Positions 1 to 64,000 of a stretch of 64,000 nucleotides of DNA are shown one piece after another. The stretch is from Candidatus Woesearchaeota archaeon. GTDB taxonomy: Archaea > Nanobdellota > Nanobdellia > Woesearchaeales > 0-14-0-80-44-23. The stretch lies in contig JAVZCZ010000001.1 in NCBI GenBank assembly GCA_038874135.1, forward strand, positions 512,001 through 576,000, given 5' to 3'. Positions within the stretch are counted from its first letter, which is position 1, and each line of letters begins with the position of its first letter. The notes beneath the pieces were generated by a model. The model was not told the DNA's origin, searched no databases, and worked only from the letters and a program-made list of their open reading frames with translations. A program made the translations under genes and the position numbers.

Positions 1-569
1 GAAACGGGGTATGAGCAGCCTAACGAAAGGTTCAGCACGCGTGGAAATACCACTATTGAACTCAGATTTACAGGGCATACTGCATCTGCTCCATCGCAGT
101 TCTCATCAACACCATTTCCGCAGATTTCAGAATTTCCTGGATACTTGTTAGGATTAGCATCATCACAATCAAATGGTCCTTGGGTGCATACACCGTTACT
201 TTGATAATAGCCATCCTTGTCTCTGTCTATGCAGGCAAGCACTTTAATTATTATTGAATAGTTTTCAGTGTTGTTTAGAATGTCTCTGTAGGTTATATTC
301 AAACTATAAGTCCACCCGAAGTATAAGTTGGATGCTCTGTACTGGTAGGAAGTATTATCTTCAGATGTACTTATATGGCTTAGTTCCAGTTCACTTCCGT
401 AAGAATTGTAAAGTTTTATGCTAAGTATTACTACCGGCTCTTCAAATTTTATTTTTATCAGGGGTTGTGTAGAACCGGTTTCAATTGTTTGAGGTTCTTC
501 TTGCGCAAATCCTGGCAGGGCTAAGAGGAGTGTTAAAATGGTAAGATATAGAACTATGTTTTTTTGCAT
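1..569 (-). CDS. Secreted protein with MopE-like Cys/Asp repeat (partial, runs off the window start)
   Basis: Not in the ORF track. Hand translation from ATG 569 (AGGTGA SD upstream) gives signal peptide MQKNIVLYLTILTLLLALPGFA and motif DCDDANPNKYPGNSEICGNGVDENCDG; open to position 1. Confidence 0.8.
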   Translation of the reverse strand, partial: MQKNIVLYLTILTLLLALPGFAQEEPQTIETGSTQPLIKIKFEEPVVILSIKLYNSYGSELELSHISTSEDNTSYQYRASNLYFGWTYSLNITYRDILNNTENYSIIIKVLACIDRDKDGYYQSNGVCTQGPFDCDDANPNKYPGNSEICGNGVDENCDGADAVCPVNLSSIVVFPRVLNLSLGCSYPV

Positions 570-605
570 CCCTTCTATTCACCTCTTTTTTAAAAAACGC
601 TTACT

Positions 606-3600
606 TTATTCAACTGTTACATTTAGCACACTTGGAGCCCTGGTGTTTATTTTGAAGTGTGAATTTGCAGCGTTTGCCTCTGTTATTTCTGTGTTATCTG
701 AGGTTGTTGCATTTAAGGTTATATGTGCAAATTGTCTTATCTTGTAAAGTTTTGACTGGTGAGTAATGGATGGAACTATGACTATTTTGAATTCAAAGTT
801 TGTATTGTCTGCAGTGATAAAATTAGAGATTGTCTCATTATAATCCCCGTTGTTCAGAGCATAACCCACACTGTTTAGGGTTACTGGTTGCGTGAAATTT
901 AGCCAAACCCTGTATTCGCCCTTTCCCATCATTGGCAGCCCTTCAAAAATTATTGAATCTGGGAACTGCACCTGTACTTTAACATTCGGCAGGTAGTATA
1001 GGTTATATGACTTTTCTAACCTGTTAGACCCTTTTTGGCAGCTTAGAGTAAATAGGTAATTAGAGTAGTTTAATCCTTCAAAGTTTACCTGGAACTCTTG
1101 AGCTTCCCTGCTGAATGTGCTTGATTTAACCTTTTGCTGAGCGTCCTTGTCAATCGTGAATGTACATGTTGCTTCCTTATTCAACCTTGCCATAACGCTC
1201 AAGTTGTACTTGTTTCCTGAAGGAGTGTAAAAATATATCAGATTGTCAGGTAGCCTTAGAGAATCATCGGCAAATGTTATCACTATCTTATATGTTTGCA
1301 GGGACTCTTGATTATAATAATCATCTACTGCATAATATCTAAGGTAGTATACTCCTCTTTCAGTCAGATCCCTTTTTGAAATAGAGTAGTTTACAATATC
1401 GGTTGTGTCGATGTTCCAACTTGTCACATTATCCGGGCAGCAGTTCGGCTCTTTTGATATGCAGTATCCAAACTCTCTAACTGTCTCGCTGAAGTTGAAA
1501 TTAACTGTCAGCTTATTAGTATTAGCATCATAATTCCAAGATGTCACATTTGTAACGGGAGGAGTATTGTCTGACAGGCATCTCTCAGTGAGAGCAAATT
1601 CTTCGCGCGTGCAATCATTCTTCCCATCAAAATTTGCATCCTTCAAACAGATTGAATTAGCAGCATCCCATACGCACCTGAGCTTTTTGCAAGAGTCAGT
1701 AGTTGCATTAGTCCTTACAGGCTGTCCTTCTGGGCAGTATTCAAACTCAGAATAGGATGGGTTGCCCTCGCATTCTTCCCTGCTTTTATACATTGTGCAG
1801 TTCAAATTCTGGATTTCAGAGCAGGACTTACAAGTCCCGTCCTCCATCTTACAGCTTCCCAAGAGGGAGCACGCTTCAGGAGTGCATCCTGAAAACAACG
1901 AGTTACACCTATCACAATTACCTTCTGGAGGTACTGAATAGCATATTCCCATGTTCAGCTCCTTTATAGTGTCCGTCCAGTTACATTGTATGCCGCAGTT
2001 GTTATTCAGACATGCTTCTTTTGAGAGAAATTCTGAACATCTGAGGTTTGCCCTGCAGGAATAGCACGCGTCTATTGTTGTTTGCGAGAAGTCGTAGTAG
2101 CAGCTTTTTGAATCGCAACTATCTTTTGAGTAGAATAGACCAAGCGGGTTTCCGGAAGAGCGACACTCGTCTGGTTGCACGCATTTTGTGCCAACATGAG
2201 CATCTCTCTTTTCAAGAGCGCAGTAGGTATTAGCGCTGATTTCTGAGCAGTTCAGAGTAGCATACTGCGAATTAGAAGAGTTTTTATAGACTAAAAGTTC
2301 ATTGGATATCGGCTCGTTTGAGGAATTGCAGCTGTACCTCAGGTTTGCAGTTGGAGTGTTTTTGAGAAGTTGTCCCGACCTTTTTTCAATGCAGAACTCA
2401 TCCATTGGGAATACTCCTTCACAGAGTTGACTTCCAGTTGTGATCGTGGTGCTGTTTGGTGCCGAACGGCCTCCGTTGTAGTATACCGCTGTAACTGCGT
2501 ATTTATATGTAGTATTCCACCTAAGGTCTTTTGCATCGGTGTAGCTTTTACTTAAAACCTTTAATGATTTTTCAAGCGTGAATGAGGATCCGGATTTTAT
2601 GCTTCGGTTTACTTCGTAATATGCGATTTGCGGGTCGCAAGCAGTTTCCCAGCTTAGCTGGATGTCTGTCCTTCCCTGAACTGGTTCTGCTTTCAAATTT
2701 GAGACCTTAGGATTATTGCAGGCTGGATCAGTTGAAGAGTAAAGTGTGAAGTTCACTTCATCGCCCACTTTCATATTCTGCTTTGAAGCTGGAGAATAGC
2801 TGCTTTTGTATGCTACCAAGTCGTAATAATCTTTTGTAAGATTACTCTTCTTAATTTCATAATACCCGTTTTTATCAGTAACGGCTCCCACGCCTGCTTG
2901 CACTAAAACAACATATGCGCCTTCAATAGCTCCTCTGGTTGAGTTCTTGACATACCCGTAAAATAGGAGTTCTTGTGATGGAAGGTTCCCTCCACCCCCT
3001 CCTGCTGAGGCGCATTGCTCACAGCACACCTTTGTGCTATCAGCACAAGTCCTGTCTGCAATTGGGTAAGTATTCTCAGAGCAGCTGTCACAACATTGGT
3101 AGGGAGCAGTACAGTTAGATGTGGTATTTCTAGCATAACACATTCCATCAGAGCCGCACTGCAGCCCGCCGCATCCTCCGCAGTATGTGCAGTTTGAGAT
3201 TATGTCGCCCTTTTCCGTGCAAAATAGCGGGCTGTCATACACTCCTTGACCAACAGGATTACCCATGCATCCCGGAGTGCACCTCGGATTAGAATTTCCA
3301 GCGCACTCGCCCTCCTGATTTTCCTTTATGCAGTTTTCTGGCTGCTGCGAGATGTCGCATTTGATATTTTCTTCATTAATTTCTAGGTTTAAACTTGCTA
3401 TCTGCATATCTATGAGATTTTTAGAACCATAGTAGCATAACTCCTGATTGTTGGCTGTTATCTTGCAACAAACAGTCATGGTATAATATGCAAGAGAGCT
3501 ATCCTGGCAGCTTGTGCTCTCAAAGAATATAGTGGGACTAGTAAGGTCATTACATTCATCTTGTGAGACATCATCATAAAATGTTGGTCTTAGCCCTAAG

Positions 3601-3740
3601 GCTAAGTCGTCTACTATGCAGCAGCCTTTACCGCTTGAACTTAAACTCATAATAAATATGAATATGCTTAAAAAAGACAGAGTGATTACAGCTCTTCTTA
3701 GATGATTCTTCAGATTGGCTTGCTTGCGAGAAACATTCAT
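606..3740 (-). CDS. Large Cys-rich surface protein with carboxypeptidase-regulatory-like, FN3 and Ig-like domains
   Basis: N-terminal hydrophobic segment; GYVKNS..GAIEGAYV..TDKNGYY beta-sandwich; FN3 pattern (LSW...Y.V.R...YTD..L..NTTYKYAVTAV); many N-x-S/T sequons. Confidence 0.75.
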   Translation of the reverse strand: MNVSRKQANLKNHLRRAVITLSFLSIFIFIMSLSSSGKGCCIVDDLALGLRPTFYDDVSQDECNDLTSPTIFFESTSCQDSSLAYYTMTVCCKITANNQELCYYGSKNLIDMQIASLNLEINEENIKCDISQQPENCIKENQEGECAGNSNPRCTPGCMGNPVGQGVYDSPLFCTEKGDIISNCTYCGGCGGLQCGSDGMCYARNTTSNCTAPYQCCDSCSENTYPIADRTCADSTKVCCEQCASAGGGGGNLPSQELLFYGYVKNSTRGAIEGAYVVLVQAGVGAVTDKNGYYEIKKSNLTKDYYDLVAYKSSYSPASKQNMKVGDEVNFTLYSSTDPACNNPKVSNLKAEPVQGRTDIQLSWETACDPQIAYYEVNRSIKSGSSFTLEKSLKVLSKSYTDAKDLRWNTTYKYAVTAVYYNGGRSAPNSTTITTGSQLCEGVFPMDEFCIEKRSGQLLKNTPTANLRYSCNSSNEPISNELLVYKNSSNSQYATLNCSEISANTYCALEKRDAHVGTKCVQPDECRSSGNPLGLFYSKDSCDSKSCYYDFSQTTIDACYSCRANLRCSEFLSKEACLNNNCGIQCNWTDTIKELNMGICYSVPPEGNCDRCNSLFSGCTPEACSLLGSCKMEDGTCKSCSEIQNLNCTMYKSREECEGNPSYSEFEYCPEGQPVRTNATTDSCKKLRCVWDAANSICLKDANFDGKNDCTREEFALTERCLSDNTPPVTNVTSWNYDANTNKLTVNFNFSETVREFGYCISKEPNCCPDNVTSWNIDTTDIVNYSISKRDLTERGVYYLRYYAVDDYYNQESLQTYKIVITFADDSLRLPDNLIYFYTPSGNKYNLSVMARLNKEATCTFTIDKDAQQKVKSSTFSREAQEFQVNFEGLNYSNYLFTLSCQKGSNRLEKSYNLYYLPNVKVQVQFPDSIIFEGLPMMGKGEYRVWLNFTQPVTLNSVGYALNNGDYNETISNFITADNTNFEFKIVIVPSITHQSKLYKIRQFAHITLNATTSDNTEITEANAANSHFKINTRAPSVLNVTVE

Positions 3741-3858
3741 TTTTCACCAGCTCTCTTTTTTAAAATTTTGTATTGCTAAATAGCAAATTCATTTAAAAAA
3801 CTTTCTATGTTAGATTAGGATAACTTTTTTATATAACCCCTGTTTTCAAGATGGAACC

Positions 3859-6800
3859 GTGGCAGAGTTAGCGAAGGAGTACAACTTCAGCAGGATAGAA
3901 GAGGAAACTCTGAAGTTTTGGAAGGAGTCTGGAATAAATGAGAGGATGCTCTCCGCCAAGAGAAGAAAGATATTCTCATTCTTAGAGGGACCTCCCACTG
4001 CGAACGCCCCTCCAGGACTTCATCACGCTGAGGTTAGAATCTTTAAGGACCTCGTTTGCAGGTTCAAATTCATGCAGGGCTACGCCGTTCCCAGGAAGGG
4101 CGGTTGGGACTGCCATGGGCTTCCTGTTGAAGTGCAGGTTGAGAAGCAGCTTGGCTTGAATTCTAAAAAGGAAGTGCTGAATTATGGAATTGACAAGTTT
4201 AATCAGAAGTGCAGGGAGGATGTCTTCAGCTTCATAGGCGCTTGGAACGAGTTTACTGAGCGCCTGGCATACCTTATAGATTTGAAAAATCCCTACAGGA
4301 CTCTGGACAACGAGTATATTGAAAGCGTATGGTGGTCTCTCAAGGAGCTTTACAAGAAGGGGCTGCTGTTTGTAGATTATAAGGTAGTGCCCTACTGCCC
4401 GAGGTGCGGAACATCCCTGTCAAGCCACGAGGTAGCACTGGGCTATAAGGATGTTACTGAGGATAGCGTGACCTGCAAGTTCAAAGTTAAAGGGATGGCT
4501 AACACTTACCTGCTCGCCTGGACTACAACTCCCTGGACCCTGCCCAGCAATTTGGCTCTGGCAGTGCATCCGGATTTTGATTACGCATTTATCGCGGATG
4601 GGGACAACACATACATAATGGCAGAAGCCCTTGCAGGAAAATATTTTGACAGGCCTCAGATTGTTAAGAAGGTGAAGGGCTCCGAGCTTATAGGCGTGAG
4701 TTACGAGCCCATATTCCCATACTTTGCTGAAAAATTCAAGGATTCTAATGAGAAGGCGTTCGTAGTTATAGGTGCCGATTATGTTACCCTGGAAGATGGG
4801 ACTGGGATAGTTCATCAGGCTCCTGCTTTTGGCGAGGACGATTTTGAGAGCTGCAAGCGGGCTGGCATTGGCTTTGTGAATCCTGTTTCTGAAGATGGCA
4901 GATTTACTTCCGAGGTTTCTGATTTTGAAGGAATGTTCGTTAAGGATGCTGACCGCAGGATAATAGAAGTGCTTCAAGAGAGGGGAATCCTTTTCAAGAA
5001 GGAAAGGTACACTCATGCATACCCTTTCTGTTGGAGGTGTAATACACCCTTGCTTTATTATGCTAGGCAGTCCTGGTTCATAAGGGTTAGCCAGTTCAGG
5101 CAGAAGCTCCTTGAAAAAAACTCTGAGATAAGCTGGTATCCGGAGCACATAAAGGATGGAAGGTTTGGAAACTGGCTGGAAGGGGCAAAGGATTGGGCCC
5201 TCTCAAGGAGTAAGTTCTGGGGGACTCCCCTGCCGATTTGGAAGTGCCAGAGCTGCGGTGTTGAAGAGGCAATTGGAAGCGTTGCAGAGTTGAGAGAGAA
5301 GGGACTTAATGTTCCTAAAAATTTGGACCTGCACAAGCCGTTCATAGATGAAGTAAAACTTAGGTGCAAGTGCGGGGGGGAGATGACACGAGTTCCAGAT
5401 GTTATTGACTGCTGGTATGATTCGGGATCTGCATCCTTTGCCCAGTTCCACTACCCTTTTGAAAACAAGAGGGAATTCAGAAAGAGGTTCCCCTACGATT
5501 TCATTGCAGAAGCCACTGACCAAACTAGGGGCTGGTTCTATACTCTGCATGTTTTAGGAACGCTGCTGTTTGATTCTCCAGCATATAAGAGTGTTGTATG
5601 TGCAGGTCTTCTAGTGGATGAGAATGGAGAGAAGATGAGCAAGAGCAAGGGCAACATAATAAACCCCTGGGATGCATTCAGGGAGGTTGGCGTGGATGCT
5701 GTAAGACTCCAAATGTGCTATACCTCCCCCGGGCTTCCGAAGAAGTTTAGCTACAAGCTGGTTAGGGAGAGCGTTTATCCATTCATAAATGCCTTCTGGA
5801 ATTCAGCATACTTCCTCTCAGAGTGCATAAAGGGCAAGGAGTTGAAAGAGGTAAAGGAAGTAACACAGCTAGCGTGCTCATCAAAATCTAAGGATAGGCG
5901 TAAGGGCATCAGAGCATTAAAGGAGATGAACCTTCAAAAAGAGGACTTATGGATAATCTCAAGAGCCAACACTACTGTTAAAGAGTGCACAGCCGCCCTG
6001 GAGGGAAATGAGTACCACAACGCGTTGAAATCGCTCATACAGTTTGCTGTTGAAGACGTTTCAAGATGGTACCTCAAGTTGACAAGGAGAAGGATGGAAA
6101 GCGGCGACCCTGCAGCAATTGCTTCAATGCTTTACGCATTAGACAGGCTATGTAGGATGACCGCACCACTAGCCCCTTACATCAGCGAAGAGATTTATCA
6201 GAAGCTCCTGAGAAGTGTAACATCTGAAAGTGAGAGCATACATGAGTGCAACTGGCCCCAATTTGAAAAGCTGTTGAATAATAAGAAGTTGGAATTTGAA
6301 ATGGAATTTGCCAGAAAGGCTGTCACTTCAATACTCTCGCTCAGAGATGAAGCAAACATGGGTGTCAGGTGGCCTCTCTCAGAAGCAACATTCGTTTCAG
6401 CAGATTCAAGCATTAGGCGTGCAGTAAAACGGATGGCTGGAGTTGTTTGCACTCAAGCAAACATAAAGAAGCTGAGAATCGTTGCTAGAAGCAACAAGAT
6501 AATTTCAGAGATAAAACCTGAATATGCCAAGCTGGGACCCGCCTTTGCCAAGAAGACTCCGAAGGTTGTGGAGATTCTCAGAAATGAAGATCCTAAGAAG
6601 GTGATATCTGACATAGAAAGAACTGGAGAGTTTAAGATAAATGTGGATGGTGAAGAACTCGCAATAAAGCCGGAGCACCTTGTAATTGAGAGAAAGGCAT
6701 CCTCAGGATACCTGCTTGACTATGAAAATAATTATGCTGTGCTTTTACACCCAGAGTTGAATGAGGAGCTGATTGCAGAGGGCTACGCGCGGGAGATTAT

Positions 6801-7035
6801 AAGACGAGTTCAGGAAATACGAAAGAATCTTGGCATGAAAAAGGAGGACAGAATAATACTTTCAATTTCTTCAGCAGAAGAAGCCCTGAGACTTATAGGT
6901 AAGGAAAGGATAATTTCGGAGATAAAGCAAATAACCGGCTCCTCAGAGTTGAAAATCTCAACATCAAAGGAAGCGGGTGCTGAAATTTTCAAGATAAAGG
7001 ATTACGAGTTCTGGATAAGCATATCAAAAGTTTAG
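3859..7035 (+). CDS. ileS: Isoleucine--tRNA ligase (type 2, GLHH signature)
   Basis: EGPPTAN..GLHH, GWDCHGLP, WTTTPWTLP, DQTRGWF, KMSKS; long type-2 C-terminal region. Confidence 0.97.
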   Translation: MAELAKEYNFSRIEEETLKFWKESGINERMLSAKRRKIFSFLEGPPTANAPPGLHHAEVRIFKDLVCRFKFMQGYAVPRKGGWDCHGLPVEVQVEKQLGLNSKKEVLNYGIDKFNQKCREDVFSFIGAWNEFTERLAYLIDLKNPYRTLDNEYIESVWWSLKELYKKGLLFVDYKVVPYCPRCGTSLSSHEVALGYKDVTEDSVTCKFKVKGMANTYLLAWTTTPWTLPSNLALAVHPDFDYAFIADGDNTYIMAEALAGKYFDRPQIVKKVKGSELIGVSYEPIFPYFAEKFKDSNEKAFVVIGADYVTLEDGTGIVHQAPAFGEDDFESCKRAGIGFVNPVSEDGRFTSEVSDFEGMFVKDADRRIIEVLQERGILFKKERYTHAYPFCWRCNTPLLYYARQSWFIRVSQFRQKLLEKNSEISWYPEHIKDGRFGNWLEGAKDWALSRSKFWGTPLPIWKCQSCGVEEAIGSVAELREKGLNVPKNLDLHKPFIDEVKLRCKCGGEMTRVPDVIDCWYDSGSASFAQFHYPFENKREFRKRFPYDFIAEATDQTRGWFYTLHVLGTLLFDSPAYKSVVCAGLLVDENGEKMSKSKGNIINPWDAFREVGVDAVRLQMCYTSPGLPKKFSYKLVRESVYPFINAFWNSAYFLSECIKGKELKEVKEVTQLACSSKSKDRRKGIRALKEMNLQKEDLWIISRANTTVKECTAALEGNEYHNALKSLIQFAVEDVSRWYLKLTRRRMESGDPAAIASMLYALDRLCRMTAPLAPYISEEIYQKLLRSVTSESESIHECNWPQFEKLLNNKKLEFEMEFARKAVTSILSLRDEANMGVRWPLSEATFVSADSSIRRAVKRMAGVVCTQANIKKLRIVARSNKIISEIKPEYAKLGPAFAKKTPKVVEILRNEDPKKVISDIERTGEFKINVDGEELAIKPEHLVIERKASSGYLLDYENNYAVLLHPELNEELIAEGYAREIIRRVQEIRKNLGMKKEDRIILSISSAEEALRLIGKERIISEIKQITGSSELKISTSKEAGAEIFKIKDYEFWISISKV

Positions 7036-7078
7036 GTTTATCAAAAATTTTTTATACTCCTTGAAACAAGTGTTAAGC

Positions 7079-7564
7079 ATGCGCCTGGCCTCAAAAGACA
7101 TTCCACTCTCAGAGATAACACTTAGGAAGTATGAAAGGCCAAGCTCTTCTGACAGGAGAGAACTTGTCAAAAAGCTGTGCCTATCCATAGGCCTTCTAAA
7201 TCCTGGAGACTCAAGAGATGTTGTTGTAGATATACTTTCTACACTTATGGAAGCGAAGAAGAAAAAGCGCTGGATGAGGGCTGAGGATATAAGAGACTCT
7301 TTAATCAACAAGAGGAAAGTTAAAAACTCTCCAAACTCAGGATGCGCACTTTCAAACATTAGAAGGCAGCTTCTACGCTTGAGAAATATTGGTCTTGTAG
7401 AAAAATCCAAAAACAAGTACAGAATAGTTGAATTTGGGGTTCTGCCAGAAATTTTTGAGGAGAAAACGCTGAGATACATCGTGGAGCCAGCTCTTGAAAG
7501 GATAAAAGAGCATCTTTCCGCCGTGGAAAACGCTTACTGTCTGACGAGAAAACAAAAACTTTAA
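7079..7564 (+). CDS. Conserved hypothetical winged-helix protein
   Basis: SNIRRQLLRLRNIGLVEK..NKYRI wHTH-like pattern; ATG 7079 preferred over TTG 7061. Confidence 0.6.
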   Translation: MRLASKDIPLSEITLRKYERPSSSDRRELVKKLCLSIGLLNPGDSRDVVVDILSTLMEAKKKKRWMRAEDIRDSLINKRKVKNSPNSGCALSNIRRQLLRLRNIGLVEKSKNKYRIVEFGVLPEIFEEKTLRYIVEPALERIKEHLSAVENAYCLTRKQKL

Positions 7565-7592
7565 ATACCAATTAAATATTAGAGGAGAAGAT

Positions 7593-7637
7593 GGGGTTTT
7601 GTGGGGGGAAATTGCTTTGCAATTCCTCAATAGCCCC
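7593..7637 (+). promoter_or_regulatory. 5' leader hairpin of the small basic repeat-protein gene
   Basis: GGGGTT..GGGGGAAATTGC-TTT-GCAATTCCTC..AGCCCC inverted repeat between TTTAAATA (7560) and SD AGGTGA (7649). Confidence 0.5.
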
Positions 7638-7660
7638 TAAAAAACAAAAGGTGAGAAAGC

Positions 7661-7903
7661 ATGGAAGTAGTTGCAAAGGTTGGTGTGAAGAAGGAAGACG
7701 GCTACCTGTATTTTATAGACAAGCAGGGAGACATCTCCAGAACAAAGATGGTAAGAGGAAGAGCCAAGAAGGGAAAGCAGAAGGCAGAAAAGGTTGCTAA
7801 GGTTGGAGTAAAGAAGGAGCCAGGATACCTCTACTTTGTAGACAAGAAGGGAAATGTCGCAAGGGCCAAGATGGTCCGAGGCGGAAGAAAGAAGAAGAGG
7901 TAA
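7661..7903 (+). CDS. Small very basic protein with two internal repeats (putative nucleic-acid binding)
   Basis: Two copies of VAKVGVKKExGYLYFxDKxGxxxRxKMVRG; strong SD; T-rich tract after the stop. Confidence 0.85.
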   Translation: MEVVAKVGVKKEDGYLYFIDKQGDISRTKMVRGRAKKGKQKAEKVAKVGVKKEPGYLYFVDKKGNVARAKMVRGGRKKKR

Positions 7904-7942
7904 AAAGAGCTAAATTTTCTATTTTTTTATTACCCTATATTT

Positions 7943-8278
7943 TTAGAAAACTCTTGACCTTCTCAAAATAGCGTCGAGTTCGGACTTGAGAAATGGTTTT
8001 GAAGGATTAAACATCCTCTTAAACTCTTTCCCCCTGAAAAGCAGAACCACAGTGGGAACTCTTGAAACTCCTAGCTGCTCTGCGAGGTCAGGATTACCGT
8101 CAATGTTGGAATTAAAAAAGAGAATTTTTCCTTCATACTCAGCTGAGAGCTCTTCAAAAGATTGAGAAAAACTTCTGCAAGCACTATCCCATAAAGTTGT
8201 AAAGCTGAGCGCCACAGGCAGAGAAGATCCTAAAACGTCCTTATCAAAATCTAACTTGTCCGCATTCTGAATCGGCAT
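7943..8278 (-). CDS. Thioredoxin-fold protein with atypical WDSAC active site
   Basis: Trx features (NIDGNPDLAEQLGVSRVPT, cis-Pro); CxxC replaced by DxxC; ATG 8278 just after the serS stop. Confidence 0.8.
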   Translation of the reverse strand: MPIQNADKLDFDKDVLGSSLPVALSFTTLWDSACRSFSQSFEELSAEYEGKILFFNSNIDGNPDLAEQLGVSRVPTVVLLFRGKEFKRMFNPSKPFLKSELDAILRRSRVF

Positions 8279-8282
8279 AAGC

Positions 8283-9566
8283 TCACCTCTCAGCACGAAT
8301 CTCGCGGATACCATTCATATAGGGTATTAGGGCTCTTGGAATTAAAACAGAGCGGTCCTTCTGCTGATAATTTTCAAGTATAGCCCTCATTATCCTAGAA
8401 GTTGCTAAGCCAGTATTATTCAGAGTGTGCACATACTCCTTAGAACCATCCTTCTTCCTATACTTTATGTTAAGGCGAACTGCCTGGTACGAGGTGCAGT
8501 TTGAACATGAAGTAACCTCAGCGTACTTCCGCTCTCTTGGAAACCAGGCTTCAATATCATACTTCTTAGCAGCAATTATACCTATGTCTCCAGTGCAAAT
8601 GTTCACAACCCTGTAAGGTATCTCTAAAGCTTCAAGCAGCTCTTCAGAATTCCTCTGTATCTGCTCGTGAATCTTCCAGGAATCCTCCGGCTTACAAAAA
8701 ACAACCTGTTCAACCTTATTGAACTGGTGCATTCTGAAAAGCCCGCGTGTGTCAACCCCGTGGCTTCCAATCTCCTTCCTAAAACAGGGGCTTATGCCAA
8801 CATAAAATATTGGAAGCTCACTCTCATCAAAAACTTCACCAGCGTGCATCGCAACTATGGGATGCTCAGAAGTTGCAATCATAAAGAGGTCTTCACCTTC
8901 TATTTTGTACATCACATTCTGAAAATCCTCAAGAGATGTAACGCCCTCATAAGCCCTTCTGCCAAGCATAAAGGGAGGCTCCACAAGCCTAAACCCCTTC
9001 TTAAGAAGGTGATCTATTGCGAATCTCTGAAGGGCCAGGTCTAAAAGTGCAAGCTCGCCCTTCAAGTATACAAAGCCACTTCCAGAAACCTCGCCCGCCT
9101 TCTTAAAATCTGCAACTCCGAGCTGTTCTGCAAGCTCCCCGTGAGGAAGGAGCTCAAAATCAGGCACTTTTGGAAAACCCCACCTCTTAACCTCAACATT
9201 TTCTGAAGAGTCCTTCCCAACAGGCACAGAATCGTGAAGCATATTAGGAATTCGCATACGGTAATACAAGATTTTTTCCTCTATTGAAGCGACCTCTCCC
9301 TCTATGAGTTTTATCTGCTCGGGAATTGACGCTGCCTCTTTTAAAAGAGCAGAAACATCCTTACCCAATTTCTTATTCTCATTTATCTGCTTGGAAATAG
9401 AATTCCGCTGAGCCCTAAGCCGCTCCAGGCTCGAATTTAGTGATTTAAGCCTTGAATAAAGCTCAACTATCTCGTCAACCCACTTCTGCTTTTCCAGGTC
9501 ATTCCTCTTCTGAAGATTGCGCTTCACAACTTCAGGATGCTCTACAATAAATCTCAATTCCAACAT
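8283..9566 (-). CDS. serS: Serine--tRNA ligase
   Basis: N-terminal coiled coil, TSE, FRKE..GLFRMHQFNKVEQ, EVTSCSNC, HTLNNT.LATSR. Confidence 0.97.
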   Translation of the reverse strand: MLELRFIVEHPEVVKRNLQKRNDLEKQKWVDEIVELYSRLKSLNSSLERLRAQRNSISKQINENKKLGKDVSALLKEAASIPEQIKLIEGEVASIEEKILYYRMRIPNMLHDSVPVGKDSSENVEVKRWGFPKVPDFELLPHGELAEQLGVADFKKAGEVSGSGFVYLKGELALLDLALQRFAIDHLLKKGFRLVEPPFMLGRRAYEGVTSLEDFQNVMYKIEGEDLFMIATSEHPIVAMHAGEVFDESELPIFYVGISPCFRKEIGSHGVDTRGLFRMHQFNKVEQVVFCKPEDSWKIHEQIQRNSEELLEALEIPYRVVNICTGDIGIIAAKKYDIEAWFPRERKYAEVTSCSNCTSYQAVRLNIKYRKKDGSKEYVHTLNNTGLATSRIMRAILENYQQKDRSVLIPRALIPYMNGIREIRAER

Positions 9567-9668
9567 CTTACTCGCCCATTTACAAATACCTTAGGAAGTA
9601 TAAATAATTTACTAATGATTGGAAAAAATGGCAAAATTTTTATATGCACTACTAAAAATTTGCTCGCT

Positions 9669-10970
9669 ATGGAATTTCTAAGATACGAAGAAGTCCCCTT
9701 CGGCCACTGGGGAATAATAAACACTGAAAACTTTAAGAGAGAACTAATAAAAGAATACGGGCAGGACAACCCTGATGGAGCTGAAGCACTTAACAATTTC
9801 AGCCTTGAAGAGATAATTAAAAGAATGGAAGAAGAGGCGTGTCCAGCCCTGGAAAGGGTGCTCAGAAAGATTCCAAAAAAGAGATGGGACCTAACACTCT
9901 CAAAAAACATACGCCTAGAAGTAAATGGAAATAAAATTCTCCTAAACGACAAATACGACGGCAGATTTGCCCTGATAAGCGCAGTAAGGGGCTTGCGCCC
10001 AGTAGAATATTCTGAAAAGAAGGAAGAACCTAAACCTGAGCAGGACATATTTGCAAGGATAATCACGGGAGAAGACTACGCCATAACAATCGCAAAAGAC
10101 GAAAAAGAAGCAGAACACCCATTCAGCAAAAGCCCAAAAAAGGAAGAACTAACAAAGTACAAAGCAGTTACAATAATCAACAGGTTTCCCGCATACGCAA
10201 GAATAATTGACCAAACCCTCGAAGGATACATAAACGTGAAAATAGGTGGGAAACATACCAAAATCTCAAAGGGCATAAATCTTGTAACAATACCAATAGC
10301 ATACTACGAAAGAATAGAAGAAGCAAGTCCAGAAGAGCTTGGAGCAATGCTCTCCTCAATGAAAACCGCAATATCATATGTCAGAAGTGCTGCCGAAGCA
10401 GTAGGCATAAGATACATACCGACATACCCCTTCTTCAACATTGGAAAAAATGTCGGCGGAAGCCTAAAAAGACTACACGCACAGGCATACATAGACCTAA
10501 ACCAGGACGGCCATGGAAGCACAATGGAAGACATACTAAAAGCCTTTGAAGAACAGCAAAAAGAAGGCAGGTGCAAGTTCTGCATCCCAAGCGAGTGGCA
10601 GAAGCGCGAATTCTTAATATACGAAAACGAGTTCTGCTCAGCATACGCAACGAGAGCACCAATCAGAAACTTTGACACAAAAATAATACCAAAAAGGCAT
10701 GTAGAAGACATCACAATGCTCAGCAGAGAAGAACTAAACAGCATAGGAGAGGCACTAATAAGAATCTCAAAAGCCCTCAACAAGATAGGAGCACACCCTG
10801 ACAGAAACATACTAATATACCAGAGGCCATTCAACTACGAATCATTCTTCCACATGTTCATACAAGTACTCCCATTTGAAAATGTTGGCGGCATGGAAAT
10901 GATGGACGAAGCAAGAGTCGTAAGAGTAGACCCAGCGGACTTCGCAGAGAAAATGAGAGAGATTATATAG
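9669..10970 (+). CDS. GalT/HIT-superfamily nucleotidyltransferase-like protein
   Basis: NRFPA, FFNIGKNVGGSLKRLHAQ (cf. GASLxHPHxQ), CKFC, PKRH, GGME; likely start ATG 9669. Confidence 0.75.
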   Translation: MEFLRYEEVPFGHWGIINTENFKRELIKEYGQDNPDGAEALNNFSLEEIIKRMEEEACPALERVLRKIPKKRWDLTLSKNIRLEVNGNKILLNDKYDGRFALISAVRGLRPVEYSEKKEEPKPEQDIFARIITGEDYAITIAKDEKEAEHPFSKSPKKEELTKYKAVTIINRFPAYARIIDQTLEGYINVKIGGKHTKISKGINLVTIPIAYYERIEEASPEELGAMLSSMKTAISYVRSAAEAVGIRYIPTYPFFNIGKNVGGSLKRLHAQAYIDLNQDGHGSTMEDILKAFEEQQKEGRCKFCIPSEWQKREFLIYENEFCSAYATRAPIRNFDTKIIPKRHVEDITMLSREELNSIGEALIRISKALNKIGAHPDRNILIYQRPFNYESFFHMFIQVLPFENVGGMEMMDEARVVRVDPADFAEKMREII

Positions 10971-11029
10971 TCAATTTTTATAAAATTTAAAATAGAGTTT
11001 AATTCATAGCTATTGGTTTATTAAAAAAA

Positions 11030-14000
11030 TTAGCAAACATACTTAGTTGTTCCATCTGGTTGTTTAACTTTACAACTATTTCCAAAAGGATTAACGCTTG
11101 TTGGAGTTGGAAGTTTTTTAGTAGTACTATCCTCTACCATAGTAGTCACTTCGGTATTAGTAGTAGTCACTTCAGTATTAGTAGTTCCAGTACATCCAGT
11201 GATGCGTTTACATTTATAACAATCCTCATTAGGATTGCTACATGCATATTCACTTTTAACAGTGCATGCATAACAATTATCAGGATCAGATGGATCATCA
11301 GAGTAGCAGATGTATGGACAAGTGCAATAATAACACTTTCCTGAGCTGCAAGAGTATGTTGATGATAAATCTTGACAATGCGTACTAGAAGGAGGACTTA
11401 AAGCGCAGTTATAACCTGGATTGGATGTTGGGCAGGCGCTAACAACACCATCGCACTTATAGCAATAGTATCCTGCTGAACAGAAATATTCATTAGATAC
11501 ATTTGTGCAGCCGGTTGGAATTGGATTATTTGTTACATTCTTAACACACCTGAAAGTCCAAGCCTTAGTACTCATGTCTGGCACTCTTACACAGCGGGAG
11601 TCATAAGAAGTACAAGAACAATAATTGTGATATAGTGAATAACAATTATCAGGAGTGTTACAATTGGCTTCTGTGTAAGATTCAGGACATCCTCCATATA
11701 TGCTTGGACACTGTACATCTTGCGTTGTTGTAGGTGCGGCATAGCAGTGGTAGGAAGTTCCCTGATCGGTACAATTTTTATTAACTACAGCAGTTCTTAT
11801 CTTGAAGGTTTTGTTTGAGTATAATGGTCCGTTTCCAAAATTTAACCAGTTGCCCAGCCAGGGCACAAATTGGTCTGGATCATATACTCCGACTCGGACT
11901 GAACAGTTGTTGCAGTTTATGTTTGGAATGTTCCACTGGTATTTGTTAATGGATGTTGAAAGAGAGTACGCAATTGGTGAATTATCATTACTAATTTCCC
12001 AAGCGCTTCCATTGTAAAATATTATTCTTATTGGCTTGTCTGAGGGCAGGTTTGCTGAGGTCCATTCAATAGTGTAGGGTGCTCCGCCGGTTAGCTCTTC
12101 ACCGCTAGCTGGTTTAATAAGTGTTATTGCGGCTTCTATTGTCGGACTGCAATCTTCGGGACAGTTGCACCTATTCTCCAAAGAATCGCACACCCCGTTT
12201 CCACACTTTGCAGTGCAATACTCACCAGTTGCCTGGCTGCACCCTCCATTTGTGAGATTTGCTGAATTGTTAATTTTAGAAAGTCCGGGACAGCACTGCT
12301 TATTGTTAACAACTTGCTGTCCTTCTGAAATGCAGTCTTCAACTCTAACCTGAACTGTAGAATTCACAAGCTGCTTTCCATTTACAAGGGCTATGATGGT
12401 AATGTTATAAATACCTATTGATTGCGGAGTCCAGGAATAAGATTTCTGCCCTGAAGAGAGATATGCAATCATGGTTGAGGTACAAGTGTAGGAAGAGACT
12501 GCCCTTCCTGAAATTGGGATGCCCAGAACTGCTGCGCCTTGCAAATCTGAACCATGCTGAGTTGATGAGGGGTAAGTAATGACGCATTCTCCAGTCTCGT
12601 TGCAACCGCAACTTGCCCCTGCAGGGGGATGAATGGCGGGACAGGAATCTCCATTGTTTACTACTTTGCATTGATCGCCGCACCAGCTGCAAGAACAGCC
12701 CGTGAGCTTATTAATAATTACGCAAGCGCCTTCTATGCATTGACCATCGCAGTTGTGAGTCTCATTCTTAACACTACTTCCTTCACAGTAATATTCTGTC
12801 AGAATGTTGGCAGCGCAACTATCTGAGAATTCAAAGGTTCCTGAAGAATTAGTAATAGTAACCCTTCCTGCAGTGCTATAACTTAGTCCATTGTCGGAAT
12901 CAGTGCAGGTAGGACCTGAGACTATTGAAAAGGTATTGTTTACATACAACTGACGACCTCCCACAACAGCCCACATTAAATTACTAAGGTTGTATATACC
13001 AACCCTGATTAAACAGTTAGAACAAGAAGCCTGAGGAACAGTCCAGTCGTAGCCTACCTCTGCATTAATGTCAGCACGTATTGGAATGTTACTACTTAAA
13101 AAGCTCCAGCTGGACCCGTCATAGAATAGGATAGCCCACACTAGATTGGAAGTATCAACTCCGGAAACTTGATAACTTCCACTTATGTGATAAACAGAGC
13201 CGGCAGGCAAAACCTCTCCAGAACTAGGATTATTTAGATAAACAGAAGCTTGTGGAGAAAACTCGCCTGAAGCAGACTGCATGATAAAATCCTGACATTC
13301 CTCAGTTGAGGAGTTACAGACCTTTCCATCTGGACAGCCGCATTCTGTGCATTTATTCACCAATTGTAAGTTTTCACACTTCTTCGGTTTTGAAACAGAA
13401 CAGTCTCCCGCAAAAGTTCCATCATCGCAGGCAGAGACATCAGAGCAATTTGAAACATACACTGCAAAGTTGCTAACAAAATCAGCAGCCTCCCCCCTCA
13501 CATCCCAAGCGATTTGTACAGGGCTGTTAATGCCATGGACGCTGTCCTGAGCTGGGGCTGATATTGTCAGCTGCGCATTACAGGCTCTGCAGCTACCTCC
13601 GCAGTCAACGCCGAGCTCATCAGAATCCCTCACGCAGTTGTTACATTTGTTCAAAGAGCTGGCTTCCTCTCCAATTCGCAGCATTGCTGTCAGTTGAGGC
13701 CAGCTCTCAAGCAGGGATTCAAAGTTTGCTGACTGCGTCTTCTGCCTGTTTATGAAGTAGGAGCAGGATGCGTCCTTTACGCACGCTCCTTGATACTTTT
13801 TGTTTATCTGTTCGCAGATGTCTGTATTGAAGTTTGAATATTTTATTATGAGGAAGGTGTCTCCAGCCCAATCATATACTGAGCCCTTCACCTGCCTGCC
13901 ATTCACACTGGCTAGGTATATCCTGTTTGAGTTTATGTTGCTGAACTGGAGCTGGTCGTTCTGACCGCTTCGGAAGAGGGAGTTAAGTATCTGTTTGAAG

Positions 14001-16996
14001 AAGGCTATTATTGAAGACACTAAGGATTGTGAGAATTCAAAGTTTTGGTTACTGAAAATCATTAGTTGAAGCTTCGGATTGTACCATACGGACCTATCTG
14101 AACATGAAAAATACCTATCTTCTTGGGAGTTTACATTGTTGCAGAAGGTGCTCGTCCTATTTATAAGCTGCATCGTATCGTTTATTGGGATGTTTAGTGC
14201 GGTTCCTGCAATCACTCGCTCAGCCATAGAATCCTTATACCTGAGTATGCAGAAGCTGTTAAAGCATGGAAAGCCTACACCGTTGTTTGAACACTGCCTT
14301 AAAAGGTTTTGTGAAGCCGGCTGGTAGTCGTAATAGTTGAGGCTGTACTCGTATTCGTCGCAAAAGATTGTGTAATTTTGTATTGAGTTGGTTTTAGTGT
14401 AGTTGAGAAGGGCTGCTGCCACCAGCGAAGTCCTAGTTACCCAGTTACCATCATCACAATAATGATCCAAAATAAACTGCCCAGAATTCACACAGCGGGG
14501 CTTATCATTAGAAAAGTAGGCACTAACATTCCCATTCCTAGACAAATTCCCACCAGGATCCACAAGACACTGCGAAGCCTCCAAACAGCAGCCCGAAACC
14601 CCATCCCAAGTGTGCTTCTGAACGCACTTCTCACCGCCGCAGTTTTGACCATACCCAACATTACCATTGACATTACAGATTGAAGGACAAGTACAGCCCA
14701 AACCGCACGAGCAGTTAGTAGTGCAGTCGTTAAGAGGCTGAGTTGAAGTGCAGCCTCCAGTGCATCCTGAACTCGTGCAGGTCTGATCCGGCATCATAGT
14801 GCAACTCTGATATGCACACCTGTTTGAACTGCACGAGGGATTATAGTAGCATGTTGTAGATTCGTTATAGCTGGAACAGCAAGGCAGAGACTGAGAACAA
14901 TATTGATCCTTCTTAGGACCGCAGCCCTTAATGCCGCCACAGTTGTCACCATTAGGTATCTCCCCCTCCTTGTTACAGCCCTGAGGGCATAAGCAGCCGT
15001 AAGAGCACTGGCAGGTTCCACAATTATCTAAACTCAACCTGGAAGTGCACGCTTCACACCTTCCATTATTGCAAGTCAGCCCAGCATCACACTTCGTACC
15101 CACAACATAACAGCTTCCACCGCAGCCGTTACTTCCTGTATATGTGGTGCCGCAATCAACATTAGAAGGAGCAGGACAACTAGGAGTGCAGCCGCCACTA
15201 TTACAACTATCGTTCGGGTACCTATTAAGGCAAGAGTAATCAGCATTAACATTATCACAGCAACCATTCTGATCAGGATCTTTATAATTACACTTCCCAT
15301 TTATACAGCCCAAAACATTGCACTTCCCATTACTATTAGGCGAAACAGAACAAGAACCGCCAGAAGAACCGCCACAAGTTTCTCCATTAGCAATCGCTTG
15401 ACCACTCTTCACACAGCCGGAAGCAGCACAATAACATGCAAAATTGGTATTCGGAAGATTAGACTCCATACATGTACTAGTACAATCATTCAACTTCTTA
15501 AGACAACCCTTACCATCATCCCTCATCAGATAAGAACCATCCTCACACTGAGAACAATAACCGCCACTACACAACATATGATACTCGGTGCATGACAAAG
15601 CGCTAGCAGATTTACAGCCATCAGATGCACAATACTTTGGAATAACATTATTATTTCTGTCACACGAACTTGAAACAGTGGTGCCCCCACTAGTACAGGA
15701 AGTAACCGCAAAACGAGTAACTTGACTTGAAGAATTGCCAGAACAAGAACCGCCAGAAGAACCGCCACAAGTTTCTCCATTAGCAATCGCTTGACCACTC
15801 TTCACACAGCCGGAAGCAGCACAATAACATGCAAAATTGGTATTCGGAAGATTAGACTCCATACATGTACTAGTACAATCATTCAACTTCTTAAGACAAC
15901 CCTTACCATCATCCCTCATCAGATAAGAACCATCCTCACACTGAGAACAATAACCGCCACTACACAACATATGATACTCGGTGCATGACAAAGCGCTAGC
16001 AGATTTACAGCCATCAGATGCACAATACTTTGGAATAACATTATTATTTCTGTCACACGAACTTGAAACAGTGGTGCCCCCACTAGTACAGGAAGTAACC
16101 GCAAAACGAGTAACTTGACTTGAAGAATTGCCAGAACAGGAAGATGCACTTTGTACAGTCAGCTGTGCAGGAATACTTCCAGGACAAGAATAATATGTAT
16201 AGCTGCCTGAAGTTGAAGGTGCAGTAAAAGTTCCTTGGCCAATTCTTATCTGACTCCCTTTACAAACCATCGGATTTACAGGATTACACCCCTGAGAATC
16301 ACATATCTTAACCTGAGAAACATCTGCGCTAGTGTAGGTTGGGGTTAATTGCGCTGTAACCTGCCCCCCTGGAGCAACAGAAGCTGAAGAAAGAGAAAAA
16401 GAATAACCAATTTTGCACCCATCCTTAATATCTATCGTCCTTCTTACATAACCTGGAATGCACTTTGAACACGCTCCACTCTCACACATCGTGTTATAAT
16501 CCTCTAAGGTGCAGTTGTATGCTTTCTGAATGCATCCTCCGTTGCTGCAGAAAACATCTAGAACTTGAGTTTTATCTGCACTGCACTGATCAAACATTTG
16601 AGCAGAGACATCTGTACATGAATGGTACACAAACCTTGTGCCTCCCGATTGCCCTTGGCAGGGAATACAATCGTTGTTTAAACATTTCCCAAGAATTGTG
16701 CTTGGAGAAGTGGCTGCAACGCACGTTTGATAATCGCAAGCTGTACGATTCCATTTACAGTAATATACATAATTGCGTATATTTGAATCAAATGTATAAA
16801 GAAGATTTGCGCAATAATGACACATATACTTCCCTGCTAAATCATAATAGATATATGAATTAGAATCACTTCTTGATGTATCAATTTGATAACCCGAAGG
16901 AGGTAATTCTCCACATCCAGCATTAACATTTACAGATACAATTATGATGAAAAGAGTAATTAATGAGATAATTAAATAAAGCGAGCTATTTTTCAT
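11030..16996 (-). CDS. Giant Cys-rich modular secreted/surface protein (about 1990 aa)
   Basis: Signal peptide MKNSSLYLIISLITLFIIIVSVNVNA; Cys-rich modules, Ig-like segments, DSDNG motif, Thr-rich tail. Confidence 0.85.
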   Translation of the reverse strand: MKNSSLYLIISLITLFIIIVSVNVNAGCGELPPSGYQIDTSRSDSNSYIYYDLAGKYMCHYCANLLYTFDSNIRNYVYYCKWNRTACDYQTCVAATSPSTILGKCLNNDCIPCQGQSGGTRFVYHSCTDVSAQMFDQCSADKTQVLDVFCSNGGCIQKAYNCTLEDYNTMCESGACSKCIPGYVRRTIDIKDGCKIGYSFSLSSASVAPGGQVTAQLTPTYTSADVSQVKICDSQGCNPVNPMVCKGSQIRIGQGTFTAPSTSGSYTYYSCPGSIPAQLTVQSASSCSGNSSSQVTRFAVTSCTSGGTTVSSSCDRNNNVIPKYCASDGCKSASALSCTEYHMLCSGGYCSQCEDGSYLMRDDGKGCLKKLNDCTSTCMESNLPNTNFACYCAASGCVKSGQAIANGETCGGSSGGSCSGNSSSQVTRFAVTSCTSGGTTVSSSCDRNNNVIPKYCASDGCKSASALSCTEYHMLCSGGYCSQCEDGSYLMRDDGKGCLKKLNDCTSTCMESNLPNTNFACYCAASGCVKSGQAIANGETCGGSSGGSCSVSPNSNGKCNVLGCINGKCNYKDPDQNGCCDNVNADYSCLNRYPNDSCNSGGCTPSCPAPSNVDCGTTYTGSNGCGGSCYVVGTKCDAGLTCNNGRCEACTSRLSLDNCGTCQCSYGCLCPQGCNKEGEIPNGDNCGGIKGCGPKKDQYCSQSLPCCSSYNESTTCYYNPSCSSNRCAYQSCTMMPDQTCTSSGCTGGCTSTQPLNDCTTNCSCGLGCTCPSICNVNGNVGYGQNCGGEKCVQKHTWDGVSGCCLEASQCLVDPGGNLSRNGNVSAYFSNDKPRCVNSGQFILDHYCDDGNWVTRTSLVAAALLNYTKTNSIQNYTIFCDEYEYSLNYYDYQPASQNLLRQCSNNGVGFPCFNSFCILRYKDSMAERVIAGTALNIPINDTMQLINRTSTFCNNVNSQEDRYFSCSDRSVWYNPKLQLMIFSNQNFEFSQSLVSSIIAFFKQILNSLFRSGQNDQLQFSNINSNRIYLASVNGRQVKGSVYDWAGDTFLIIKYSNFNTDICEQINKKYQGACVKDASCSYFINRQKTQSANFESLLESWPQLTAMLRIGEEASSLNKCNNCVRDSDELGVDCGGSCRACNAQLTISAPAQDSVHGINSPVQIAWDVRGEAADFVSNFAVYVSNCSDVSACDDGTFAGDCSVSKPKKCENLQLVNKCTECGCPDGKVCNSSTEECQDFIMQSASGEFSPQASVYLNNPSSGEVLPAGSVYHISGSYQVSGVDTSNLVWAILFYDGSSWSFLSSNIPIRADINAEVGYDWTVPQASCSNCLIRVGIYNLSNLMWAVVGGRQLYVNNTFSIVSGPTCTDSDNGLSYSTAGRVTITNSSGTFEFSDSCAANILTEYYCEGSSVKNETHNCDGQCIEGACVIINKLTGCSCSWCGDQCKVVNNGDSCPAIHPPAGASCGCNETGECVITYPSSTQHGSDLQGAAVLGIPISGRAVSSYTCTSTMIAYLSSGQKSYSWTPQSIGIYNITIIALVNGKQLVNSTVQVRVEDCISEGQQVVNNKQCCPGLSKINNSANLTNGGCSQATGEYCTAKCGNGVCDSLENRCNCPEDCSPTIEAAITLIKPASGEELTGGAPYTIEWTSANLPSDKPIRIIFYNGSAWEISNDNSPIAYSLSTSINKYQWNIPNINCNNCSVRVGVYDPDQFVPWLGNWLNFGNGPLYSNKTFKIRTAVVNKNCTDQGTSYHCYAAPTTTQDVQCPSIYGGCPESYTEANCNTPDNCYSLYHNYCSCTSYDSRCVRVPDMSTKAWTFRCVKNVTNNPIPTGCTNVSNEYFCSAGYYCYKCDGVVSACPTSNPGYNCALSPPSSTHCQDLSSTYSCSSGKCYYCTCPYICYSDDPSDPDNCYACTVKSEYACSNPNEDCYKCKRITGCTGTTNTEVTTTNTEVTTMVEDSTTKKLPTPTSVNPFGNSCKVKQPDGTTKYVC
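11140..11185. repeat. 21-bp tandem repeat (TTNTEVT x2)
   Basis: tagtagtcacttcggtattag followed by tagtagtcacttcagtattag. Confidence 0.8.
13587..13641. repeat. 55-bp block shared with 18602-18656
   Basis: Encodes NCVRDSDELGVDCGGSCR; 1 mismatch. Confidence 0.9.
14397..14620. repeat. 224-bp block shared with 19454-19677
   Basis: 3 mismatches by eye; encodes QKHTWDGVSGCC...AALLNY. Confidence 0.95.
15346..16138. repeat. Exact 393-bp tandem duplication (131 aa x2)
   Basis: Units start at 15346 and 15739; no differences seen by eye. Confidence 0.95.
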
Positions 16997-17151
16997 TTTT
17001 ATCTCTTTCTCATCAAAATATGTTGCTCCACAAGTATTATTTCTACTCAATTCGGTTTCACATTTTTTATATTTTTAAATTTTTCTTTTTTAAACTAGTT
17101 ATAAATCTATTTTAGGTAAATTTATTTTAGGTTTTTAGGCAAGAGAATTTT

Positions 17152-19794
17152 TTATGCAGATACAATACAGCAGGCAGTTCCACAGCAGCCGTATTCGCAA
17201 CACTTATTATTACAGCAGCTCTCGCCTTCATCGCACATTTTATTTCCGCAGCATACTGTTCCTGGACATTCGCACGGGTCAATTGCGCACGATCCATCGC
17301 CTGTGCAGCAGATAAGACCTGTGCATTGGTACTCGCAAGCTCCAGTATTAGGATTGCAGGCGTAACATGGCGAACAGGTAACTCCCTTACATTTATCTAT
17401 AGGAACGCAGCTTCCTCTGCCGTCACATTCCTCATCTGAACTGCATTTTGACTCGCACAGTCCGGTTTCTGCATTACACTGTTGACAATCATCTTCGTTA
17501 CATCCCACATCTACACAAGTAACATCTTTGCATTCTCCATTTTCACATTTTTGGTTTAAGTTGCACCCTACACATCTTCCCTGTACGCAAGTTTCACAAT
17601 TGTTGGCGTCGCACGGCGGATTGCAGCTGTTTCCATTACCGCCCCCGCAGTCCTTAGTACCAGCGCAGCTTCCACCGCAACCATCAGAGCAGGTACTGCC
17701 TGTACAGGTATTGGAAGCACAAGAACAATCAGGAACGCAAGGTCCCACTCCGCAGTTATCATTAAGTGACTTGCCAAAACAAGCGCTGTCAGAATAAACA
17801 TTATCACAACAGCCGTTCACAGCAGACTTGTAAACGCAAACATTATTAGAACAAGCCAAAGCAGAAGTGCACTTACCCTCCTCATTAGGCGAAACAGAAC
17901 AAGAACTGCCACAAGCAGCATTAACACTCTTACCAGAACAGGCAGAATCAGAAGAGACACCATCACAACAGCCGTTCACAGCAGACTTGTAAACGCACTT
18001 GGAATTAGAGCAGGTGAGCGCAGGGCAATTTCCATTCGCATCAGGAAGGTTTTGACATGTTGAGATGCAGACTCCGTTCTGACAGGTCTTTCCAGAATCG
18101 CACTTTGTGCCTATTACGCAGGTGTTGTTTCCGCAGCCGTCGCTTCCGTACTGTCCGCAGATTATCTCTGATGCTGAGGGGCAGCTTGGAGTGCAGCACT
18201 GCCCGTTGTAGCACACCTGGTTCTGAGTGCAGGTTGAGATGCAGCTTCCCTCGTAGCAGGTCTGGCATTCTCCGCAGACTACATTCTTGCACGGGTCTTC
18301 AAGTTTTATTCTCGTTGAGTTCTGTACGATCTGGCTGCTCTCTACATACGCTTTCACTATTATCTCGTATTCGCCTATGCTGTCCGGGCTTCTTGCTGGA
18401 ATCCAGATGTATTGACGTGCTGCCCCGTCATTTATCTGCTGGCTGACTAATGTCTGGTCGTTCTTTTTTATTATGATTTGGAAGCTTGTTATGTATGCTG
18501 TTGCTTCTCCTCCTAATGTCCAGTTTATTGTTACAGGCTTTGTGTATGGGATTTCTGAGTCTCTTTCTGGACTTTTGAGTGCCAGGCGGGTTCTGCATTG
18601 CCTGCAGCTGCCTCCGCAGTCAACGCCGAGCTCATCAGAATCCCTCACGCAGTTGTGGCATTTGTCTGTGCTTTCCGGGCTTTCTCCTATTCTTAGGGCT
18701 GCTGTTAGGTCTGGCCATTTTCTTAGTAGGTCTTGGTATTGCTCATTCATATTCCAGGATTCGGTGCTGGCGCTTATTAGGTATGTGCAGGCTTCTTCCT
18801 CTGTGCACGGGTTTAGCTGAGGATATGCTTTGTTTATTATGCTGCACATGTCCGTTTTGAATTTGGAGTATTTTATGTTTAGGCTGATGCTGCCCTGCCA
18901 GTTTTGTATTGTGCCTTCAACTCTTTTTCCATCTATGCTTGCAAGGTATATCCTGTCCGAGTTTAGCGGGCTGTATTCCGGTGTTGGATTTTCTTCTCTT
19001 CCAAATATGCTGTTAAGTATTCTTTTGAGGAAGCTTACTATCGCGTTTATTATGTAGGATGCGCCTGTTGGTTCAAAGTTGAACTCTGTCTTGCTGAATA
19101 TTATCGTTTGGAGTTCTGGATTGTACCAGGTTGTTGAGTCTTGGCACTTCTTGTATGCGTTTCCTCCTGACAGCGCGTTGTTGCAGAAGCTGTTTGACTT
19201 GTTTATGATTTCAAGCATTGATGAGTAGTTCTGATTGTTGAGCTGCCAGTTTAGTGCCGTTCCTAAGATTACTCTCTTCTCTGTTGGGGTTGAGTATTCT
19301 AGCACGCAGAAGCTGTTTGTGCAGGGTATTTGGAAGCCGTTGTAGTAGCATCTTCCTGAGAAGTAGTTAGCAGCTGGATTGTATGAGTAGTAGTTTAATG
19401 CGTACGAGTAGTTGTCGCAGAATAGTGTATAGTTGCTTATTGAGTTTTTGAGTGTGTAGTTGAGAAGGGCTGCTGCCACCAGCGAAGTCCTAGTTACCCA
19501 GTTACCATCGTCACAATAATGATCCAAAATAAACTGCCCAGAATTCACACAGCGGGGCTTATCATTAGAAAAGTAGGCGCTAACATTCCCATTCCTAGAC
19601 AAATTCCCACTAGGATCCACAAGACACTGCGAAGCCTCCAAACAGCAGCCCGAAACCCCATCCCAAGTGTGCTTCTGCACTCCTGAGCAGGATTCTTCAG
19701 CAGCAATGCTAGAAGATGTTAGAGTGAGTGCCAGCAGGGTTAATAATGCAAGTATTAGCAATACTCTCTTTTTTCTATGCATTTTTATCTTCAT
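17152..19794 (-). CDS. Cys-rich secreted protein, paralogue of 11030-16996
   Basis: Signal peptide; shared core domain; extremely Cys-rich C-terminus. Confidence 0.85.
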   Translation of the reverse strand: MKIKMHRKKRVLLILALLTLLALTLTSSSIAAEESCSGVQKHTWDGVSGCCLEASQCLVDPSGNLSRNGNVSAYFSNDKPRCVNSGQFILDHYCDDGNWVTRTSLVAAALLNYTLKNSISNYTLFCDNYSYALNYYSYNPAANYFSGRCYYNGFQIPCTNSFCVLEYSTPTEKRVILGTALNWQLNNQNYSSMLEIINKSNSFCNNALSGGNAYKKCQDSTTWYNPELQTIIFSKTEFNFEPTGASYIINAIVSFLKRILNSIFGREENPTPEYSPLNSDRIYLASIDGKRVEGTIQNWQGSISLNIKYSKFKTDMCSIINKAYPQLNPCTEEEACTYLISASTESWNMNEQYQDLLRKWPDLTAALRIGESPESTDKCHNCVRDSDELGVDCGGSCRQCRTRLALKSPERDSEIPYTKPVTINWTLGGEATAYITSFQIIIKKNDQTLVSQQINDGAARQYIWIPARSPDSIGEYEIIVKAYVESSQIVQNSTRIKLEDPCKNVVCGECQTCYEGSCISTCTQNQVCYNGQCCTPSCPSASEIICGQYGSDGCGNNTCVIGTKCDSGKTCQNGVCISTCQNLPDANGNCPALTCSNSKCVYKSAVNGCCDGVSSDSACSGKSVNAACGSSCSVSPNEEGKCTSALACSNNVCVYKSAVNGCCDNVYSDSACFGKSLNDNCGVGPCVPDCSCASNTCTGSTCSDGCGGSCAGTKDCGGGNGNSCNPPCDANNCETCVQGRCVGCNLNQKCENGECKDVTCVDVGCNEDDCQQCNAETGLCESKCSSDEECDGRGSCVPIDKCKGVTCSPCYACNPNTGACEYQCTGLICCTGDGSCAIDPCECPGTVCCGNKMCDEGESCCNNKCCEYGCCGTACCIVSA
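17803..17997. repeat. 36-bp direct repeat (CVYKSAVNGCCD x2, 159-bp period)
   Basis: atcacaacagccgttcacagcagacttgtaaacgca at 17803 and 17962. Confidence 0.9.
18602..18656. repeat. 55-bp block shared with 13587-13641
   Basis: Direct comparison. Confidence 0.9.
19454..19677. repeat. 224-bp block shared with 14397-14620
   Basis: Direct comparison. Confidence 0.95.
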
Positions 19795-20437
19795 CTTGTT
19801 TTGAGTATATAAATTTATTTTTTAGCTCTGGCTCTCGGAATAGTTCGTTCATGTTTCGGTTCAGTCCGAGCTCTCTCAGCAGGCTTAATATGTCATATGG
19901 ATTTCTCATATTATCAGGCGTTTCCGCAAGGGATGCTGCCCTTATTGGGACTTTGTAGGTCTGTGCGATTTTTATGTTGCGCAGTATCCTGCCCAGTATT
20001 TCGGAACTGGCTTCATTTTCCAGTATTTGCGAAGCTGAGATGCCTATCGCCTTTCCATTTCTAATAGCTTCTGAGCATAGCACCTGGTTTAGTCCTGAGC
20101 TTCTATATTTTGAGCTTCCAGTACTTGAAGTTTCAAGCTCAAATATCATGCTTACCTGATTTTTTTTAAAAAAATTGGGAGAGAATCCCCTGCCGATCAT
20201 TGCGCAGTTAAACCTTCTGTTGTACTGGTTTATGTTTTTTGCCTTTGTGTTTTCAATCAGGATTCCCGCGCTTATTGAAAAATCCTGGTACAAGCCGGAT
20301 ATTTCCCTTAAAAGTTGGAGCTTTTCTTCATACTCTTTGGGGTGGTAGAGCAGCATTATTCCCTTGTAGCCTAAGCTTCGTGCTCTTATTATAAAATCCT
20401 TCTCATCCTGTTTTGGGATTACAATGTCTGTGAGCAT
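19775..20437 (-). CDS. rnp3: RNase P subunit p30-like protein (PHP fold)
   Basis: SGLNQVLC.EA..NG.AI.I, LGRILRNIKIAQTYKVP..ASLA.....MRNPYD pattern; ATG 20437. Confidence 0.75.
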   Translation of the reverse strand: MLTDIVIPKQDEKDFIIRARSLGYKGIMLLYHPKEYEEKLQLLREISGLYQDFSISAGILIENTKAKNINQYNRRFNCAMIGRGFSPNFFKKNQVSMIFELETSSTGSSKYRSSGLNQVLCSEAIRNGKAIGISASQILENEASSEILGRILRNIKIAQTYKVPIRAASLAETPDNMRNPYDILSLLRELGLNRNMNELFREPELKNKFIYSKQDEDKNA

Positions 20438-21273
20438 CTTGTTTCGCCAATTCTGCTTATAATCTGGCATGCCCTGCACTCTCTTTCCCCTGAGGGCATT
20501 CCGCAGGTTTTACACCTGCCGATTACCTGCTTCGGAGTTTTAATCCTGTTGATCAGACAAATGTGTGTTGTTATGATGTCTTTTAGTATTTTTGGGTTTT
20601 CCCTTTTTAAGATGCTTATCTCAGATTCTACTGAGCGCCTGAAAGCGTTCTTTCTGTAGGGGCACTGTTTTGCCGGTGCGGGTATCCCTTTAATCTTGGC
20701 ATATTTTATTATTTGCTCCTCGCTTATGAAGAATAGGGGCTTCAGTCTGGGAGTTAGTCCTTCCTGCTTAAGCTCTGAGAGGTACGGCTTCTGAGCTTTA
20801 AGCTCTCTCAGATTTGTCTTGAATAGGTTCATCAGAACTGCTTCTGCCTCATCATCCAGGTTGTGACCCGTTATCAAGCAGTCATATCCTCTTGAGTATT
20901 TGTTTATAAGCCACCTTCTCAGCACTCCGCAGGCAGAGCACGCGTTTAGGTTTGTTTTTTTCACAATTTCTTGGAGTGTGATTCCGAATTCCCTTTTAAA
21001 TGAGATTATTTTTAAAGGTATGCCGTTTTGATTACAGAACTTCTTGAGCGATTCTTCTGTTTCATCTCTATAGTGTGGGATTCCCTCGTTGACAAGCAGC
21101 GCGGTTACCCTTTTGAAGTATTTTGAAGCGAGATATAATGCAGTGGTTGAGTCCTTTCCTCCAGAACAGGCTGCAATTACTCTTGCATCAGGGGAGAGGT
21201 TTGAGTATTTTTTTATTGTACGCCTTACCCTGCGTTCTATCTCTCTACAGAATTCTGCTTCGTCCTTTTTCAT
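20419..21273 (-). CDS. tRNA 2-thiolation protein (TtuA/Ncs6/TtcA family)
   Basis: SGGKDS, CSACGVLRR, TGHNLDDE, CPY, C-terminal CxxC..CxxC; N-terminal Zn finger largely absent. Confidence 0.9.
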   Translation of the reverse strand: MKKDEAEFCREIERRVRRTIKKYSNLSPDARVIAACSGGKDSTTALYLASKYFKRVTALLVNEGIPHYRDETEESLKKFCNQNGIPLKIISFKREFGITLQEIVKKTNLNACSACGVLRRWLINKYSRGYDCLITGHNLDDEAEAVLMNLFKTNLRELKAQKPYLSELKQEGLTPRLKPLFFISEEQIIKYAKIKGIPAPAKQCPYRKNAFRRSVESEISILKRENPKILKDIITTHICLINRIKTPKQVIGRCKTCGMPSGERECRACQIISRIGETRCSQTL

Positions 21274-22465
21274 CTTGCCCGAATAGGATTAACTCTTTTT
21301 TTGTAAGCGCTTCTTCTATTAGCCGCCTGAGCGGCATTTTAGATTCTATCTCTTTTATTCTTTCAAGGCTTGATTGAGTTGCTGGATGCTTAGGGAGAGC
21401 AGTACACTTGACATCTGAGGCTATTGAGATGTCGTAAGTTCCTATGCTCTTGGCAATTTGTATTATTTCCTCTTTGCTCAGCCCTATCAGCGGCCTTAAC
21501 ACTGGCTTTGAGGATGCGCTTTCTTCAACTTCAAGGTTGGTGATTGTTTGAGAGGCGACCTGCGCCAGGCTGGAGCCGTCCACTACTGCTGAGGCGCCTT
21601 CTTCTTCTGCCAGCTTTGAAGCAATTCTAAGCATGTTGGACTTGCAGAGTACGCACACATACTTTGAGCCTCTAGCCACAAACTCCTGCATTATCCTGCC
21701 GGTTTTTATTATGCAGAGCTTAAGAGGCTCTCCGTAGTAGTATTCTGCAAGCTTTGAGCAAACCTTTTTCACCCTGTCCAGGTCCCCTTCTGAGTAGTAT
21801 GGGCTTTGGTCTAGGTGCAGCAGCGTCACCCTGCAACCCTTGCGCATCATAAGCCAGGCTGCTACTGGGCTGTCTATTCCTCCTGAAATTAGGCAGATGA
21901 GCTTGCCTGAGCTTCCGGTAGGAAGCCCTCCGGGGCCTTTTATTTTTTCTGTGAATAGGTATATCTCCCCCTGTTCAACAATCTCTATTCCGAGGTAGAA
22001 TTCTGAGTTTTGCAGTTGGACTCTGGCGCCCGTCTCTTCAACTATGAATGCTCCAACCTGCTCGTTGATGTGTACTGAATCAATTGGAAATTTCTTGTCT
22101 GAACGCTTGGCTGCTATTTTAAAGCTGGAAGATGAGGAGAGCCCCTTCTCTTTTAGGAGCTGTAGTGCTTTTGTTTTTATTTCTTCCATCAGATTGGGAG
22201 TGCTTCTTTTTATTTCAACTGCTGGGCTGAAGGACGCTATCCCGAAAACTTTGGAGAGGCATTCTGATTTTTCGTATATGTCCTCTTTCAGGTGGATTAT
22301 TAGCCGTCCCCTATGCCTATTCACTCTTTCATAGCTTATGTTGTGCCTTTTTAGACAGAGTTTTATGTTGTGCGCCAGCTGCTTTTCAAAGAATGCCCTA
22401 TTCTGCCCTTTGAGGAAGATTTCGTTGTATCTTACCAGGATGTGGTACCTTGGGGTGTGCATCAC
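21245..22465 (-). CDS. thiI: tRNA 4-thiouridine synthase
   Basis: EIFLKG.NR, THUMP domain, GGLP.G, SGGIDSPVA, CVLCK, QVASQT, RPLIG. Confidence 0.95.
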   Translation of the reverse strand: MMHTPRYHILVRYNEIFLKGQNRAFFEKQLAHNIKLCLKRHNISYERVNRHRGRLIIHLKEDIYEKSECLSKVFGIASFSPAVEIKRSTPNLMEEIKTKALQLLKEKGLSSSSSFKIAAKRSDKKFPIDSVHINEQVGAFIVEETGARVQLQNSEFYLGIEIVEQGEIYLFTEKIKGPGGLPTGSSGKLICLISGGIDSPVAAWLMMRKGCRVTLLHLDQSPYYSEGDLDRVKKVCSKLAEYYYGEPLKLCIIKTGRIMQEFVARGSKYVCVLCKSNMLRIASKLAEEEGASAVVDGSSLAQVASQTITNLEVEESASSKPVLRPLIGLSKEEIIQIAKSIGTYDISIASDVKCTALPKHPATQSSLERIKEIESKMPLRRLIEEALTKKELILFGQDEKGRSRIL

Positions 22466-22484
22466 TTGTTGGTTTTAGCTTTGT

Positions 22485-22700
22485 CTATAAATCTTTTATC
22501 CTCACGCTGGCTTTCTGACGCCCCTTCTTTTTAAGCCGCTGCCTTGCCAGTGAGAACAACCCTATAAATAAGGATATGATAAAGAGAAGTACCGCTGCGA
22601 GAAGCCAGAAAAGAACTACTGGAATTAGGAATATTATAATTAGCGCTGCAATGAGTATTGAAACCATCCAGGCCAAAGCTAAGATGATTCTGTTTCTCAT
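22485..22700 (-). CDS. Small membrane protein
   Basis: Long hydrophobic stretch and basic tail; ATGA overlap with lgt. Confidence 0.7.
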   Translation of the reverse strand: MRNRIILALAWMVSILIAALIIIFLIPVVLFWLLAAVLLFIISLFIGLFSLARQRLKKKGRQKASVRIKDL

Positions 22701-23488
22701 TTTTTCCTCCTTCTGCTTTTAATCTCATTTTTAGTTTTTGAGAGTTTGAAAAGCATGGGAATTGAGATAATTATTATAATTATTGAAGTAAATTGTCCCA
22801 GTGTTAGTCCAAAAATGACATAGTCGGGCTCTCTGAAGAATTCTACAAAGAACCTGAAAGCAGAATAGATTAGCATGAAGCTCCAGAATATAGAGCCGTC
22901 CTTCCTTCTTATCTTAAGTTTGAATATTAAATTAAGTATTATAAATGTTGCAAAATCAGTTATTGACTCGTAAAGCTGAGAGGGGTGTCTGAACCCTTCT
23001 GCTTCAGCAAACTTTACTGCCCAGGGCACGCTGGTGATTCTACCGTAGAGTTCTCCATTTATGAAGTTGGCTATCCTTCCAAGTGCTAGCCCAAGCGATA
23101 ATGGAATGACTGCCAGATCTGCAATCTGCCAGAATTTGAGCTTCCTCTTTTTTGAATAAAGCCAGAGTCCTAAAAATCCTCCCAGGAATGCCCCGTGAGC
23201 CGCTAGGCCTCCATGCCAGATGGCTATTATTTCAATCGGGTTATTTATATAGAATTGTGGGTTGTGCAGCAGGATGTGGTCCAGTCTTGCTCCTAATAGT
23301 CCGAATAGCACCATGATGAAGAGGGCGTTGTATAACTCTTCTTCATTAACTTCAGGATTTAGACGCTTGTACTCTCTGCTTATGAAGAATATTCCGAATA
23401 GAACTGAGAGAGCCATGAAAAGTCCGTAGTACCTTATTTGTAGTTGTCCGATTTGAAGGATTACTGGATTAATATTGTGTATAAACAT
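22697..23488 (-). CDS. lgt: Prolipoprotein diacylglyceryl transferase
   Basis: IRYYG, GGLAAHG, GRIANFINGELYGR, HPSQLYE, RFFVEFFREPD. Confidence 0.95.
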   Translation of the reverse strand: MFIHNINPVILQIGQLQIRYYGLFMALSVLFGIFFISREYKRLNPEVNEEELYNALFIMVLFGLLGARLDHILLHNPQFYINNPIEIIAIWHGGLAAHGAFLGGFLGLWLYSKKRKLKFWQIADLAVIPLSLGLALGRIANFINGELYGRITSVPWAVKFAEAEGFRHPSQLYESITDFATFIILNLIFKLKIRRKDGSIFWSFMLIYSAFRFFVEFFREPDYVIFGLTLGQFTSIIIIIISIPMLFKLSKTKNEIKSRRRKK

Positions 23489-23529
23489 AAAAATTAGTGA
23501 AATAAAAGAAGGAATAAAAAGTTTTGCGT

Positions 23530-24690
23530 TCAGCCGCAGCTTCCTGAGGGAGCTGGAGCCTGCTGGCTTACTGTAGCATTACAGCCTGCCATTCCTTCAT
23601 TATACTTGCAGAACTGCTGCTGCACGCTTGCAGCCTGTATCCCTCCGAAGGTGTACCTGTTGTTTGCAAGCCATGTTGGAGATGCTCCTATTCCTAAAGC
23701 CCGTGCAATTTTTATGTCTTCGCTCAGAAGATTTTTTCCCTCAGTTCCATTGAAGCAAGATTCCACTTTAGCTATATCAACTCCTGTGTTTTGAGCGCAG
23801 TTGTGCCAGTCGTTCCCTCTTATGCCTTCCTTGCTCCTGCACACTATGTAGTCTAACCACTGTTTTGGAGAGTATTTCTTCACGCAAAGCTGTATTATGT
23901 CTTCATCCGCCTCGTAAGGTCCGTGTAAGCTGTTGAAAACTCCTGGAGAGGTCTCATCTGCAATGTAGTGCACATCATAGGTCATGTTCGGCATCACCTT
24001 AACTAGTTCTCCCAGGGCAATAACTGCTAGCTTGCCGTATGGGCAGTCGCTCATTATGAAAACCTGCAGGTTTCCTGGTTTGTTATCTCTGCACGCTAGG
24101 GAATTTATGCACTCAGGATCCTGACAGTCTATAAGTGCGTTGCCATTGTCATCTATCCCGTTGTCACAGATTTCTGCAGTGGGATCAAAGCTGGCTCCGA
24201 TTCTCAGAGATAAATATTTTTCAGCCTTGTCAAGGTATGGTGATATTATTGAATAGTTTGCTGTAGTGTTTACGCTCGGCGTAAATAAAATTGCGGGCAG
24301 GTATTTTATTTTAGTTGATGCCATCAGCTCTCTTGCCTTTTTGTCAGAGTAGTCAAGCTGGGTTATTTTTACTTCTGGAAGTATGGACTTTAGCTGTGGA
24401 ACTAAAACCTGGACTGCCTGTTCGCAGTCTGCACATCTTTTGTCGCTTATAACTATCATTTCCGGTGTTGAGGTCTGAGTTGGCAGTCCGTTGTATTTCA
24501 CAGTGAAGATGTGGAGAGCTGTCAAAATTGAGAACACTGCAATTATCGCTAGCAATGTTATGCTCAGATATTTCCAGCCGTTCCTCTTAACATGATGTTT
24601 TGCAATAAGTATCTTCTCATGAAGTTTGTGCTTCTTTGCCTCGTGATGTTCAGCTTTTTTCTCTTTATGTTCTTCTTTTTCTTCTTCCAT
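23530..24690 (-). CDS. Membrane-anchored thioredoxin-fold (DsbA/GILT-like) protein
   Basis: One TM; CADC and CPYG motifs; EICDNGIDD..DCQDPEC repeat; GIGASPT cis-Pro loop. Confidence 0.7.
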   Translation of the reverse strand: MEEEKEEHKEKKAEHHEAKKHKLHEKILIAKHHVKRNGWKYLSITLLAIIAVFSILTALHIFTVKYNGLPTQTSTPEMIVISDKRCADCEQAVQVLVPQLKSILPEVKITQLDYSDKKARELMASTKIKYLPAILFTPSVNTTANYSIISPYLDKAEKYLSLRIGASFDPTAEICDNGIDDNGNALIDCQDPECINSLACRDNKPGNLQVFIMSDCPYGKLAVIALGELVKVMPNMTYDVHYIADETSPGVFNSLHGPYEADEDIIQLCVKKYSPKQWLDYIVCRSKEGIRGNDWHNCAQNTGVDIAKVESCFNGTEGKNLLSEDIKIARALGIGASPTWLANNRYTFGGIQAASVQQQFCKYNEGMAGCNATVSQQAPAPSGSCG

Positions 24691-24826
24691 AACACCTCAC
24701 CCTAAAAACAGAAAGATGAGATAGCAGCTCTTTTTAAAACTTTCCAATAAGTGCACTGCGTTTAGCGAATTTCGTACTCAAAAGGTTACAAAAACTTTAA
24801 TAAAACTAAATATCTAGTATTGTATT

Positions 24827-25357
24827 ATGAGATGCTTTGTCTGCATAAAAGTGCCTGAAGAGATTAGAAGAGAGCTTGAAGTTGCTGCTAACCTTCTGCG
24901 GGGAATAAGAGGAGTTTCCTTGGCAAAGGAGTTTCATATCACACTTAAATTTCTTGGAGAAATTGATACCAATGTTGTTGAGATGGTAAAAGCACGGTTG
25001 GAAGAAGTGAGGTATAGAAGATTTAAAGTTGAAGTTAGAGGCTTAGGATTTTTCCCGAATAGGAAAAGAATGAGAGTAATCTGGGCTGGCGCGCATTCTA
25101 AGGAGCTAAATGATTTGGCTTTTGAGGTTGACTCAGCTTTAGAAAAAGCGGGCTTTACTAAAGAGAGATTTTCTCCACATATAACCCTTGCGCGCGTAAA
25201 GAATTTTCAGGAGAGAGAAAAGATAGGAATGGCACTCTCCAAGATTTTAATAAAGCCGAGCTCATTCAGTGTGTCAAGCTTCTTTCTAGAGCGTTCTGAA
25301 CTGAAAAGAGAGGGGCCGTGCTACTCTGACATTGCAGAGTTTAAGCTTTCAGAGTGA
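24827..25357 (+). CDS. thpR: RNA 2',3'-cyclic phosphodiesterase (2H family)
   Basis: HITLKFLG and PHITLAR. Confidence 0.92.
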   Translation: MRCFVCIKVPEEIRRELEVAANLLRGIRGVSLAKEFHITLKFLGEIDTNVVEMVKARLEEVRYRRFKVEVRGLGFFPNRKRMRVIWAGAHSKELNDLAFEVDSALEKAGFTKERFSPHITLARVKNFQEREKIGMALSKILIKPSSFSVSSFFLERSELKREGPCYSDIAEFKLSE

Positions 25358-25628
25358 GTGTGAGCTTTACAGCGTAGAATATAAGAAGTGCGAGTAGGAA
25401 GCAGAGCATTCCGAGTGTGAGTTCCAGCGCAAGCCTCCACGCATTTTTTATCTTTCCCGATTCAAGCCTTCTGGAAAGGTGTAAAACATACAAGTATAAG
25501 AATAGTGCTAGGAGTATTATTATATAATATGGAAACCCTGCTGCTAGGAAGAATATGCTGAAAAAAGTGAAGAGCATGATAAACATCATTATAGAGTGCT
25601 TAGTTGGTTTTAGAAAAATGCCGTTCAA
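25341..25628 (-). CDS. Small membrane protein
   Basis: Three hydrophobic segments; ATGA overlap with mre11. Confidence 0.65.
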   Translation of the reverse strand: MNGIFLKPTKHSIMMFIMLFTFFSIFFLAAGFPYYIIILLALFLYLYVLHLSRRLESGKIKNAWRLALELTLGMLCFLLALLIFYAVKLTLTLKA

Positions 25629-26863
25629 GGATCTCCCCCTGCGTATTCTGTGAGAATTTTTTTAAAGTCCTCTTTCAGTCTCACTTCAAAATCCTGAACC
25701 CTTTCACCCTCCTTCCGCTCTGCGGATAGTATTTCCATCAGAGTGGAGAGGAACTGTTTTGTTTTGTCAGCACCAATCTTTTCAACAGTCATTGATGGAG
25801 CGTTTTCTGTAAGCATCCTTTCTTCTATCTCGCGTACTGAGCCTGAAGATGAGGATATGCTTTCAAATTCTTCCGTGCTCAGAAGGCTGGTGTTTTTTAG
25901 AACTGTAAAAGCACCCCTTGAATAGAGCTCTTCATATATCTCATTAAACGGAATGTCTGAGGTCTTTCCCGAAGCGAGCCTTCCTGACAGGCGTATTAGC
26001 ACTATCGTATTTATGAGCTCCTTTCCAGCTGTTTTTTCAACTATCTCAGAATGAACCTCCTGTGGCGATTTTCCATCACAAACTATCTTTATTGGAAGAA
26101 CATTGTAAAGTATTATTGGCTGGTATTCCTGAGAGAGTTCTCCTCCAGAATATTCAACAATGTAAAAGCCGCCGTGCTGTAGCTCTTCTAATTCAGAGAA
26201 GCTGTTTGGGAATAGAGGTCCGGGATATGCAAAAAGTCCATACCCTTTTATTTCGGCGCTGTGAACTATGTGAACATGGCCTCCTGCGTAGTATGAAAAT
26301 CTTTTTGGGAAGAAGGAGAGCGGTGAAGTTTCAAACCACTGTTCTCCTGGAAGGAGCTCTTGGACTGGGCTGTGGAACATGAAGATCTTAAAACCATCTT
26401 CAGCTTCAAGAAGCTCCCTGTCTAGGCTTTCGTAGTATGAAGATTCAAGCATTCCCCTCTTTCCTAATATGCCTGTAATTTTTGCTCCTGTTTTTTTATC
26501 TATTGTGAATTTGAGTCTGAGTTTTGAATCCTCAACCCTGCCACGGAAGACATTGGTGAAGAGGTTTGCGTTTTCAAGCACGTCCAGCATTGTCTTTCCA
26601 GACGGGCTGAAATCGTGGCTTCCAGGGATTACATAAACAGGAATACCTGCAGCTTTCAACTGGCTAAGCCCGTATACTGCCTCCTTCAGAGAATCTATTG
26701 ATGGGAAGGATGTGTTGAAAAGGTCTCCGGATATTAGTATGAAGTCAACTTGCCTCTCAATGCATATCTCTACAGCTCTTGAAAATGCTTGCAGGTTAGC
26801 GTTTCTCAGCAGGGGTTCCCTCCAGGCGCCTATGTGACAGTCTGCAATGTGAGCGAATCTCAT
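25625..26863 (-). CDS. mre11: Mre11/SbcD-family DNA repair nuclease
   Basis: ADCHIG, SGDLF, PGSHD, GGHVH, YPG. Confidence 0.85.
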   Translation of the reverse strand: MRFAHIADCHIGAWREPLLRNANLQAFSRAVEICIERQVDFILISGDLFNTSFPSIDSLKEAVYGLSQLKAAGIPVYVIPGSHDFSPSGKTMLDVLENANLFTNVFRGRVEDSKLRLKFTIDKKTGAKITGILGKRGMLESSYYESLDRELLEAEDGFKIFMFHSPVQELLPGEQWFETSPLSFFPKRFSYYAGGHVHIVHSAEIKGYGLFAYPGPLFPNSFSELEELQHGGFYIVEYSGGELSQEYQPIILYNVLPIKIVCDGKSPQEVHSEIVEKTAGKELINTIVLIRLSGRLASGKTSDIPFNEIYEELYSRGAFTVLKNTSLLSTEEFESISSSSGSVREIEERMLTENAPSMTVEKIGADKTKQFLSTLMEILSAERKEGERVQDFEVRLKEDFKKILTEYAGGDP

Positions 26864-27008
26864 ATGCTTTAAGAATTCGTCCTAATTTAAAAAAGTATTG
26901 AAGCCATTCTGAGTTAAAAATAGCGTGTTCTGAATAAAAAGTTTTATATATAACTTAATTATTGTGGAGAGATAGAATGTATTCATGCTTTTGAAGGTGA
27001 TTTGAAAA

Positions 27009-27272
27009 ATGGCAGGAGAAGAAAAAAAGCTGAGCGCCCAGCTCATAGGGAAAACTGTTGTTAGCAAGACGGGAAAGAAATTTGGAGAAGTTGGGGACAT
27101 AATATTTGAAACCAAGTCGGGAGAGCTTATTCACATAGTTCTTAAAAATCCGACAGTGTACACTGAAAAGCTTGAGCTGGAAAAGGACAAGGATGGTAAT
27201 ATTTTAATACCCTTCAGTGCAGTGATTGCTACCGGCGACTTCCTCGTAGTTTCTGAGGAAGACATCGTTTAA
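27009..27272 (+). CDS. PRC-barrel protein (CdpB-like cell-division candidate)
   Basis: LIGKTVV...GKKFGEVGDI.F...SG.L..IPFSAV.A.GD.LVV. Confidence 0.85.
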   Translation: MAGEEKKLSAQLIGKTVVSKTGKKFGEVGDIIFETKSGELIHIVLKNPTVYTEKLELEKDKDGNILIPFSAVIATGDFLVVSEEDIV

Positions 27273-27282
27273 TTTTTTAATT

Positions 27283-28506
27283 TTAAATAATTCTTATACT
27301 GCTGATTATCTTCTGTATAATTGGAGCTAGAAGGCCCATTATTACGAGAAGCAGGAATGCCAGGTTTATTACCTTCCAGATCTTGTCTGCGCGCTTCTTA
27401 TTGCTGTAAATGTCTAGGAGTGCAACCTGCAATATTCTGGCGCCGTCAGTTACGAATATTGGAAGCAGGTTGGTTAGGCCTATGAATAGGTTAAAGAGGA
27501 ATATCCACCTGATTAGCTCCTTTAGCCAGGAATATGCAGGGTATATTCCTTTATATTTCGGGTTGACCTCTCTTATGTTCTTAATATTTTGAATTCCAAG
27601 ATATGCCCTGTTTGGGTTTGAAGGATGCTGACTTGTAATTAAGGAGTATGATGCATTGTTATTTGAAAGAGTTACCTGCTGTCCAGGCTTAACGCAGTAG
27701 TACAGCTGGGTTATGAAGTATTCTGAAGAATTAACTTGAACGCCGTTGAATGTGTTGAAGATTGTGTTGTTAGGAATTCCTGCAATGCCTGCTGGCACGG
27801 AACTGTTTATCACTGTAAATGCAAATCCTGTAGGTGTTGTTAGTTTGTCTTCAAATGGGGCAAGAGTGTTGTTGGATGAGTCTGCCACATATGGCAGTGC
27901 TGCAAATATTATCATTGCAAGAATTATGTTAATTATTGGCCCTGCAGCAAGTATTGAGTACTGCTGTATTGGACTTTTCTTTTTCATCTCTTTTTCATCC
28001 GGTTCAACAAATGCTGCGGGGAATACTGGTGCTATTATTCCTAGAACTGCAAAGCCGCTGGACTTTATCTTTAGGTTGTGAGCAGAAGCCATAATCCCGT
28101 GGGCAAGCTCGTGCACAAGTGCGATTAAAAAGAGTCCTACAAGCCAGTATGAGAATGAGAGATATCCTATTCCGGGAATTTGAGTGCCCGGGTATATGAG
28201 TGCCATGCCGGTTTCTGTTGTAGCTGGACTTATTAGGAATTTAAGCATGGTTCTGAGTATGTTGTAGGAGATGAAGAGCATTCCTGCAAATGCGAATCCG
28301 ATGAAGCAGTATCCGAGCAGGATTATTACCCTTCTGTACCTGTCAGATATCCTCTTCATAAGCCCCAATCCCAAGCGCGTCTTGTAGAGTATGATGTAGA
28401 TTATGGGATAAACGATTTTTTGGACTGTTAACTTTTTTTTGTTCTTGAGCATTATTATTGAGAGCACTGCTATGAATACCAGAAATGCTAGTATGTCATA
28501 ATTCAT
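27283..28506 (-). CDS. Site-2 protease (M50 family)
   Basis: HELAH, AFVEPD, AGP, NLLP...DG. Confidence 0.93.
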   Translation of the reverse strand: MNYDILAFLVFIAVLSIIMLKNKKKLTVQKIVYPIIYIILYKTRLGLGLMKRISDRYRRVIILLGYCFIGFAFAGMLFISYNILRTMLKFLISPATTETGMALIYPGTQIPGIGYLSFSYWLVGLFLIALVHELAHGIMASAHNLKIKSSGFAVLGIIAPVFPAAFVEPDEKEMKKKSPIQQYSILAAGPIINIILAMIIFAALPYVADSSNNTLAPFEDKLTTPTGFAFTVINSSVPAGIAGIPNNTIFNTFNGVQVNSSEYFITQLYYCVKPGQQVTLSNNNASYSLITSQHPSNPNRAYLGIQNIKNIREVNPKYKGIYPAYSWLKELIRWIFLFNLFIGLTNLLPIFVTDGARILQVALLDIYSNKKRADKIWKVINLAFLLLVIMGLLAPIIQKIISSIRII

Positions 28507-28594
28507 AAATTAGAAATTTGCTTGGTTGTTTAAAAAAGTTTTGAATTTTGGAATGTTGGAAAGTTTTAAAAGAAGCGGAGCATTAGGTTTTTAC

Positions 28595-29821
28595 ATGTCC
28601 AGCCTTGCTGCTAAAAGGGGTGATTCGCATATTGATGTCATAATAAGCCTTGCCATATTCATACTCTTTCTCAGCTGGTTCTTTGCTTTCATACAGCCCC
28701 AGTATGCTAGTTTTGTGGGACAAAAAACTGCCCTTTCCACTGTAGAATCCGCGCTTTCAGCGGCCTACTGGGAGGTACAGCAGGTTCCACTTTTCATCTA
28801 TTCGAATTCTTCAGGGAAGATGCCAATCGTTGTGAAATTTCCTTTTGGCTGGGGTGAGCATAATATGAGATTTCTGCCTGAGAGAGATTTTGCCCTTTTA
28901 AGGGGAAGGTTGTTCTTTTTAGGCTCTCCTGCAGAGTCGCCTTTTCTCTTAACTTATTCAAACTGGAGCACTAATAAGAGTGTAACTGACTGCGGGTTGT
29001 ATTATAGCGATGAGAGTGTCACCTCGCTGAATGTTCGGGCTGATTTTAGCGGGCAGATATTAAAATCATTACAGTATGATGGCGCCGAGCTTGTCAGGGA
29101 TTTTCTCATACTGCTAAATGAGGAAGAGCCCGGCTTTGAGAATTCCAGCATGGAAGACAGAGGCTTCATAGTTTTGAATAAATTTGAAAGTGAAGAAAGT
29201 TATGTTTTGTATGTGTTCTTCTGTAACAGCTCAGCTATGTTTATTATGACTGGTTCAAGCTCAGAAAAGAACATAAAATTGAAATTCACTCCAGTTAATA
29301 TGACTCATTATTACATTAATAATGAATTTAACGGGCCCTTGTCTGAGCTTACAGACGGCTTGCTGGCTGGGAATGTGACTTCTCTTTTTATTTATGAGAA
29401 CATTTCCGGAAGGGGCTTTGAATTGCTTTCAGAGGATGCTTTCAGTGTTGAACACTACTCATCCAATTTTGAGATTGCGAGTAATGGAACTTCTATGATT
29501 TTTTGGATTGTACCCTTCCGAGAGAATTATTCAGGTAATGAATTTGAGACCATGTTTGGCTACAATTACTCTTTTGGCGTGATTAGAAGGATAAGAGGGT
29601 TGAATCCATATTATTTTTCAAAAGCCAACCTTTTTAAAAACGAGCTTGACGGAATTGGAGAGTACTACCTAAACATATCCTGTCCTTCCCTAAATTATTT
29701 TGAAGGAAACTTGAAAGAGAGCGATTTAAAAAACATTTATGCTGCCTCTCTGCTCAAGTATGCAGTTTTTTCAAATGGCAGTTTGGAGAGGTGTGTGGTG
29801 CATGAGGGCATTGCGAAGTAG
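28595..29821 (+). CDS. Pilin-like surface protein with class III signal peptide-like N-terminus
   Basis: KRG|DSHIDVIISLAIFILFL; many sequons. Confidence 0.6.
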   Translation: MSSLAAKRGDSHIDVIISLAIFILFLSWFFAFIQPQYASFVGQKTALSTVESALSAAYWEVQQVPLFIYSNSSGKMPIVVKFPFGWGEHNMRFLPERDFALLRGRLFFLGSPAESPFLLTYSNWSTNKSVTDCGLYYSDESVTSLNVRADFSGQILKSLQYDGAELVRDFLILLNEEEPGFENSSMEDRGFIVLNKFESEESYVLYVFFCNSSAMFIMTGSSSEKNIKLKFTPVNMTHYYINNEFNGPLSELTDGLLAGNVTSLFIYENISGRGFELLSEDAFSVEHYSSNFEIASNGTSMIFWIVPFRENYSGNEFETMFGYNYSFGVIRRIRGLNPYYFSKANLFKNELDGIGEYYLNISCPSLNYFEGNLKESDLKNIYAASLLKYAVFSNGSLERCVVHEGIAK

Positions 29822-30194
29822 GGGCTTTGCCAAAACTGTTGAGATGCTGATTGCAGTTTCAATAATCTTCACATTCTCACTAATCATAATTCCACAAAGC
29901 GCCAGATTCTCAGAACAGGATTTAGACCTGTCATTCTTAGATGGACTTGCATTAGATGAAAATTTCAGAAGGGCAGTTCTTTACGAAAATGTTTCTGCAG
30001 TTAATATTTATGTGAGGGATGCTATGGATTCAGCTGGCTTGCAGAGGTTAAACTTTACCTTATCAATTTCAAAAGATCCATCTTCTACAATTTCTCTACC
30101 ATCGCGCGATGTTAAGGCATATTCAATGTTTGTAAGTGCAGAGAAAGAGCTTCTAGGACCTAAGATTCTAAGGGTTTATGTTTGGAAGGATTAA
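29802..30194 (+). CDS. Pilin-like protein
   Basis: RSRG|FAKTVEMLIAVSIIF; ATG 29802. Confidence 0.65.
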   Translation: MRALRSRGFAKTVEMLIAVSIIFTFSLIIIPQSARFSEQDLDLSFLDGLALDENFRRAVLYENVSAVNIYVRDAMDSAGLQRLNFTLSISKDPSSTISLPSRDVKAYSMFVSAEKELLGPKILRVYVWKD

Positions 30195-30200
30195 AAAAAT

Positions 30201-30608
30201 TTATGGGCTGAGCACCTTTTTTTCAAGGTCGGATGCATCTGAAGGAATTTTATCTGCATAGTATAGAGGCACTAGGATTATGTCTCCCGGGTGTAGCTGC
30301 TCTGGCTTCTTGCCGTTTACTTGTTCCATGATTTCAATCAGCACATTTCTTTGGTTTGAAACAAGGTTCCAACGCTGCTCATTCAATGATTCCAGCAGAC
30401 TATAATATGTATCGCCCTTACCAACCTTCACGGGTATGAGCTTATAGTCGCCGCCGAACAATCCATCCAGGTGTATGCACTGTTCATTATTATAAGAGTA
30501 TGTTGAGAAGTTTATTGGAGAATTCAACATGTTATATGCAAGTTTAAAAGTGCCAATCCCAAGGGTTGCTATTGCGATGTAAGGAACAATTTTTTTTATT
30601 AAACTCAT
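30201..30608 (-). CDS. Membrane-anchored LysM-domain protein
   Basis: N-terminal TM; VKVGKGDTYYSL...VNGKKPEQLHPGDIILVP. Confidence 0.75.
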   Translation of the reverse strand: MSLIKKIVPYIAIATLGIGTFKLAYNMLNSPINFSTYSYNNEQCIHLDGLFGGDYKLIPVKVGKGDTYYSLLESLNEQRWNLVSNQRNVLIEIMEQVNGKKPEQLHPGDIILVPLYYADKIPSDASDLEKKVLSP

Positions 30609-30628
30609 ATTATCACCCTTCCAAATTT

Positions 30629-30655
30629 TATTGTTACTATTTAGTAGTAATAATA
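30629..30655. promoter_or_regulatory. Operator-like palindrome at the LysM-gene promoter
   Basis: TATTGTTACTA-TTTAG-TAGTAATAATA, between the minus-strand TTTAAATA box (30660-30667) and the SD. Confidence 0.4.
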
Positions 30656-30726
30656 CTAATATTTAAAGCTTTCGATTGTCATTTATATTCTGTCAAAGAA
30701 AAAGATGAAAAAAGAGGACTTAAATT

Positions 30727-31323
30727 CTAATCCTCTGAAAAGTCATCTATCTTGTATGAAAACTCTTCATCACTCTTTATAACGCCCCTCTTCTTCAAAT
30801 ACTCTCTCGCCAGGATGAAGAAGAGTATTCCTAAGCTCTTTTTTCCCTTGTTATTGCATGGAACTACTAAGTCAAGATAGTTCGCCTGATTGTTAGTGTC
30901 GCAAAGCCCAATTATTGGAATTCCTGTTTTGAAAGCGTCTAGAACTGCATTCTTATCTGGCCATGGGTCTGTTGCCAGGAGCAGTTTGGTTTCCATATAG
31001 ATTTTCAGATTCGGATTTGTAAGAGCTCCCGGAGGATACCTTCCTGTCAAGACCTTGATTCCTGTAATTTTAGAAAAAAGCTTGGCTGCCTTCCAGCCAT
31101 TCTCACGTCGGCTAACAACCAAGATGTCTTCTGGGGCATAGTGGGACAGCATATTCGCTGCAATTCTTATCCTCTCATCAATCGCCTGAAGGTTCATGAC
31201 TGAGAGCCCGTCAGGCCTTGTTTTGTAAATGAAGTTCTCCATATACTTCGTTTTGAACTTAGTTCCAATATGTATTCCCGACTTGAGATAGTCGTTTGTC
31301 GGCACTAAAAAAGATTCTGCCAT
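30727..31323 (-). CDS. rps2: 30S ribosomal protein uS2
   Basis: YLKSGIHIGT, GRYPPGALTNP, DTNN, PCNNKG; ATG 31323 with GGAGG SD. Confidence 0.97.
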   Translation of the reverse strand: MAESFLVPTNDYLKSGIHIGTKFKTKYMENFIYKTRPDGLSVMNLQAIDERIRIAANMLSHYAPEDILVVSRRENGWKAAKLFSKITGIKVLTGRYPPGALTNPNLKIYMETKLLLATDPWPDKNAVLDAFKTGIPIIGLCDTNNQANYLDLVVPCNNKGKKSLGILFFILAREYLKKRGVIKSDEEFSYKIDDFSED

Positions 31324-31425
31324 TTTAGTTTTCCTCCTGCAGGTGCTTAGAAGCACTGCATTTTTTTAACCTCAGCAGTTTCACCCTTTCGGGCAGCTTC
31401 CGAGCTACTGCGCTCGGGCTTTGGT
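31324..31425 (-). promoter_or_regulatory. Structured 5' leader of rps2 (candidate r-protein autoregulatory RNA)
   Basis: Three GC-rich hairpins and a possible pseudoknot between TTTATAAA (31452-31459) and the SD. Confidence 0.6.
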
Positions 31426-31476
31426 ATTATTCTTAGGGGTTTAACAAGCTGTTTATAAATTTAACTCAGAAAAAAA

Positions 31477-31824
31477 TTACTTCTTGAGGGAGAGTATCGC
31501 CGCTGCTATGTCCCCTTTTGAGGCTATGAGCGCTTTTTCTGCCTCTTTCCTGCTGACAGATGCACCTTGCATTACCATCTCTATGTCTTCCTCGCTTATT
31601 TCAGGGATTGGAGGCAAGTTCTCTTCAGTGATCCTACCGCTTATCTGAAAAGAATCTTCACCGCCCATTTTGATTTTTATTACATGAGGCGTTGTAATTC
31701 TAATGTTTTTATCCTTGCATCTTATTATTACTTCTTCTGCTTCAATATTTTCTTGAGAGATTCCCAGCTGGCGCATTGCCTGGCTGAGCTGTCGCGGATT
31801 TATCCGGGGATACAAAATTATCAC
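31477..31824 (-). CDS. nac: Nascent polypeptide-associated complex protein
   Basis: MRQLGI, EEVII, FQI.G, C-terminal UBA-like ISEEDI..V..A.KAL....GDIA.AIL.L. Confidence 0.93.
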   Translation of the reverse strand: MIILYPRINPRQLSQAMRQLGISQENIEAEEVIIRCKDKNIRITTPHVIKIKMGGEDSFQISGRITEENLPPIPEISEEDIEMVMQGASVSRKEAEKALIASKGDIAAAILSLKK

Positions 31825-31825
31825 C

Positions 31826-32005
31826 TTACTTAGAAAACCCGAACCATGAATAGCCGAGAGTGTGAAGCAGCACCTCTATCAGGATTACAGCAAGTATCAT
31901 GATTAACACTTGTTCCGGTTTTATTTGAAGCTTGCTGCCTGTTGAATCCGAAAAACTTATGAGACCTCCTCCGCTTGACGGAAGCCTTATCTTATTATCT
32001 GCCAT
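31826..32005 (-). CDS. secG: Preprotein translocase subunit Sec61beta
   Basis: LPSSGGGLISF...KLQIKPEQV followed by a TM helix. Confidence 0.9.
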   Translation of the reverse strand: MADNKIRLPSSGGGLISFSDSTGSKLQIKPEQVLIMILAVILIEVLLHTLGYSWFGFSK

Positions 32006-32192
32006 GAAATTTAGGAGATAATGCAACTTTAAAAAACTTACTGAAAAAAGTTCTCAAAATTTTAACGGCCGTCACTTCTATTCTTTAAAATATAAATTAA
32101 AAAATTATAAAACTTATAAATTGAATCAGATTATGCAAGGCACATGTGGGGAAAAATCGTTTTAATTTCTCTATCAACTTTCGTGGAGGAAG

Positions 32193-33062
32193 ATGCAAAT
32201 GAGTGCTGAAAGAAGATACAACCTTGAGGAGATAATAAGCGAGAACGACAAAAACAAGCTGCTTGCCCTTCTTAAAGAGAGAAAGATAAGTGCAGCACAG
32301 TTTGATGCAATAATAGACCAGCTTCAGAATCATGACCCTGCGGTAAAGCATTACGAACACCACTGGGGACAAAACCATATAAAGATTGCACTGATGAGCG
32401 ACCTTCACATAGGCAGCAAGTTTGCAAGCAAAGCCAACATAAATGACGCTTTCAAGAGGAGCAAGGATGAAGGCGTAGAAGCAATATATATTGCCGGCGA
32501 TATAACTGAGGGCTACAACATGAGACCTGGGCACAGCTTTGAATGCGTACTACACGGAGCTGATGATCAGATTCAGGGAGTAGTTAACACGATACCTAAC
32601 ATAGGCAAACCGATATACTTCATAACTGGAGATCATGATTACAGCCACTTTAAAAGGCAGAAGATTGAGGTTGGTAAGCATATTGAAGAATTAAGAAGTG
32701 ACATGCACTATCTGGGAATGTTTGATGCGCATATTGAGTTCAGCAAGAACACTGTGCTCACTCTGAGCCACCCTGCAAAAGGAACTGCGTACGCAGTGAG
32801 CTACCACCCGCAGAAGATGGTTGAGGCTTTCAGTGGAGGTGAAAAGCCTAACATACTCGCAATTGGGCACTATCACAAGATTGAATATCTGTTTTATAGG
32901 AACATTCACGTATTCCAGACGGGATGCTTACAAAAGCAGACTGACTGGATGAGGAGAATGAACATAAGTGCTCACGAAGGATTCTGGATTCTCGACATCT
33001 ACATGAAAAAGAACGGGGAAATTGACAGAATAGATATGAAGATGTTCCCTTATTACAAGTAG
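32193..33062 (+). CDS. Calcineurin-like metallophosphoesterase
   Basis: SDLHIG, AGDITEG, TGDHD, SHP, GHYH. Confidence 0.85.
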   Translation: MQMSAERRYNLEEIISENDKNKLLALLKERKISAAQFDAIIDQLQNHDPAVKHYEHHWGQNHIKIALMSDLHIGSKFASKANINDAFKRSKDEGVEAIYIAGDITEGYNMRPGHSFECVLHGADDQIQGVVNTIPNIGKPIYFITGDHDYSHFKRQKIEVGKHIEELRSDMHYLGMFDAHIEFSKNTVLTLSHPAKGTAYAVSYHPQKMVEAFSGGEKPNILAIGHYHKIEYLFYRNIHVFQTGCLQKQTDWMRRMNISAHEGFWILDIYMKKNGEIDRIDMKMFPYYK

Positions 33063-33064
33063 TT

Positions 33065-33517
33065 TTAGTTGTTTTTTACCAAATTATTTATTTCCTCTTC
33101 ACTAATCTTGCCTACTGTGTCAAACATGCTTCTAAGCCCCTTAGCAAGGGACTTCTCATCTGAGATTAGTGTGTGAAGGTGAGGCGCCACGCTCCATTTA
33201 ATGTCCTCTGCATTCGGATTTATGAATATGAGTTTTAACCTAGGTATATCCTTCAAGGATTGCCACGCCTGAATAACTGCTTTAAGATTTGCTTCAGTAT
33301 TAAAGAACAGCGCAGTTATATCTGAATCTTGCAACCTCTGAATTTGGGATGGCTCGGGCTCAATTAAGAATGTACACTTCTTACCGCCAGCATAAAAGAC
33401 TTCTAAGCCGGATTCAGTATCACTAATTTTTAATATCTTCTTCTCTAAAGAGTCCCTGCTATACAGGTAGTTTTTAAGCCAGTTTTTCAGCCATTCAAAT
33501 CTTTCCTTGTCCTGCAT
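33065..33517 (-). CDS. Hypothetical protein
   Basis: 150-aa ORF filling the gap between metallophosphoesterase and elp3. Confidence 0.7.
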   Translation of the reverse strand: MQDKERFEWLKNWLKNYLYSRDSLEKKILKISDTESGLEVFYAGGKKCTFLIEPEPSQIQRLQDSDITALFFNTEANLKAVIQAWQSLKDIPRLKLIFINPNAEDIKWSVAPHLHTLISDEKSLAKGLRSMFDTVGKISEEEINNLVKNN

Positions 33518-33591
33518 TACTCCTGTTGGTAGGGGAGCAATATATAAAATTTGTCAAAGGTTTTAAAAGCAGAATTAGAAATCCTAAGATT

Positions 33592-35298
33592 ATGGATATG
33601 GTAGATGATTTGAGAGAAGCTGCAGTTGAGATTGCAGAAAAAATAATTCGTAAGAACGCTTGCACCGCAGATGAGATAAACAGTATAAAGAAGGAGATCT
33701 GCCAAAAGCACCACATAAAAAGATATCTTACAAATATTGAGCTTTTATCCTTAATCCCTGAAGACAAGAGAGAGCTTCTCAGAGATGTGCTTATGAAAAA
33801 GCCAATTAGAACTCTCTCAGGAGTTTCTGTAGTTTCAATAATGACTAAGCCGGCCCCATGCCCTCACGGAAGATGTTCCTACTGCCCCGGAGGCCCTAAT
33901 TCTTTCTTCGGGGATGTTCCTCAGAGCTACACTGGAAGGGAGCCGGCCGCCATGCGCGCCATAAACTGCAACTTTGACCCGTACCTTCAAGTGATGAACA
34001 GACTTGAGCAGTACTGCGCTGCTGGCCATTCCCCAGAAAAGATTGAGCTGATAATCATGGGAGGCACATTTCCCGCACTCGCAGAAGAGTATCAGCAAGA
34101 TTTTGTGACTTATGCTTTTAAGGCTATGAATGATTTTTCAAAAAATTTTTATGAAGGAAAAGAGTTCTCAAGCACTAAGTTCAACAGCTTCTTTGAGATG
34201 CCATCTCAAATAAAGGATAAGGATAGAACTGCGCGAGTTCAAAAGCGCCTTCTGGATTTGAAGGGGAGTTCCTCTCTTGAAGTAGAACAGGATTATAATG
34301 AGCACTTTTCAAGAATAAAATGCGTGGCAATGTGTATAGAAACAAGACCTGACTACTGCAGAGAGAAGCAAATAAATGAGATGTTGAAGCTGGGCACCAC
34401 AAGGGTTGAGCTTGGAGTTGAAAGCATATATGAGGATGTTTTGAAAAGGATTAAGCGGGGGCACAGCGTTTCGGATGTTATAGCTGCAACAAAACTGATG
34501 AAGGACGCATTTCTTAAGGTTGGATACCACATCATGCCTGGGCTTCCTGGAAGCAGTAAAGAATCGGATATTGTGATGTTTCGCGAAATCTTTGAAAATC
34601 CGGATTTCAGGCCTGACAATTTAAAAATATATCCGTGTATGGTTCTTAGAGGCACTGAGCTTTATGATGAGTGGAAGGCTGGGATTTTTACTCCTCTTAA
34701 TGCTGATGCTGCTGCAGAAATCATAGCTGAAGGCAAGAGGTTTGTTCCCGAATGGTGCAGGATCATGCGTGTTCAGAGGGACATTCCTACAAAGTTTACT
34801 GAGGCGGGTGTAGAGATGACAAACTTGAGACAGCTAGTTGCGCTCAAATTAAAAGAGAAGAGATTTTCTTGTAAATGTATAAGATGTAGGGAAGCTCGTG
34901 CTGTAAGTAGTGAAGGTTTTATTGTTAAAGTTTTGGAATATGAAGCTAGTGGTGGAACTGAGGTTTTCATACAGGCTGAGGATAAGTCAAATTCTGCACT
35001 ACTGGGATTTGCCCGTTTAAGGATTCCTGGAACTGCTTGGAGGAGTGAGATTCTTCCTGAAAGTGCGGGCATAAGGGAGTTGCATGTTTATGGAAGGTCA
35101 TTGCCTTTGGGAAAAAGGCGTGAGGGTGCTGTGCAGCACCTTGGCATTGGAAAAGCTCTCATGGCTGAGGCGGAGCATATTGCAAAAAACAAGTTTGGGA
35201 TTAAACACATTTATGTCATTTCAGGCATAGGGGTCAGGGAATATTACAGGAAGCTTGGCTACTTAAGAGCTGGTGCTTACATGAAGAAGGATTTATAA
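33592..35298 (+). CDS. elp3: tRNA U34 carboxymethylation radical SAM/GNAT enzyme
   Basis: CPHGRCSYCPGGP, QSYTG.EPA, ETRPD, KIYP, RVQRDIP, RELHVYG, ISGIGVREYY; start approximate. Confidence 0.96.
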   Translation: MDMVDDLREAAVEIAEKIIRKNACTADEINSIKKEICQKHHIKRYLTNIELLSLIPEDKRELLRDVLMKKPIRTLSGVSVVSIMTKPAPCPHGRCSYCPGGPNSFFGDVPQSYTGREPAAMRAINCNFDPYLQVMNRLEQYCAAGHSPEKIELIIMGGTFPALAEEYQQDFVTYAFKAMNDFSKNFYEGKEFSSTKFNSFFEMPSQIKDKDRTARVQKRLLDLKGSSSLEVEQDYNEHFSRIKCVAMCIETRPDYCREKQINEMLKLGTTRVELGVESIYEDVLKRIKRGHSVSDVIAATKLMKDAFLKVGYHIMPGLPGSSKESDIVMFREIFENPDFRPDNLKIYPCMVLRGTELYDEWKAGIFTPLNADAAAEIIAEGKRFVPEWCRIMRVQRDIPTKFTEAGVEMTNLRQLVALKLKEKRFSCKCIRCREARAVSSEGFIVKVLEYEASGGTEVFIQAEDKSNSALLGFARLRIPGTAWRSEILPESAGIRELHVYGRSLPLGKRREGAVQHLGIGKALMAEAEHIAKNKFGIKHIYVISGIGVREYYRKLGYLRAGAYMKKDL

Positions 35299-35332
35299 AG
35301 TTGAGATTTATACAAATGACTTTGGTGAAAAG

Positions 35333-35626
35333 ATGGGGAGAATAAGAAGAATTGTTTTAGATGTTGTGAAACCTCACGAGCCGAGAATAGATGTGCTGGC
35401 ATCTAAACTTAGTGACATTGAAGGTACTGACGGGGTAGATATTGTAGTTTATGGTATAGAAAAAGATGTTGAAAGTATAAAAATAACAATAGAGGGTTCT
35501 AATATAAATTTGGAAAAAACAGAAAGAATTATAGAAGACTTCGGGGCGCACGTGCACAGCATTGATAAGGTCACTTGCGGTGCAAGGGTAGTTGAAGAAG
35601 CTGAAACGCCTCAGGATGTTGACTAG
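35333..35626 (+). CDS. DUF211-family protein
   Basis: RRIVLDVVKPHEP, KITIEG, GAHVHSID. Confidence 0.88.
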   Translation: MGRIRRIVLDVVKPHEPRIDVLASKLSDIEGTDGVDIVVYGIEKDVESIKITIEGSNINLEKTERIIEDFGAHVHSIDKVTCGARVVEEAETPQDVD

Positions 35627-35639
35627 GATCTTTTAGAAA

Positions 35640-36245
35640 ATGGAGATAATACCTCTCAGGATTAAGATTAAGAACCTATTTTCAGAGCTGAGAGATTACA
35701 ATAGAATTGCTGAGATAGGTACTATTGCGAGAAGGTATTTCTTAATAAACACTTTTGACGGAGTTATGACTGTGCTGGGAATCATTCTTGGAAACTGGAT
35801 GGCGGGCTCCGACAATCCTGCTGTGATTCTTAAGATTGGATTTGCTACGAGCATCTCCATAGCAATCTCTGGAGTTTGGGGTGCGTATGCTGCTGAAACT
35901 TCAGAAAGAATTAGAGAGATAAAAAATATGAGCAGGGCGGTTATGAAGAATATAGGAAACACCAAGATTGGCAGGGCTCACAGGTTTGCAAGCTTTGTAA
36001 TTGCAATTGTAGATGGAATTGCTCCAATATTGACTGCAGTGTTACTGCTGCTCCCATTCTTTTTTACTCAGCTGAGTATAGGAAAGATGTACGCTGCAAG
36101 TATACTCCTATCATTTTTTGTCCTAGCAGTCCTTGGAGTTTTCAGCGCTGCAATCTCTAAGGAGAAAATATTCCCTTCTGTAATAAGAATGGTGCTGGCG
36201 GGTGTTACCTCTGCAGTTGTTGGACATCTCATACTTAATTCTTAA
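35640..36245 (+). CDS. VIT1/CCC1-like membrane transporter
   Basis: [22 protein letters not shown]; follows the DUF211 gene. Confidence 0.85.
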
Positions 36246-37761
36246 GCTCGCTAAAATGCAGCTGGCTCTTTTGTAAATCTTTTTTTGCAAAGTCCTGAAA
36301 ATTTGGAATCTTAACAGGAATTGCAAACTTTGAGAAGTTGCTAGAAATTATGGCTTCGCCAACATCCAAAGATGCTATGCTTCTGGAATCGTCAGAGAGG
36401 TCTTGAGCAGCAGAGTCTATTATCGCTTGTCTCTCAGCCTGCATCTCCAACCCCAAGATAATCTTGGTGTTCATGTTTGCAAGAATATCCTTAGGAATTA
36501 GGGAGGGAAGCTGAGTTATTGCTAGAAGTCCCACATTAAACTTTCTTCCCTCACGCGCTATGGTTGAAAAGATGTTAGGCCCCCTTTCCAGAACGCTCTT
36601 ACCCAGAACTCTTAATGCTTCTTCTAGTATTATGAGAGCAACTGCTCCGCTCTCATCTCCCGAACTCTTGGCATGTCTATATCTTGAGTATAACTCTGAA
36701 GCCAGCAGTGAGCCTATCAGCAGTTCTGCATCACCTGAAAAGGAAGAAGTGTCAATTATGACTATCATGCCTTTCCTTATCTTCTCAACAATGTCCTTCA
36801 CTGTTGTAGTACCAACATTCAGATCAAAAACGCCTGAAGGAATTATCCTCTTATCATTATCTTCCTCTTCAATGTTTAAGTCCAGCAGCCCTGCTATTCT
36901 CCTTCGCACCACATTCAGCGTTTCCTCTCTAAATTCAAAGTCAAGTTTCCTTTCAAGAAGAAGGGCTTCAATCCAGTTCTCTCCGTACTTCTTGTAGTAT
37001 GCTGATATTGCCTCCTGCTGAGGATCGCTCCAAACCACAAATTGGAAGTGGGAAGGCTTAAGAGATGCTACATTTATCTTAAGAGTAAAGCATCCCGGCG
37101 GGGGATTTGCTGGCGTGAAGTAGGCAATTTTGCCCCGGTTCGGATGGTCTTTCAGTCCAAAAGAGTTTCTTCCATAGTATTCATCGTGAGGGTCAAGCAC
37201 TAGTGCGCCTGCATAGTCCTCTGAAGCTATGCTCCAGAGCATGCACTTTGTAAGATTTGACTTGCCCCTTCCAGTGGTTGCAGGTATCAGTATGTGGTGT
37301 TTAAGCACTTCCCTGCCATTGAGAAAAACTGGAGAGGAAAGCATCTTTGAACCTGAGCGCACATTCCCTATAAACAGCGGATTGACTGGTTTGTGCAGAA
37401 AGGACAAGTCGGATTCTCTAATTCTCCTAAGGTCTGAAAAGAAGTCCGGAAGGGCTTTTGAGATGAATATTCCATTATTATTTATCGTTATAAGCCCTTT
37501 AAGCATTAGAAGGTTGTAATTTCTTATCTGAGAATCAAAGAATTGCAGCCCTGCTGAGTGCTCAAGTGCAAGCCCGGATGCGAGTTCAAGATTCTGTTCA
37601 GAAAGCTGGCTTCCATAGTTTAAATCGTAAACTTGAAGTATCATCTTATAATCCTGCCCTTCTGCCACTAGGAGCTCTCCTAACTCCACGCCTGCCTTAG
37701 ATTTCTCTCTAGCTACAATCCTTCCAAACCCGCCTGAAATTATCTTCGCAACAGAGTCCAT
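36235..37761 (-). CDS. herA: HerA-like ATPase (HAS barrel plus helicase domain)
   Basis: [38 protein letters not shown]; ATG 37761. Confidence 0.85.
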
Positions 37762-37817
37762 ACAGAATGAGAGGGTAAGCATGTATAAAAGATTTAGCAT
37801 TTTTCCAAATAGAAAGA

Positions 37818-37824
37818 TTTTAAA
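37818..37824 (+). promoter_or_regulatory. TATA box of the SRP RNA gene
   Basis: AGAAA(BRE)-GA-TTTTAAA about 25 nt upstream of 37847. Confidence 0.6.
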
Positions 37825-37846
37825 GCATTTTGAGAATAACACTCTT

Positions 37847-38114
37847 GAAGGCTAGGCCGGGGAATTAGTCCTTCCCTGTAACTGTAAACGGACTCATGAC
37901 AGGGCCGAATGCGGGGGGGCGGGGCATGCTCGGCATGCTGGCCTTGGGCTTTACTGTGAGGCCTTGTCCGTCAGGACTACTGGTTTGGGAATCGTGTCAG
38001 GTCCGGAAGGAAGCAGCACTAACCATTCCAGATGGTGCTTGGCGGGAAGCAGGGTTGAGGATGGCTCAAGAAAAACCAGCGTGTTCCTGCATTCTTCAAC
38101 CTCCCGATGCCTTC
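37847..38114 (+). ncRNA. ffs: Archaeal SRP (7S) RNA
   Basis: Terminal helix GAAGGC/GCCTTC; Alu domain with UGUAA and loop-loop AGTCC/GGACT; helix 8 GTGTCAGGTCCGGAAGGAAGCAGCAC. Confidence 0.95.
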
Positions 38115-38126
38115 ACCTCTTTTAAC

Positions 38127-38894
38127 TTAGAATGTCACAAATTTTAAGGGAAATTTTGATTTTGAAATTTCTAATTGCATCTCATTTTTTATTGCGAATT
38201 CAGCCATCCCGTCCAGCACTACTACACTCTTATAAAGGTTTAGTTGGGGAATGATTATTACCTTGTTTGAGAAGCCTCTCAGCATCTTAGGCTTGAAGAG
38301 ACGTCCAAAGTATGGCTCTCTAACTATATATTGAAGGCGTGTTGAAGTGATAGGAAGTTCAAGCCCGCCTGCTGAGGATGCCCAGGCGTGAGAGCCGCTC
38401 GGAGTTGACACTATTACTCCTGAGGAGAGTTGAAATTCTTTATTGCGCCCTATTCTGAGATAATACCTAAATGGTCTGTAGGATTTTTCTGAGCCGACAA
38501 ATACCTCGTTAAGTGCTGGCGGGAGTTCTCTCCTGCCAATCTTGGCTGAAGCCCTGAGAAGCTTTAAAATTTTGAATTTTCCCTCTGCCAGGAGTGCTGC
38601 TGTTTTAGATATCTCGTTAAGATTCGCTCTGGCGTAGAATCCTTCGCTTTTATCATTATTTGGATTTATGCAGAGCATCGGCATTTTTATGTTCTTTCTC
38701 GCTGCTGAGAGAAATGTGCCATCTCCGCCTAGGACTATTGCAATGTCCGCTTCTGAGAAGGCTTTTGGTGTGAGTAGGTCTCTTTCTATGCATCTTGTGA
38801 GAATTCCACAATTCTTCAAAGCTTTGCAGGCAAAATTTATGCTACTCTTTGGAAGATCTCCTTTAAATATTAGAAGAGCTGATTGTACATTCAT
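38127..38894 (-). CDS. nadK: NAD kinase
   Basis: LGGDGT, ALNE, STPSGSHAWASSAGG, DG. Confidence 0.9.
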   Translation of the reverse strand: MNVQSALLIFKGDLPKSSINFACKALKNCGILTRCIERDLLTPKAFSEADIAIVLGGDGTFLSAARKNIKMPMLCINPNNDKSEGFYARANLNEISKTAALLAEGKFKILKLLRASAKIGRRELPPALNEVFVGSEKSYRPFRYYLRIGRNKEFQLSSGVIVSTPSGSHAWASSAGGLELPITSTRLQYIVREPYFGRLFKPKMLRGFSNKVIIIPQLNLYKSVVVLDGMAEFAIKNEMQLEISKSKFPLKFVTF

Positions 38895-38927
38895 AAAATC
38901 CTGTTTGCAGTTGTACCTTAAATAGTT

Positions 38928-39677
38928 TTACCCTTTATTTTGAAAGAGTTCAGATATTGTAACCGGCTTGAGTCCCATCATCTGGATATATTCAAGGATT
39001 TCCGGAAGAGCCTTGAGCGTTGCCTTATTGTCCATTATGTTCTTTATGTAAGATTTTGAATCGTGCATAAGAATTATGTCTCCCGGCTTTATTTTTCTCA
39101 GAACTAATCCTTCTATCATCTTCTTTCGCATAAGCCCATAGGAAGAATCATATGTTCTGAGGCTCCACATCACCATCTTATAATTTGATTCTAAAACTGC
39201 CTTCTTCACAAACCTGTTGTAAAGCCCGTAGGGAGGTCTGAAATATTTTGTCCTTCTGCCTGTTGCTTTAAGTATGGCAAGTTCGCAGAGCTCAATTTCT
39301 CTCCTTATTGTTAATGGAATCACTGAAGTAAGTGCAAAGTGGCTGTAGGTGTGATTACCCAGCTCGTGCCCCTCTCTTACTATGCGCCGGCATATATCCG
39401 GATACCTTTGAACATTCTTTCCTGTTAGGAAAAAGGTTGCCTTAGCCTCGTGTTCTTTTAGAATATCCAGGATTTCAGGAGTAAAGCTGGGTGTGGGACC
39501 GTCATCAAATGTGAGTGCAATGTTATTTTTTGCGTGTGGGTTAAATCTAAGTATGCCAGCTTCCTGCTTTCTACTTTCTAGCACCAACCTTCCAGTGCGC
39601 AGGATCTTCAGTGGAATTTGAGCTGTTTCTTTAATAATGTGAACTGCCTTTTTTGGCTGTATGCTTATTCCTAACAT
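38928..39677 (-). CDS. Polysaccharide deacetylase (CE4/NodB)
   Basis: LTFDDGP, GNHTYSH, FRPPYG, ILMHD. Confidence 0.93.
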   Translation of the reverse strand: MLGISIQPKKAVHIIKETAQIPLKILRTGRLVLESRKQEAGILRFNPHAKNNIALTFDDGPTPSFTPEILDILKEHEAKATFFLTGKNVQRYPDICRRIVREGHELGNHTYSHFALTSVIPLTIRREIELCELAILKATGRRTKYFRPPYGLYNRFVKKAVLESNYKMVMWSLRTYDSSYGLMRKKMIEGLVLRKIKPGDIILMHDSKSYIKNIMDNKATLKALPEILEYIQMMGLKPVTISELFQNKG

Positions 39678-39764
39678 TTTTCTTGAATTTTTTCAGGAGT
39701 ATTTAAAAGTTTTTGGATTAATTTTTCAGAAAGATTTATTATTAATTAAGAATTTTAAAAGGTT

Positions 39765-41042
39765 ATGAAAATATTTTCAGATCTGCACATACATGGTAGG
39801 TATTCCAGAGCAACTTCAAAGGAGCTTAGCATAGAAAATTTGGAGAGATATGCGCGCATAAAGGGGCTTAACCTTCTGGGAACTGGAGACTTCACGCACC
39901 CATTATGGCTTAAAGAGTTAAAAGAGCGCCTGCACGAGGATGGAAGCGGAATATTAAGCACTAGCAGCGGCTTTAAGTTCCTGCTGCAGGCAGAAGTTTC
40001 TCTTATGTACTCACAAGGGGATAAGGCGAGAAAGATTCACCTAGTGCTTTTTGCTCCTGAATTTGAAAGCGTTGAAAGAATAAACAAATGGCTCTCAACA
40101 AAGGGAAGGCTGGACTACGATGGAAGGCCAATATTTGGAATGAGCGCTCCGGAATTTACTGAAAGGATTAAAGACATTGATGAAAGAGTAGAAATTGTGC
40201 CAGCTCACGCCTGGACGCCCTGGTTTGGAATATTCGGATCGGCAACTGGCTTTGATTCTATAGAGGAATGCTTTCAGGATCAGAGCAGACACATTAAAAT
40301 GTTAGAAACTGGGCTTTCCAGTGATCCTGAGATGAATTGGAGAATCTCAAAATTGGACAAGTACTCGCTAATCTCAAACTCAGACAGCCACTCCTTCTGG
40401 CCATGGCGTATTGGCAGGGAGTTAAATGTGAATGAGCTTAAAGAATTAAGTTATGAGAACCTGATAAGAAGCTTTGTAACAAGGCACAACTTCATGGAGA
40501 CTATAGAGGTTGATCCGGCATATGGAAAATACCACTTTGATGGGCACAGGGGCTGCCGAGTTTCAATGAGTCCTCAGGAGGCGATGCGGCATAAGAATAT
40601 ATGCCCTGTTTGCGGAAGGCCTCTCACTATAGGCGTAATGCACCGCGTTGAAGAGTTGGCTGACAGGCCTCCTGGATTTGTTCCTGAAGGTGCGGTTCCC
40701 TTTAGAAGGATTATACCGCTTGCAGAGTTGATAAGTGCAGTGCTGGGAGGCGGGCTTTCGTCGCGCGCTGTCACTAATACTTACTACTCAATCATAAAAG
40801 AATTTGGCTCTGAACTTGAAGTGCTTCTTAATGCTGAAGAGGATAAATTAAAAAGAATCTGCGGAAGGGAACTTGCTGAGGTAATAATGCAGAACAGGGC
40901 TGGAAAGCTGAATGTGGTCCCGGGCTATGATGGCGTGTATGGAACTCTGAATCTTGGAAACAAAAAGGTTATTATCGGAGATGATGAGCCTCAGTCAAAA
41001 AGAGAGGGCAGGTATACTCAGAAAGGCTTGTTAGAATTCTAA
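39765..41042 (+). CDS. Endonuclease Q family protein
   Basis: DLHIHGRYSRATS, GTGDFTHP, AHAWTP, ETGLSSD, SNSDSHS, GKYH..GH..C, CPVCG..LTIGV, PGYDG.YG. Confidence 0.9.
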   Translation: MKIFSDLHIHGRYSRATSKELSIENLERYARIKGLNLLGTGDFTHPLWLKELKERLHEDGSGILSTSSGFKFLLQAEVSLMYSQGDKARKIHLVLFAPEFESVERINKWLSTKGRLDYDGRPIFGMSAPEFTERIKDIDERVEIVPAHAWTPWFGIFGSATGFDSIEECFQDQSRHIKMLETGLSSDPEMNWRISKLDKYSLISNSDSHSFWPWRIGRELNVNELKELSYENLIRSFVTRHNFMETIEVDPAYGKYHFDGHRGCRVSMSPQEAMRHKNICPVCGRPLTIGVMHRVEELADRPPGFVPEGAVPFRRIIPLAELISAVLGGGLSSRAVTNTYYSIIKEFGSELEVLLNAEEDKLKRICGRELAEVIMQNRAGKLNVVPGYDGVYGTLNLGNKKVIIGDDEPQSKREGRYTQKGLLEF

Positions 41043-41047
41043 CCTGT

Positions 41048-41536
41048 TTAAAAGTAGTCGTCATAATAATTAGGCCTGACTGCTCCTCCGCACATCTCTG
41101 CAACTTTTTGTATGAATGCGTCTGCCCTGTCATAGTATTCCTTAATCCTATCAATGTCTATGTTTAATGTTTCGCGAGGGCTAAACTGGACTATCATTGT
41201 AACATGCCTTCTGTACTCTTCAACCTTCTTGTATTCCGAGCGGAGTATTTTTCTCAGGAGCAGAAAGAATTCTATCTCGTTAAGAATGTCCGGTCTATCC
41301 TTGTAAAGTGCTTGGAGCTCCTTGCACTTTATGCCCACATTTTTTGAATATGACTGAATCTTCTTCTGATTCTTCGCTTCTTCAAGCAGCGCTGTTATTG
41401 CCTTTTCATACGCTGTTGCCAGGCGCTCCACGATGGATCTTATAACATCCACCGTCCTGGTATATTTCAGACTCACATAGATTAGGTGATCAGCCCTTTT
41501 CATCTCTTCAAATGCTTCTCCGAGAGCTTCATTCAT
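41048..41536 (-). CDS. Conserved hypothetical helical protein (HEPN-like)
   Basis: RADHLIYVSLKYTRTVDV, EEYRRHVT; overlaps the upstream ORF. Confidence 0.7.
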   Translation of the reverse strand: MNEALGEAFEEMKRADHLIYVSLKYTRTVDVIRSIVERLATAYEKAITALLEEAKNQKKIQSYSKNVGIKCKELQALYKDRPDILNEIEFFLLLRKILRSEYKKVEEYRRHVTMIVQFSPRETLNIDIDRIKEYYDRADAFIQKVAEMCGGAVRPNYYDDYF

Positions 41537-42002
41537 TTTGGTTCGTGATGGCAGAAAGTTCTTCTATAAATATTTTTGTTTTAAGCACATATCCCTTCAG
41601 CTGTTCATAACTGAGCATCCTGGTTTTAAACTTGTCATCGCAGATTATAAACTTTCCATCCCTTACAAACTCTACAGGACTTTTTTTGTGCTCTTCTATT
41701 ATATTAAACATTTCTAAAGCAACTGTAGCGTAAGAAAAGCTTAGGCCGTTTCTTTTTAACGATTCTTTAAATGCTGGAAGGCGATCTAAAAAAGAATCAT
41801 TTTTAGGAGGGTGCATCTTGAATTTTTTCAGCTCTTTTCTCAGCAGAGAGTTCAGTGCAGTGTACATTGCTAAGAAGGTGTTCTCCAGAGCGGGGAGGAA
41901 GAGCCGAGCGTTCTTGTTTTGAGGATAGATGAAGTTCAAGATGTTTTCTGCAGCAGCAAGATAGCTCCTGGCAGTACCCCTCAACTCGCCGGCCTCAGCC
42001 AT
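41529..42002 (-). CDS. Conserved hypothetical helical protein (HEPN-like)
   Basis: HKKSPVEFVRDGKFIIC; similar size and layout to the neighbour. Confidence 0.7.
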   Translation of the reverse strand: MAEAGELRGTARSYLAAAENILNFIYPQNKNARLFLPALENTFLAMYTALNSLLRKELKKFKMHPPKNDSFLDRLPAFKESLKRNGLSFSYATVALEMFNIIEEHKKSPVEFVRDGKFIICDDKFKTRMLSYEQLKGYVLKTKIFIEELSAITNQNE

Positions 42003-42053
42003 TTCTTATAAAATATTGTTTTGACATTTTTAAAAGTTTTCAAGAAGATGGAG

Positions 42054-42184
42054 TGCGGGGAGTAGGATTTGAACCCACGTAGGCACTAAGCCAGCAGATG
42101 GCTCACGCGGAATAGCTCATCGGCAGCTGCCTCGCCACTCAAGCAACTTGAGTCTGCCCCGTTTGGCCACTCCGGCATCCCCGC
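42054..42184 (-). tRNA. tRNA-Leu(CAA) with 47-nt intron at 37/38 (42100-42146)
   Basis: GCGGGGA/TCCCCGC acceptor stem; GCAGA/TCTGC anticodon stem; long variable arm; TTCAAAT; BHB with central helix CTCA/TGAG. Confidence 0.95.
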
Positions 42185-42251
42185 ACGGCATTATGGCTGA
42201 GCTGCTGCTTTAAAAAGTTTTCTCAGGTTTCTAACCTTTTTTAAAGAAATA

Positions 42252-42259
42252 TTTATAAA
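42252..42259 (+). promoter_or_regulatory. TATA box of the uORF-polyamine operon
   Basis: AAAGAAA(BRE)-TA-TTTATAAA; predicted TSS about 42282. Confidence 0.6.
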
Positions 42260-42282
42260 ATGCAGGAGGCTCCTCTCTTCCG

Positions 42283-42360
42283 ATGAAAGCCCTGCTCAAG
42301 ATTGACGGATTTAAGAGTTCTGGAGCATTGTTTGACACAGTCAGCAGTTTTGGAAGATAG
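42283..42360 (+). CDS. Putative leaderless leader peptide MKALLKIDGFKSSGALFDTVSSFGR
   Basis: ATG at the predicted TSS; 25 codons; ends 58 nt before the dhs ATG. Confidence 0.5.
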   Translation: MKALLKIDGFKSSGALFDTVSSFGR

Positions 42361-42418
42361 GGGCAATTCTTCTTACAATAGATTTATTTTGTTTTAAAAA
42401 GTTTGGGAGGTTGGTCTT

Positions 42419-43363
42419 ATGGAGTATGTTAGGGATTTCAGATGGGAAAGGGGTTTAAGTGTTAAAAGGTTTACTTCACACCTTTCCAAGGTTGGTTTTC
42501 AGAGTGTAAATCTTGGAAGGGCTTGCGAGATTGTTGCTAAGATGAAGAGGGAGGGCGCTAAGATATATTTAACATTCACCTCTAACATGGTAACCTCAGG
42601 TCTTAGAGGCTTCTTTGCTCAGCTGATTGAACTCGGAATGGTTGACATTGTAGTAACCACTGTAGGGGGCTTAGAAGAGGACATAATGCGCGCGCATAAC
42701 GAAAGATTTGCAATTGGAAGCTTCAGAGCTGATGATGTTGCACTTCACGAGAGGGGAATGAACAGGGTGGGTAACATTCTGATAAGGGATGAGAGCTATG
42801 CTAATTTTGAGGATACAATAACAGGAATGTTAAAGAAGATTTATGAAAAGAGGAAGAGAATGACAAGTGCAGAATTTTTCAGAGAGGTCGGCTTGCTAAT
42901 TCAGGATAAAAACTCAATACTTCACCAGGCGGCTGTGAAAAATGTTCCAATATTTTGTCCCGCGATAACTGACGGGGCTCTCGGCTTTCACCTGTTTATG
43001 TTTCAGGAGAAGCATCCTGACTTTGTTATTGACTGCGTTAGGGATTTTAAGGACATAGTGACATTTACAAGTCAGGACGATAAGAAGGGCATAATCTGCC
43101 TTGGCGGGGGGGTCTCAAAGCATTATGCTATACTTTCAACTCTCATAAGCGGGGGGATGGATTATGCGGTTTACATGACTACTGCTACACCTTACAGCGG
43201 GAGCATGAGCGGGGCTTCAACCGACGAAGCAAAGAGTTGGGGGAAGATAAAGGACGATGCCGATGCCGTTACAGTGATAGGAGATGTCAGCATAACATTT
43301 CCTCTCATGATGTGTAGCGTTTTAGAAAGGCTCTCTGAAGAGGGGCTGATCAGGGGTGCTTAG
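42419..43363 (+). CDS. Deoxyhypusine synthase-family protein
   Basis: TSNMVTSGLR, GGLEED, NRVGN, PAITDG, GGGVSKH, GSMSGA..EAKSWGK (active-site Lys present). Confidence 0.95.
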   Translation: MEYVRDFRWERGLSVKRFTSHLSKVGFQSVNLGRACEIVAKMKREGAKIYLTFTSNMVTSGLRGFFAQLIELGMVDIVVTTVGGLEEDIMRAHNERFAIGSFRADDVALHERGMNRVGNILIRDESYANFEDTITGMLKKIYEKRKRMTSAEFFREVGLLIQDKNSILHQAAVKNVPIFCPAITDGALGFHLFMFQEKHPDFVIDCVRDFKDIVTFTSQDDKKGIICLGGGVSKHYAILSTLISGGMDYAVYMTTATPYSGSMSGASTDEAKSWGKIKDDADAVTVIGDVSITFPLMMCSVLERLSEEGLIRGA

Positions 43364-43365
43364 CG

Positions 43366-44391
43366 ATGGCGCGCTTTCTACTTAGCAGGAGGAAGGTCTT
43401 AGAACAATACTCAATTGTTAAAGGGTGTACAGATTATGTTTCATACAGCTTCAAAACCAACCCTGAGGTCGGACAAGTTCTTGAGAGTTCCACTGATTGT
43501 TTTTTCAGCATCTCTGCTCGTGCACATCTTGAAAGGATAGCTGACAAGGGCAGGGTAATATTCTTTGCTCAGGGCTGGAGTGAGAGTGAAATCTCTGAAT
43601 TATTAGATGCAGGTGTAAAGCGATTTACGGTTGACAACATTCAAGATCTGGAAACATTGAAGAGATTTATGAAGGGAAAGAATGTTAAAGTTTGGCTATT
43701 CCTCAGGATGAAGCTCAAAGAAAACACAATACATACGGGAAAGTATTTTGTTTTCGGAATGGGTGCAGAGGAAATAAAAAGTGCAATTAGAGATTTAGCA
43801 GATGCCTGCTGGATTGAAAGGTTGGGACTCCACTTTCACAGGAAAACGCAAAACACTAGTGAGTGGAGTTTAAAGGAGGAGATTGTTGAGTCCTTAGGAG
43901 AAGAAGTTCTCGGCAGAATCTCAATAGTTAACATGGGCGGAGGCCTGCCTTCAATTTACAAAAATTCCAGACCTGAGATTGAAAGCATTATGAAGAGGAT
44001 TTCTGAGTTTGCTAAATGGCTCAGAAGCAGGGGCATTCAGCTCATCATAGAACCCGGCAGGTTTATAGCTGCGCCCGCTGTAAAACTGGAAGCTGAAGTT
44101 AAAAGTGTATATGAGGGAAACATAATAGTGGACTGCTCAGTGTATAACTGCGCTATGGATACATTCATAATGAACACTCGGCTACTTGTAGAGGGGGAAC
44201 TTGAAGAGGGACTGGGAAGAAGGTATCTGATAAAGGGATGCACTCCTGATTCCATAGACATTTTTAGGTATAATGTTTGGCTGAGAGAAGTCAAACCGGG
44301 TGACAAGATAGTTTTCATCAATGCAGGTGCGTACAACTTCTACTCCGATTTTGATGGTCTTGAGAAGATAAAAACAGAGGTGGTGGATTAG
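43366..44391 (+). CDS. PLP-dependent Orn/Lys/Arg/DAP decarboxylase (alanine-racemase fold)
   Basis: YSFKTNP, HFH, NMGGG, IEPGR, NAGAY. Confidence 0.88.
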   Translation: MARFLLSRRKVLEQYSIVKGCTDYVSYSFKTNPEVGQVLESSTDCFFSISARAHLERIADKGRVIFFAQGWSESEISELLDAGVKRFTVDNIQDLETLKRFMKGKNVKVWLFLRMKLKENTIHTGKYFVFGMGAEEIKSAIRDLADACWIERLGLHFHRKTQNTSEWSLKEEIVESLGEEVLGRISIVNMGGGLPSIYKNSRPEIESIMKRISEFAKWLRSRGIQLIIEPGRFIAAPAVKLEAEVKSVYEGNIIVDCSVYNCAMDTFIMNTRLLVEGELEEGLGRRYLIKGCTPDSIDIFRYNVWLREVKPGDKIVFINAGAYNFYSDFDGLEKIKTEVVD

Positions 44392-44392
44392 G

Positions 44393-45259
44393 ATGAAATT
44401 CATGAACCTGCCTGAAGAATATTCTGGTCCAAATTCCAGATTTTTAATAGTTCCAATACCCTATGAGGGAAGGGTAAGCTGGATGTCCGGAGCATCAAGG
44501 GCACCTGCTAATATAATAAGGGCCTCTGCAAATCTGGAGTATTATGACGAAGAGTTTGAAGTAGAACCATTCCTGAAGGGAATTGCTACTTTAAAGAGTA
44601 TAACGCCCGGCAGGGTTTCTGAGGAAGCTGCTGTAAGAAGTATTGAAAGGAAAGTTGCCCAACTTAAAATAGAAGGTTCATTTCCAGTATTTCTTGGAGG
44701 GGATCACTCTGTTACAATAGGCGTTGTAAAAGGTCTTGAAAAGAAGTTTTTTGATTTTGGTTTTATAAGTATTGATGCACATTCTGACCTTAGAGAATCC
44801 TGGAACAAGTCGCGGTTTAATCACGCCTGCACTTCTAGAAGGGTTTTAGAAAATCATCCTGTGCTGATTGTGGGGCTACGCTCGCAGGATTCTGAAGAGG
44901 CGGAGATTATAAGAGAAGGGAGAGCTTTAGCTATAAAAAGGTATGAATATTCACCTCAGTTTCTAAAGAGTGCCCTAGCTAAATTACCTCAGAGCGTGTT
45001 TCTTTCAATAGATGTTGACGCTTTTGATCCTTCGCTGGTAAGATATACTGGAACCCCTGAACCCGGAGGATTCTTCTGGAATGAGCTTATAGAAATTCTA
45101 AAGCTAATATTTGAACATAAAAAGGTAATCGCTGCAGACGTAGTAGAATTTGCTCCTGGGAAAGATGAAAAAATTACCAATGCTGAATCATTTACAATTG
45201 CAAAACTCATTTACAAGATTTTTGCCTTGAAAATGCTAAGTGAAAAATGGAAAGCTTAA
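44393..45259 (+). CDS. speB: Agmatinase (ureohydrolase)
   Basis: GGDHS, DAHSD, HAC, SIDVDAFDP, TGTPEPGG, VVE. Confidence 0.92.
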   Translation: MKFMNLPEEYSGPNSRFLIVPIPYEGRVSWMSGASRAPANIIRASANLEYYDEEFEVEPFLKGIATLKSITPGRVSEEAAVRSIERKVAQLKIEGSFPVFLGGDHSVTIGVVKGLEKKFFDFGFISIDAHSDLRESWNKSRFNHACTSRRVLENHPVLIVGLRSQDSEEAEIIREGRALAIKRYEYSPQFLKSALAKLPQSVFLSIDVDAFDPSLVRYTGTPEPGGFFWNELIEILKLIFEHKKVIAADVVEFAPGKDEKITNAESFTIAKLIYKIFALKMLSEKWKA

Positions 45260-46266
45260 CCTTGCTGCACTGATTTTAAACGTTGAATTTCCAATTTGGG
45301 ATCTGGATCTGGATTAACATTTAGAGCACGAAATTCAATTCTGTCAAATCCGGGATTCTTTGAAACTCTTCCCTCTAAAAGAACTTGCATTCCTAATAAT
45401 GAATTTTTCAGCGCTGAGAGCTGTCCATCATTACTTTTAATGCTGAGAACCTCGTTCTCACCAAGTTTGAGAAGTTGAAGAACCTGCTCTTTAAAGCACA
45501 CCACTCTAACCGTGCCCGTGCCGTCATCTACAAAGAAATTCAAGACAAAGCTATAGCTTGGCGTTGAGGTTGGCCCGTGCACTTCACATATAAACCCTTC
45601 AGATCCCTGTTTCAATCTTCTTCTGCACTCTGGACAGGTCTCGTAAAAGTGAAGGTCAAAGACCTGAGTTATTGTCCCTAAAATTTGAACATAATCTCCT
45701 TCTTTAAGATCTGAAATCTGCCTGCGCGGCGTTGTTGGGATATTTGTTGGCTTCTTAGCCAGCTCGGGAACTCTCTCCTCTGGCGGGTTTAGTATGAGTT
45801 TTGAGCGGGAGTTGAGGTGAAGTTCCAGCTGGCCATTTCTCTCCCTAACATATCCAGACTTTATCTTTACGATGTCATTTTCTTTAAGATTTGCTGCAAG
45901 TTCTGCCTGCTCGTTCCAGAGCACCACTCTAATAGAGCCTGTTTCGTCAGAAAGTACGAAAGAGGAGACCTTTCCTGAAGAGTTCTGGGTTGAAAACTCT
46001 GTAGGTGGAAAGACCTTTTCTACGCGCCCAACAGTTTCAACATCTCTCATTCCCGAGAGTATGTTCTTGATTTGCACTCTGCCAGCTACTGAGTCAAACA
46101 GCTTTATGTTCAGCTCATGCGCGAGTATGTATGCTGCGCCCTCCCTGCTTATCATTCCTGAGAGTAGTTTTATCTTTTCATCCATCCTTTTTAGTATTTC
46201 ATCTTCAGAAAGGCCGCTCTTCTCCTTTATTCTGGCAATCACTTCTTCCATTGGTATTTTAAGCAT
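45256..46266 (-). CDS. rpa: Replication protein A (two OB folds plus Zn finger)
   Basis: DETGSIRVVLW, CPEC..C..H, DDGTGTVRV. Confidence 0.88.
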   Translation of the reverse strand: MLKIPMEEVIARIKEKSGLSEDEILKRMDEKIKLLSGMISREGAAYILAHELNIKLFDSVAGRVQIKNILSGMRDVETVGRVEKVFPPTEFSTQNSSGKVSSFVLSDETGSIRVVLWNEQAELAANLKENDIVKIKSGYVRERNGQLELHLNSRSKLILNPPEERVPELAKKPTNIPTTPRRQISDLKEGDYVQILGTITQVFDLHFYETCPECRRRLKQGSEGFICEVHGPTSTPSYSFVLNFFVDDGTGTVRVVCFKEQVLQLLKLGENEVLSIKSNDGQLSALKNSLLGMQVLLEGRVSKNPGFDRIEFRALNVNPDPDPKLEIQRLKSVQQG

Positions 46267-46309
46267 TTTAAGTGGTGTGCTTAATGGTTCTTATAAAAAT
46301 CTTTCTGAG

Positions 46310-46315
46310 AAAAAA
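46310..46315 (-). terminator. Oligo-T terminator of the sRNA
   Basis: T6 immediately after the terminal stem. Confidence 0.6.
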
Positions 46316-46407
46316 CGAGTTTTGCATGCGCTCCCCAGTTACTACCGTTCTTCATTGCCGAACGGCTCAGCGGGTGTTCACTCGGTCACTGCGCATTCTG
46401 CACTCGC
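46315..46407 (-). ncRNA. Stand-alone C/D-type guide sRNA enclosed by a perfect BHB motif
   Basis: Own TATA (46430-46437) and T6 terminator; D' CUGA, C' AUGAAGA; terminal K-turn AGU-GACC/GGGA; BHB CGAG-UGCA-GAA-UGCGC / GCGCA-UGCA-AAA-CUCG. Confidence 0.8.
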
Positions 46408-46450
46408 AAGAATTGTGGTGTGTATTTTTAATATAAAAAAATATGCCTGA

Positions 46451-46888
46451 TTAGAGAGTGCCAAGCTTCTTTTCAATTTCGGCTAACTCCCTTTCTAGCT
46501 CTTCAAGCTCTGAGGATAGTTTTTTAGACGGCTTGTTGTCTACGATTTTTGTACTGCCAGATGGTTGAGCTGCTATTTGAGTTTCCTGCTCTGTTTTCGG
46601 GATTGAACCGCCTTGAAGTTCAGGTATCATTCTGCGTGTCATCTCAACTATCTTTGAGATCTCATTTACTGTATGAATAAGCTCTTGAATTAGCTTTTCT
46701 TTTGTTTCTCTTTCCCTGGTTAGAGTGGTTTCCATTTGAAGAAGCTTTACTGCCTGCTTAGAAGTTTCAAGAATCTTTTTTCTGACCTCTGAGGGATTTT
46801 CTATTGATACAAAAAGCTCTTCTGGCTTCGTTTGCGTTGGGGGGTTCCTCTTTGTTTTTTTCTCATTCTTTTTTACCTGTTTAGGCAT
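46451..46888 (-). CDS. Coiled-coil hypothetical protein
   Basis: LFVSIENP..VRKKILE, C-terminal LEELERELAEIEKKL. Confidence 0.75.
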   Translation of the reverse strand: MPKQVKKNEKKTKRNPPTQTKPEELFVSIENPSEVRKKILETSKQAVKLLQMETTLTRERETKEKLIQELIHTVNEISKIVEMTRRMIPELQGGSIPKTEQETQIAAQPSGSTKIVDNKPSKKLSSELEELERELAEIEKKLGTL

Positions 46889-47140
46889 CTATTCCACCCC
46901 CGGCTCAAGCAGTATGTCGTCCAACTCGTTTATTCTATTTTCAATGTCTGATAAGATTGCTTGCCAGTTTTCCAGCTCCGAAGCTTCCCTTGCTTTTATG
47001 TCTTCAAGTTCTGCCAGTATTGCCTTAGCGTCTTTGAGCTTTCTCTTTATCAGCTCAAATGCGTCCAGCAAGTCCTTGTACTCTTCAATTTTTATAAATA
47101 CTGGAAGCTTTTTATCCTTCTGCGCTTGGACTGCCGGCAT
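46889..47140 (-). CDS. Coiled-coil hypothetical protein
   Basis: PVFIKIEEYK...ELENW; GGTGGTAGGAG SD-like sequence upstream. Confidence 0.8.
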   Translation of the reverse strand: MPAVQAQKDKKLPVFIKIEEYKDLLDAFELIKRKLKDAKAILAELEDIKAREASELENWQAILSDIENRINELDDILLEPGVE

Positions 47141-47150
47141 CTCCTACCAC

Positions 47151-47828
47151 CTAAAGGTTTCCGAAAAGCTGATCATCTACATATATCAGCTTTCTTTCTA
47201 TGTCTTCCAGCTTTGCGCGCCAATTCTCTAGTTCTGCATCTTCATTCTCCTTTAAAGCTCTCAGCGATTGTAGGGAAGAATTTGCACTCTTAATTATGCT
47301 TTTAACAGTTGAAAGTTCGCGCAGTATCGCCTTATACTTGTCAACCTTGAGGAATATTGGCTTTGCAGTGTCCAGCTCCCTTTTTATCTGAGGGTTAATT
47401 TCTGAAGTTGCTGGCTCAACCGGATTAGATATTTGAGATTGCTGTGATAGATAAGCTGTTTGGCTCTTGACTCCTGATGGCATTTCCTGCCTATTATCCA
47501 ATGTGCCCGTTGGAAATGAAAATGGTTGAAAGCGTCTGCCCTGATTATCTGCGCCTGGAATACTTGAAAAGTCTGGCTCTTGAGGCTCTTGAGATGGGTA
47601 GTACTTCTTGAATAGGGCATCATACTCATCCGCTGAAGATTTAGTTTCAGTTTGCTTAGGCTCTGGAAATGGAGAAGGTGTGCTTTCAAATGGCTGCGAT
47701 GCGAATGGTTGTTCTGGCGGTTCAGGAATCTGCTGAAATTGCTGTCCAGCCTGCGGCACTTGCTGAGGCGTAGGCGACTGCATAGAAGATTGTTTATTAT
47801 CCTTTTTTCCGAAGAGTGAAAAAGCCAT
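47151..47828 (-). CDS. Hypothetical protein with Q/P/S-rich linker and coiled-coil domain paralogous to 46889-47140
   Basis: MAFSLFGKK start; PIFLKVDKYK...ELENW. Confidence 0.8.
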   Translation of the reverse strand: MAFSLFGKKDNKQSSMQSPTPQQVPQAGQQFQQIPEPPEQPFASQPFESTPSPFPEPKQTETKSSADEYDALFKKYYPSQEPQEPDFSSIPGADNQGRRFQPFSFPTGTLDNRQEMPSGVKSQTAYLSQQSQISNPVEPATSEINPQIKRELDTAKPIFLKVDKYKAILRELSTVKSIIKSANSSLQSLRALKENEDAELENWRAKLEDIERKLIYVDDQLFGNL

Positions 47829-47907
47829 ATGTACACCCCTTTTTTGAGAGAAAACCTTTTGAAAAGTTAAAAAGTTTTATTAGCATTAAAAAATAGTAAC
47901 ACTTGCT

Positions 47908-49035
47908 TTATCCGAAAAACTTTCTGAGATGGGAGGTATCTTCCTCCTTTCTTTTTACCTTTTCAACTGCCTTGAAAAAGTCAGCTTGGCATATGAATGT
48001 TCTTCCATCTCTCAAAGCGAAGTAGCCGGCTTCTGTGCATAGAGCCCTCAGCTCAGCTCCTGAGAAGTTTTCAGTTCTTTTAACAATCTCTTCAAGATTA
48101 ACATCTTTAAGATTCATTTGCCTTGTATGTATTTTAAGTATTTCAAGCCTTCCTTCAGCGTCGGGATTTGGAATCTCTATCTTTCTATCAAGACGGCCAG
48201 GTCTGAGAATTGCCGGGTCCAGCAGGTCTGCCCTGTTGGTGCAACCTATAATTTTTACATTTCCAAGAGGCTTAAAACCGTCTATCTCCGCCAAAAGCTG
48301 CATGAAGGTGCGCTGCACTTCTCTCTCGCCAGAGGTTCCTATGTCAATTCTTATTGAAGCCAGAGCGTCCAGCTCATCTATGAATATTATTGACGGTGCT
48401 TTCTGCTTTGCAATTTCAAAAATTTCCCTGACCAGCTTTGCTCCTTCCCCTATGAATTTTTGGACCAATTCTGAAGAAACAACTTCTATGAAAGTAGCTT
48501 TGGTGGATGCTGCAACCGCCTTGGCCAGCAGCGTCTTTCCAGTCCCAGGAGGCCCATACAGCAATATTCCCTTTGGAGGAACTATGCCTATTTTCTGAAA
48601 TACCTCTGGCCTTTTAAGCGGCTCTTCAATAACTTCTCTTATTTCACGAATCTGCTCCCGAAGGCCGCCTATGTCGCTCCAGCTTACCTTTGGCTTTTCA
48701 ACTATTATGAAGTTTTCAACGCTGAACTCGCGAGAGGCTGGGATCTTGCGTACTATTGCCAGATTTTTCTGGTCAACAAGGACAGTATCTCCCGGCTCTG
48801 CAGATATGCTCTGCGGGCGTGAAACATAAAACATGCTACCGTTGGAAAGCTTAATTATAGCCCCATCATCAATTATGTTCTTAACTTCTGCAACAAGAAG
48901 AGGCTCTTTTCTGTAGGATTCAAGTTCTCGCTTCATAAGTTCAACTGTCTCTTTTAAAAGCATGTTTTCTTCTCTCACTCGCGATATTTCATCTACACTT
49001 ATTTTAGATTCATGCTCCTGCTGTTTTGCCTTCAT
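47908..49035 (-). CDS. pan: Proteasome-activating nucleotidase
   Basis: Coiled coil plus OB, GPPGTGKT, KFIGEGA, IFIDELD, GEREVQRT, RPGRLDR, C-terminal FFG. Confidence 0.95.
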   Translation of the reverse strand: MKAKQQEHESKISVDEISRVREENMLLKETVELMKRELESYRKEPLLVAEVKNIIDDGAIIKLSNGSMFYVSRPQSISAEPGDTVLVDQKNLAIVRKIPASREFSVENFIIVEKPKVSWSDIGGLREQIREIREVIEEPLKRPEVFQKIGIVPPKGILLYGPPGTGKTLLAKAVAASTKATFIEVVSSELVQKFIGEGAKLVREIFEIAKQKAPSIIFIDELDALASIRIDIGTSGEREVQRTFMQLLAEIDGFKPLGNVKIIGCTNRADLLDPAILRPGRLDRKIEIPNPDAEGRLEILKIHTRQMNLKDVNLEEIVKRTENFSGAELRALCTEAGYFALRDGRTFICQADFFKAVEKVKRKEEDTSHLRKFFG

Positions 49036-49040
49036 GGATT

Positions 49041-50390
49041 TCACTCTGGTCTGGTTATCCCAACTTGTCTTATTAATACTGGTGGAGTTTCTACTGGAGT
49101 TTCAACCTCCCAGCCAATTATCTTTTTGGAATTTTTTCCTATGCTTGAAACATTCTTAAGTATGTTTGGCATAGTATCTGAGATTCTTATTCTGCGAGCT
49201 TGTCCGATAATCCTGCCATTCTTAATATAAAACACTTGGTCTCTGGGAAGTGTTGAAAACTCTCCAGTCCGATAATTCTGAAACCTCGTATACCATAGAT
49301 TGGTGACTATTAGTCCTTTTTTTATTGAAGATATCATGTTGTCAATTTCTGATTTTCCTGGTTTTAATACTATGTTGAAAGGTGTCGGAATTATTAATCC
49401 AGCGTTTCCTGTACTCTCAATCCCATATCTTCTGGCTGTGGAAGTGTTATGTAGGTATGTCTTCAACACTCCATTTTCTATTAGTGCCTTCCTTTTAGCT
49501 GGAACTCCTTCATCATCAAAGAGCACTGAGCCTATACCGCCTTCCTGCGTAGGGTCATCCATAAGGGTAAAATCGCGTGAGGAAACCTGCTTTTCAAGCT
49601 TATTCTCCAGGAATGAGGAACCTGCTTCTACTTCAAATATTGAACACGAATATGCAGTCAGCTCAAGAAGCGATGCGAAGGGCAGTGGATAGAAAAGCAC
49701 ATCATACCTTCCAGGCTTTATCTTCACATCTGGAAAAATCTCGTTTGCAAGTTCTGCTGATTCCGAAGCACACTGCTCAGCATTAAATCCTTTGAGATTT
49801 CTTGAAACTGCCACTGAGTGGGCTGAATGCTCCTTATCAACTATGGCGCGAGTAGAAAGGTATATCTGAGTTGATTTGAATTCGCCTTCTACCCTGCTTG
49901 AAGTTATTATATATTCATATGATGAACTAGCTTCTAAATTTCCTGCTACTCTGGAGACCTTTCCCCTAGATGCTTCAGATACTGCAGATTCTGCATAATC
50001 TACTATTCCCTCTCCAAGATTTTCTACCTGCCTATCATAAAGTGATGGATCCTTCCTATATTTAAAAGGACCTTGTGCAATTCCCATGTAGTTTGGATTT
50101 GGCTTGAGCTTCCTGGCGAATCTGGCTATATCCTCGGCAGTCCGCCTTACTGATTTTTTTTCAATATCTCTTATTGATGTAGCAACTATCCTCTTTCCAA
50201 ATGATGCAAACACTGAAAGGCTAGATGGCTGATATGTCATCTGGTTGTTTATTCTGCTGTTAGAAAATTTAACCTGTGACTCCTCCTCAAACATAAAAGA
50301 GACTATAGCATCCTCTGCCCCGAGTTTAGTTATTCTCCTCAAAAGCTCCTGCGCTGCTCCTATCCCATTATCAATAATCTTCTCATTCAT
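49041..50390 (-). CDS. tldE: TldE/PmbA family protein
   Basis: FDDEGVP, LIENGVLKTYLH, STGNAG, WYTRFQN; no HExxxH. Confidence 0.88.
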   Translation of the reverse strand: MNEKIIDNGIGAAQELLRRITKLGAEDAIVSFMFEEESQVKFSNSRINNQMTYQPSSLSVFASFGKRIVATSIRDIEKKSVRRTAEDIARFARKLKPNPNYMGIAQGPFKYRKDPSLYDRQVENLGEGIVDYAESAVSEASRGKVSRVAGNLEASSSYEYIITSSRVEGEFKSTQIYLSTRAIVDKEHSAHSVAVSRNLKGFNAEQCASESAELANEIFPDVKIKPGRYDVLFYPLPFASLLELTAYSCSIFEVEAGSSFLENKLEKQVSSRDFTLMDDPTQEGGIGSVLFDDEGVPAKRKALIENGVLKTYLHNTSTARRYGIESTGNAGLIIPTPFNIVLKPGKSEIDNMISSIKKGLIVTNLWYTRFQNYRTGEFSTLPRDQVFYIKNGRIIGQARRIRISDTMPNILKNVSSIGKNSKKIIGWEVETPVETPPVLIRQVGITRPE

Positions 50391-51808
50391 TTTCCCCTAC
50401 CCTTAGATACGTTGATGCCGTGAAGCTTGATAGAAGGGCCGCCAAACCAGACTGGTATTGCCTGCATCGGTTCGCCCTTTCCGCAGGTTCCTGCGTGGAA
50501 TTCAAGATTGTTGGCAACTGCCGTTACGCTGGAATAAAGCTTGGGTGTGGTAGTTTCTATTACTGGCTGAATAACAGGAGCAACTACTCTGCCATTCTTT
50601 ATCAGATAGGCTTCTGCCCCAACATACTTCTGATTAAGGCGAAGGTCATCTATATTCCACTCCATAAAGTTCCTGATATAAACACCAAGCCTGATGCTCT
50701 CAATGAGCTCTTCTTCACTCATTTTTTGTGGAACAAAATATGTGTTTGCCATCCTAACTATTGGCTCATAGTTATAATTAACTGCCCTAGCAGCCCCATT
50801 GCTGTGCGTTGAAAACTGAGATGCGGTCTCCCTATTGTTAAGGAACTCGTTTATCTTCCCATCCTTAAAAAGCATTCTTCTTCTAGCTTTTACTCCCTCA
50901 TCATCATAGAGGTAGTACCCAAAACTGTTAGGTATTGTTGGATCGTCAGCAATATTAACTAAAGGGGTGCCAATCTTTGAGCCCAACATGTTGGGGTTGA
51001 TAAAAGATTCGCCGGCCTGAGCGGCTTCTCTGCTTAGAATTCTGTCCGCTTCACTGGGGTGTCCGCAGCTTTCGTGCACAATGATTCCAACAACTTCGGG
51101 AGCGCACACAACATCAACCTTGCCTCTTGGCGGTTTTATTCCAAACTGCAGGTTCTTTTTCAGCGCGTTTGCCTCATCGCTAAGTTTCTGCTGAAGGTTC
51201 CATTTTTTAAATATCTCATAACCAGAAGAAGCTCCGTATAACCAAGAACGCTGGCTACTTCTGCCCAGATGCTTTATTGAGAAGTTATAATAAAGAGATA
51301 TTCGTGGAATTCTAGATTGTATCCTTGAACCTTCGCTGTTAATAAAATAGGTCTCAGAGACTTTGTCGTGAAGTGACAAATACCTCTCACTGGACTTATT
51401 ACTAATTGAAGTGTCAATGCTGCTGAGTAAATCTGTTTTTTGTTCTCCAGATACATCTAAAACTTTTTTTATTTCGCCAACAGAATATTTTGCCTTGCAT
51501 ACCGGCTCATCTGAGAGTGAAATCCTCTCAGCCTTTGAGGCTCTAAGTGATTTTCTGATTGCCTTCTCCGCAAGCTCAACAAGGTTGTCCTTTGAGAGGT
51601 TGTTTGTAGAAAAAAACCCCATGCTATCCTTAGCTGTGAAACGAGTGCTTATGCCCTTTTCAAAAGAGGAAGAAGAAGCTTCCAAGGCGCCGTTTTTAAG
51701 AATATAAGATGAGTGAAATGAAACTTCAGCTCTAACTTCAACATACTCAACCTGCTTTTTAATGTGGGAAAGCAGATAATCTGAAAGTGCAATAAGTTTT
51801 GAGTCCAT
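50387..51808 (-). CDS. tldD: TldD metalloprotease
   Basis: HESCGHPSEAD, YDDEGV, VRMANT, GTCGKG. Confidence 0.9.
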   Translation of the reverse strand: MDSKLIALSDYLLSHIKKQVEYVEVRAEVSFHSSYILKNGALEASSSSFEKGISTRFTAKDSMGFFSTNNLSKDNLVELAEKAIRKSLRASKAERISLSDEPVCKAKYSVGEIKKVLDVSGEQKTDLLSSIDTSISNKSSERYLSLHDKVSETYFINSEGSRIQSRIPRISLYYNFSIKHLGRSSQRSWLYGASSGYEIFKKWNLQQKLSDEANALKKNLQFGIKPPRGKVDVVCAPEVVGIIVHESCGHPSEADRILSREAAQAGESFINPNMLGSKIGTPLVNIADDPTIPNSFGYYLYDDEGVKARRRMLFKDGKINEFLNNRETASQFSTHSNGAARAVNYNYEPIVRMANTYFVPQKMSEEELIESIRLGVYIRNFMEWNIDDLRLNQKYVGAEAYLIKNGRVVAPVIQPVIETTTPKLYSSVTAVANNLEFHAGTCGKGEPMQAIPVWFGGPSIKLHGINVSKGRGK

Positions 51809-51908
51809 AACAATCCGAGAAAAACGGCTCATTTAAATATTTTACCCGAACACTGGACATTGGACATCTGCAGAAAAACTATTTAAACAAAATTAGAAAA
51901 ACAAAACT

Positions 51909-51987
51909 TAGGCCTGCCCAAAAAGGGCGGTCCATCCTGCCCTGGAAGGAGCCGCTCATGCGGTACCTTCATAATATAAGGGGCTTG
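51909..51987 (+). promoter_or_regulatory. GC-rich structured leader ahead of the PC4-like/radA operon
   Basis: Four adjacent hairpins after TTTAAA (51882). Confidence 0.45.
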
Positions 51988-52020
51988 AAACAAGATGCGA
52001 ATAGCAAGAGGATGGAGAAA

Positions 52021-52302
52021 ATGAAAGAGCAAAAAGAAAAAATTCTGCCGGAAAAGAAGATAAAGGCCGGCGCAATAACTGCCACAATTTGGAAAAATCG
52101 TTCTGAAGCTGGAGGCAACGAATTCAGAACAATATCTCTGAGCAGGAATTACAAAGACAAAGATGGAAACTGGCAGAGAACTCAAACCTTAAGAGTGAGC
52201 GACTTGCCTAAGGCTCAGCTTGTTCTTGCAAAAGCGTATGAATACCTCGTAATGGAGAGTCCCGAGGAATCTGAGGATATTGAAGTTGAAAATATTGAGT
52301 AG
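52021..52302 (+). CDS. Small putative ssDNA-binding protein (PC4/Whirly-like) with acidic tail
   Basis: AGAITATIWKN...ISLSRNYKDKDGNW..T..LR..DLPKA..VL.KAYEY; start 52021 or 52012. Confidence 0.7.
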   Translation: MKEQKEKILPEKKIKAGAITATIWKNRSEAGGNEFRTISLSRNYKDKDGNWQRTQTLRVSDLPKAQLVLAKAYEYLVMESPEESEDIEVENIE

Positions 52303-53331
52303 GTGAACAAAATGAAAAAGAGAGAAGAAATTGAAGAAACTGAAGAAGAATATGAGGAAGATTCTGAATTTAGTGCAGAATCTTTAGAAAAAAGTCCCGA
52401 AGGAATGACTCTGCTAGACATTCCAGGAATAGGTGCTGCGACTGCTGAAAAACTTGTAAATGCGGGTTACAGAAATATGATGAGCATAGCTGTTGCAACT
52501 CCTGGAGAGCTTATGGAAGTTGCAGGATTAACTGAACTTGCAGCCAAGAAGGCAATAAACTATGCCAGGGACAAGCTCAAAATGAGTTTTGAATCAGCAG
52601 ATGAAGTTCTGAAAAAGAGAGAAAGGGTTGAAAAGATAAAGACTCCGAGCGAAGAGCTTAACAGGCTGATGGGCGGCGGTTTTGAGACCTGTGCAATAAC
52701 AGAAGCATTCGGAGAGTTCGGATCGGGAAAAACACAGCTGGCTAATGTGCTTGCAGTTTATGTCCAGAAACTCAACCCCGAGTACAATGTCGTATACATA
52801 GACACTGAGAGCACATTCCGCCCTGAGAGAATTGTACAGATTGCAAAAGCTGCCGGGATGGATCCTGAAAAGGTTCTAAAGAACATAAAGGTTGCCCGCG
52901 CATACAACTCAGACCATCAGATGATACTTGCAGAGAAGGTAGAAGAGCTTATTGAGAAGAACCATCTTCCAGTAAAGCTCATAATCGTGGACTCCCTAAC
53001 AGCGCATTTCAGGGCGGAATTTATAGGGCGGGGAACCTTGGCTGATAGACAGCAGAAGCTCAACAAGCACATGCACACACTTATGAGAATTGCGGACAAG
53101 TACAACCTGGCAGTGTTTGTAACAAACCAGGTAATGGCAAAGCCAGACATCTTCTTCGGAGACCCAACCCAGGCAATAGGAGGCCACATAGTCGCACACG
53201 CTTCAACGTACAGGATATACCTGAGGAAGGGAAAGAAGGGAAGCAGGGTTGCCAAGCTTGTAGATAGTCCAAACCTGCCAGAAGCAGAAGCAATCTTCTA
53301 TGTGGATGAAACGGGCATAAGGGACAAGTGA
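52303..53331 (+). CDS. radA: DNA repair and recombination protein RadA
   Basis: Hh[38 protein letters not shown]; acidic N-terminal extension. Confidence 0.97.
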
Positions 53332-53333
53332 TG

Positions 53334-54341
53334 TCAATTCTTTTTTTCAAATTCTTCTATTATCCTATTTATCTTTGGAAGGTATTCTTCAGCATATCTC
53401 TCTCCAATAGAGATTCCCTCAGGCATTGCCAGAAGGTTAAAAGCGCTCAGCCGGTCTTTGCAGGCGTCTATAATCAGATCTGGAGGTTCACAGGGCTTTC
53501 TTCCAAGACTCTTATAGTAAAGCTTAACTGATTTTAAAAGCAGTGAGGAAAAAGAAGTGGAGCCTACAATACTTGAGATCCTTTCAGCTCTACCTCTTTT
53601 ATTATTATAAGCTAGGTATGTTTTTAATTTTTCAAAAGCTGGCATTATATATTCTGCCAACCTGCTGTTACTTCTGAGTTCTTTAAGTATCTTCTGCTCA
53701 TAATTCTCAATGAGTGTTAAAGAGTCTTTTCTGAGCTGGCGCATTCTTTCAGATATCTTATCTCCTGTTGTAAGAATTGCGTGACCTATCCTCTTATCAA
53801 AATTTGAATTTTCAAGATTTACACCTATCTTAATATCGACTTGGAGTAGGGCGTCAACGGGAAGATTATTAAGTACGCCTCCATCCACTAAAGACATCCC
53901 GGCATATGTTACGGGCTCAAAAACGAACGGTACTGAACAGCTGGCGTGAACGAGCCTGGACAGCGGGCCTCTTGTGAAGCATATGTCCCTCTCGCTTTTC
54001 AAATCAAAAGCAACTATGCCTAGGTAGATGCTTGAATCTTCAATCCTGTGCCTGCCAAGAATCTTTTCCAATCTTTCTTCAAAAAGCTTCCCTTTGAGAA
54101 TACCTTTTGAAAAAGACGGGTCCATGAGGCTCTTAAGCTCTTTTCTGTCAAAGGATAGAACATATTTTTCAAGGTTGTACAAGCGGCGAAATGCGTATGC
54201 AGATCCTACAATTGCTCCTGCACTGGTGCCTGTAATTGCAACTATCTTTAAATTTTCACGAGCTAATCTTTTAAGTATTCCAAGATGTATTGAACCGCGG
54301 GCGCCACCCCCACTCAGGGCAAATCCTATTTCTGGACGCAT
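53334..54341 (-). CDS. Patatin-like phospholipase
   Basis: LSGGGARG, GTSAG, ASCSVP, VDGG. Confidence 0.9.
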   Translation of the reverse strand: MRPEIGFALSGGGARGSIHLGILKRLARENLKIVAITGTSAGAIVGSAYAFRRLYNLEKYVLSFDRKELKSLMDPSFSKGILKGKLFEERLEKILGRHRIEDSSIYLGIVAFDLKSERDICFTRGPLSRLVHASCSVPFVFEPVTYAGMSLVDGGVLNNLPVDALLQVDIKIGVNLENSNFDKRIGHAILTTGDKISERMRQLRKDSLTLIENYEQKILKELRSNSRLAEYIMPAFEKLKTYLAYNNKRGRAERISSIVGSTSFSSLLLKSVKLYYKSLGRKPCEPPDLIIDACKDRLSAFNLLAMPEGISIGERYAEEYLPKINRIIEEFEKKN

Positions 54342-54343
54342 AT

Positions 54344-54493
54344 TCAAAGGCCTATGCACTTTAAGAAGGTGTTGCCACACTTCTCGCAGACATAACGCTC
54401 ATACTTTGCATTTCCACTCTGCAACATTCCTTTTTTAGTCATCTGAGCGCCGCACTTCTCACACTTCACAATTTTAACTGCTGTTGAAACCAT
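54344..54493 (-). CDS. Small zinc-ribbon protein
   Basis: CEKC...CEKC in 49 aa. Confidence 0.75.
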   Translation of the reverse strand: MVSTAVKIVKCEKCGAQMTKKGMLQSGNAKYERYVCEKCGNTFLKCIGL

Positions 54494-54584
54494 GCTGAAA
54501 AATAATTTTGTGACCTTTATAATTTTTATGTTTTTCAAATTTCTTAGAAACATTTAAAAATCGAATTTGAATAGTTGGTTTGAC

Positions 54585-54709
54585 GCCGAGGTCGCATAGC
54601 CTGGTATTGCGAAGGATTGCTAATCCTTTGCCCGAAAGGGTCCAAGGGTTCAAAGCACTTTCATAAATGAGGCTTTTGCCTTATGTGTGTGAAAGTCCCT
54701 TCCTCGGCG
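54585..54709 (+). tRNA. tRNA-Ser(GCT) with 41-nt intron in the T-loop (59/60; 54655-54695)
   Basis: GCCGAGG/CCTCGGC acceptor stem, G73; AAGGA-TTGCTAA-TCCTT anticodon arm; long variable arm; BHB TTCA/TGAA whose splicing restores TTCAAAT. Confidence 0.93.
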
Positions 54710-54732
54710 TCTCTTACATTACCTGACAGAAA

Positions 54733-56715
54733 ATGCATAATTATATCAGAAAAATTGCGATTCTTATCTCCTTATTAGTTCTATTAAGCCAGCTCGCATT
54801 TGCCAGCGAATACTGGCCTGAACTTAGCTACCATGCGAAGATTAATGTTTCCATTATTGGAAAAATTAAACTAAAAGATGCTTATGGGGTCAGCTATGTG
54901 AAGGCGAATGTTTCAATGTTTCCTAGAAATGATTCTTGGCACAGAACACTCATCTCAGAAAGCCCTGTGGGAAAGCTAACTGAAGGTAACATAATTTTCA
55001 AATGGGAGTATCCTGAAGATGACATTCTGGAATATAAAGTTTCTGCACTTGTAGATTCCGAAAGGGAAATTCCGAAGATCAGTGAAGAAAATAAATTTCC
55101 AGTGATAAAACTGGAAGAGGGATATTCAAAATATCTGGCACCTTATGAAAAGGTTAAATTAGGAGTTGAATTCTCAGGTCTGGCTTCAGAAATAACTAAG
55201 GGAAGTTCATCTCTTTTTGAAGCTGCTTCAAGAATTAGCTATTGGGTTTCAAAGAATGTAAAGTATGATGCTGAATTTGGAAGCGCAGTTTACGATTCAA
55301 AATGGGTCTTAGAGAATAGAAGAGGCACTTGTGACGAATTCGCAACACTTTTCATAGCACTCTGCAGAGCAGTTGGAATTCCGGCAAGGTATGTGGCCGG
55401 GATTGCCTACTCAAACCTTGAAGGTGCGGACGGTTTTGAAAGTCATGCGTGGGCTGAGGTTTACTTCCCAACATACGGCTGGGTGCCTTTTGACCCGACT
55501 TATAATCAACACGGCTATGTAGATGTTTCACACATCCCATTCATATATTCTGAAGACTCTGCAATAATTCCTGCAGAATATGCTATGATGGCGAAGGCTG
55601 GAACTTTTTCTGCTGAAAGATTGAACATCTCTGCTTCAGTCGTGAATAGGGATAACTTCAGAGATGAGCTCCAGATAAACCTTTCTCCCGAGTGGGCAGA
55701 AGTTTGCCTAAGCTCATATGATGTCTTAGTTGCAGAGGTCTATAATCCGAATAATTACTATGTTGCTAGGGTTATTTCAATTTCTAGGAGCGATGCGCTA
55801 ATCCTTGAATCTGAACGTGAGGTTCTCGTAGTGCTGGCTCCTTTTGAAAAGAAAAAAATTTACTGGTTGGTTAGAACATATGGGCTTGAACGCCAGTTCA
55901 TATATTCAATTCCAGTAAGAGCTTATCTAATAAATGACGCAAATATTTCCACAGCCACTCTGATAAAGGCTCATGAGCATGCAGAGTGCATAAGTGAAGA
56001 AGCTGCTGTTGAGAGGATTAAGAAGATAAAAGATGAAGTACCGGAGAGATACGATTCTGAGATTATCCTAAACTGCCAACTTTCTAAAATTTATATTAAT
56101 GAGAATGCAACTGCCACTTGTTCAGTTAAGAATGTAGGAAATGCTCCTGCAAAGGGTGTTGTTGTCTGCTCGCTGGGAACCTGTCATACTTTAAATCTGT
56201 CAATAATGGAAGAATTTAGAGTTAAGTTTCCTCTGAATTCAAGCGGCTTAGGAAATTTTTCACAGTACATAACAATTACCAAAGAAAAATCATCCGCTAG
56301 ATACAGAATAGACTATGAAGTCGTAGAACGCCCTTCAGTTAAAATAAATATATCCAAATTATTCATTAATAAATCTGAAATTTTACTAAGGTTTGAGATA
56401 ATTCCTCAGGCGGGAATGCCAATAATCAAAAAAGTAGCTGTTTCAGACGGAAGCTCAGTTTTTTTCTCCGAATCATTTAATAGCACCGTTACAAATTATT
56501 CAAATTCAATAGGGGTCAGCAAAAAAATTATGCCGAAGGGAAACTCAACATTGAGTGTTGAAGTGTTCTATGAGGACTTGTATGGTTATGAATATTCTGA
56601 AAAGAACCATGTTGAAGTTTATATAGAGAAGAACTTTTTAGAAGAAGTATTTAACAAGATTGCTTCCTGCTATGAATATGTTAGAAAAATAATTTTTTAT
56701 TTCTCAAAGCTATGA
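54733..56715 (+). CDS. Secreted transglutaminase-like (Cys-His-Asp) protein
   Basis: Signal peptide; GTCDEFA, HAWAEVY, WVPFDPT. Confidence 0.88.
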   Translation: MHNYIRKIAILISLLVLLSQLAFASEYWPELSYHAKINVSIIGKIKLKDAYGVSYVKANVSMFPRNDSWHRTLISESPVGKLTEGNIIFKWEYPEDDILEYKVSALVDSEREIPKISEENKFPVIKLEEGYSKYLAPYEKVKLGVEFSGLASEITKGSSSLFEAASRISYWVSKNVKYDAEFGSAVYDSKWVLENRRGTCDEFATLFIALCRAVGIPARYVAGIAYSNLEGADGFESHAWAEVYFPTYGWVPFDPTYNQHGYVDVSHIPFIYSEDSAIIPAEYAMMAKAGTFSAERLNISASVVNRDNFRDELQINLSPEWAEVCLSSYDVLVAEVYNPNNYYVARVISISRSDALILESEREVLVVLAPFEKKKIYWLVRTYGLERQFIYSIPVRAYLINDANISTATLIKAHEHAECISEEAAVERIKKIKDEVPERYDSEIILNCQLSKIYINENATATCSVKNVGNAPAKGVVVCSLGTCHTLNLSIMEEFRVKFPLNSSGLGNFSQYITITKEKSSARYRIDYEVVERPSVKINISKLFINKSEILLRFEIIPQAGMPIIKKVAVSDGSSVFFSESFNSTVTNYSNSIGVSKKIMPKGNSTLSVEVFYEDLYGYEYSEKNHVEVYIEKNFLEEVFNKIASCYEYVRKIIFYFSKL

Positions 56716-57109
56716 ATTTGAGAACAAGCAGAGAGCTGGCTAAAAATAAAAACGAAAAAATTGCCACGCATATGAAAAATGCTTGAGATGCAGAGATGAC
56801 ATTCACAAATATTACGAGGAATGTGGATAATGTTGAAATAGAAACTGCTGCTATGAGCGTCTTATATGAATAATCAATAAAAAATGCTAAAAGAAAGGTC
56901 ATAATTGCAAAAACCAATTCAGTAAGAGTATTGTTTATTAAGAAGAAAAAGAGCGAAAGAAAAAATGTCAAAAATGTAAATCTTGCAGCGTGCGTTATAA
57001 AGGGTGTTATCTCATCTTTTTCAAAAAGACAGAACCGTCCCACAATTAGTCCTGCAGGAAATCCAGTAAGAGATACAACAAAAACTAAAAGAGTATTGAA
57101 GATCATCAT
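56681..57109 (-). CDS. Membrane protein
   Basis: Multiple TM segments; overlaps the DHH gene stop. Confidence 0.65.
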   Translation of the reverse strand: MMIFNTLLVFVVSLTGFPAGLIVGRFCLFEKDEITPFITHAARFTFLTFFLSLFFFLINNTLTELVFAIMTFLLAFFIDYSYKTLIAAVSISTLSTFLVIFVNVISASQAFFICVAIFSFLFLASSLLVLKFIALRNKKLFF

Positions 57110-58266
57110 TCTGCCTCACTAATTAGTTGCCTAATATAGTTAATTATCTTATCAAGATGGCGTTTTGGAAATCTTATTGTACCGGCAGAAGGATGGCCGC
57201 CTCCTTCAATTCCGTCAAACCTTTGTTTAATTTTTGAAATTGTCTTATTTAAATCAAAACTTGGAAGGTTAGAGCGTACTATTATTGAATCTTCGCCAAC
57301 TGCTAATAGAATCACTTCTTTATTTTTCTTTTTCAATTCTTCAAAAACAATTCCTGCGAGCTTACCTGCAGGGGGATATTCTTGGGAGGAGTCAACACTG
57401 AAAAGTGCCAGGATTATTTCAGAACTTCCTCTCATGATTCTTTCCTCTTTCAACCTTGATAGAGCAGATTCAAGTGCTGTTTTGAGCTTATTCTCAATTT
57501 CGGGAGCTAATATGCCTAGAAGCTCAGCTCTATAGTTTGAGTCATTAAAGAAACGCTCAATTATGGCACGTCCTTCAACCTGCCCAAGATGATATGCTAA
57601 GAAGTCTATACTGGCTGCAATTTTTTTGATTGAATACTCATCCGCGCCTAAGAGGGAAATGTATGTTCTAAGCTCTTGAGAGCTGCTCTTATCTGCAACA
57701 CCTGCTAGGGCAGGTAATAGAAAATTTTCTTGAATACTCGGATTTACAATTAGAGAGAGCTCAAAAGCCAACATTCCTGTTGACAATGATCCATCAAAAC
57801 CTTGTTTGGTAGGGTTTATCTCTGCATCCAGAAGTTCAGAGCTTACTTCAACTGCGTGATGATCTATAACGACTAATCTGAGAGAGTTGAGCTTCATGTG
57901 CTGCACTATAAAATTTGACAGTGGACTAAGGTCTGCAAGTATTACCAAGGGTGGCTTAATCCAGGATTTTTCAGAATCAATGAAAAGCATGTCTTTTAGT
58001 GCGTCGGAGTAGGAATAGTACGGAGTTCTCATAGGGATTCTCTTATAGTACAACCTGCGTGTACTAAACTTATGAGCTTCATTTATGAATGGCAGAATTG
58101 CGGTTTCAAGCGCGAAGGCTGCACAATACCCGTCGCAATCCGCGTGGTGCCTTAATATAATGGGACGCCCCTCTCTTAATGCGTCCTTTATCTCAGAAGC
58201 TGCTTTTGCGAAATTCTGTTTCAGACTTTTTAACTGTTCAGAATCTATTGAAAATATTATTTCCAC
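57106..58266 (-). CDS. DHH-family phosphoesterase (RecJ-like)
   Basis: RHHADCDG, IDHH, GGGHPSAG. Confidence 0.88.
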   Translation of the reverse strand: MEIIFSIDSEQLKSLKQNFAKAASEIKDALREGRPIILRHHADCDGYCAAFALETAILPFINEAHKFSTRRLYYKRIPMRTPYYSYSDALKDMLFIDSEKSWIKPPLVILADLSPLSNFIVQHMKLNSLRLVVIDHHAVEVSSELLDAEINPTKQGFDGSLSTGMLAFELSLIVNPSIQENFLLPALAGVADKSSSQELRTYISLLGADEYSIKKIAASIDFLAYHLGQVEGRAIIERFFNDSNYRAELLGILAPEIENKLKTALESALSRLKEERIMRGSSEIILALFSVDSSQEYPPAGKLAGIVFEELKKKNKEVILLAVGEDSIIVRSNLPSFDLNKTISKIKQRFDGIEGGGHPSAGTIRFPKRHLDKIINYIRQLISEAE

Positions 58267-58505
58267 GCGCTATGCCCCCACTGCACCAAAAGTTTAATGC
58301 CTGTTCCTTGAAGGTTGGGAATGTCACAAGCTCCAAAGCATGAACCTGCCCAGAGAGCCACTTCGAAGTTTCCGTTTTTTTCAAGGAATTGCTGAATCTC
58401 TTTTGCCCTAGGTTTCAATCCTGACGGGAGCTGTAAACAAACCCTTTTTTCTCCACTTTTAAGGATATCTTTTAAAACCCGCTCAAGTTCCAAATCATAA
58501 TTCAT
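58257..58505 (-). CDS. Stand-alone N-terminal domain of diphthamide synthase Dph2
   Basis: LQLPSGLK, SCFGACD, VQWGHS; only 82 aa. Confidence 0.85.
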   Translation of the reverse strand: MNYDLELERVLKDILKSGEKRVCLQLPSGLKPRAKEIQQFLEKNGNFEVALWAGSCFGACDIPNLQGTGIKLLVQWGHSAWK

Positions 58506-58588
58506 AAATGTAATATTCAGTTCGCATTATAAAAAATTTTCCACTAAAGAGAATGAGCAGCATTTTTTAAATTTAAAATTTGTAATAA

Positions 58589-59158
58589 CTATGTGATTTT
58601 TGTTAATGTTTGCTTTATTCTTTCAATCTCTCGTTTAAGCTCAGCTATTCTCTCCTGGTTATCCTCCCTGTCCATGAGCGCGCCGCATTCTGGACATTTG
58701 AAGTTGAAGCTCATTGCCTGTTCATAATCCACGCGCATGCACCTGTTAGGGCATGAAAAGAAGCTGTGTTTTTCCTCTCTCTCTAAGATGGAATTCAACT
58801 GCTCCAACCTTTTCTTCTGAATTGCCTTGTAGAGCAGCATCAGCCTGTCAGCGTCAAATGTCCAGTAGTAAATATACCACCCTTTTATTTTGTCCTTCTT
58901 CCTTACAGAAGTCACAAGGTTAAGCTTATGCAGTGCATAGAGTATGTTTCGCGTTTGATTGATATCTTTTTTTATTCTATCAGAAAGTTCGTACTCTGAA
59001 ACAGAGTCCTTCTTTAAAAGTATCTGAACTAGGGGAATCGCATCTGCTCCAACTATCTCTTTTACTGCATCCAAAACTAAAGAGCTCCTGCTTCTATTTT
59101 GCGTTGTAGCTTTTTGCTTATTTAAACTGGAATCGCTCCTATCTTTTTTCTTACTCAT
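58589..59158 (-). CDS. tfe: Transcription factor E alpha
   Basis: wHTH RNILY.L, GWYIYYW, CP..C...A...FKCPECG. Confidence 0.93.
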   Translation of the reverse strand: MSKKKDRSDSSLNKQKATTQNRSRSSLVLDAVKEIVGADAIPLVQILLKKDSVSEYELSDRIKKDINQTRNILYALHKLNLVTSVRKKDKIKGWYIYYWTFDADRLMLLYKAIQKKRLEQLNSILEREEKHSFFSCPNRCMRVDYEQAMSFNFKCPECGALMDREDNQERIAELKREIERIKQTLTKIT

Positions 59159-59163
59159 TTTTA

Positions 59164-59553
59164 TCAGGAAATTAATTCTTTAAACGAGAGGCCTCTTTGT
59201 CTCGCCAGTTGCAGAGATATCACAAAGTTTCCACTCTCAAGACGCTTAAGCTCTTCAGGAGAGATGAAAAACCATTCTAACTTATCAAACCGTATGCCTA
59301 TCCATGGCTCTGCGCCAAACCTTTCTGCAAAGGATACTACCTGTTCAACATCATCTTTTGAAAGATATTTTTTCAAGTCGTGAATACTTTTACATTCTAC
59401 AGCAATTCTTCTAACCTTATTTCCAGCTAATACATCAGGGTTGGGAAAACGGGCGCTGCCAGAACCTGCCACCCTTATCGCTGCCCAGCCGTGCTGCCAG
59501 AACATTTCCACGAGCTCCCGCTCCGCATTGCTCCCCTTAGCTTTCCTATTCAT
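59164..59553 (-). CDS. hjc: Holliday junction resolvase
   Basis: KGSNAERELV, RVAGSG, PDVLAG, ECK. Confidence 0.95.
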   Translation of the reverse strand: MNRKAKGSNAERELVEMFWQHGWAAIRVAGSGSARFPNPDVLAGNKVRRIAVECKSIHDLKKYLSKDDVEQVVSFAERFGAEPWIGIRFDKLEWFFISPEELKRLESGNFVISLQLARQRGLSFKELIS

Positions 59554-59639
59554 AAAAGGGCAGGATAAATGGTGCTTTATTTTAATCTTTTCTATTGAAT
59601 ACAGAAAATATTTTAAAGAAACAGGTATAATTTAGATGC

Positions 59640-59924
59640 ATGCGTATAATAATAGACACTCAAAACGAGTCTAAAGAGGGAATCGCTGCTGCAATACGGA
59701 TGCTTAAAGCCCTTTTGGAAGAAATGCCTGAAATAAAATCCTCTGAAAAAAGTCAGAAAGCTCCTGAACTTAGCATAATGCCTCAGCAGGCTGAAGAAGA
59801 AAAAAGGCAGGAAGAGTTAAAGATTGAGAACGGATTCATAAACATACTTTCAGGAGAGGAGCTTGTGAGGGTTGGAAAGGAAGATAAGAAGGACGAAGAA
59901 GATTTAAACTTTGAAACATACTGA
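59640..59924 (+). CDS. Hypothetical protein
   Basis: 94-aa ORF with TATA-like TTTTAAA upstream. Confidence 0.7.
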   Translation: MRIIIDTQNESKEGIAAAIRMLKALLEEMPEIKSSEKSQKAPELSIMPQQAEEEKRQEELKIENGFINILSGEELVRVGKEDKKDEEDLNFETY

Positions 59925-59951
59925 AGAGTTCGTACAAAAAAGGGGTGACGG

Positions 59952-60815
59952 ATGGTTCTTGAATACATACTAGGTCCTAAAGGGGCTGAGAGGAGACCCT
60001 GGCTCATGATTCCTATAGGACTGATCTATACATTTCTAGCTTACTTCATTGCAAATGCGATATTCCCTGAGCACGCCGGCTTAGTTATGGTATTCCTGAT
60101 AACAATAGCTTCTGTTCCAGTAATATATGATGCTATAAAGATTGAGGAACGACAAGATTTAGAAGAAGAAAGCGAAGTAAACGCGCTAATACATCATTGG
60201 AGAGCTCTGCTCTTCTTCATATGCCTTTTCATCGGCTTCCTCTTAGGTTTCAGTATTCTGTATTCTGTTCTTCCGCTGGAAAGCGCTAAAAAGGCTTTTT
60301 CAATCCAAATAGAAGTGATAAATGCCATAAATACTCCTGTGTCTGGAAAGGCTGTAACTGACACTTCAAGCTCTCTTGCATATCTAATAACAATATTTGT
60401 AAATAATTTTAAGGTTGTACTTTTCTGTCTCCTCTTCTCTTTCGTTTACGGAATGGGCGCTATATTCATACTTGCCTGGAATGCCTCAACCATGGGGGTT
60501 GCGATTGGAAGCTTCATCAGGATAACGCAGGAGTATCTCAGAATGAAGGGCATGCCTGGACCTGTTGTTTATGCTGGCGCGAGCGTAATTGGCCTGCTCA
60601 GGTATTCCATTCACGGCATTCTTGAGATGCTTGCATACTTCATAGGCGGGCTTGCTGGCGGGATAATCTCAGTGGCGATAGTTAAACATGATTTCAGCAC
60701 TAAGGGTTTTGAAAGGATAATTTTGGATGCCTCAGATCTGCTAATAATTGCTGTTTTGGTTCTAGTGGTTGCTGCTCTCTTGGAAGTGTATGTTACTCCT
60801 CTACTTTTCTCCTAA
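59952..60815 (+). CDS. SpoIIM (DUF95)-like membrane protein
   Basis: IFVNN.KV, WNAS..G, HGILE, AALLEVYVTP. Confidence 0.85.
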   Translation: MVLEYILGPKGAERRPWLMIPIGLIYTFLAYFIANAIFPEHAGLVMVFLITIASVPVIYDAIKIEERQDLEEESEVNALIHHWRALLFFICLFIGFLLGFSILYSVLPLESAKKAFSIQIEVINAINTPVSGKAVTDTSSSLAYLITIFVNNFKVVLFCLLFSFVYGMGAIFILAWNASTMGVAIGSFIRITQEYLRMKGMPGPVVYAGASVIGLLRYSIHGILEMLAYFIGGLAGGIISVAIVKHDFSTKGFERIILDASDLLIIAVLVLVVAALLEVYVTPLLFS

Positions 60816-60849
60816 ACCTTTTTAAACTTGGTGAGAAATATAGGTGTTT

Positions 60850-61416
60850 ATGAGCAGAAAAAATATTTCAGAACAGACTGAGAAGCAAGGCAGGAAAATA
60901 AAGGTTGTTTATGCTAAAGAACAGATAATTAGTGAAAATTCTGATTATGCTAGAGAGCTCTGCAATTCGGGAAGCTACGGAGTACTTCTTGAGGATGGCA
61001 GGGTGCAATTCTCTGCGTTTGAGACGCTGTACCTTATGGAAAAAGGGAAGGTTGAGCTTATAGATTTTAGGGGTAGAACGCTTTCTAAAGAGGAGCTCAT
61101 AAAGAAAGCTAGCAGGAGTGATAAAGAGTTCCTGGCAAGATATGCCATCTTTAAGGATTTAAGAACTAGGGGTTATGTGGTTAAGACAGCTTTAAAGTTC
61201 GGAGCTGACTTCAGAGTCTATGACAGGGGTGTTAAGCCTGGAGAGGACCATGCTAAATGGATAGTGTACGCTGTGCACGAATCTGGAGGACTCACCTGGC
61301 ACGACTTCGCAGCTAAGAATAGAGTTGCTCACTCAACCAAGAAAAAGCTTCTCATCGGAATATTAGATGACGAGGGCGACATAACATATTACGAGATAAG
61401 ATGGATAAGGCCTTAG
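60850..61416 (+). CDS. endA: tRNA-intron splicing endonuclease (single catalytic unit)
   Basis: DLR.RGY.VKT.LKFGADFRVY, EDHA, RVAHSTKK (Tyr-His-Lys triad). Confidence 0.95.
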   Translation: MSRKNISEQTEKQGRKIKVVYAKEQIISENSDYARELCNSGSYGVLLEDGRVQFSAFETLYLMEKGKVELIDFRGRTLSKEELIKKASRSDKEFLARYAIFKDLRTRGYVVKTALKFGADFRVYDRGVKPGEDHAKWIVYAVHESGGLTWHDFAAKNRVAHSTKKKLLIGILDDEGDITYYEIRWIRP

Positions 61417-61826
61417 CCTAACATCTTATTGAGAAAATATTCAGCCGCTTCCAAAACCTCTACTGAGTTCTTATATGTCATTATTCTTCTTGCGTGCGAA
61501 AAGTCAAGCCATAAGAACTGTTCATGCTCCTCTGAAATCTTAACATCCTTAGAATGCGCTTCTGCCAGAAAAAAGACCACTTCCTTTTGCGAAGCCTGAT
61601 TGTTTTTAATATATTTATAAGAGATCATTTTTCTAAATCCGTTTAGGAGCGTAACTCTTAGCCCCGTCTCTTCAAGGATTTCTCTCAATGCAGTCTGCTC
61701 TTCCGACTCTCCAGCTTCAACATGCCCTTTTGGAAAGTCGAAGTGGCCCTTCCTATGTTTAAGAATTAGATAAAGCCTACTGTTTCCCTCTCTATAAAAA
61801 ACAACTGCCCCGCAGGATTTTTCCAT
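61413..61826 (-). CDS. Nudix hydrolase (Ap4A hydrolase-like)
   Basis: SCGAVV, FPKGHVEAGESEEQTALREILEETGL, SEEH. Confidence 0.9.
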   Translation of the reverse strand: MEKSCGAVVFYREGNSRLYLILKHRKGHFDFPKGHVEAGESEEQTALREILEETGLRVTLLNGFRKMISYKYIKNNQASQKEVVFFLAEAHSKDVKISEEHEQFLWLDFSHARRIMTYKNSVEVLEAAEYFLNKMLG

Positions 61827-61910
61827 AGAGCATTTGTTATAAGGACACACCTTTAATAATCTTATCTAAATGTGAAGTTTTTTATACTAAAAAAGCTTAA
61901 TTTGGCAGAT

Positions 61911-62753
61911 ATGAGAGAACCAATATTTGCAGGATTGTTCTATGAGGGAAGCCCTGCTGCACTTAGAAAGCAGATTAGGAGCTGTTTCTTAGGAAAGCTC
62001 GGGCCAGGAGTACTGCCTGCTAAGAGTGGAAGGAATAGCATTCTTGGTGCAGTTGTTCCTCACGCGGGCTATTCCTATTCAGGAATGTGCGCTGCCTGGG
62101 CTTATAAAGAGATTTCAGAAACTCACGGGTTGGAAACTGTGATAATTCTTGGAACTTCCCATTCTGGAATGGGTAGTGGACTGCTTCTCGATGACTGGAA
62201 AACTCCTCTCGGAATTGTAAAAACGGATGTTGAACTCGCAAAAGAGATAATAAGGGGTGGAGAGATTAGAGAGAATTTTCTAGCGCATCAAAGAGAACAC
62301 TCAATAGAAGTTCAGCTTCCCTTCTTAAAGTTTATCAGTCCAAAAGTTAAGATAGTGGGAATAGTTGCTGACAGGGACCTAGACTATAAAAAAGCTGGAG
62401 CAACTATTATGGATGCAATTAAGAATCTTAAAAGAAAAGCAGTGGTGCTTGCCAGCTCGGACTTCACGCACTATGGTCCTGAGTATGGTTATGTTCCATT
62501 CTTTGAAAATGTCAAAGAGAGAATGCGCGAGTTGGACATGAAAGCGGTAGAACTGATAATTAAGGGTGATGATGCGGGGCTTCTAGGATATGTTGTTAGG
62601 ACTGGCGCAACAATCTGCGGTGTCCTGCCAATAGTTACAATGCTGAAAACGATACAATTTAAAAAAGCAGAACTATTAAACTATTACACCTCAGGAGACC
62701 TCACTGGCTCTTATAGGAATGCCGTAGGCTACGCCAGCATAATTTTTAGGTGA
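61911..62753 (+). CDS. MEMO1/AmmeMemoRadiSam protein B
   Basis: AGLFY, PHAGYSYSG, EHSIEVQLPFL, ASSDFTHYG, TICG, VGYAS. Confidence 0.93.
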   Translation: MREPIFAGLFYEGSPAALRKQIRSCFLGKLGPGVLPAKSGRNSILGAVVPHAGYSYSGMCAAWAYKEISETHGLETVIILGTSHSGMGSGLLLDDWKTPLGIVKTDVELAKEIIRGGEIRENFLAHQREHSIEVQLPFLKFISPKVKIVGIVADRDLDYKKAGATIMDAIKNLKRKAVVLASSDFTHYGPEYGYVPFFENVKERMRELDMKAVELIIKGDDAGLLGYVVRTGATICGVLPIVTMLKTIQFKKAELLNYYTSGDLTGSYRNAVGYASIIFR

Positions 62754-62757
62754 TACA

Positions 62758-62868
62758 ATGGAGAGAACAACTGTTGAGACGATTGTAATTATAATCTTGC
62801 TGCTCCTTTTCATGTTTTTTGCCGCGAAGGCAATACTCAGCAGGGTTGGGCTGGTGTTGGGAAAATGA
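62758..62868 (+). CDS. 36-aa single-TM pilin-like microprotein
   Basis: Below the ORF-track cutoff: MERTTVETIVIIILLLLFMFFAAKAILSRVGLVLGK; AGGTGA SD; ATGA overlap with the next gene. Confidence 0.7.
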   Translation: MERTTVETIVIIILLLLFMFFAAKAILSRVGLVLGK

Positions 62869-63677
62869 GGGGAATCGCTCGGGATGAGATTGTGCTCATA
62901 ATTCTTGCACTCACCGCAGCAGCTGTTATAGCGTACATATTTATACAAAACAACTGGCTCTCAGAATCTGCTGAGAGAGAATTGTGCAGGGTTAGCGTAC
63001 TCTCGAGGTGGGCTAGCACAAAAATTGCTGCAGACAGCCTTTTTGACTTACAGTGTAAGAGCCATCTTAAGAGGATAAGCTATTCCGACATTGAAGAGAT
63101 AAAGGGCGAATCTGCACAAAAGGACGCTATAAAACAGATTATAGCTGACGAGATGTACGACTGCTGGTACAAATTCAACAGGGGCCAGCTAAAGCTGGAT
63201 AATGTGTTTAAAGTGATAACTGACCCAAACACTATGTTAGGAACGAGGGAAGTGTGCATGGTATGTTCGCAGATAGAATTTGACGATGAGATAAAAAACA
63301 AATTCCCGACAATAGACAAATTTACTGAATGGATGATGAACAACAAGGTGCCGGGGCAGGACTTTACATATTTCCAGTATTTCTCAAACGACCAGCAAGT
63401 TGATAGGAATGCAATAAAGGCAATTCCACCCGAGTATGACTCGATAAAGACAGATGAGACCTACCAAGTAATATTTAAGGTGTATGAGAGGTCTAAGGTT
63501 AATTATGCACTTGATATTCTAAGAGGGATTACACCGTCTGGAGTGCTTATGAACTTATATACACAGTCATACATTCAATCCTCTACAAAGGGGATCAGCA
63601 ACCCTGGAGGCGTAGTTCCAACTCTTTTAGTTATTCCCTTGAGCGGGGTGCCTGAAAGCTGCAAGAGGTTTTATTAA
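62865..63677 (+). CDS. Pilin-like protein with class III signal peptide
   Basis: MRG|IARDEIVLIIL; C..SV, IADEMYDCW..F.RGQL, C.VC. Confidence 0.75.
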   Translation: MRGIARDEIVLIILALTAAAVIAYIFIQNNWLSESAERELCRVSVLSRWASTKIAADSLFDLQCKSHLKRISYSDIEEIKGESAQKDAIKQIIADEMYDCWYKFNRGQLKLDNVFKVITDPNTMLGTREVCMVCSQIEFDDEIKNKFPTIDKFTEWMMNNKVPGQDFTYFQYFSNDQQVDRNAIKAIPPEYDSIKTDETYQVIFKVYERSKVNYALDILRGITPSGVLMNLYTQSYIQSSTKGISNPGGVVPTLLVIPLSGVPESCKRFY

Positions 63678-63678
63678 G

Positions 63679-64000
63679 ATGAAAAGGCGCGGACTTGAGA
63701 AAAGAATTGTTGTTTATTCAGTTATAGGCGCTGCATTTCTCCTAATAATGATGCTAATCTATAGAGAAATATATTTAGCTAATGATGAAAATGCTGAAAA
63801 GGAGATATGCAAGGAAAGTGTTCTTTTATACTCAAAAACTGCAGTTGTTTCGGGAAAGCCGCTTTCTGACTCTTTGAGATGCCCCACGAAGTATTTAAAG
63901 TTAGACCCGAAAGATGCTGAGGTTAAAAACAAAATTGCAAACGAACTTTACGACTGCTGGGACAACTTTTATCGGGGGCAGCTGGAACTTTTTGACCCTC
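63679..64000 (+). CDS. Pilin-like paralogue of 62865-63677 (partial)
   Basis: MKRRG|LEKRIVVYSVIG; ICKESV, IANELYDCWDNFYRGQL; open to the window end. Confidence 0.75.
   Translation, partial: MKRRGLEKRIVVYSVIGAAFLLIMMLIYREIYLANDENAEKEICKESVLLYSKTAVVSGKPLSDSLRCPTKYLKLDPKDAEVKNKIANELYDCWDNFYRGQLELFDP

Follow-up and report, generated by a model that had tools for sequence, protein, structure and literature searches.

Among the closest described systems are the SpeFL and TnaC leaders, with which the leader reported here, a short upstream ORF (uORF) before the deoxyhypusine synthase gene dhs, shares a conserved C-terminus, a tolerance of any stop codon and a position ahead of a polyamine gene (bioRxiv 10.1101/604074). 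At SpeFL and TnaC a stall at termination masks an unstructured factor site beside the stop, and here a UUCU word together with a U-rich spacer is the candidate for such a site, in a genome that has an FttA/aCPSF1 gene scoring above cut-off. Archaea are without Rho, and the factor here would be FttA/aCPSF1. However the HIRRxxH sensor motif and the TnaC motif are found in 0/99 dhs leaders, and in contrast to the 34 residues of SpeFL the dhs leaders have 7-25, are leaderless, are without a conserved pause hairpin and are linked to dhs rather than to a decarboxylase. The uORFs of HOL1 (MLLLPS-stop), AZIN1 and AdoMetDC (MAGDIS) are similarly short, with conserved last residues and stop ahead of polyamine genes, and their termination depends on eIF5A and polyamines (PMC10855120). 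Yet PS-stop, di-proline and D[IV]S-stop each occur in 0/99 dhs leaders. The dhs leaders differ further in having no scanning ribosomes to block and a dhs with its own Shine-Dalgarno (SD) sequence; their effect has to fall on transcription or on the fate of the mRNA, the polarity would be opposite, and the target is the IF5A-modifying enzyme itself.

Mycobacterial polycysteine uORF attenuators likewise use a leaderless short first cistron (bioRxiv 10.1101/834739), whereas the dhs leaders have no single-amino-acid run and carry a positional motif, not a codon content. The control-codon run and the conserved alternative hairpins of a classical hairpin amino-acid attenuator are both absent from them. 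Ribo-seq in Haloferax and Methanosarcina establishes that archaeal uORFs are translated and that some are conserved, but as far as the available portions of these reports go they are catalogued without a mechanism and none is tied to dhs (PMC7261190, PMC11456600). A literature search, which most subscription journals lay outside, found no dhs leader peptide, no mechanistically defined archaeal arrest peptide or attenuator, and no report of an IF5A-modifying enzyme under leader-peptide feedback. Judged from sequence, the leader and its RNA word before dhs in many tiny symbiotic archaea look like an undescribed ribosome-based switch, one that would work like SpeFL, TnaC, HOL1 and MAGDIS while belonging to none of them and carrying none of their motifs.

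The window, the stretch of 64,000 nucleotides that was analysed, is part of a genome assembled as a single contig of 910 kb that is 99% complete, and the features of the locus are collected in Table 1.

Table 1. Features of the dhs leader and operon, in window coordinates.
Feature	Position	Strand	Remarks
BRE-like purine-rich stretch and TATA box TTTATAAA (42252-42259)	42243-42259	+	31 nt before the uORF ATG
Leader-peptide uORF	42283-42360	+	Leaderless, 25 codons; absent from the gene-finder calls
C-terminal motif	42331-42360	+	Stop-anchored; Ser(-5)/Arg(-1) type here
U-rich untranslated spacer	42361-42405	+	Includes the U-tract 42383-42395; candidate (inferred) FttA/aCPSF1 loading and cleavage zone
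UUCU, two overlapping copies	42367-42373	+	7-13 nt past the stop; 3' edge of a terminating ribosome
Shine-Dalgarno GGAGG of dhs	42406-42410	+	SD-like word in 86/99 homologues
dhs, deoxyhypusine synthase family	42419-43363	+	PRK01221/TIGR00321, E 1e-97/1e-88, slightly below cut-offs
Decarboxylase, divergent fold-III PLP (Orn/Arg/DAP family)	43366-44391	+	PF02784 above cut-off
Agmatinase	44393-45259	+	TIGR01230 above cut-off

The dhs product is the single DHS-family match in a search of the whole genome, and named relatives with a DHS of 60-66% identity are labelled Woesearchaeota, Nanoarchaeota and Aenigmatarchaeota, which places the genome among the DPANN archaea. The decarboxylase that follows has no solved relatives at E 1e-15; it is compact, and the YSFKTN context of its PLP-lysine is unusual. 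Elsewhere the genome encodes an aIF5A with a GKHG loop and an AdoMetDC-family protein, and in this 99% complete assembly neither a spermidine synthase nor BpsA was found above cut-off, and the local donor may therefore be something other than spermidine. This gene set makes the operon compatible with an agmatine route to deoxyhypusine as proposed for Haloferax (PMC5178350), with the SpeY-type route to homospermidine suggested for Woesearchaeota clusters of this kind (PMC10407285), or with both. The aIF5A gene itself (G000:C1:638780-639251, outside the window) carries a TATA box some 30 nt 5' of an in-frame GTG that lies 16 codons before an SD-led ATG, and this GTG could possibly mark a leaderless N-terminal extension or a 5' leader.

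That the uORF is served by a BRE-TATA promoter and starts leaderless at 42283 was part of the original prediction and is supported here. Across the genome, perfect TATA boxes are most frequent at 30 and 31 nt upstream of gene starts, where 69 and 67 were counted over a background of around 10. With 31 nt between TATA and ATG the uORF is most naturally read as leaderless, the predicted start of the RNA being the ATG or 1 nt upstream of it. The same spacing of 30-31 nt recurs in 90/99 homologous uORFs. The elements named in that prediction are all in place: the ORF at 42283-42360, GGAAGA at 42352, TCTTCT at 42368, GCCCT at 42289, AGGGGC at 42359, the U-tract at 42383-42395, the GGAGG at 42406 and the dhs ATG at 42419. 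A downstream start for dhs, driven by the word at 42392, had been named there as the competing possibility; that word stands 27 nt upstream of the dhs ATG and misses the 30-31 nt peak, its RNA would begin some 3-4 nt inside dhs, and so this candidate promoter is rejected. No Pfam match was found for the uORF peptide, no Rfam covariance model matched 42252-42418 even at E 10, and the genome holds no leader repeats or second copies; the full FD-anchored motif pattern matches it once, at the present uORF.

Upstream of the promoter and on the other strand lies a tRNA-Leu(CAA) gene (42054-42184, -), which Rfam matched and ARAGORN missed. It is interrupted at the canonical 37/38 position by a GC-rich intron of 47 nt, which gives a weak C/D-box sRNA match (sR10, E 1.5), and a TATA of its own, near 42210-42217, points away from the uORF promoter. 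Beyond it (41048-42002, -) two helical ORFs overlap, one of 157 and the other of 162 residues, and neither has an NCBIfam or Pfam match.

The uORF clearly belongs to a conserved family and is not a chance ORF. Among 149 dhs loci drawn from the genome's order and from Aenigmatarchaeota, a motif-free rule (a perfect TATA 29-32 nt 5' of an ATG that opens a 7-30-codon ORF ending before dhs) picks out 92, against 7.4 (maximum 14) in dinucleotide shuffles. Motif-class uORFs are present at 102 of the 149 against 0.2 in shuffles, although the genomes are related and the motif classes were drawn after the data had been inspected, which makes the motif-free count the cleaner test. The motif uORFs occur in 52/81 tested families of the genome's order, at 9/30 loci of a second order of the same class and also in Aenigmatarchaeota; 30/123 close dhs loci are without a detected leader, and no core-family leader was found in 30 dhs loci of a third small-genome archaeal phylum.

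The uORF is under purifying selection at the level of the peptide. Across four genomes of the same family all 25 codons are kept without gaps, and synonymous differences exceed non-synonymous ones (pS 0.50-0.70 vs pN 0.12-0.27; for dhs itself pS 0.75 and pN 0.12), a bias that is gone in the shifted frames +1 and +2 (pS 0.24/0.09 vs pN 0.28/0.31). Among 59 core peptides Val is written with four codons, Gly with four, Ser with both TCN and AGY and Arg with both AGR and CGN, and across all classes the three stop codons are all used (65/26/8). The conserved peptide that the original prediction had proposed to look for in relatives is thus there, as a uORF with a conserved C-terminus in about 100 related loci and with synonymous bias in the four genomes compared, and the refuting case named in that prediction, relatives lacking a conserved uORF, is decisively contradicted.

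What is conserved is above all a tail kept at a constant distance from the stop, (F)D[ST]V[RS]xxG[SR]-stop, in which the positions that count are V(-6), R/S(-5), G(-2), S/R/A(-1) and the stop itself, and the leader may vary from 7 to 25 residues while this tail stays anchored. Taking all [VI]xxxGx-stop frames before dhs whatever their start, the types at -5/-1 are 36 Arg/Ser, 9 Arg/Ala and 16 Ser/Arg, with three frames unrelated to the core tail; Arg therefore stands at -5 (45) or at -1 (16) of core-type tails, and both Arg/Arg and Ser/Ser number 0. The two Arg types are interleaved on the DHS tree, with at least 8 changes on a quick tree of weak support. No Pro is found near the stop in the core family. 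A shorter leader class ends V/I-K/R-x-x-S-stop, and Aenigmatarchaeota with the same operon have leaders ending Thr-Pro-stop, TP/NP-stop being found in 13 Aenigmatarchaeota-type loci. As a sequence feature the stop-anchored motif fits the ribosome-stalling sensor that had been envisaged.

The leader keeps company with dhs. Run over 351 genomes, a degenerate DNA version of the tail motif gave 9 matches against 1 for the reversed control, and 9/9 precede dhs or an AdoMetDC-family/DHS fusion; a stricter pattern in metagenomes gave 17 contigs, of which the 14 with an ATG are all before dhs and the 3 without a start are chance. The leader precedes dhs genes whose products share about 30%, 40% and 60% identity with that of the window and is retained with or without the decarboxylase, and at three loci (L036, L159, L175) the leader-led dhs is followed by a convergent gene. 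Since the leader stands before divergent DHS clades even where there is no decarboxylase, the regulated gene is dhs, and its tracking of dhs rather than of the whole polyamine operon favours aIF5A or product status over Arg as the signal. Natural variants of the arrangement are informative here. At L113 the uORF start overlaps the stop of rpS8e (ATGA), at L100 and L029 the uORF lies within a few nucleotides of the preceding gene, and in the single case of L073 it is rpS8e, standing immediately before dhs, that ends in the motif tail, and at all four UUCU follows downstream. These promoterless, coupled and fused cases indicate that the key is a ribosome finishing the tail beside UUCU, rather than a free peptide or a promoter of the leader's own. 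Taken together it is very probable that the uORF acts as a functional cis element.

The second constant element is an RNA word. UUCU is present at +1 to +18 past the stop in 88/99 homologues, against 24.8 in shuffles and against 52/320 (16%) at ordinary gene ends (15% in a second set). It starts at +1 to +9 in 80/93 and fades beyond +12, its distance from the stop varying from 1 to 17 nt, and UAG often comes next after it (73 vs 33) without preference of frame. A role for UUCU as a general terminator word of the lineage was considered and rejected, the word occurring at 36/192 convergent ends of this genome where 30.5 were expected. The spacer that carries it has more U than A in 86/99 loci as against 60/142 ordinary tandem gaps, a skew of the RNA strand only, and is 23-177 nt long with a median of 55. 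Its phase is random (32/37/30) and in only 5/99 is it open in frame into dhs, and so read-through or frameshift fusion to dhs is likewise rejected. Archaeal termination-reinitiation coupling has a range shorter than spacers of >30 nt (PMC12548453), and spacers exceed 30 nt in 93/99; they are thus too long for SD occlusion or reinitiation, which leaves control of the fate of the RNA.

The model that best accommodates these features, given about an even chance of being right, is a cis-acting arrest peptide through which the end of translation is coupled to transcription termination or to mRNA cleavage. The ribosome would load at the 5' end and run to the uORF stop. With ample deoxyhypusinated aIF5A and the required polyamine, release would be fast and the UUCU and U-rich RNA would be exposed, to be bound and cut by FttA/aCPSF1, keeping dhs, decarboxylase and agmatinase low. 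When modified aIF5A or polyamine is scarce, release at the motif would be slow, the parked ribosome would cover UUCU, cleavage and termination by FttA/aCPSF1 would be blocked and the operon would be read through, so that the outcome would be negative feedback on the aIF5A-modification/homospermidine pathway. The geometry would be that of TnaC and SpeFL with FttA in place of Rho, and the input would be of the HOL1 type.

Several described properties lend themselves to this scheme. The archaeal footprint is 27 nt, with 12 nt before the P site (PMC7261190), and by our own arithmetic a ribosome with the stop in its A site covers about 9 nt beyond that stop, the stretch in which most UUCU words fall. 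Nascent RNA rich in U is bound and cleaved by FttA/aCPSF1, which terminates transcription and which a coupled ribosome is thought to exclude (PMC11616081, PMC13675443). From the SpeFL/TnaC geometry a stall would turn the operon on, and given that the pathway activates aIF5A the coherent signal would be a shortage of modified aIF5A or of polyamine. Release at some yeast uORF stops requires eIF5A (PMC10855120), and the TP-stop and YPI-stop dhs leaders of Aenigmatarchaeota recall the eIF5A-dependent termination at PS-stop described there. Several points weigh against the model. UUCU is not a general terminator word of this genome and the recorded FttA preference is for U-tracts and not for UUCU, and so its reader of UUCU is a guess; a leader is lacking at 30/123 close dhs loci as far as detected; a dependence on aIF5A of the Gly-Ser/Arg-stop is assumed, the core tail being Pro-free; and the known polyamine-responsive uORFs stall at high polyamine, which is the opposite polarity.

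An unlikely alternative is induction by substrate, in which Arg, ornithine, agmatine or a scavenged polyamine would join with the nascent peptide in stalling release and so switch the operon on, with UUCU shielded in like manner. SpeFL does this for a polyamine decarboxylase (bioRxiv 10.1101/604074), a ligand pocket could be shaped by the one conserved Arg together with the F-D residues, and cells dependent on a host could switch genes on as substrate arrives. However the leader persists at dhs copies lacking a downstream decarboxylase, peptides of 7-9 residues offer scant space for a sensor domain, and the SpeFL sensor motif is missing from 99/99 peptides. It seems doubtful too that the stall is an off state, with high polyamine inhibiting aIF5A-dependent release (the HOL1/MAGDIS logic) and the stalled ribosome directing cleavage at UUCU or a no-go-type decay. 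This is the polarity of all the characterised eukaryotic polyamine uORFs (PMC10855120), and end-product repression would be sensible in an operon that could make homospermidine (SpeY-type clusters, PMC10407285). Yet a ribosome-bound nuclease needs a fixed and exposed site, whereas UUCU wanders over 1-17 nt and is mostly inside the footprint, and the SD, >30 nt off in 93/99 spacers, is out of reach of a ribosome parked at the stop.

It is improbable that the ribosome works through RNA structure, by melting a hairpin that hides the SD or acts as an attenuator, or through a termination-reinitiation hand-over to dhs. UUCU is able to pair with purine words and the source genome does have a weak 6-bp hairpin. 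Of the attenuator originally predicted, the two pairings GGAAGA/TCTTCT and GCCCT/AGGGGC are indeed possible, but the locus folds no better than its shuffles (z 0.24 and 0.29 on the two strands) and neither pairing is kept in relatives. No conserved hairpin or fold was found in the homologous leaders (mean local fold z 0.03), pairing of UUCU with the SD region exceeds p 0.5 in 5/88, and modelling a ribosome at the stop hardly raises SD accessibility (0.41 to 0.47). A requirement for AGA:UCU pairing was rejected, since UUCU persists at 34 loci that have no complement upstream and also where Arg is written CGN (11/12). The structural form of this explanation is largely refuted by the absent covariation, and against the hand-over stand the long spacers and the rarity of in-frame read-through (5/99).

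Very improbable is a peptide acting in trans, for example on DHS or aIF5A, with UUCU as an independent processing site. All 25 residues are conserved within the family, and amino-acid conservation by itself does not separate cis from trans, but leaders go down to 7-9 residues, the conserved positions keep their distance to the stop, the tail of rpS8e can carry the motif (L073, one case) and the leader is always directly before dhs. As for a chance ORF in an AT-rich leader, the source genome does have 112 short ORFs behind TATA-like words, and the reading is refuted by the synonymous bias and by counts of 92 vs 7.4 (maximum 14) without the motif and 102 vs 0.2 with it.

Returning to the arrest-peptide model, a more specific form of it is a feedback loop in which deoxyhypusinated aIF5A at the leader stop would gate FttA/aCPSF1 termination of the very gene that modifies aIF5A, as a factor-dependent attenuator that arose more than once; this is held tentatively, at somewhat below an even chance. 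Its repeated origin is argued from the several unrelated leader families that precede dhs in two DPANN phyla. If so, genomes of about 1 Mb that are poor in regulators nevertheless keep a putative ribosome-based control of the aIF5A-modification pathway. The family provides about 110 natural variants of a motif in leaders of 7-25 residues, with a compensatory swap built in and a fixed RNA word, and makes two things testable: a role of aIF5A in promoting termination like that of eIF5A, and a gating of FttA by the ribosome like that of Rho.

Further short-ORF families also stand before dhs. At L020, L095, L119 and L124, scattered on the DHS tree, separate aromatic-rich leaders of 16-17 residues ending R-(V/I)-F/L-stop occupy the same site before dhs. 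In Aenigmatarchaeota there are dhs leaders of 22-23 residues ending ADSLxExYPI-stop, with no UUCU past the stop (L191, L192, L195), leaders of 15 residues ending RG-stop (L193, L204) and short leaders ending TQP-stop (L194, L196), which suggests that leader control at dhs arose repeatedly and independently. The AdoMetDC-family/DHS fusion of L171, 444 residues long, has the leader upstream. In one family (L021, L084, L087) the usual place of the uORF is taken by a tRNA-Arg(UCU) gene ending 3-13 nt before the dhs ATG, and its anticodon loop reads UUCUA, the word found past uORF stops elsewhere, which may be coincidence.

What the first reader, a model, noticed from the sequence alone, without database searches (positions are those of the whole stretch)
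46315..46407. Host-less 'intron': stand-alone C/D guide RNA inside a perfect BHB, predicted to be circularised and to target the 23S peptidyl-transferase centre
Seen (minus strand): own TATA (46430-46437), GC-rich body and T6 terminator. The ends form an exact hBHBh' motif: CGAG-UGCA-GA|A-UGCGC paired with GCGCA-UGCA-AA|A-CUCG. Inside are D' CUGA, a GCC-GUUC-GGC hairpin, C' AUGAAGA and two guide-length spacers. Established: EndA (encoded at 60850) cuts BHBs, excised archaeal introns are ligated into circles, and methylation falls opposite the 5th nt upstream of D/D'. Inference: a 76-nt circle (46321-46396) is released from a precursor whose exons are only a few nt, so splicing serves purely as sRNA maturation. 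The D' guide GUGAACACCCG reads CGGGUGUUCAC, and N+5 lands on the first U of the A-loop UGUUC, i.e. the conserved Um2552 (E. coli numbering). The D guide ACGGUAGUAACUG fits CGGUUACUAYC, which matches my recollection of archaeal 23S around 2606-2616 (site about 2610). The predicted G at 2551 is atypical and needs checking.
Basis: partly seen in the sequence, partly recalled or inferred. Interest (0 to 1): 0.88.

Follow-up and report, generated by a model that had tools for sequence, protein, structure and literature searches.

The report
Spliced-out free-standing methylation guide RNA
A small RNA that steers two chemical marks onto the ribosome's catalytic centre sits inside a copy of the tRNA splice signal with no tRNA around it, so the tRNA-splicing enzymes probably cut it out and close it into a ring; I found no published demonstration of this route for a free-standing guide RNA.

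Summary
Window 46310-46407 (-) is a box C/D sRNA of a hot-spring Woesearchaeales archaeon inside a canonical 3-4-3 BHB. The family occurs in 128/151 genomes of the order.

Targets. The D' guide pairs 10 bp with the genome's own 23S A-loop (N+5 = U2552). RlmE is in 9/20 genomes lacking the sRNA and 0/60 that have it.

BHB. It is strict in 21/120 homologues (shuffles 0.6). It is specific to 3-nt bulges in the correct orientation, its helices covary, and it is scattered over the tree. In BHB carriers the TATA box lies about 10 nt further upstream and the terminal D box has often decayed.

Machinery. EndA, RtcB, fibrillarin, Nop5 and L7Ae are present; Rnl was not found.

Best reading: EndA/RtcB release a 76-nt circular guide from a host-less precursor (0.7). 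No RNA data were available, so cleavage and the circle are inferred. Earlier notes of this scan report the same architecture in Asgard and vent archaea (unchecked). Verdict: new variant of a known kind.

The parts
46430..46437 (-). TATA-like box; about 29 nt spacing puts the start at about G46407, the first base of the outer helix
   Evidence: spacing calibrated on plain homologues; inferred
46397..46407 (-). 5' 'exon' (11 nt): outer arm, central-helix strand, first two bulge nt
46396..46398 (-). 5' 3-nt bulge GAA; predicted cut between 46397 and 46396
   Evidence: cut rule from established BHB chemistry
46321..46396 (-). predicted 76-nt excised, circularised C/D guide RNA
   Evidence: in silico; not observed
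46391..46395 (-). inner helix 5' strand (canonical stem of terminal K-turn), pairs with 46327-46331
46383..46389 (-). C box variant GUGACCG; pairs with the D variant to form the K-turn
   Evidence: homologues show consensus C/D boxes at these positions
46371..46381 (-). D' guide; 10 bp to 23S A-loop; A46375 opposite U2552 (genome C1:128336)
46367..46370 (-). D' box CUGA
46357..46366 (-). 3-bp hairpin closing the internal K-turn; length and sequence vary in homologues
46349..46355 (-). C' box AUGAAGA
46336..46348 (-). D guide; 7+3 bp (U46344 bulged) to 23S helix 74, 2435-2444; A46340 opposite U2438 (genome C1:128222)
46332..46335 (-). D box variant GGGA
46320..46326 (-). 3' central-helix strand and 3-nt bulge AAA; predicted cut between 46321 and 46320
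46310..46320 (-). 3' 'exon': outer arm plus T6 terminator-like run
60844..61416 (+). EndA splicing endonuclease, single copy, 190 aa; closest single-domain solved relative is the N. equitans catalytic subunit; catalytic Tyr/His/Lys positions kept
45256..46266 (-). RPA-like OB-fold gene downstream; syntenic with the sRNA only within this family

Best explanation
A free-standing dual-guide box C/D sRNA gene is transcribed from its own TATA box as a ~98-nt precursor whose two ends fold into a canonical BHB. EndA cuts both bulges and RtcB joins the ends, giving a 76-nt circle plus a ~20-nt throw-away exon hairpin. The circle binds L7Ae, Nop5 and fibrillarin and guides 2'-O-methylation of 23S U2552 (D' guide, replacing RlmE) and probably U2438 (D guide). 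Shown here: sequence, pairing, conservation, covariation, gene content. Inferred: transcription start, cleavage, ligation, methylation.
For: (1) Geometry. Among 120 homologues from an even sample of the order, 21 have a strict 3-4-3 BHB; with bulges of 1, 2, 4 or 5 nt the counts are 3, 0, 1, 3; mirror orientation 1; shuffles 0.63. A second sample gave 15/124, other bulge sizes 0-1, shuffles 0.13. (2) Covariation. The central helix takes at least eight different sequence pairs, the outer helix differs between lineages, and the 3' bulge is A-N-A in 16/16 cases. (3) Promoter shift. A TATA-like box lies 30-39 nt before the C box in 87/103 plain homologues and 0/15 BHB ones; 9/15 BHB ones have it at 40-52 nt, which is what is needed to transcribe the 5' arm. 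(4) The terminal D box has lost its GA in 6/21 BHB and 3/9 partial members against 1/90 plain, at several places on the tree, as expected if closure makes end protection by the terminal K-turn less needed. (5) No host: no tRNA at the 19 loci scanned, and no tRNA and no consistent ORF after in-silico splicing of 15 BHB loci. (6) EndA, RtcB, fibrillarin, Nop5 and L7Ae are present; Rnl is not found in 59 genomes. The genome has T-loop tRNA introns with canonical BHBs, so its EndA is not tied to position 37/38. (7) Targets: 10 WC pairs at the A-loop, best duplex in both rRNAs; guide and 23S change together in L073, L102 and family f138; RlmE in 9/20 sRNA-less against 0/60 sRNA-bearing genomes, 7 separate changes on the tree. 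D guide: best duplex at helix 74, bulge-free 10-bp variants exist, and in G323 and G274 of another order guide GUAGCU goes with 23S AGCUAC where here GUAACU goes with AGUUAC.
Against: No transcript, cut site or junction read has been seen. About 80% of homologues lack the BHB, and Rnl is missing from those too, so a circle is not needed for this guide's function. The genome's second free-standing C/D sRNA (C1:99950, minus) has no BHB. The 5' bulge here starts with G whereas most homologues start with A. A slipped fold without the full BHB is predicted 1.7 kcal/mol lower at 37 C. The D-guide duplex carries a bulge, which the rule set of Dennis et al. 2015 (PMC4644070) would not accept. Related genomes are not independent, so the Fisher P values overstate.
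Confidence: 0.7

Rival explanations
1. EndA cuts the BHB, but this serves only to give precise 5' and 3' ends (removing the leader and U-tail); the working guide stays mostly linear, held by the 5-bp stem.
For: All comparative evidence shows selection for an EndA substrate, not for ligation. Plain-stem homologues have neither a BHB nor Rnl, so they probably work as linear RNAs.
Against: Excised archaeal BHB introns are normally circularised by RtcB (PMC9014305, PMC4731332). The cut ends are held together by the inner helix. D-box decay in BHB carriers fits closure better.
Confidence: 0.15
2. The BHB is a relic of an ancestral host (tRNA or rRNA intron) or just a long bulged stem that stabilises the ends, and it is not processed in the cell.
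For: Patchy distribution with partial or decayed forms fits repeated loss. Some plain stems equal a BHB member's inner plus central helix minus the bulge (L149 against L053). The second guide of this genome has a long imperfect stem without a BHB.
Against: A passive stem would not favour 3-nt bulges in one orientation, an A-N-A 3' bulge, or compensatory changes in all three helices. The arms keep no tRNA sequence. Any canonical BHB is an EndA substrate by established chemistry.
Confidence: 0.1
3. Splicing is a control or turnover step (the uncut precursor is the active guide, or cutting limits guide level), or the small spliced exon hairpin is itself the selected product.
For: The BHB is found on this one guide family and not on 10 paralogous or other guides or the second guide of this genome; the reason is unexplained.
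Against: Exon sequences are not conserved. Both cuts lie outside the C/D core and leave it intact.
Confidence: 0.05

Closest known systems
Box C/D sRNA in the intron of euryarchaeal pre-tRNA-Trp (Haloferax volcanii, Pyrococcus/Thermococcus; as summarised in PMC7714728, PMC3326292, PMC9014305)
   Same: Dual C/D guide released at a BHB by EndA and circularised by the RtcB pathway.
   Different: There the host is a tRNA and the targets are that tRNA (Cm34, Um39). Here there is no host RNA and the targets are in 23S rRNA.
Permuted SRP RNA of Thermoproteus (Plagens et al. 2015, PMC4731332)
   Same: Stand-alone non-coding gene whose short leader and trailer form a BHB; EndA cleavage shown in vitro; mature RNA circular with one exact junction.
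   Different: SRP RNA, permuted, needs closure to function. This RNA is a non-permuted C/D guide and the BHB is optional across the family.
Circular free-standing C/D sRNAs of Pyrococcus/Thermococcus, Sulfolobus, M. kandleri, N. equitans (PMC9014305, PMC3326292, PMC3695527, PMC3491384)
   Same: Free-standing C/D guides that exist as circles.
   Different: Closed by the ATP-dependent ligase Rnl in Thermococcus, with variable junctions; Breuer et al. [quoted passage not shown] Rnl was not found here and a canonical BHB is present.
Berkemer et al. [quoted passage not shown] 1:e18 (citation seen in PMC6125680; text not held)
   Same: From memory, not checked: a computational survey claiming that many box C/D sRNAs are associated with BHB-like elements.
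   Different: From memory: relaxed motifs in cultured model archaea, without covariation or promoter evidence. I could not read it, so it may partly anticipate this finding.
Archaeal C/D sRNAs targeting E. coli U2552 (Dennis et al. 2015, PMC4644070)
   Same: Same A-loop target, predicted in five of the species they studied.
   Different: No BHB reported. This family has no Rfam match. I found no report of a U2438 guide in the papers searched.

Membership tests
Archaeal box C/D sRNA | C/D and C'/D' boxes able to form two K-turns, spacers about 10-14 nt | tested here: met
   Terminal boxes are non-consensus here but keep the GA/GA pairs; homologues have consensus boxes at the same positions.
Archaeal box C/D sRNA | Guide with 9-10 bp or more of complementarity to own rRNA/tRNA next to D or D' | tested here: met
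   D': 10 contiguous WC pairs. D: 7+3 pairs with one bulge, bulge-free in some homologues.
Archaeal box C/D sRNA | Fibrillarin, Nop5 and L7Ae encoded | tested here: met
Archaeal box C/D sRNA | Expression, RNP assembly and 2'-O-methylation at the N+5 site | not testable with these tools
   No RNA run listed. Indirect support from RlmE exclusion.
Any curated Rfam C/D family | Score at or above the gathering threshold | tested here: not met
Archaeal BHB intron | hBHBh': 4-bp central helix, two 3-nt bulges 3' of it on each strand, flanking helices | tested here: met
Archaeal BHB intron | EndA and RtcB encoded | tested here: met
Archaeal BHB intron | Interrupts a functional host RNA (tRNA, rRNA, mRNA) that splicing restores | tested here: not met
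   No tRNA at the loci or after in-silico splicing, no consistent ORF, exon sequence not conserved.
Archaeal BHB intron | Cleavage at both bulges and circular excised product | not testable with these tools
   Only DNA contigs were available.
Rnl-circularised C/D sRNAs (Thermococcales type) | ATP-dependent RNA ligase TIGR01209 present | tested here: not met
   0/59 genomes over the cut-off, including this 99%-complete genome.

The most novel reading that the evidence does not exclude
Woesearchaeales have repeatedly wrapped (or kept wrapped) their main ribosomal guide RNA in a host-less splice site, so tRNA splicing acts purely as a dedicated, Rnl-independent circularisation route for a free-standing C/D RNA, and closure then lets the terminal C/D K-turn decay. 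This would be an archaeal parallel to snoRNAs released from non-coding host transcripts.
Probability: 0.6. Interest if true: 0.8.

Novelty: new variant of a known kind. Interest (0 to 1): 0.68.

Why it matters
How free-standing archaeal C/D sRNAs become circular where Rnl is missing, and what the circle is for, is an open question (PMC7994747, PMC9014305). This family offers matched natural pairs of the same guide with and without a BHB, so both route and benefit can be tested with short in-vitro transcripts. It would add a class of EndA/RtcB substrates beyond tRNA, rRNA, cbf5 mRNA, one haloarchaeal 5' UTR and the Thermoproteus SRP RNA. It also shows a clean swap between an RNA guide and the protein enzyme RlmE at U2552, and predicts a methylation at U2438 that I did not find reported.

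Tried and rejected
23S position ~2130 (G-U-rich duplex): weaker, and it drops further with the family consensus guide. 16S helices 38/39 or C1402 as targets (leads from earlier notes): no 16S duplex beats the 23S sites. tRNA targets: only a G-U-rich run in tRNA-Cys. Hidden or split tRNA host: ARAGORN negative on loci and spliced forms. mRNA intron: no consistent ORF after splicing. Exon hairpin as an anticodon mimic: loop sequence not conserved. BHB as a substitute for lost Rnl: not discriminating, since Rnl is missing in both BHB and plain genomes. BHB as a genome-wide trait: the second guide has none; a pattern search for that second guide in BHB genomes found nothing and is uninformative. 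Same-genus G001 lacks both the sRNA and the RPA orthologue, probably an assembly gap. No RNA holder listed: no evidence either way. The sigma-70 promoter and hairpin terminator scan does not apply to archaea. Berkemer 2015 was not held. Thermophily was not tested properly; by record titles BHB carriers also include cold-seep and soil isolates.

Full report
Source. The window lies in a single-contig 910-kb genome, 99% complete, seen in hot-spring metagenomes. Contigs of same-order genomes match named Woesearchaeota records in length (G032:C17 and L087, 7590 bp; G023:C47 and L100, 140279 bp), so I take the order to be Woesearchaeales (inferred).

Observation. The element is intergenic, between a 145-aa gene ending at 46451 and an RPA-like gene starting at 46266. 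The terminal boxes are non-consensus but keep the tandem GA pairs, and homologues carry consensus boxes at the same positions. Rfam has no match. A BHB-like pattern alone is common in this genome (46 hits), so the case rests on comparison with relatives.

Family. BLAST found about 18 clear homologues among 60 relatives. A pattern scan returned 119 stretches, two of them bacterial chance hits. A covariance model of the core only matched 128 of 151 genomes drawn evenly from the order and some families of other orders. The GUAACU conservation among pattern-scan hits is by construction, but it also holds in the BLAST and model hits.

D' target. The guide makes 10 contiguous Watson-Crick pairs with the genome's 23S A-loop, the best duplex in either rRNA. 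The fifth base lies opposite a U 101 nt after A2451, which is U2552. Guide and rRNA change together in L073, L102 and family f138. RlmE/RrmJ is found in 9 of 20 genomes without the sRNA and none of 60 with it. Those 9 need 7 changes on the tree, and 5 of them keep a fibrillarin gene, one with an internal stop. U2552 is a known guide target in other archaea (PMC4644070).

D target. The best duplex is with helix 74, 2435-2444: 7+3 pairs with one bulged guide base, N+5 = U2438. The bulge shifts position or is missing in homologues, giving up to 10-11 straight pairs. In two genomes of another order the guide and the 23S change on both sides. I put this target at about 0.7; whether a bulged duplex is methylated or only anchors the RNP is open.

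The BHB across the family. In the even sample 21/120 homologues have a strict BHB, against 0.63 in shuffles, 1 in mirror orientation and 0-3 for other bulge sizes. The pattern sample gave 15/124. All three helices vary while staying paired, and the 3' bulge is mostly A-N-A. The two same-family genomes keep the same register as this one with compensatory changes. On an RpoA' tree, strict BHB against plain needs 11 changes. One marker and weak deep branches cannot tell gain from loss. Ten other or paralogous guides and the genome's second free-standing guide have no BHB.

Two independent signatures. First, the TATA-like box sits 30-39 nt before the C box in 87/103 plain genes and in 0/15 BHB genes, where it moves about 10 nt upstream. 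Applied here, the spacing puts the start at about 46407, the first base of the outer helix. Second, the terminal D box has decayed in 6/21 BHB and 3/9 partial members against 1/90 plain. Kin are not independent, but both patterns recur in several clades.

Machinery and host. Fibrillarin, Nop5, L7Ae and RtcB are encoded. EndA is a single 190-aa gene with catalytic positions kept. The PF01728 hits are weak and RlmE is absent. Rnl is missing from all 59 genomes tested. No tRNA and no consistent reading frame appear after splicing in silico.

Mechanism. Shown: anatomy, pairing, conservation, gene content. Established knowledge: EndA cuts canonical BHBs independent of host, RtcB joins and circularises the products, and the N+5 rule. 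Inferred: a ~98-nt precursor is cut to a 76-nt intron that is closed and works as the guide. I estimate 0.85 that it is cut and 0.7 that a circle is the main product.

Prior art. The parts are known: the tRNA-Trp intron guide (PMC7714728, PMC3326292), BHB circularisation of a stand-alone RNA in Thermoproteus SRP (PMC4731332), and Rnl-dependent circles of free C/D RNAs (PMC9014305). A 2021 review says C/D termini usually lack canonical BHBs (PMC7994747). Berkemer et al. 2015 may have proposed a BHB link computationally (from memory; not readable here). Earlier notes of this scan report the same architecture in Asgard and vent archaea; I did not test those. It works like an intron-encoded guide but fails membership as an intron because no host is restored. 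Verdict: new variant of a known kind, interest 0.68.

Noticed in passing
L359, L368, L372, L374, L376, L377, L375, L381: Second C/D sRNAs in several Woesearchaeales carry the same D guide (helix 74 site) with a different D' guide, mostly one matching helix 69; L381 has both guides aimed at helix 74. This suggests duplication with D' replacement, or that the D guide is a shared anchor.
   Followed up: partly
L366 (G187), L371 (G026): BHB or partial-BHB members in which the terminal C and D boxes look fully lost and replaced by plain pairing: candidates for circle-dependent guides.
   Followed up: partly
genome C1:128331-128345 (L001): 23S helix 92 has G2551 opposite A2557 where E. coli has a C-G pair; the same in the relatives' 23S that could be read.
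   Followed up: partly
window 42054-42184 (-): tRNA-Leu(CAA) with a 47-nt intron that contains a K-turn-like D'/C' module; the tRNA-Trp and tRNA-Met introns of this genome have similar modules.
   Followed up: no
window 54585-54709 (+); genome C1:834718-834830: Two tRNA-Ser genes with T-loop introns in canonical BHBs, missed by ARAGORN; the tRNA-Ala in the rRNA spacer appears to have two introns.
   Followed up: partly
window 37845-38116 (+): Archaeal SRP RNA, Rfam match, not permuted.
   Followed up: no
window 31375-31450: GC-rich intergenic island with two hairpins (z -1.8), no Rfam match; unexplained.
   Followed up: partly
genome C1:99890-99956 (-) (L252): Second free-standing C/D sRNA with consensus boxes, D' guide to helix 69, long imperfect stem and no BHB.
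   Followed up: yes
genome C1:~33290-33400 (-): H/ACA-like hairpin with ACA box and K-loop in an intergenic island.
   Followed up: no
G049:C9:66706-67344; G060:C5:3494-4147: Fibrillarin matches with one internal stop (TAG, TGA); G049 has RlmE, so its C/D system may be decaying.
   Followed up: no
L154; G040:C49, G055:C26, G148:C14: Two family copies in one locus (L154), or two model hits about 130-150 nt apart, suggesting tandem guide genes.
   Followed up: no
L037-L155 record titles: Many records titled 'uncultured Methanosarcinales' carry this Woesearchaeales sRNA and fall among Woesearchaeota on the RpoA' tree; the titles look wrong.
   Followed up: partly
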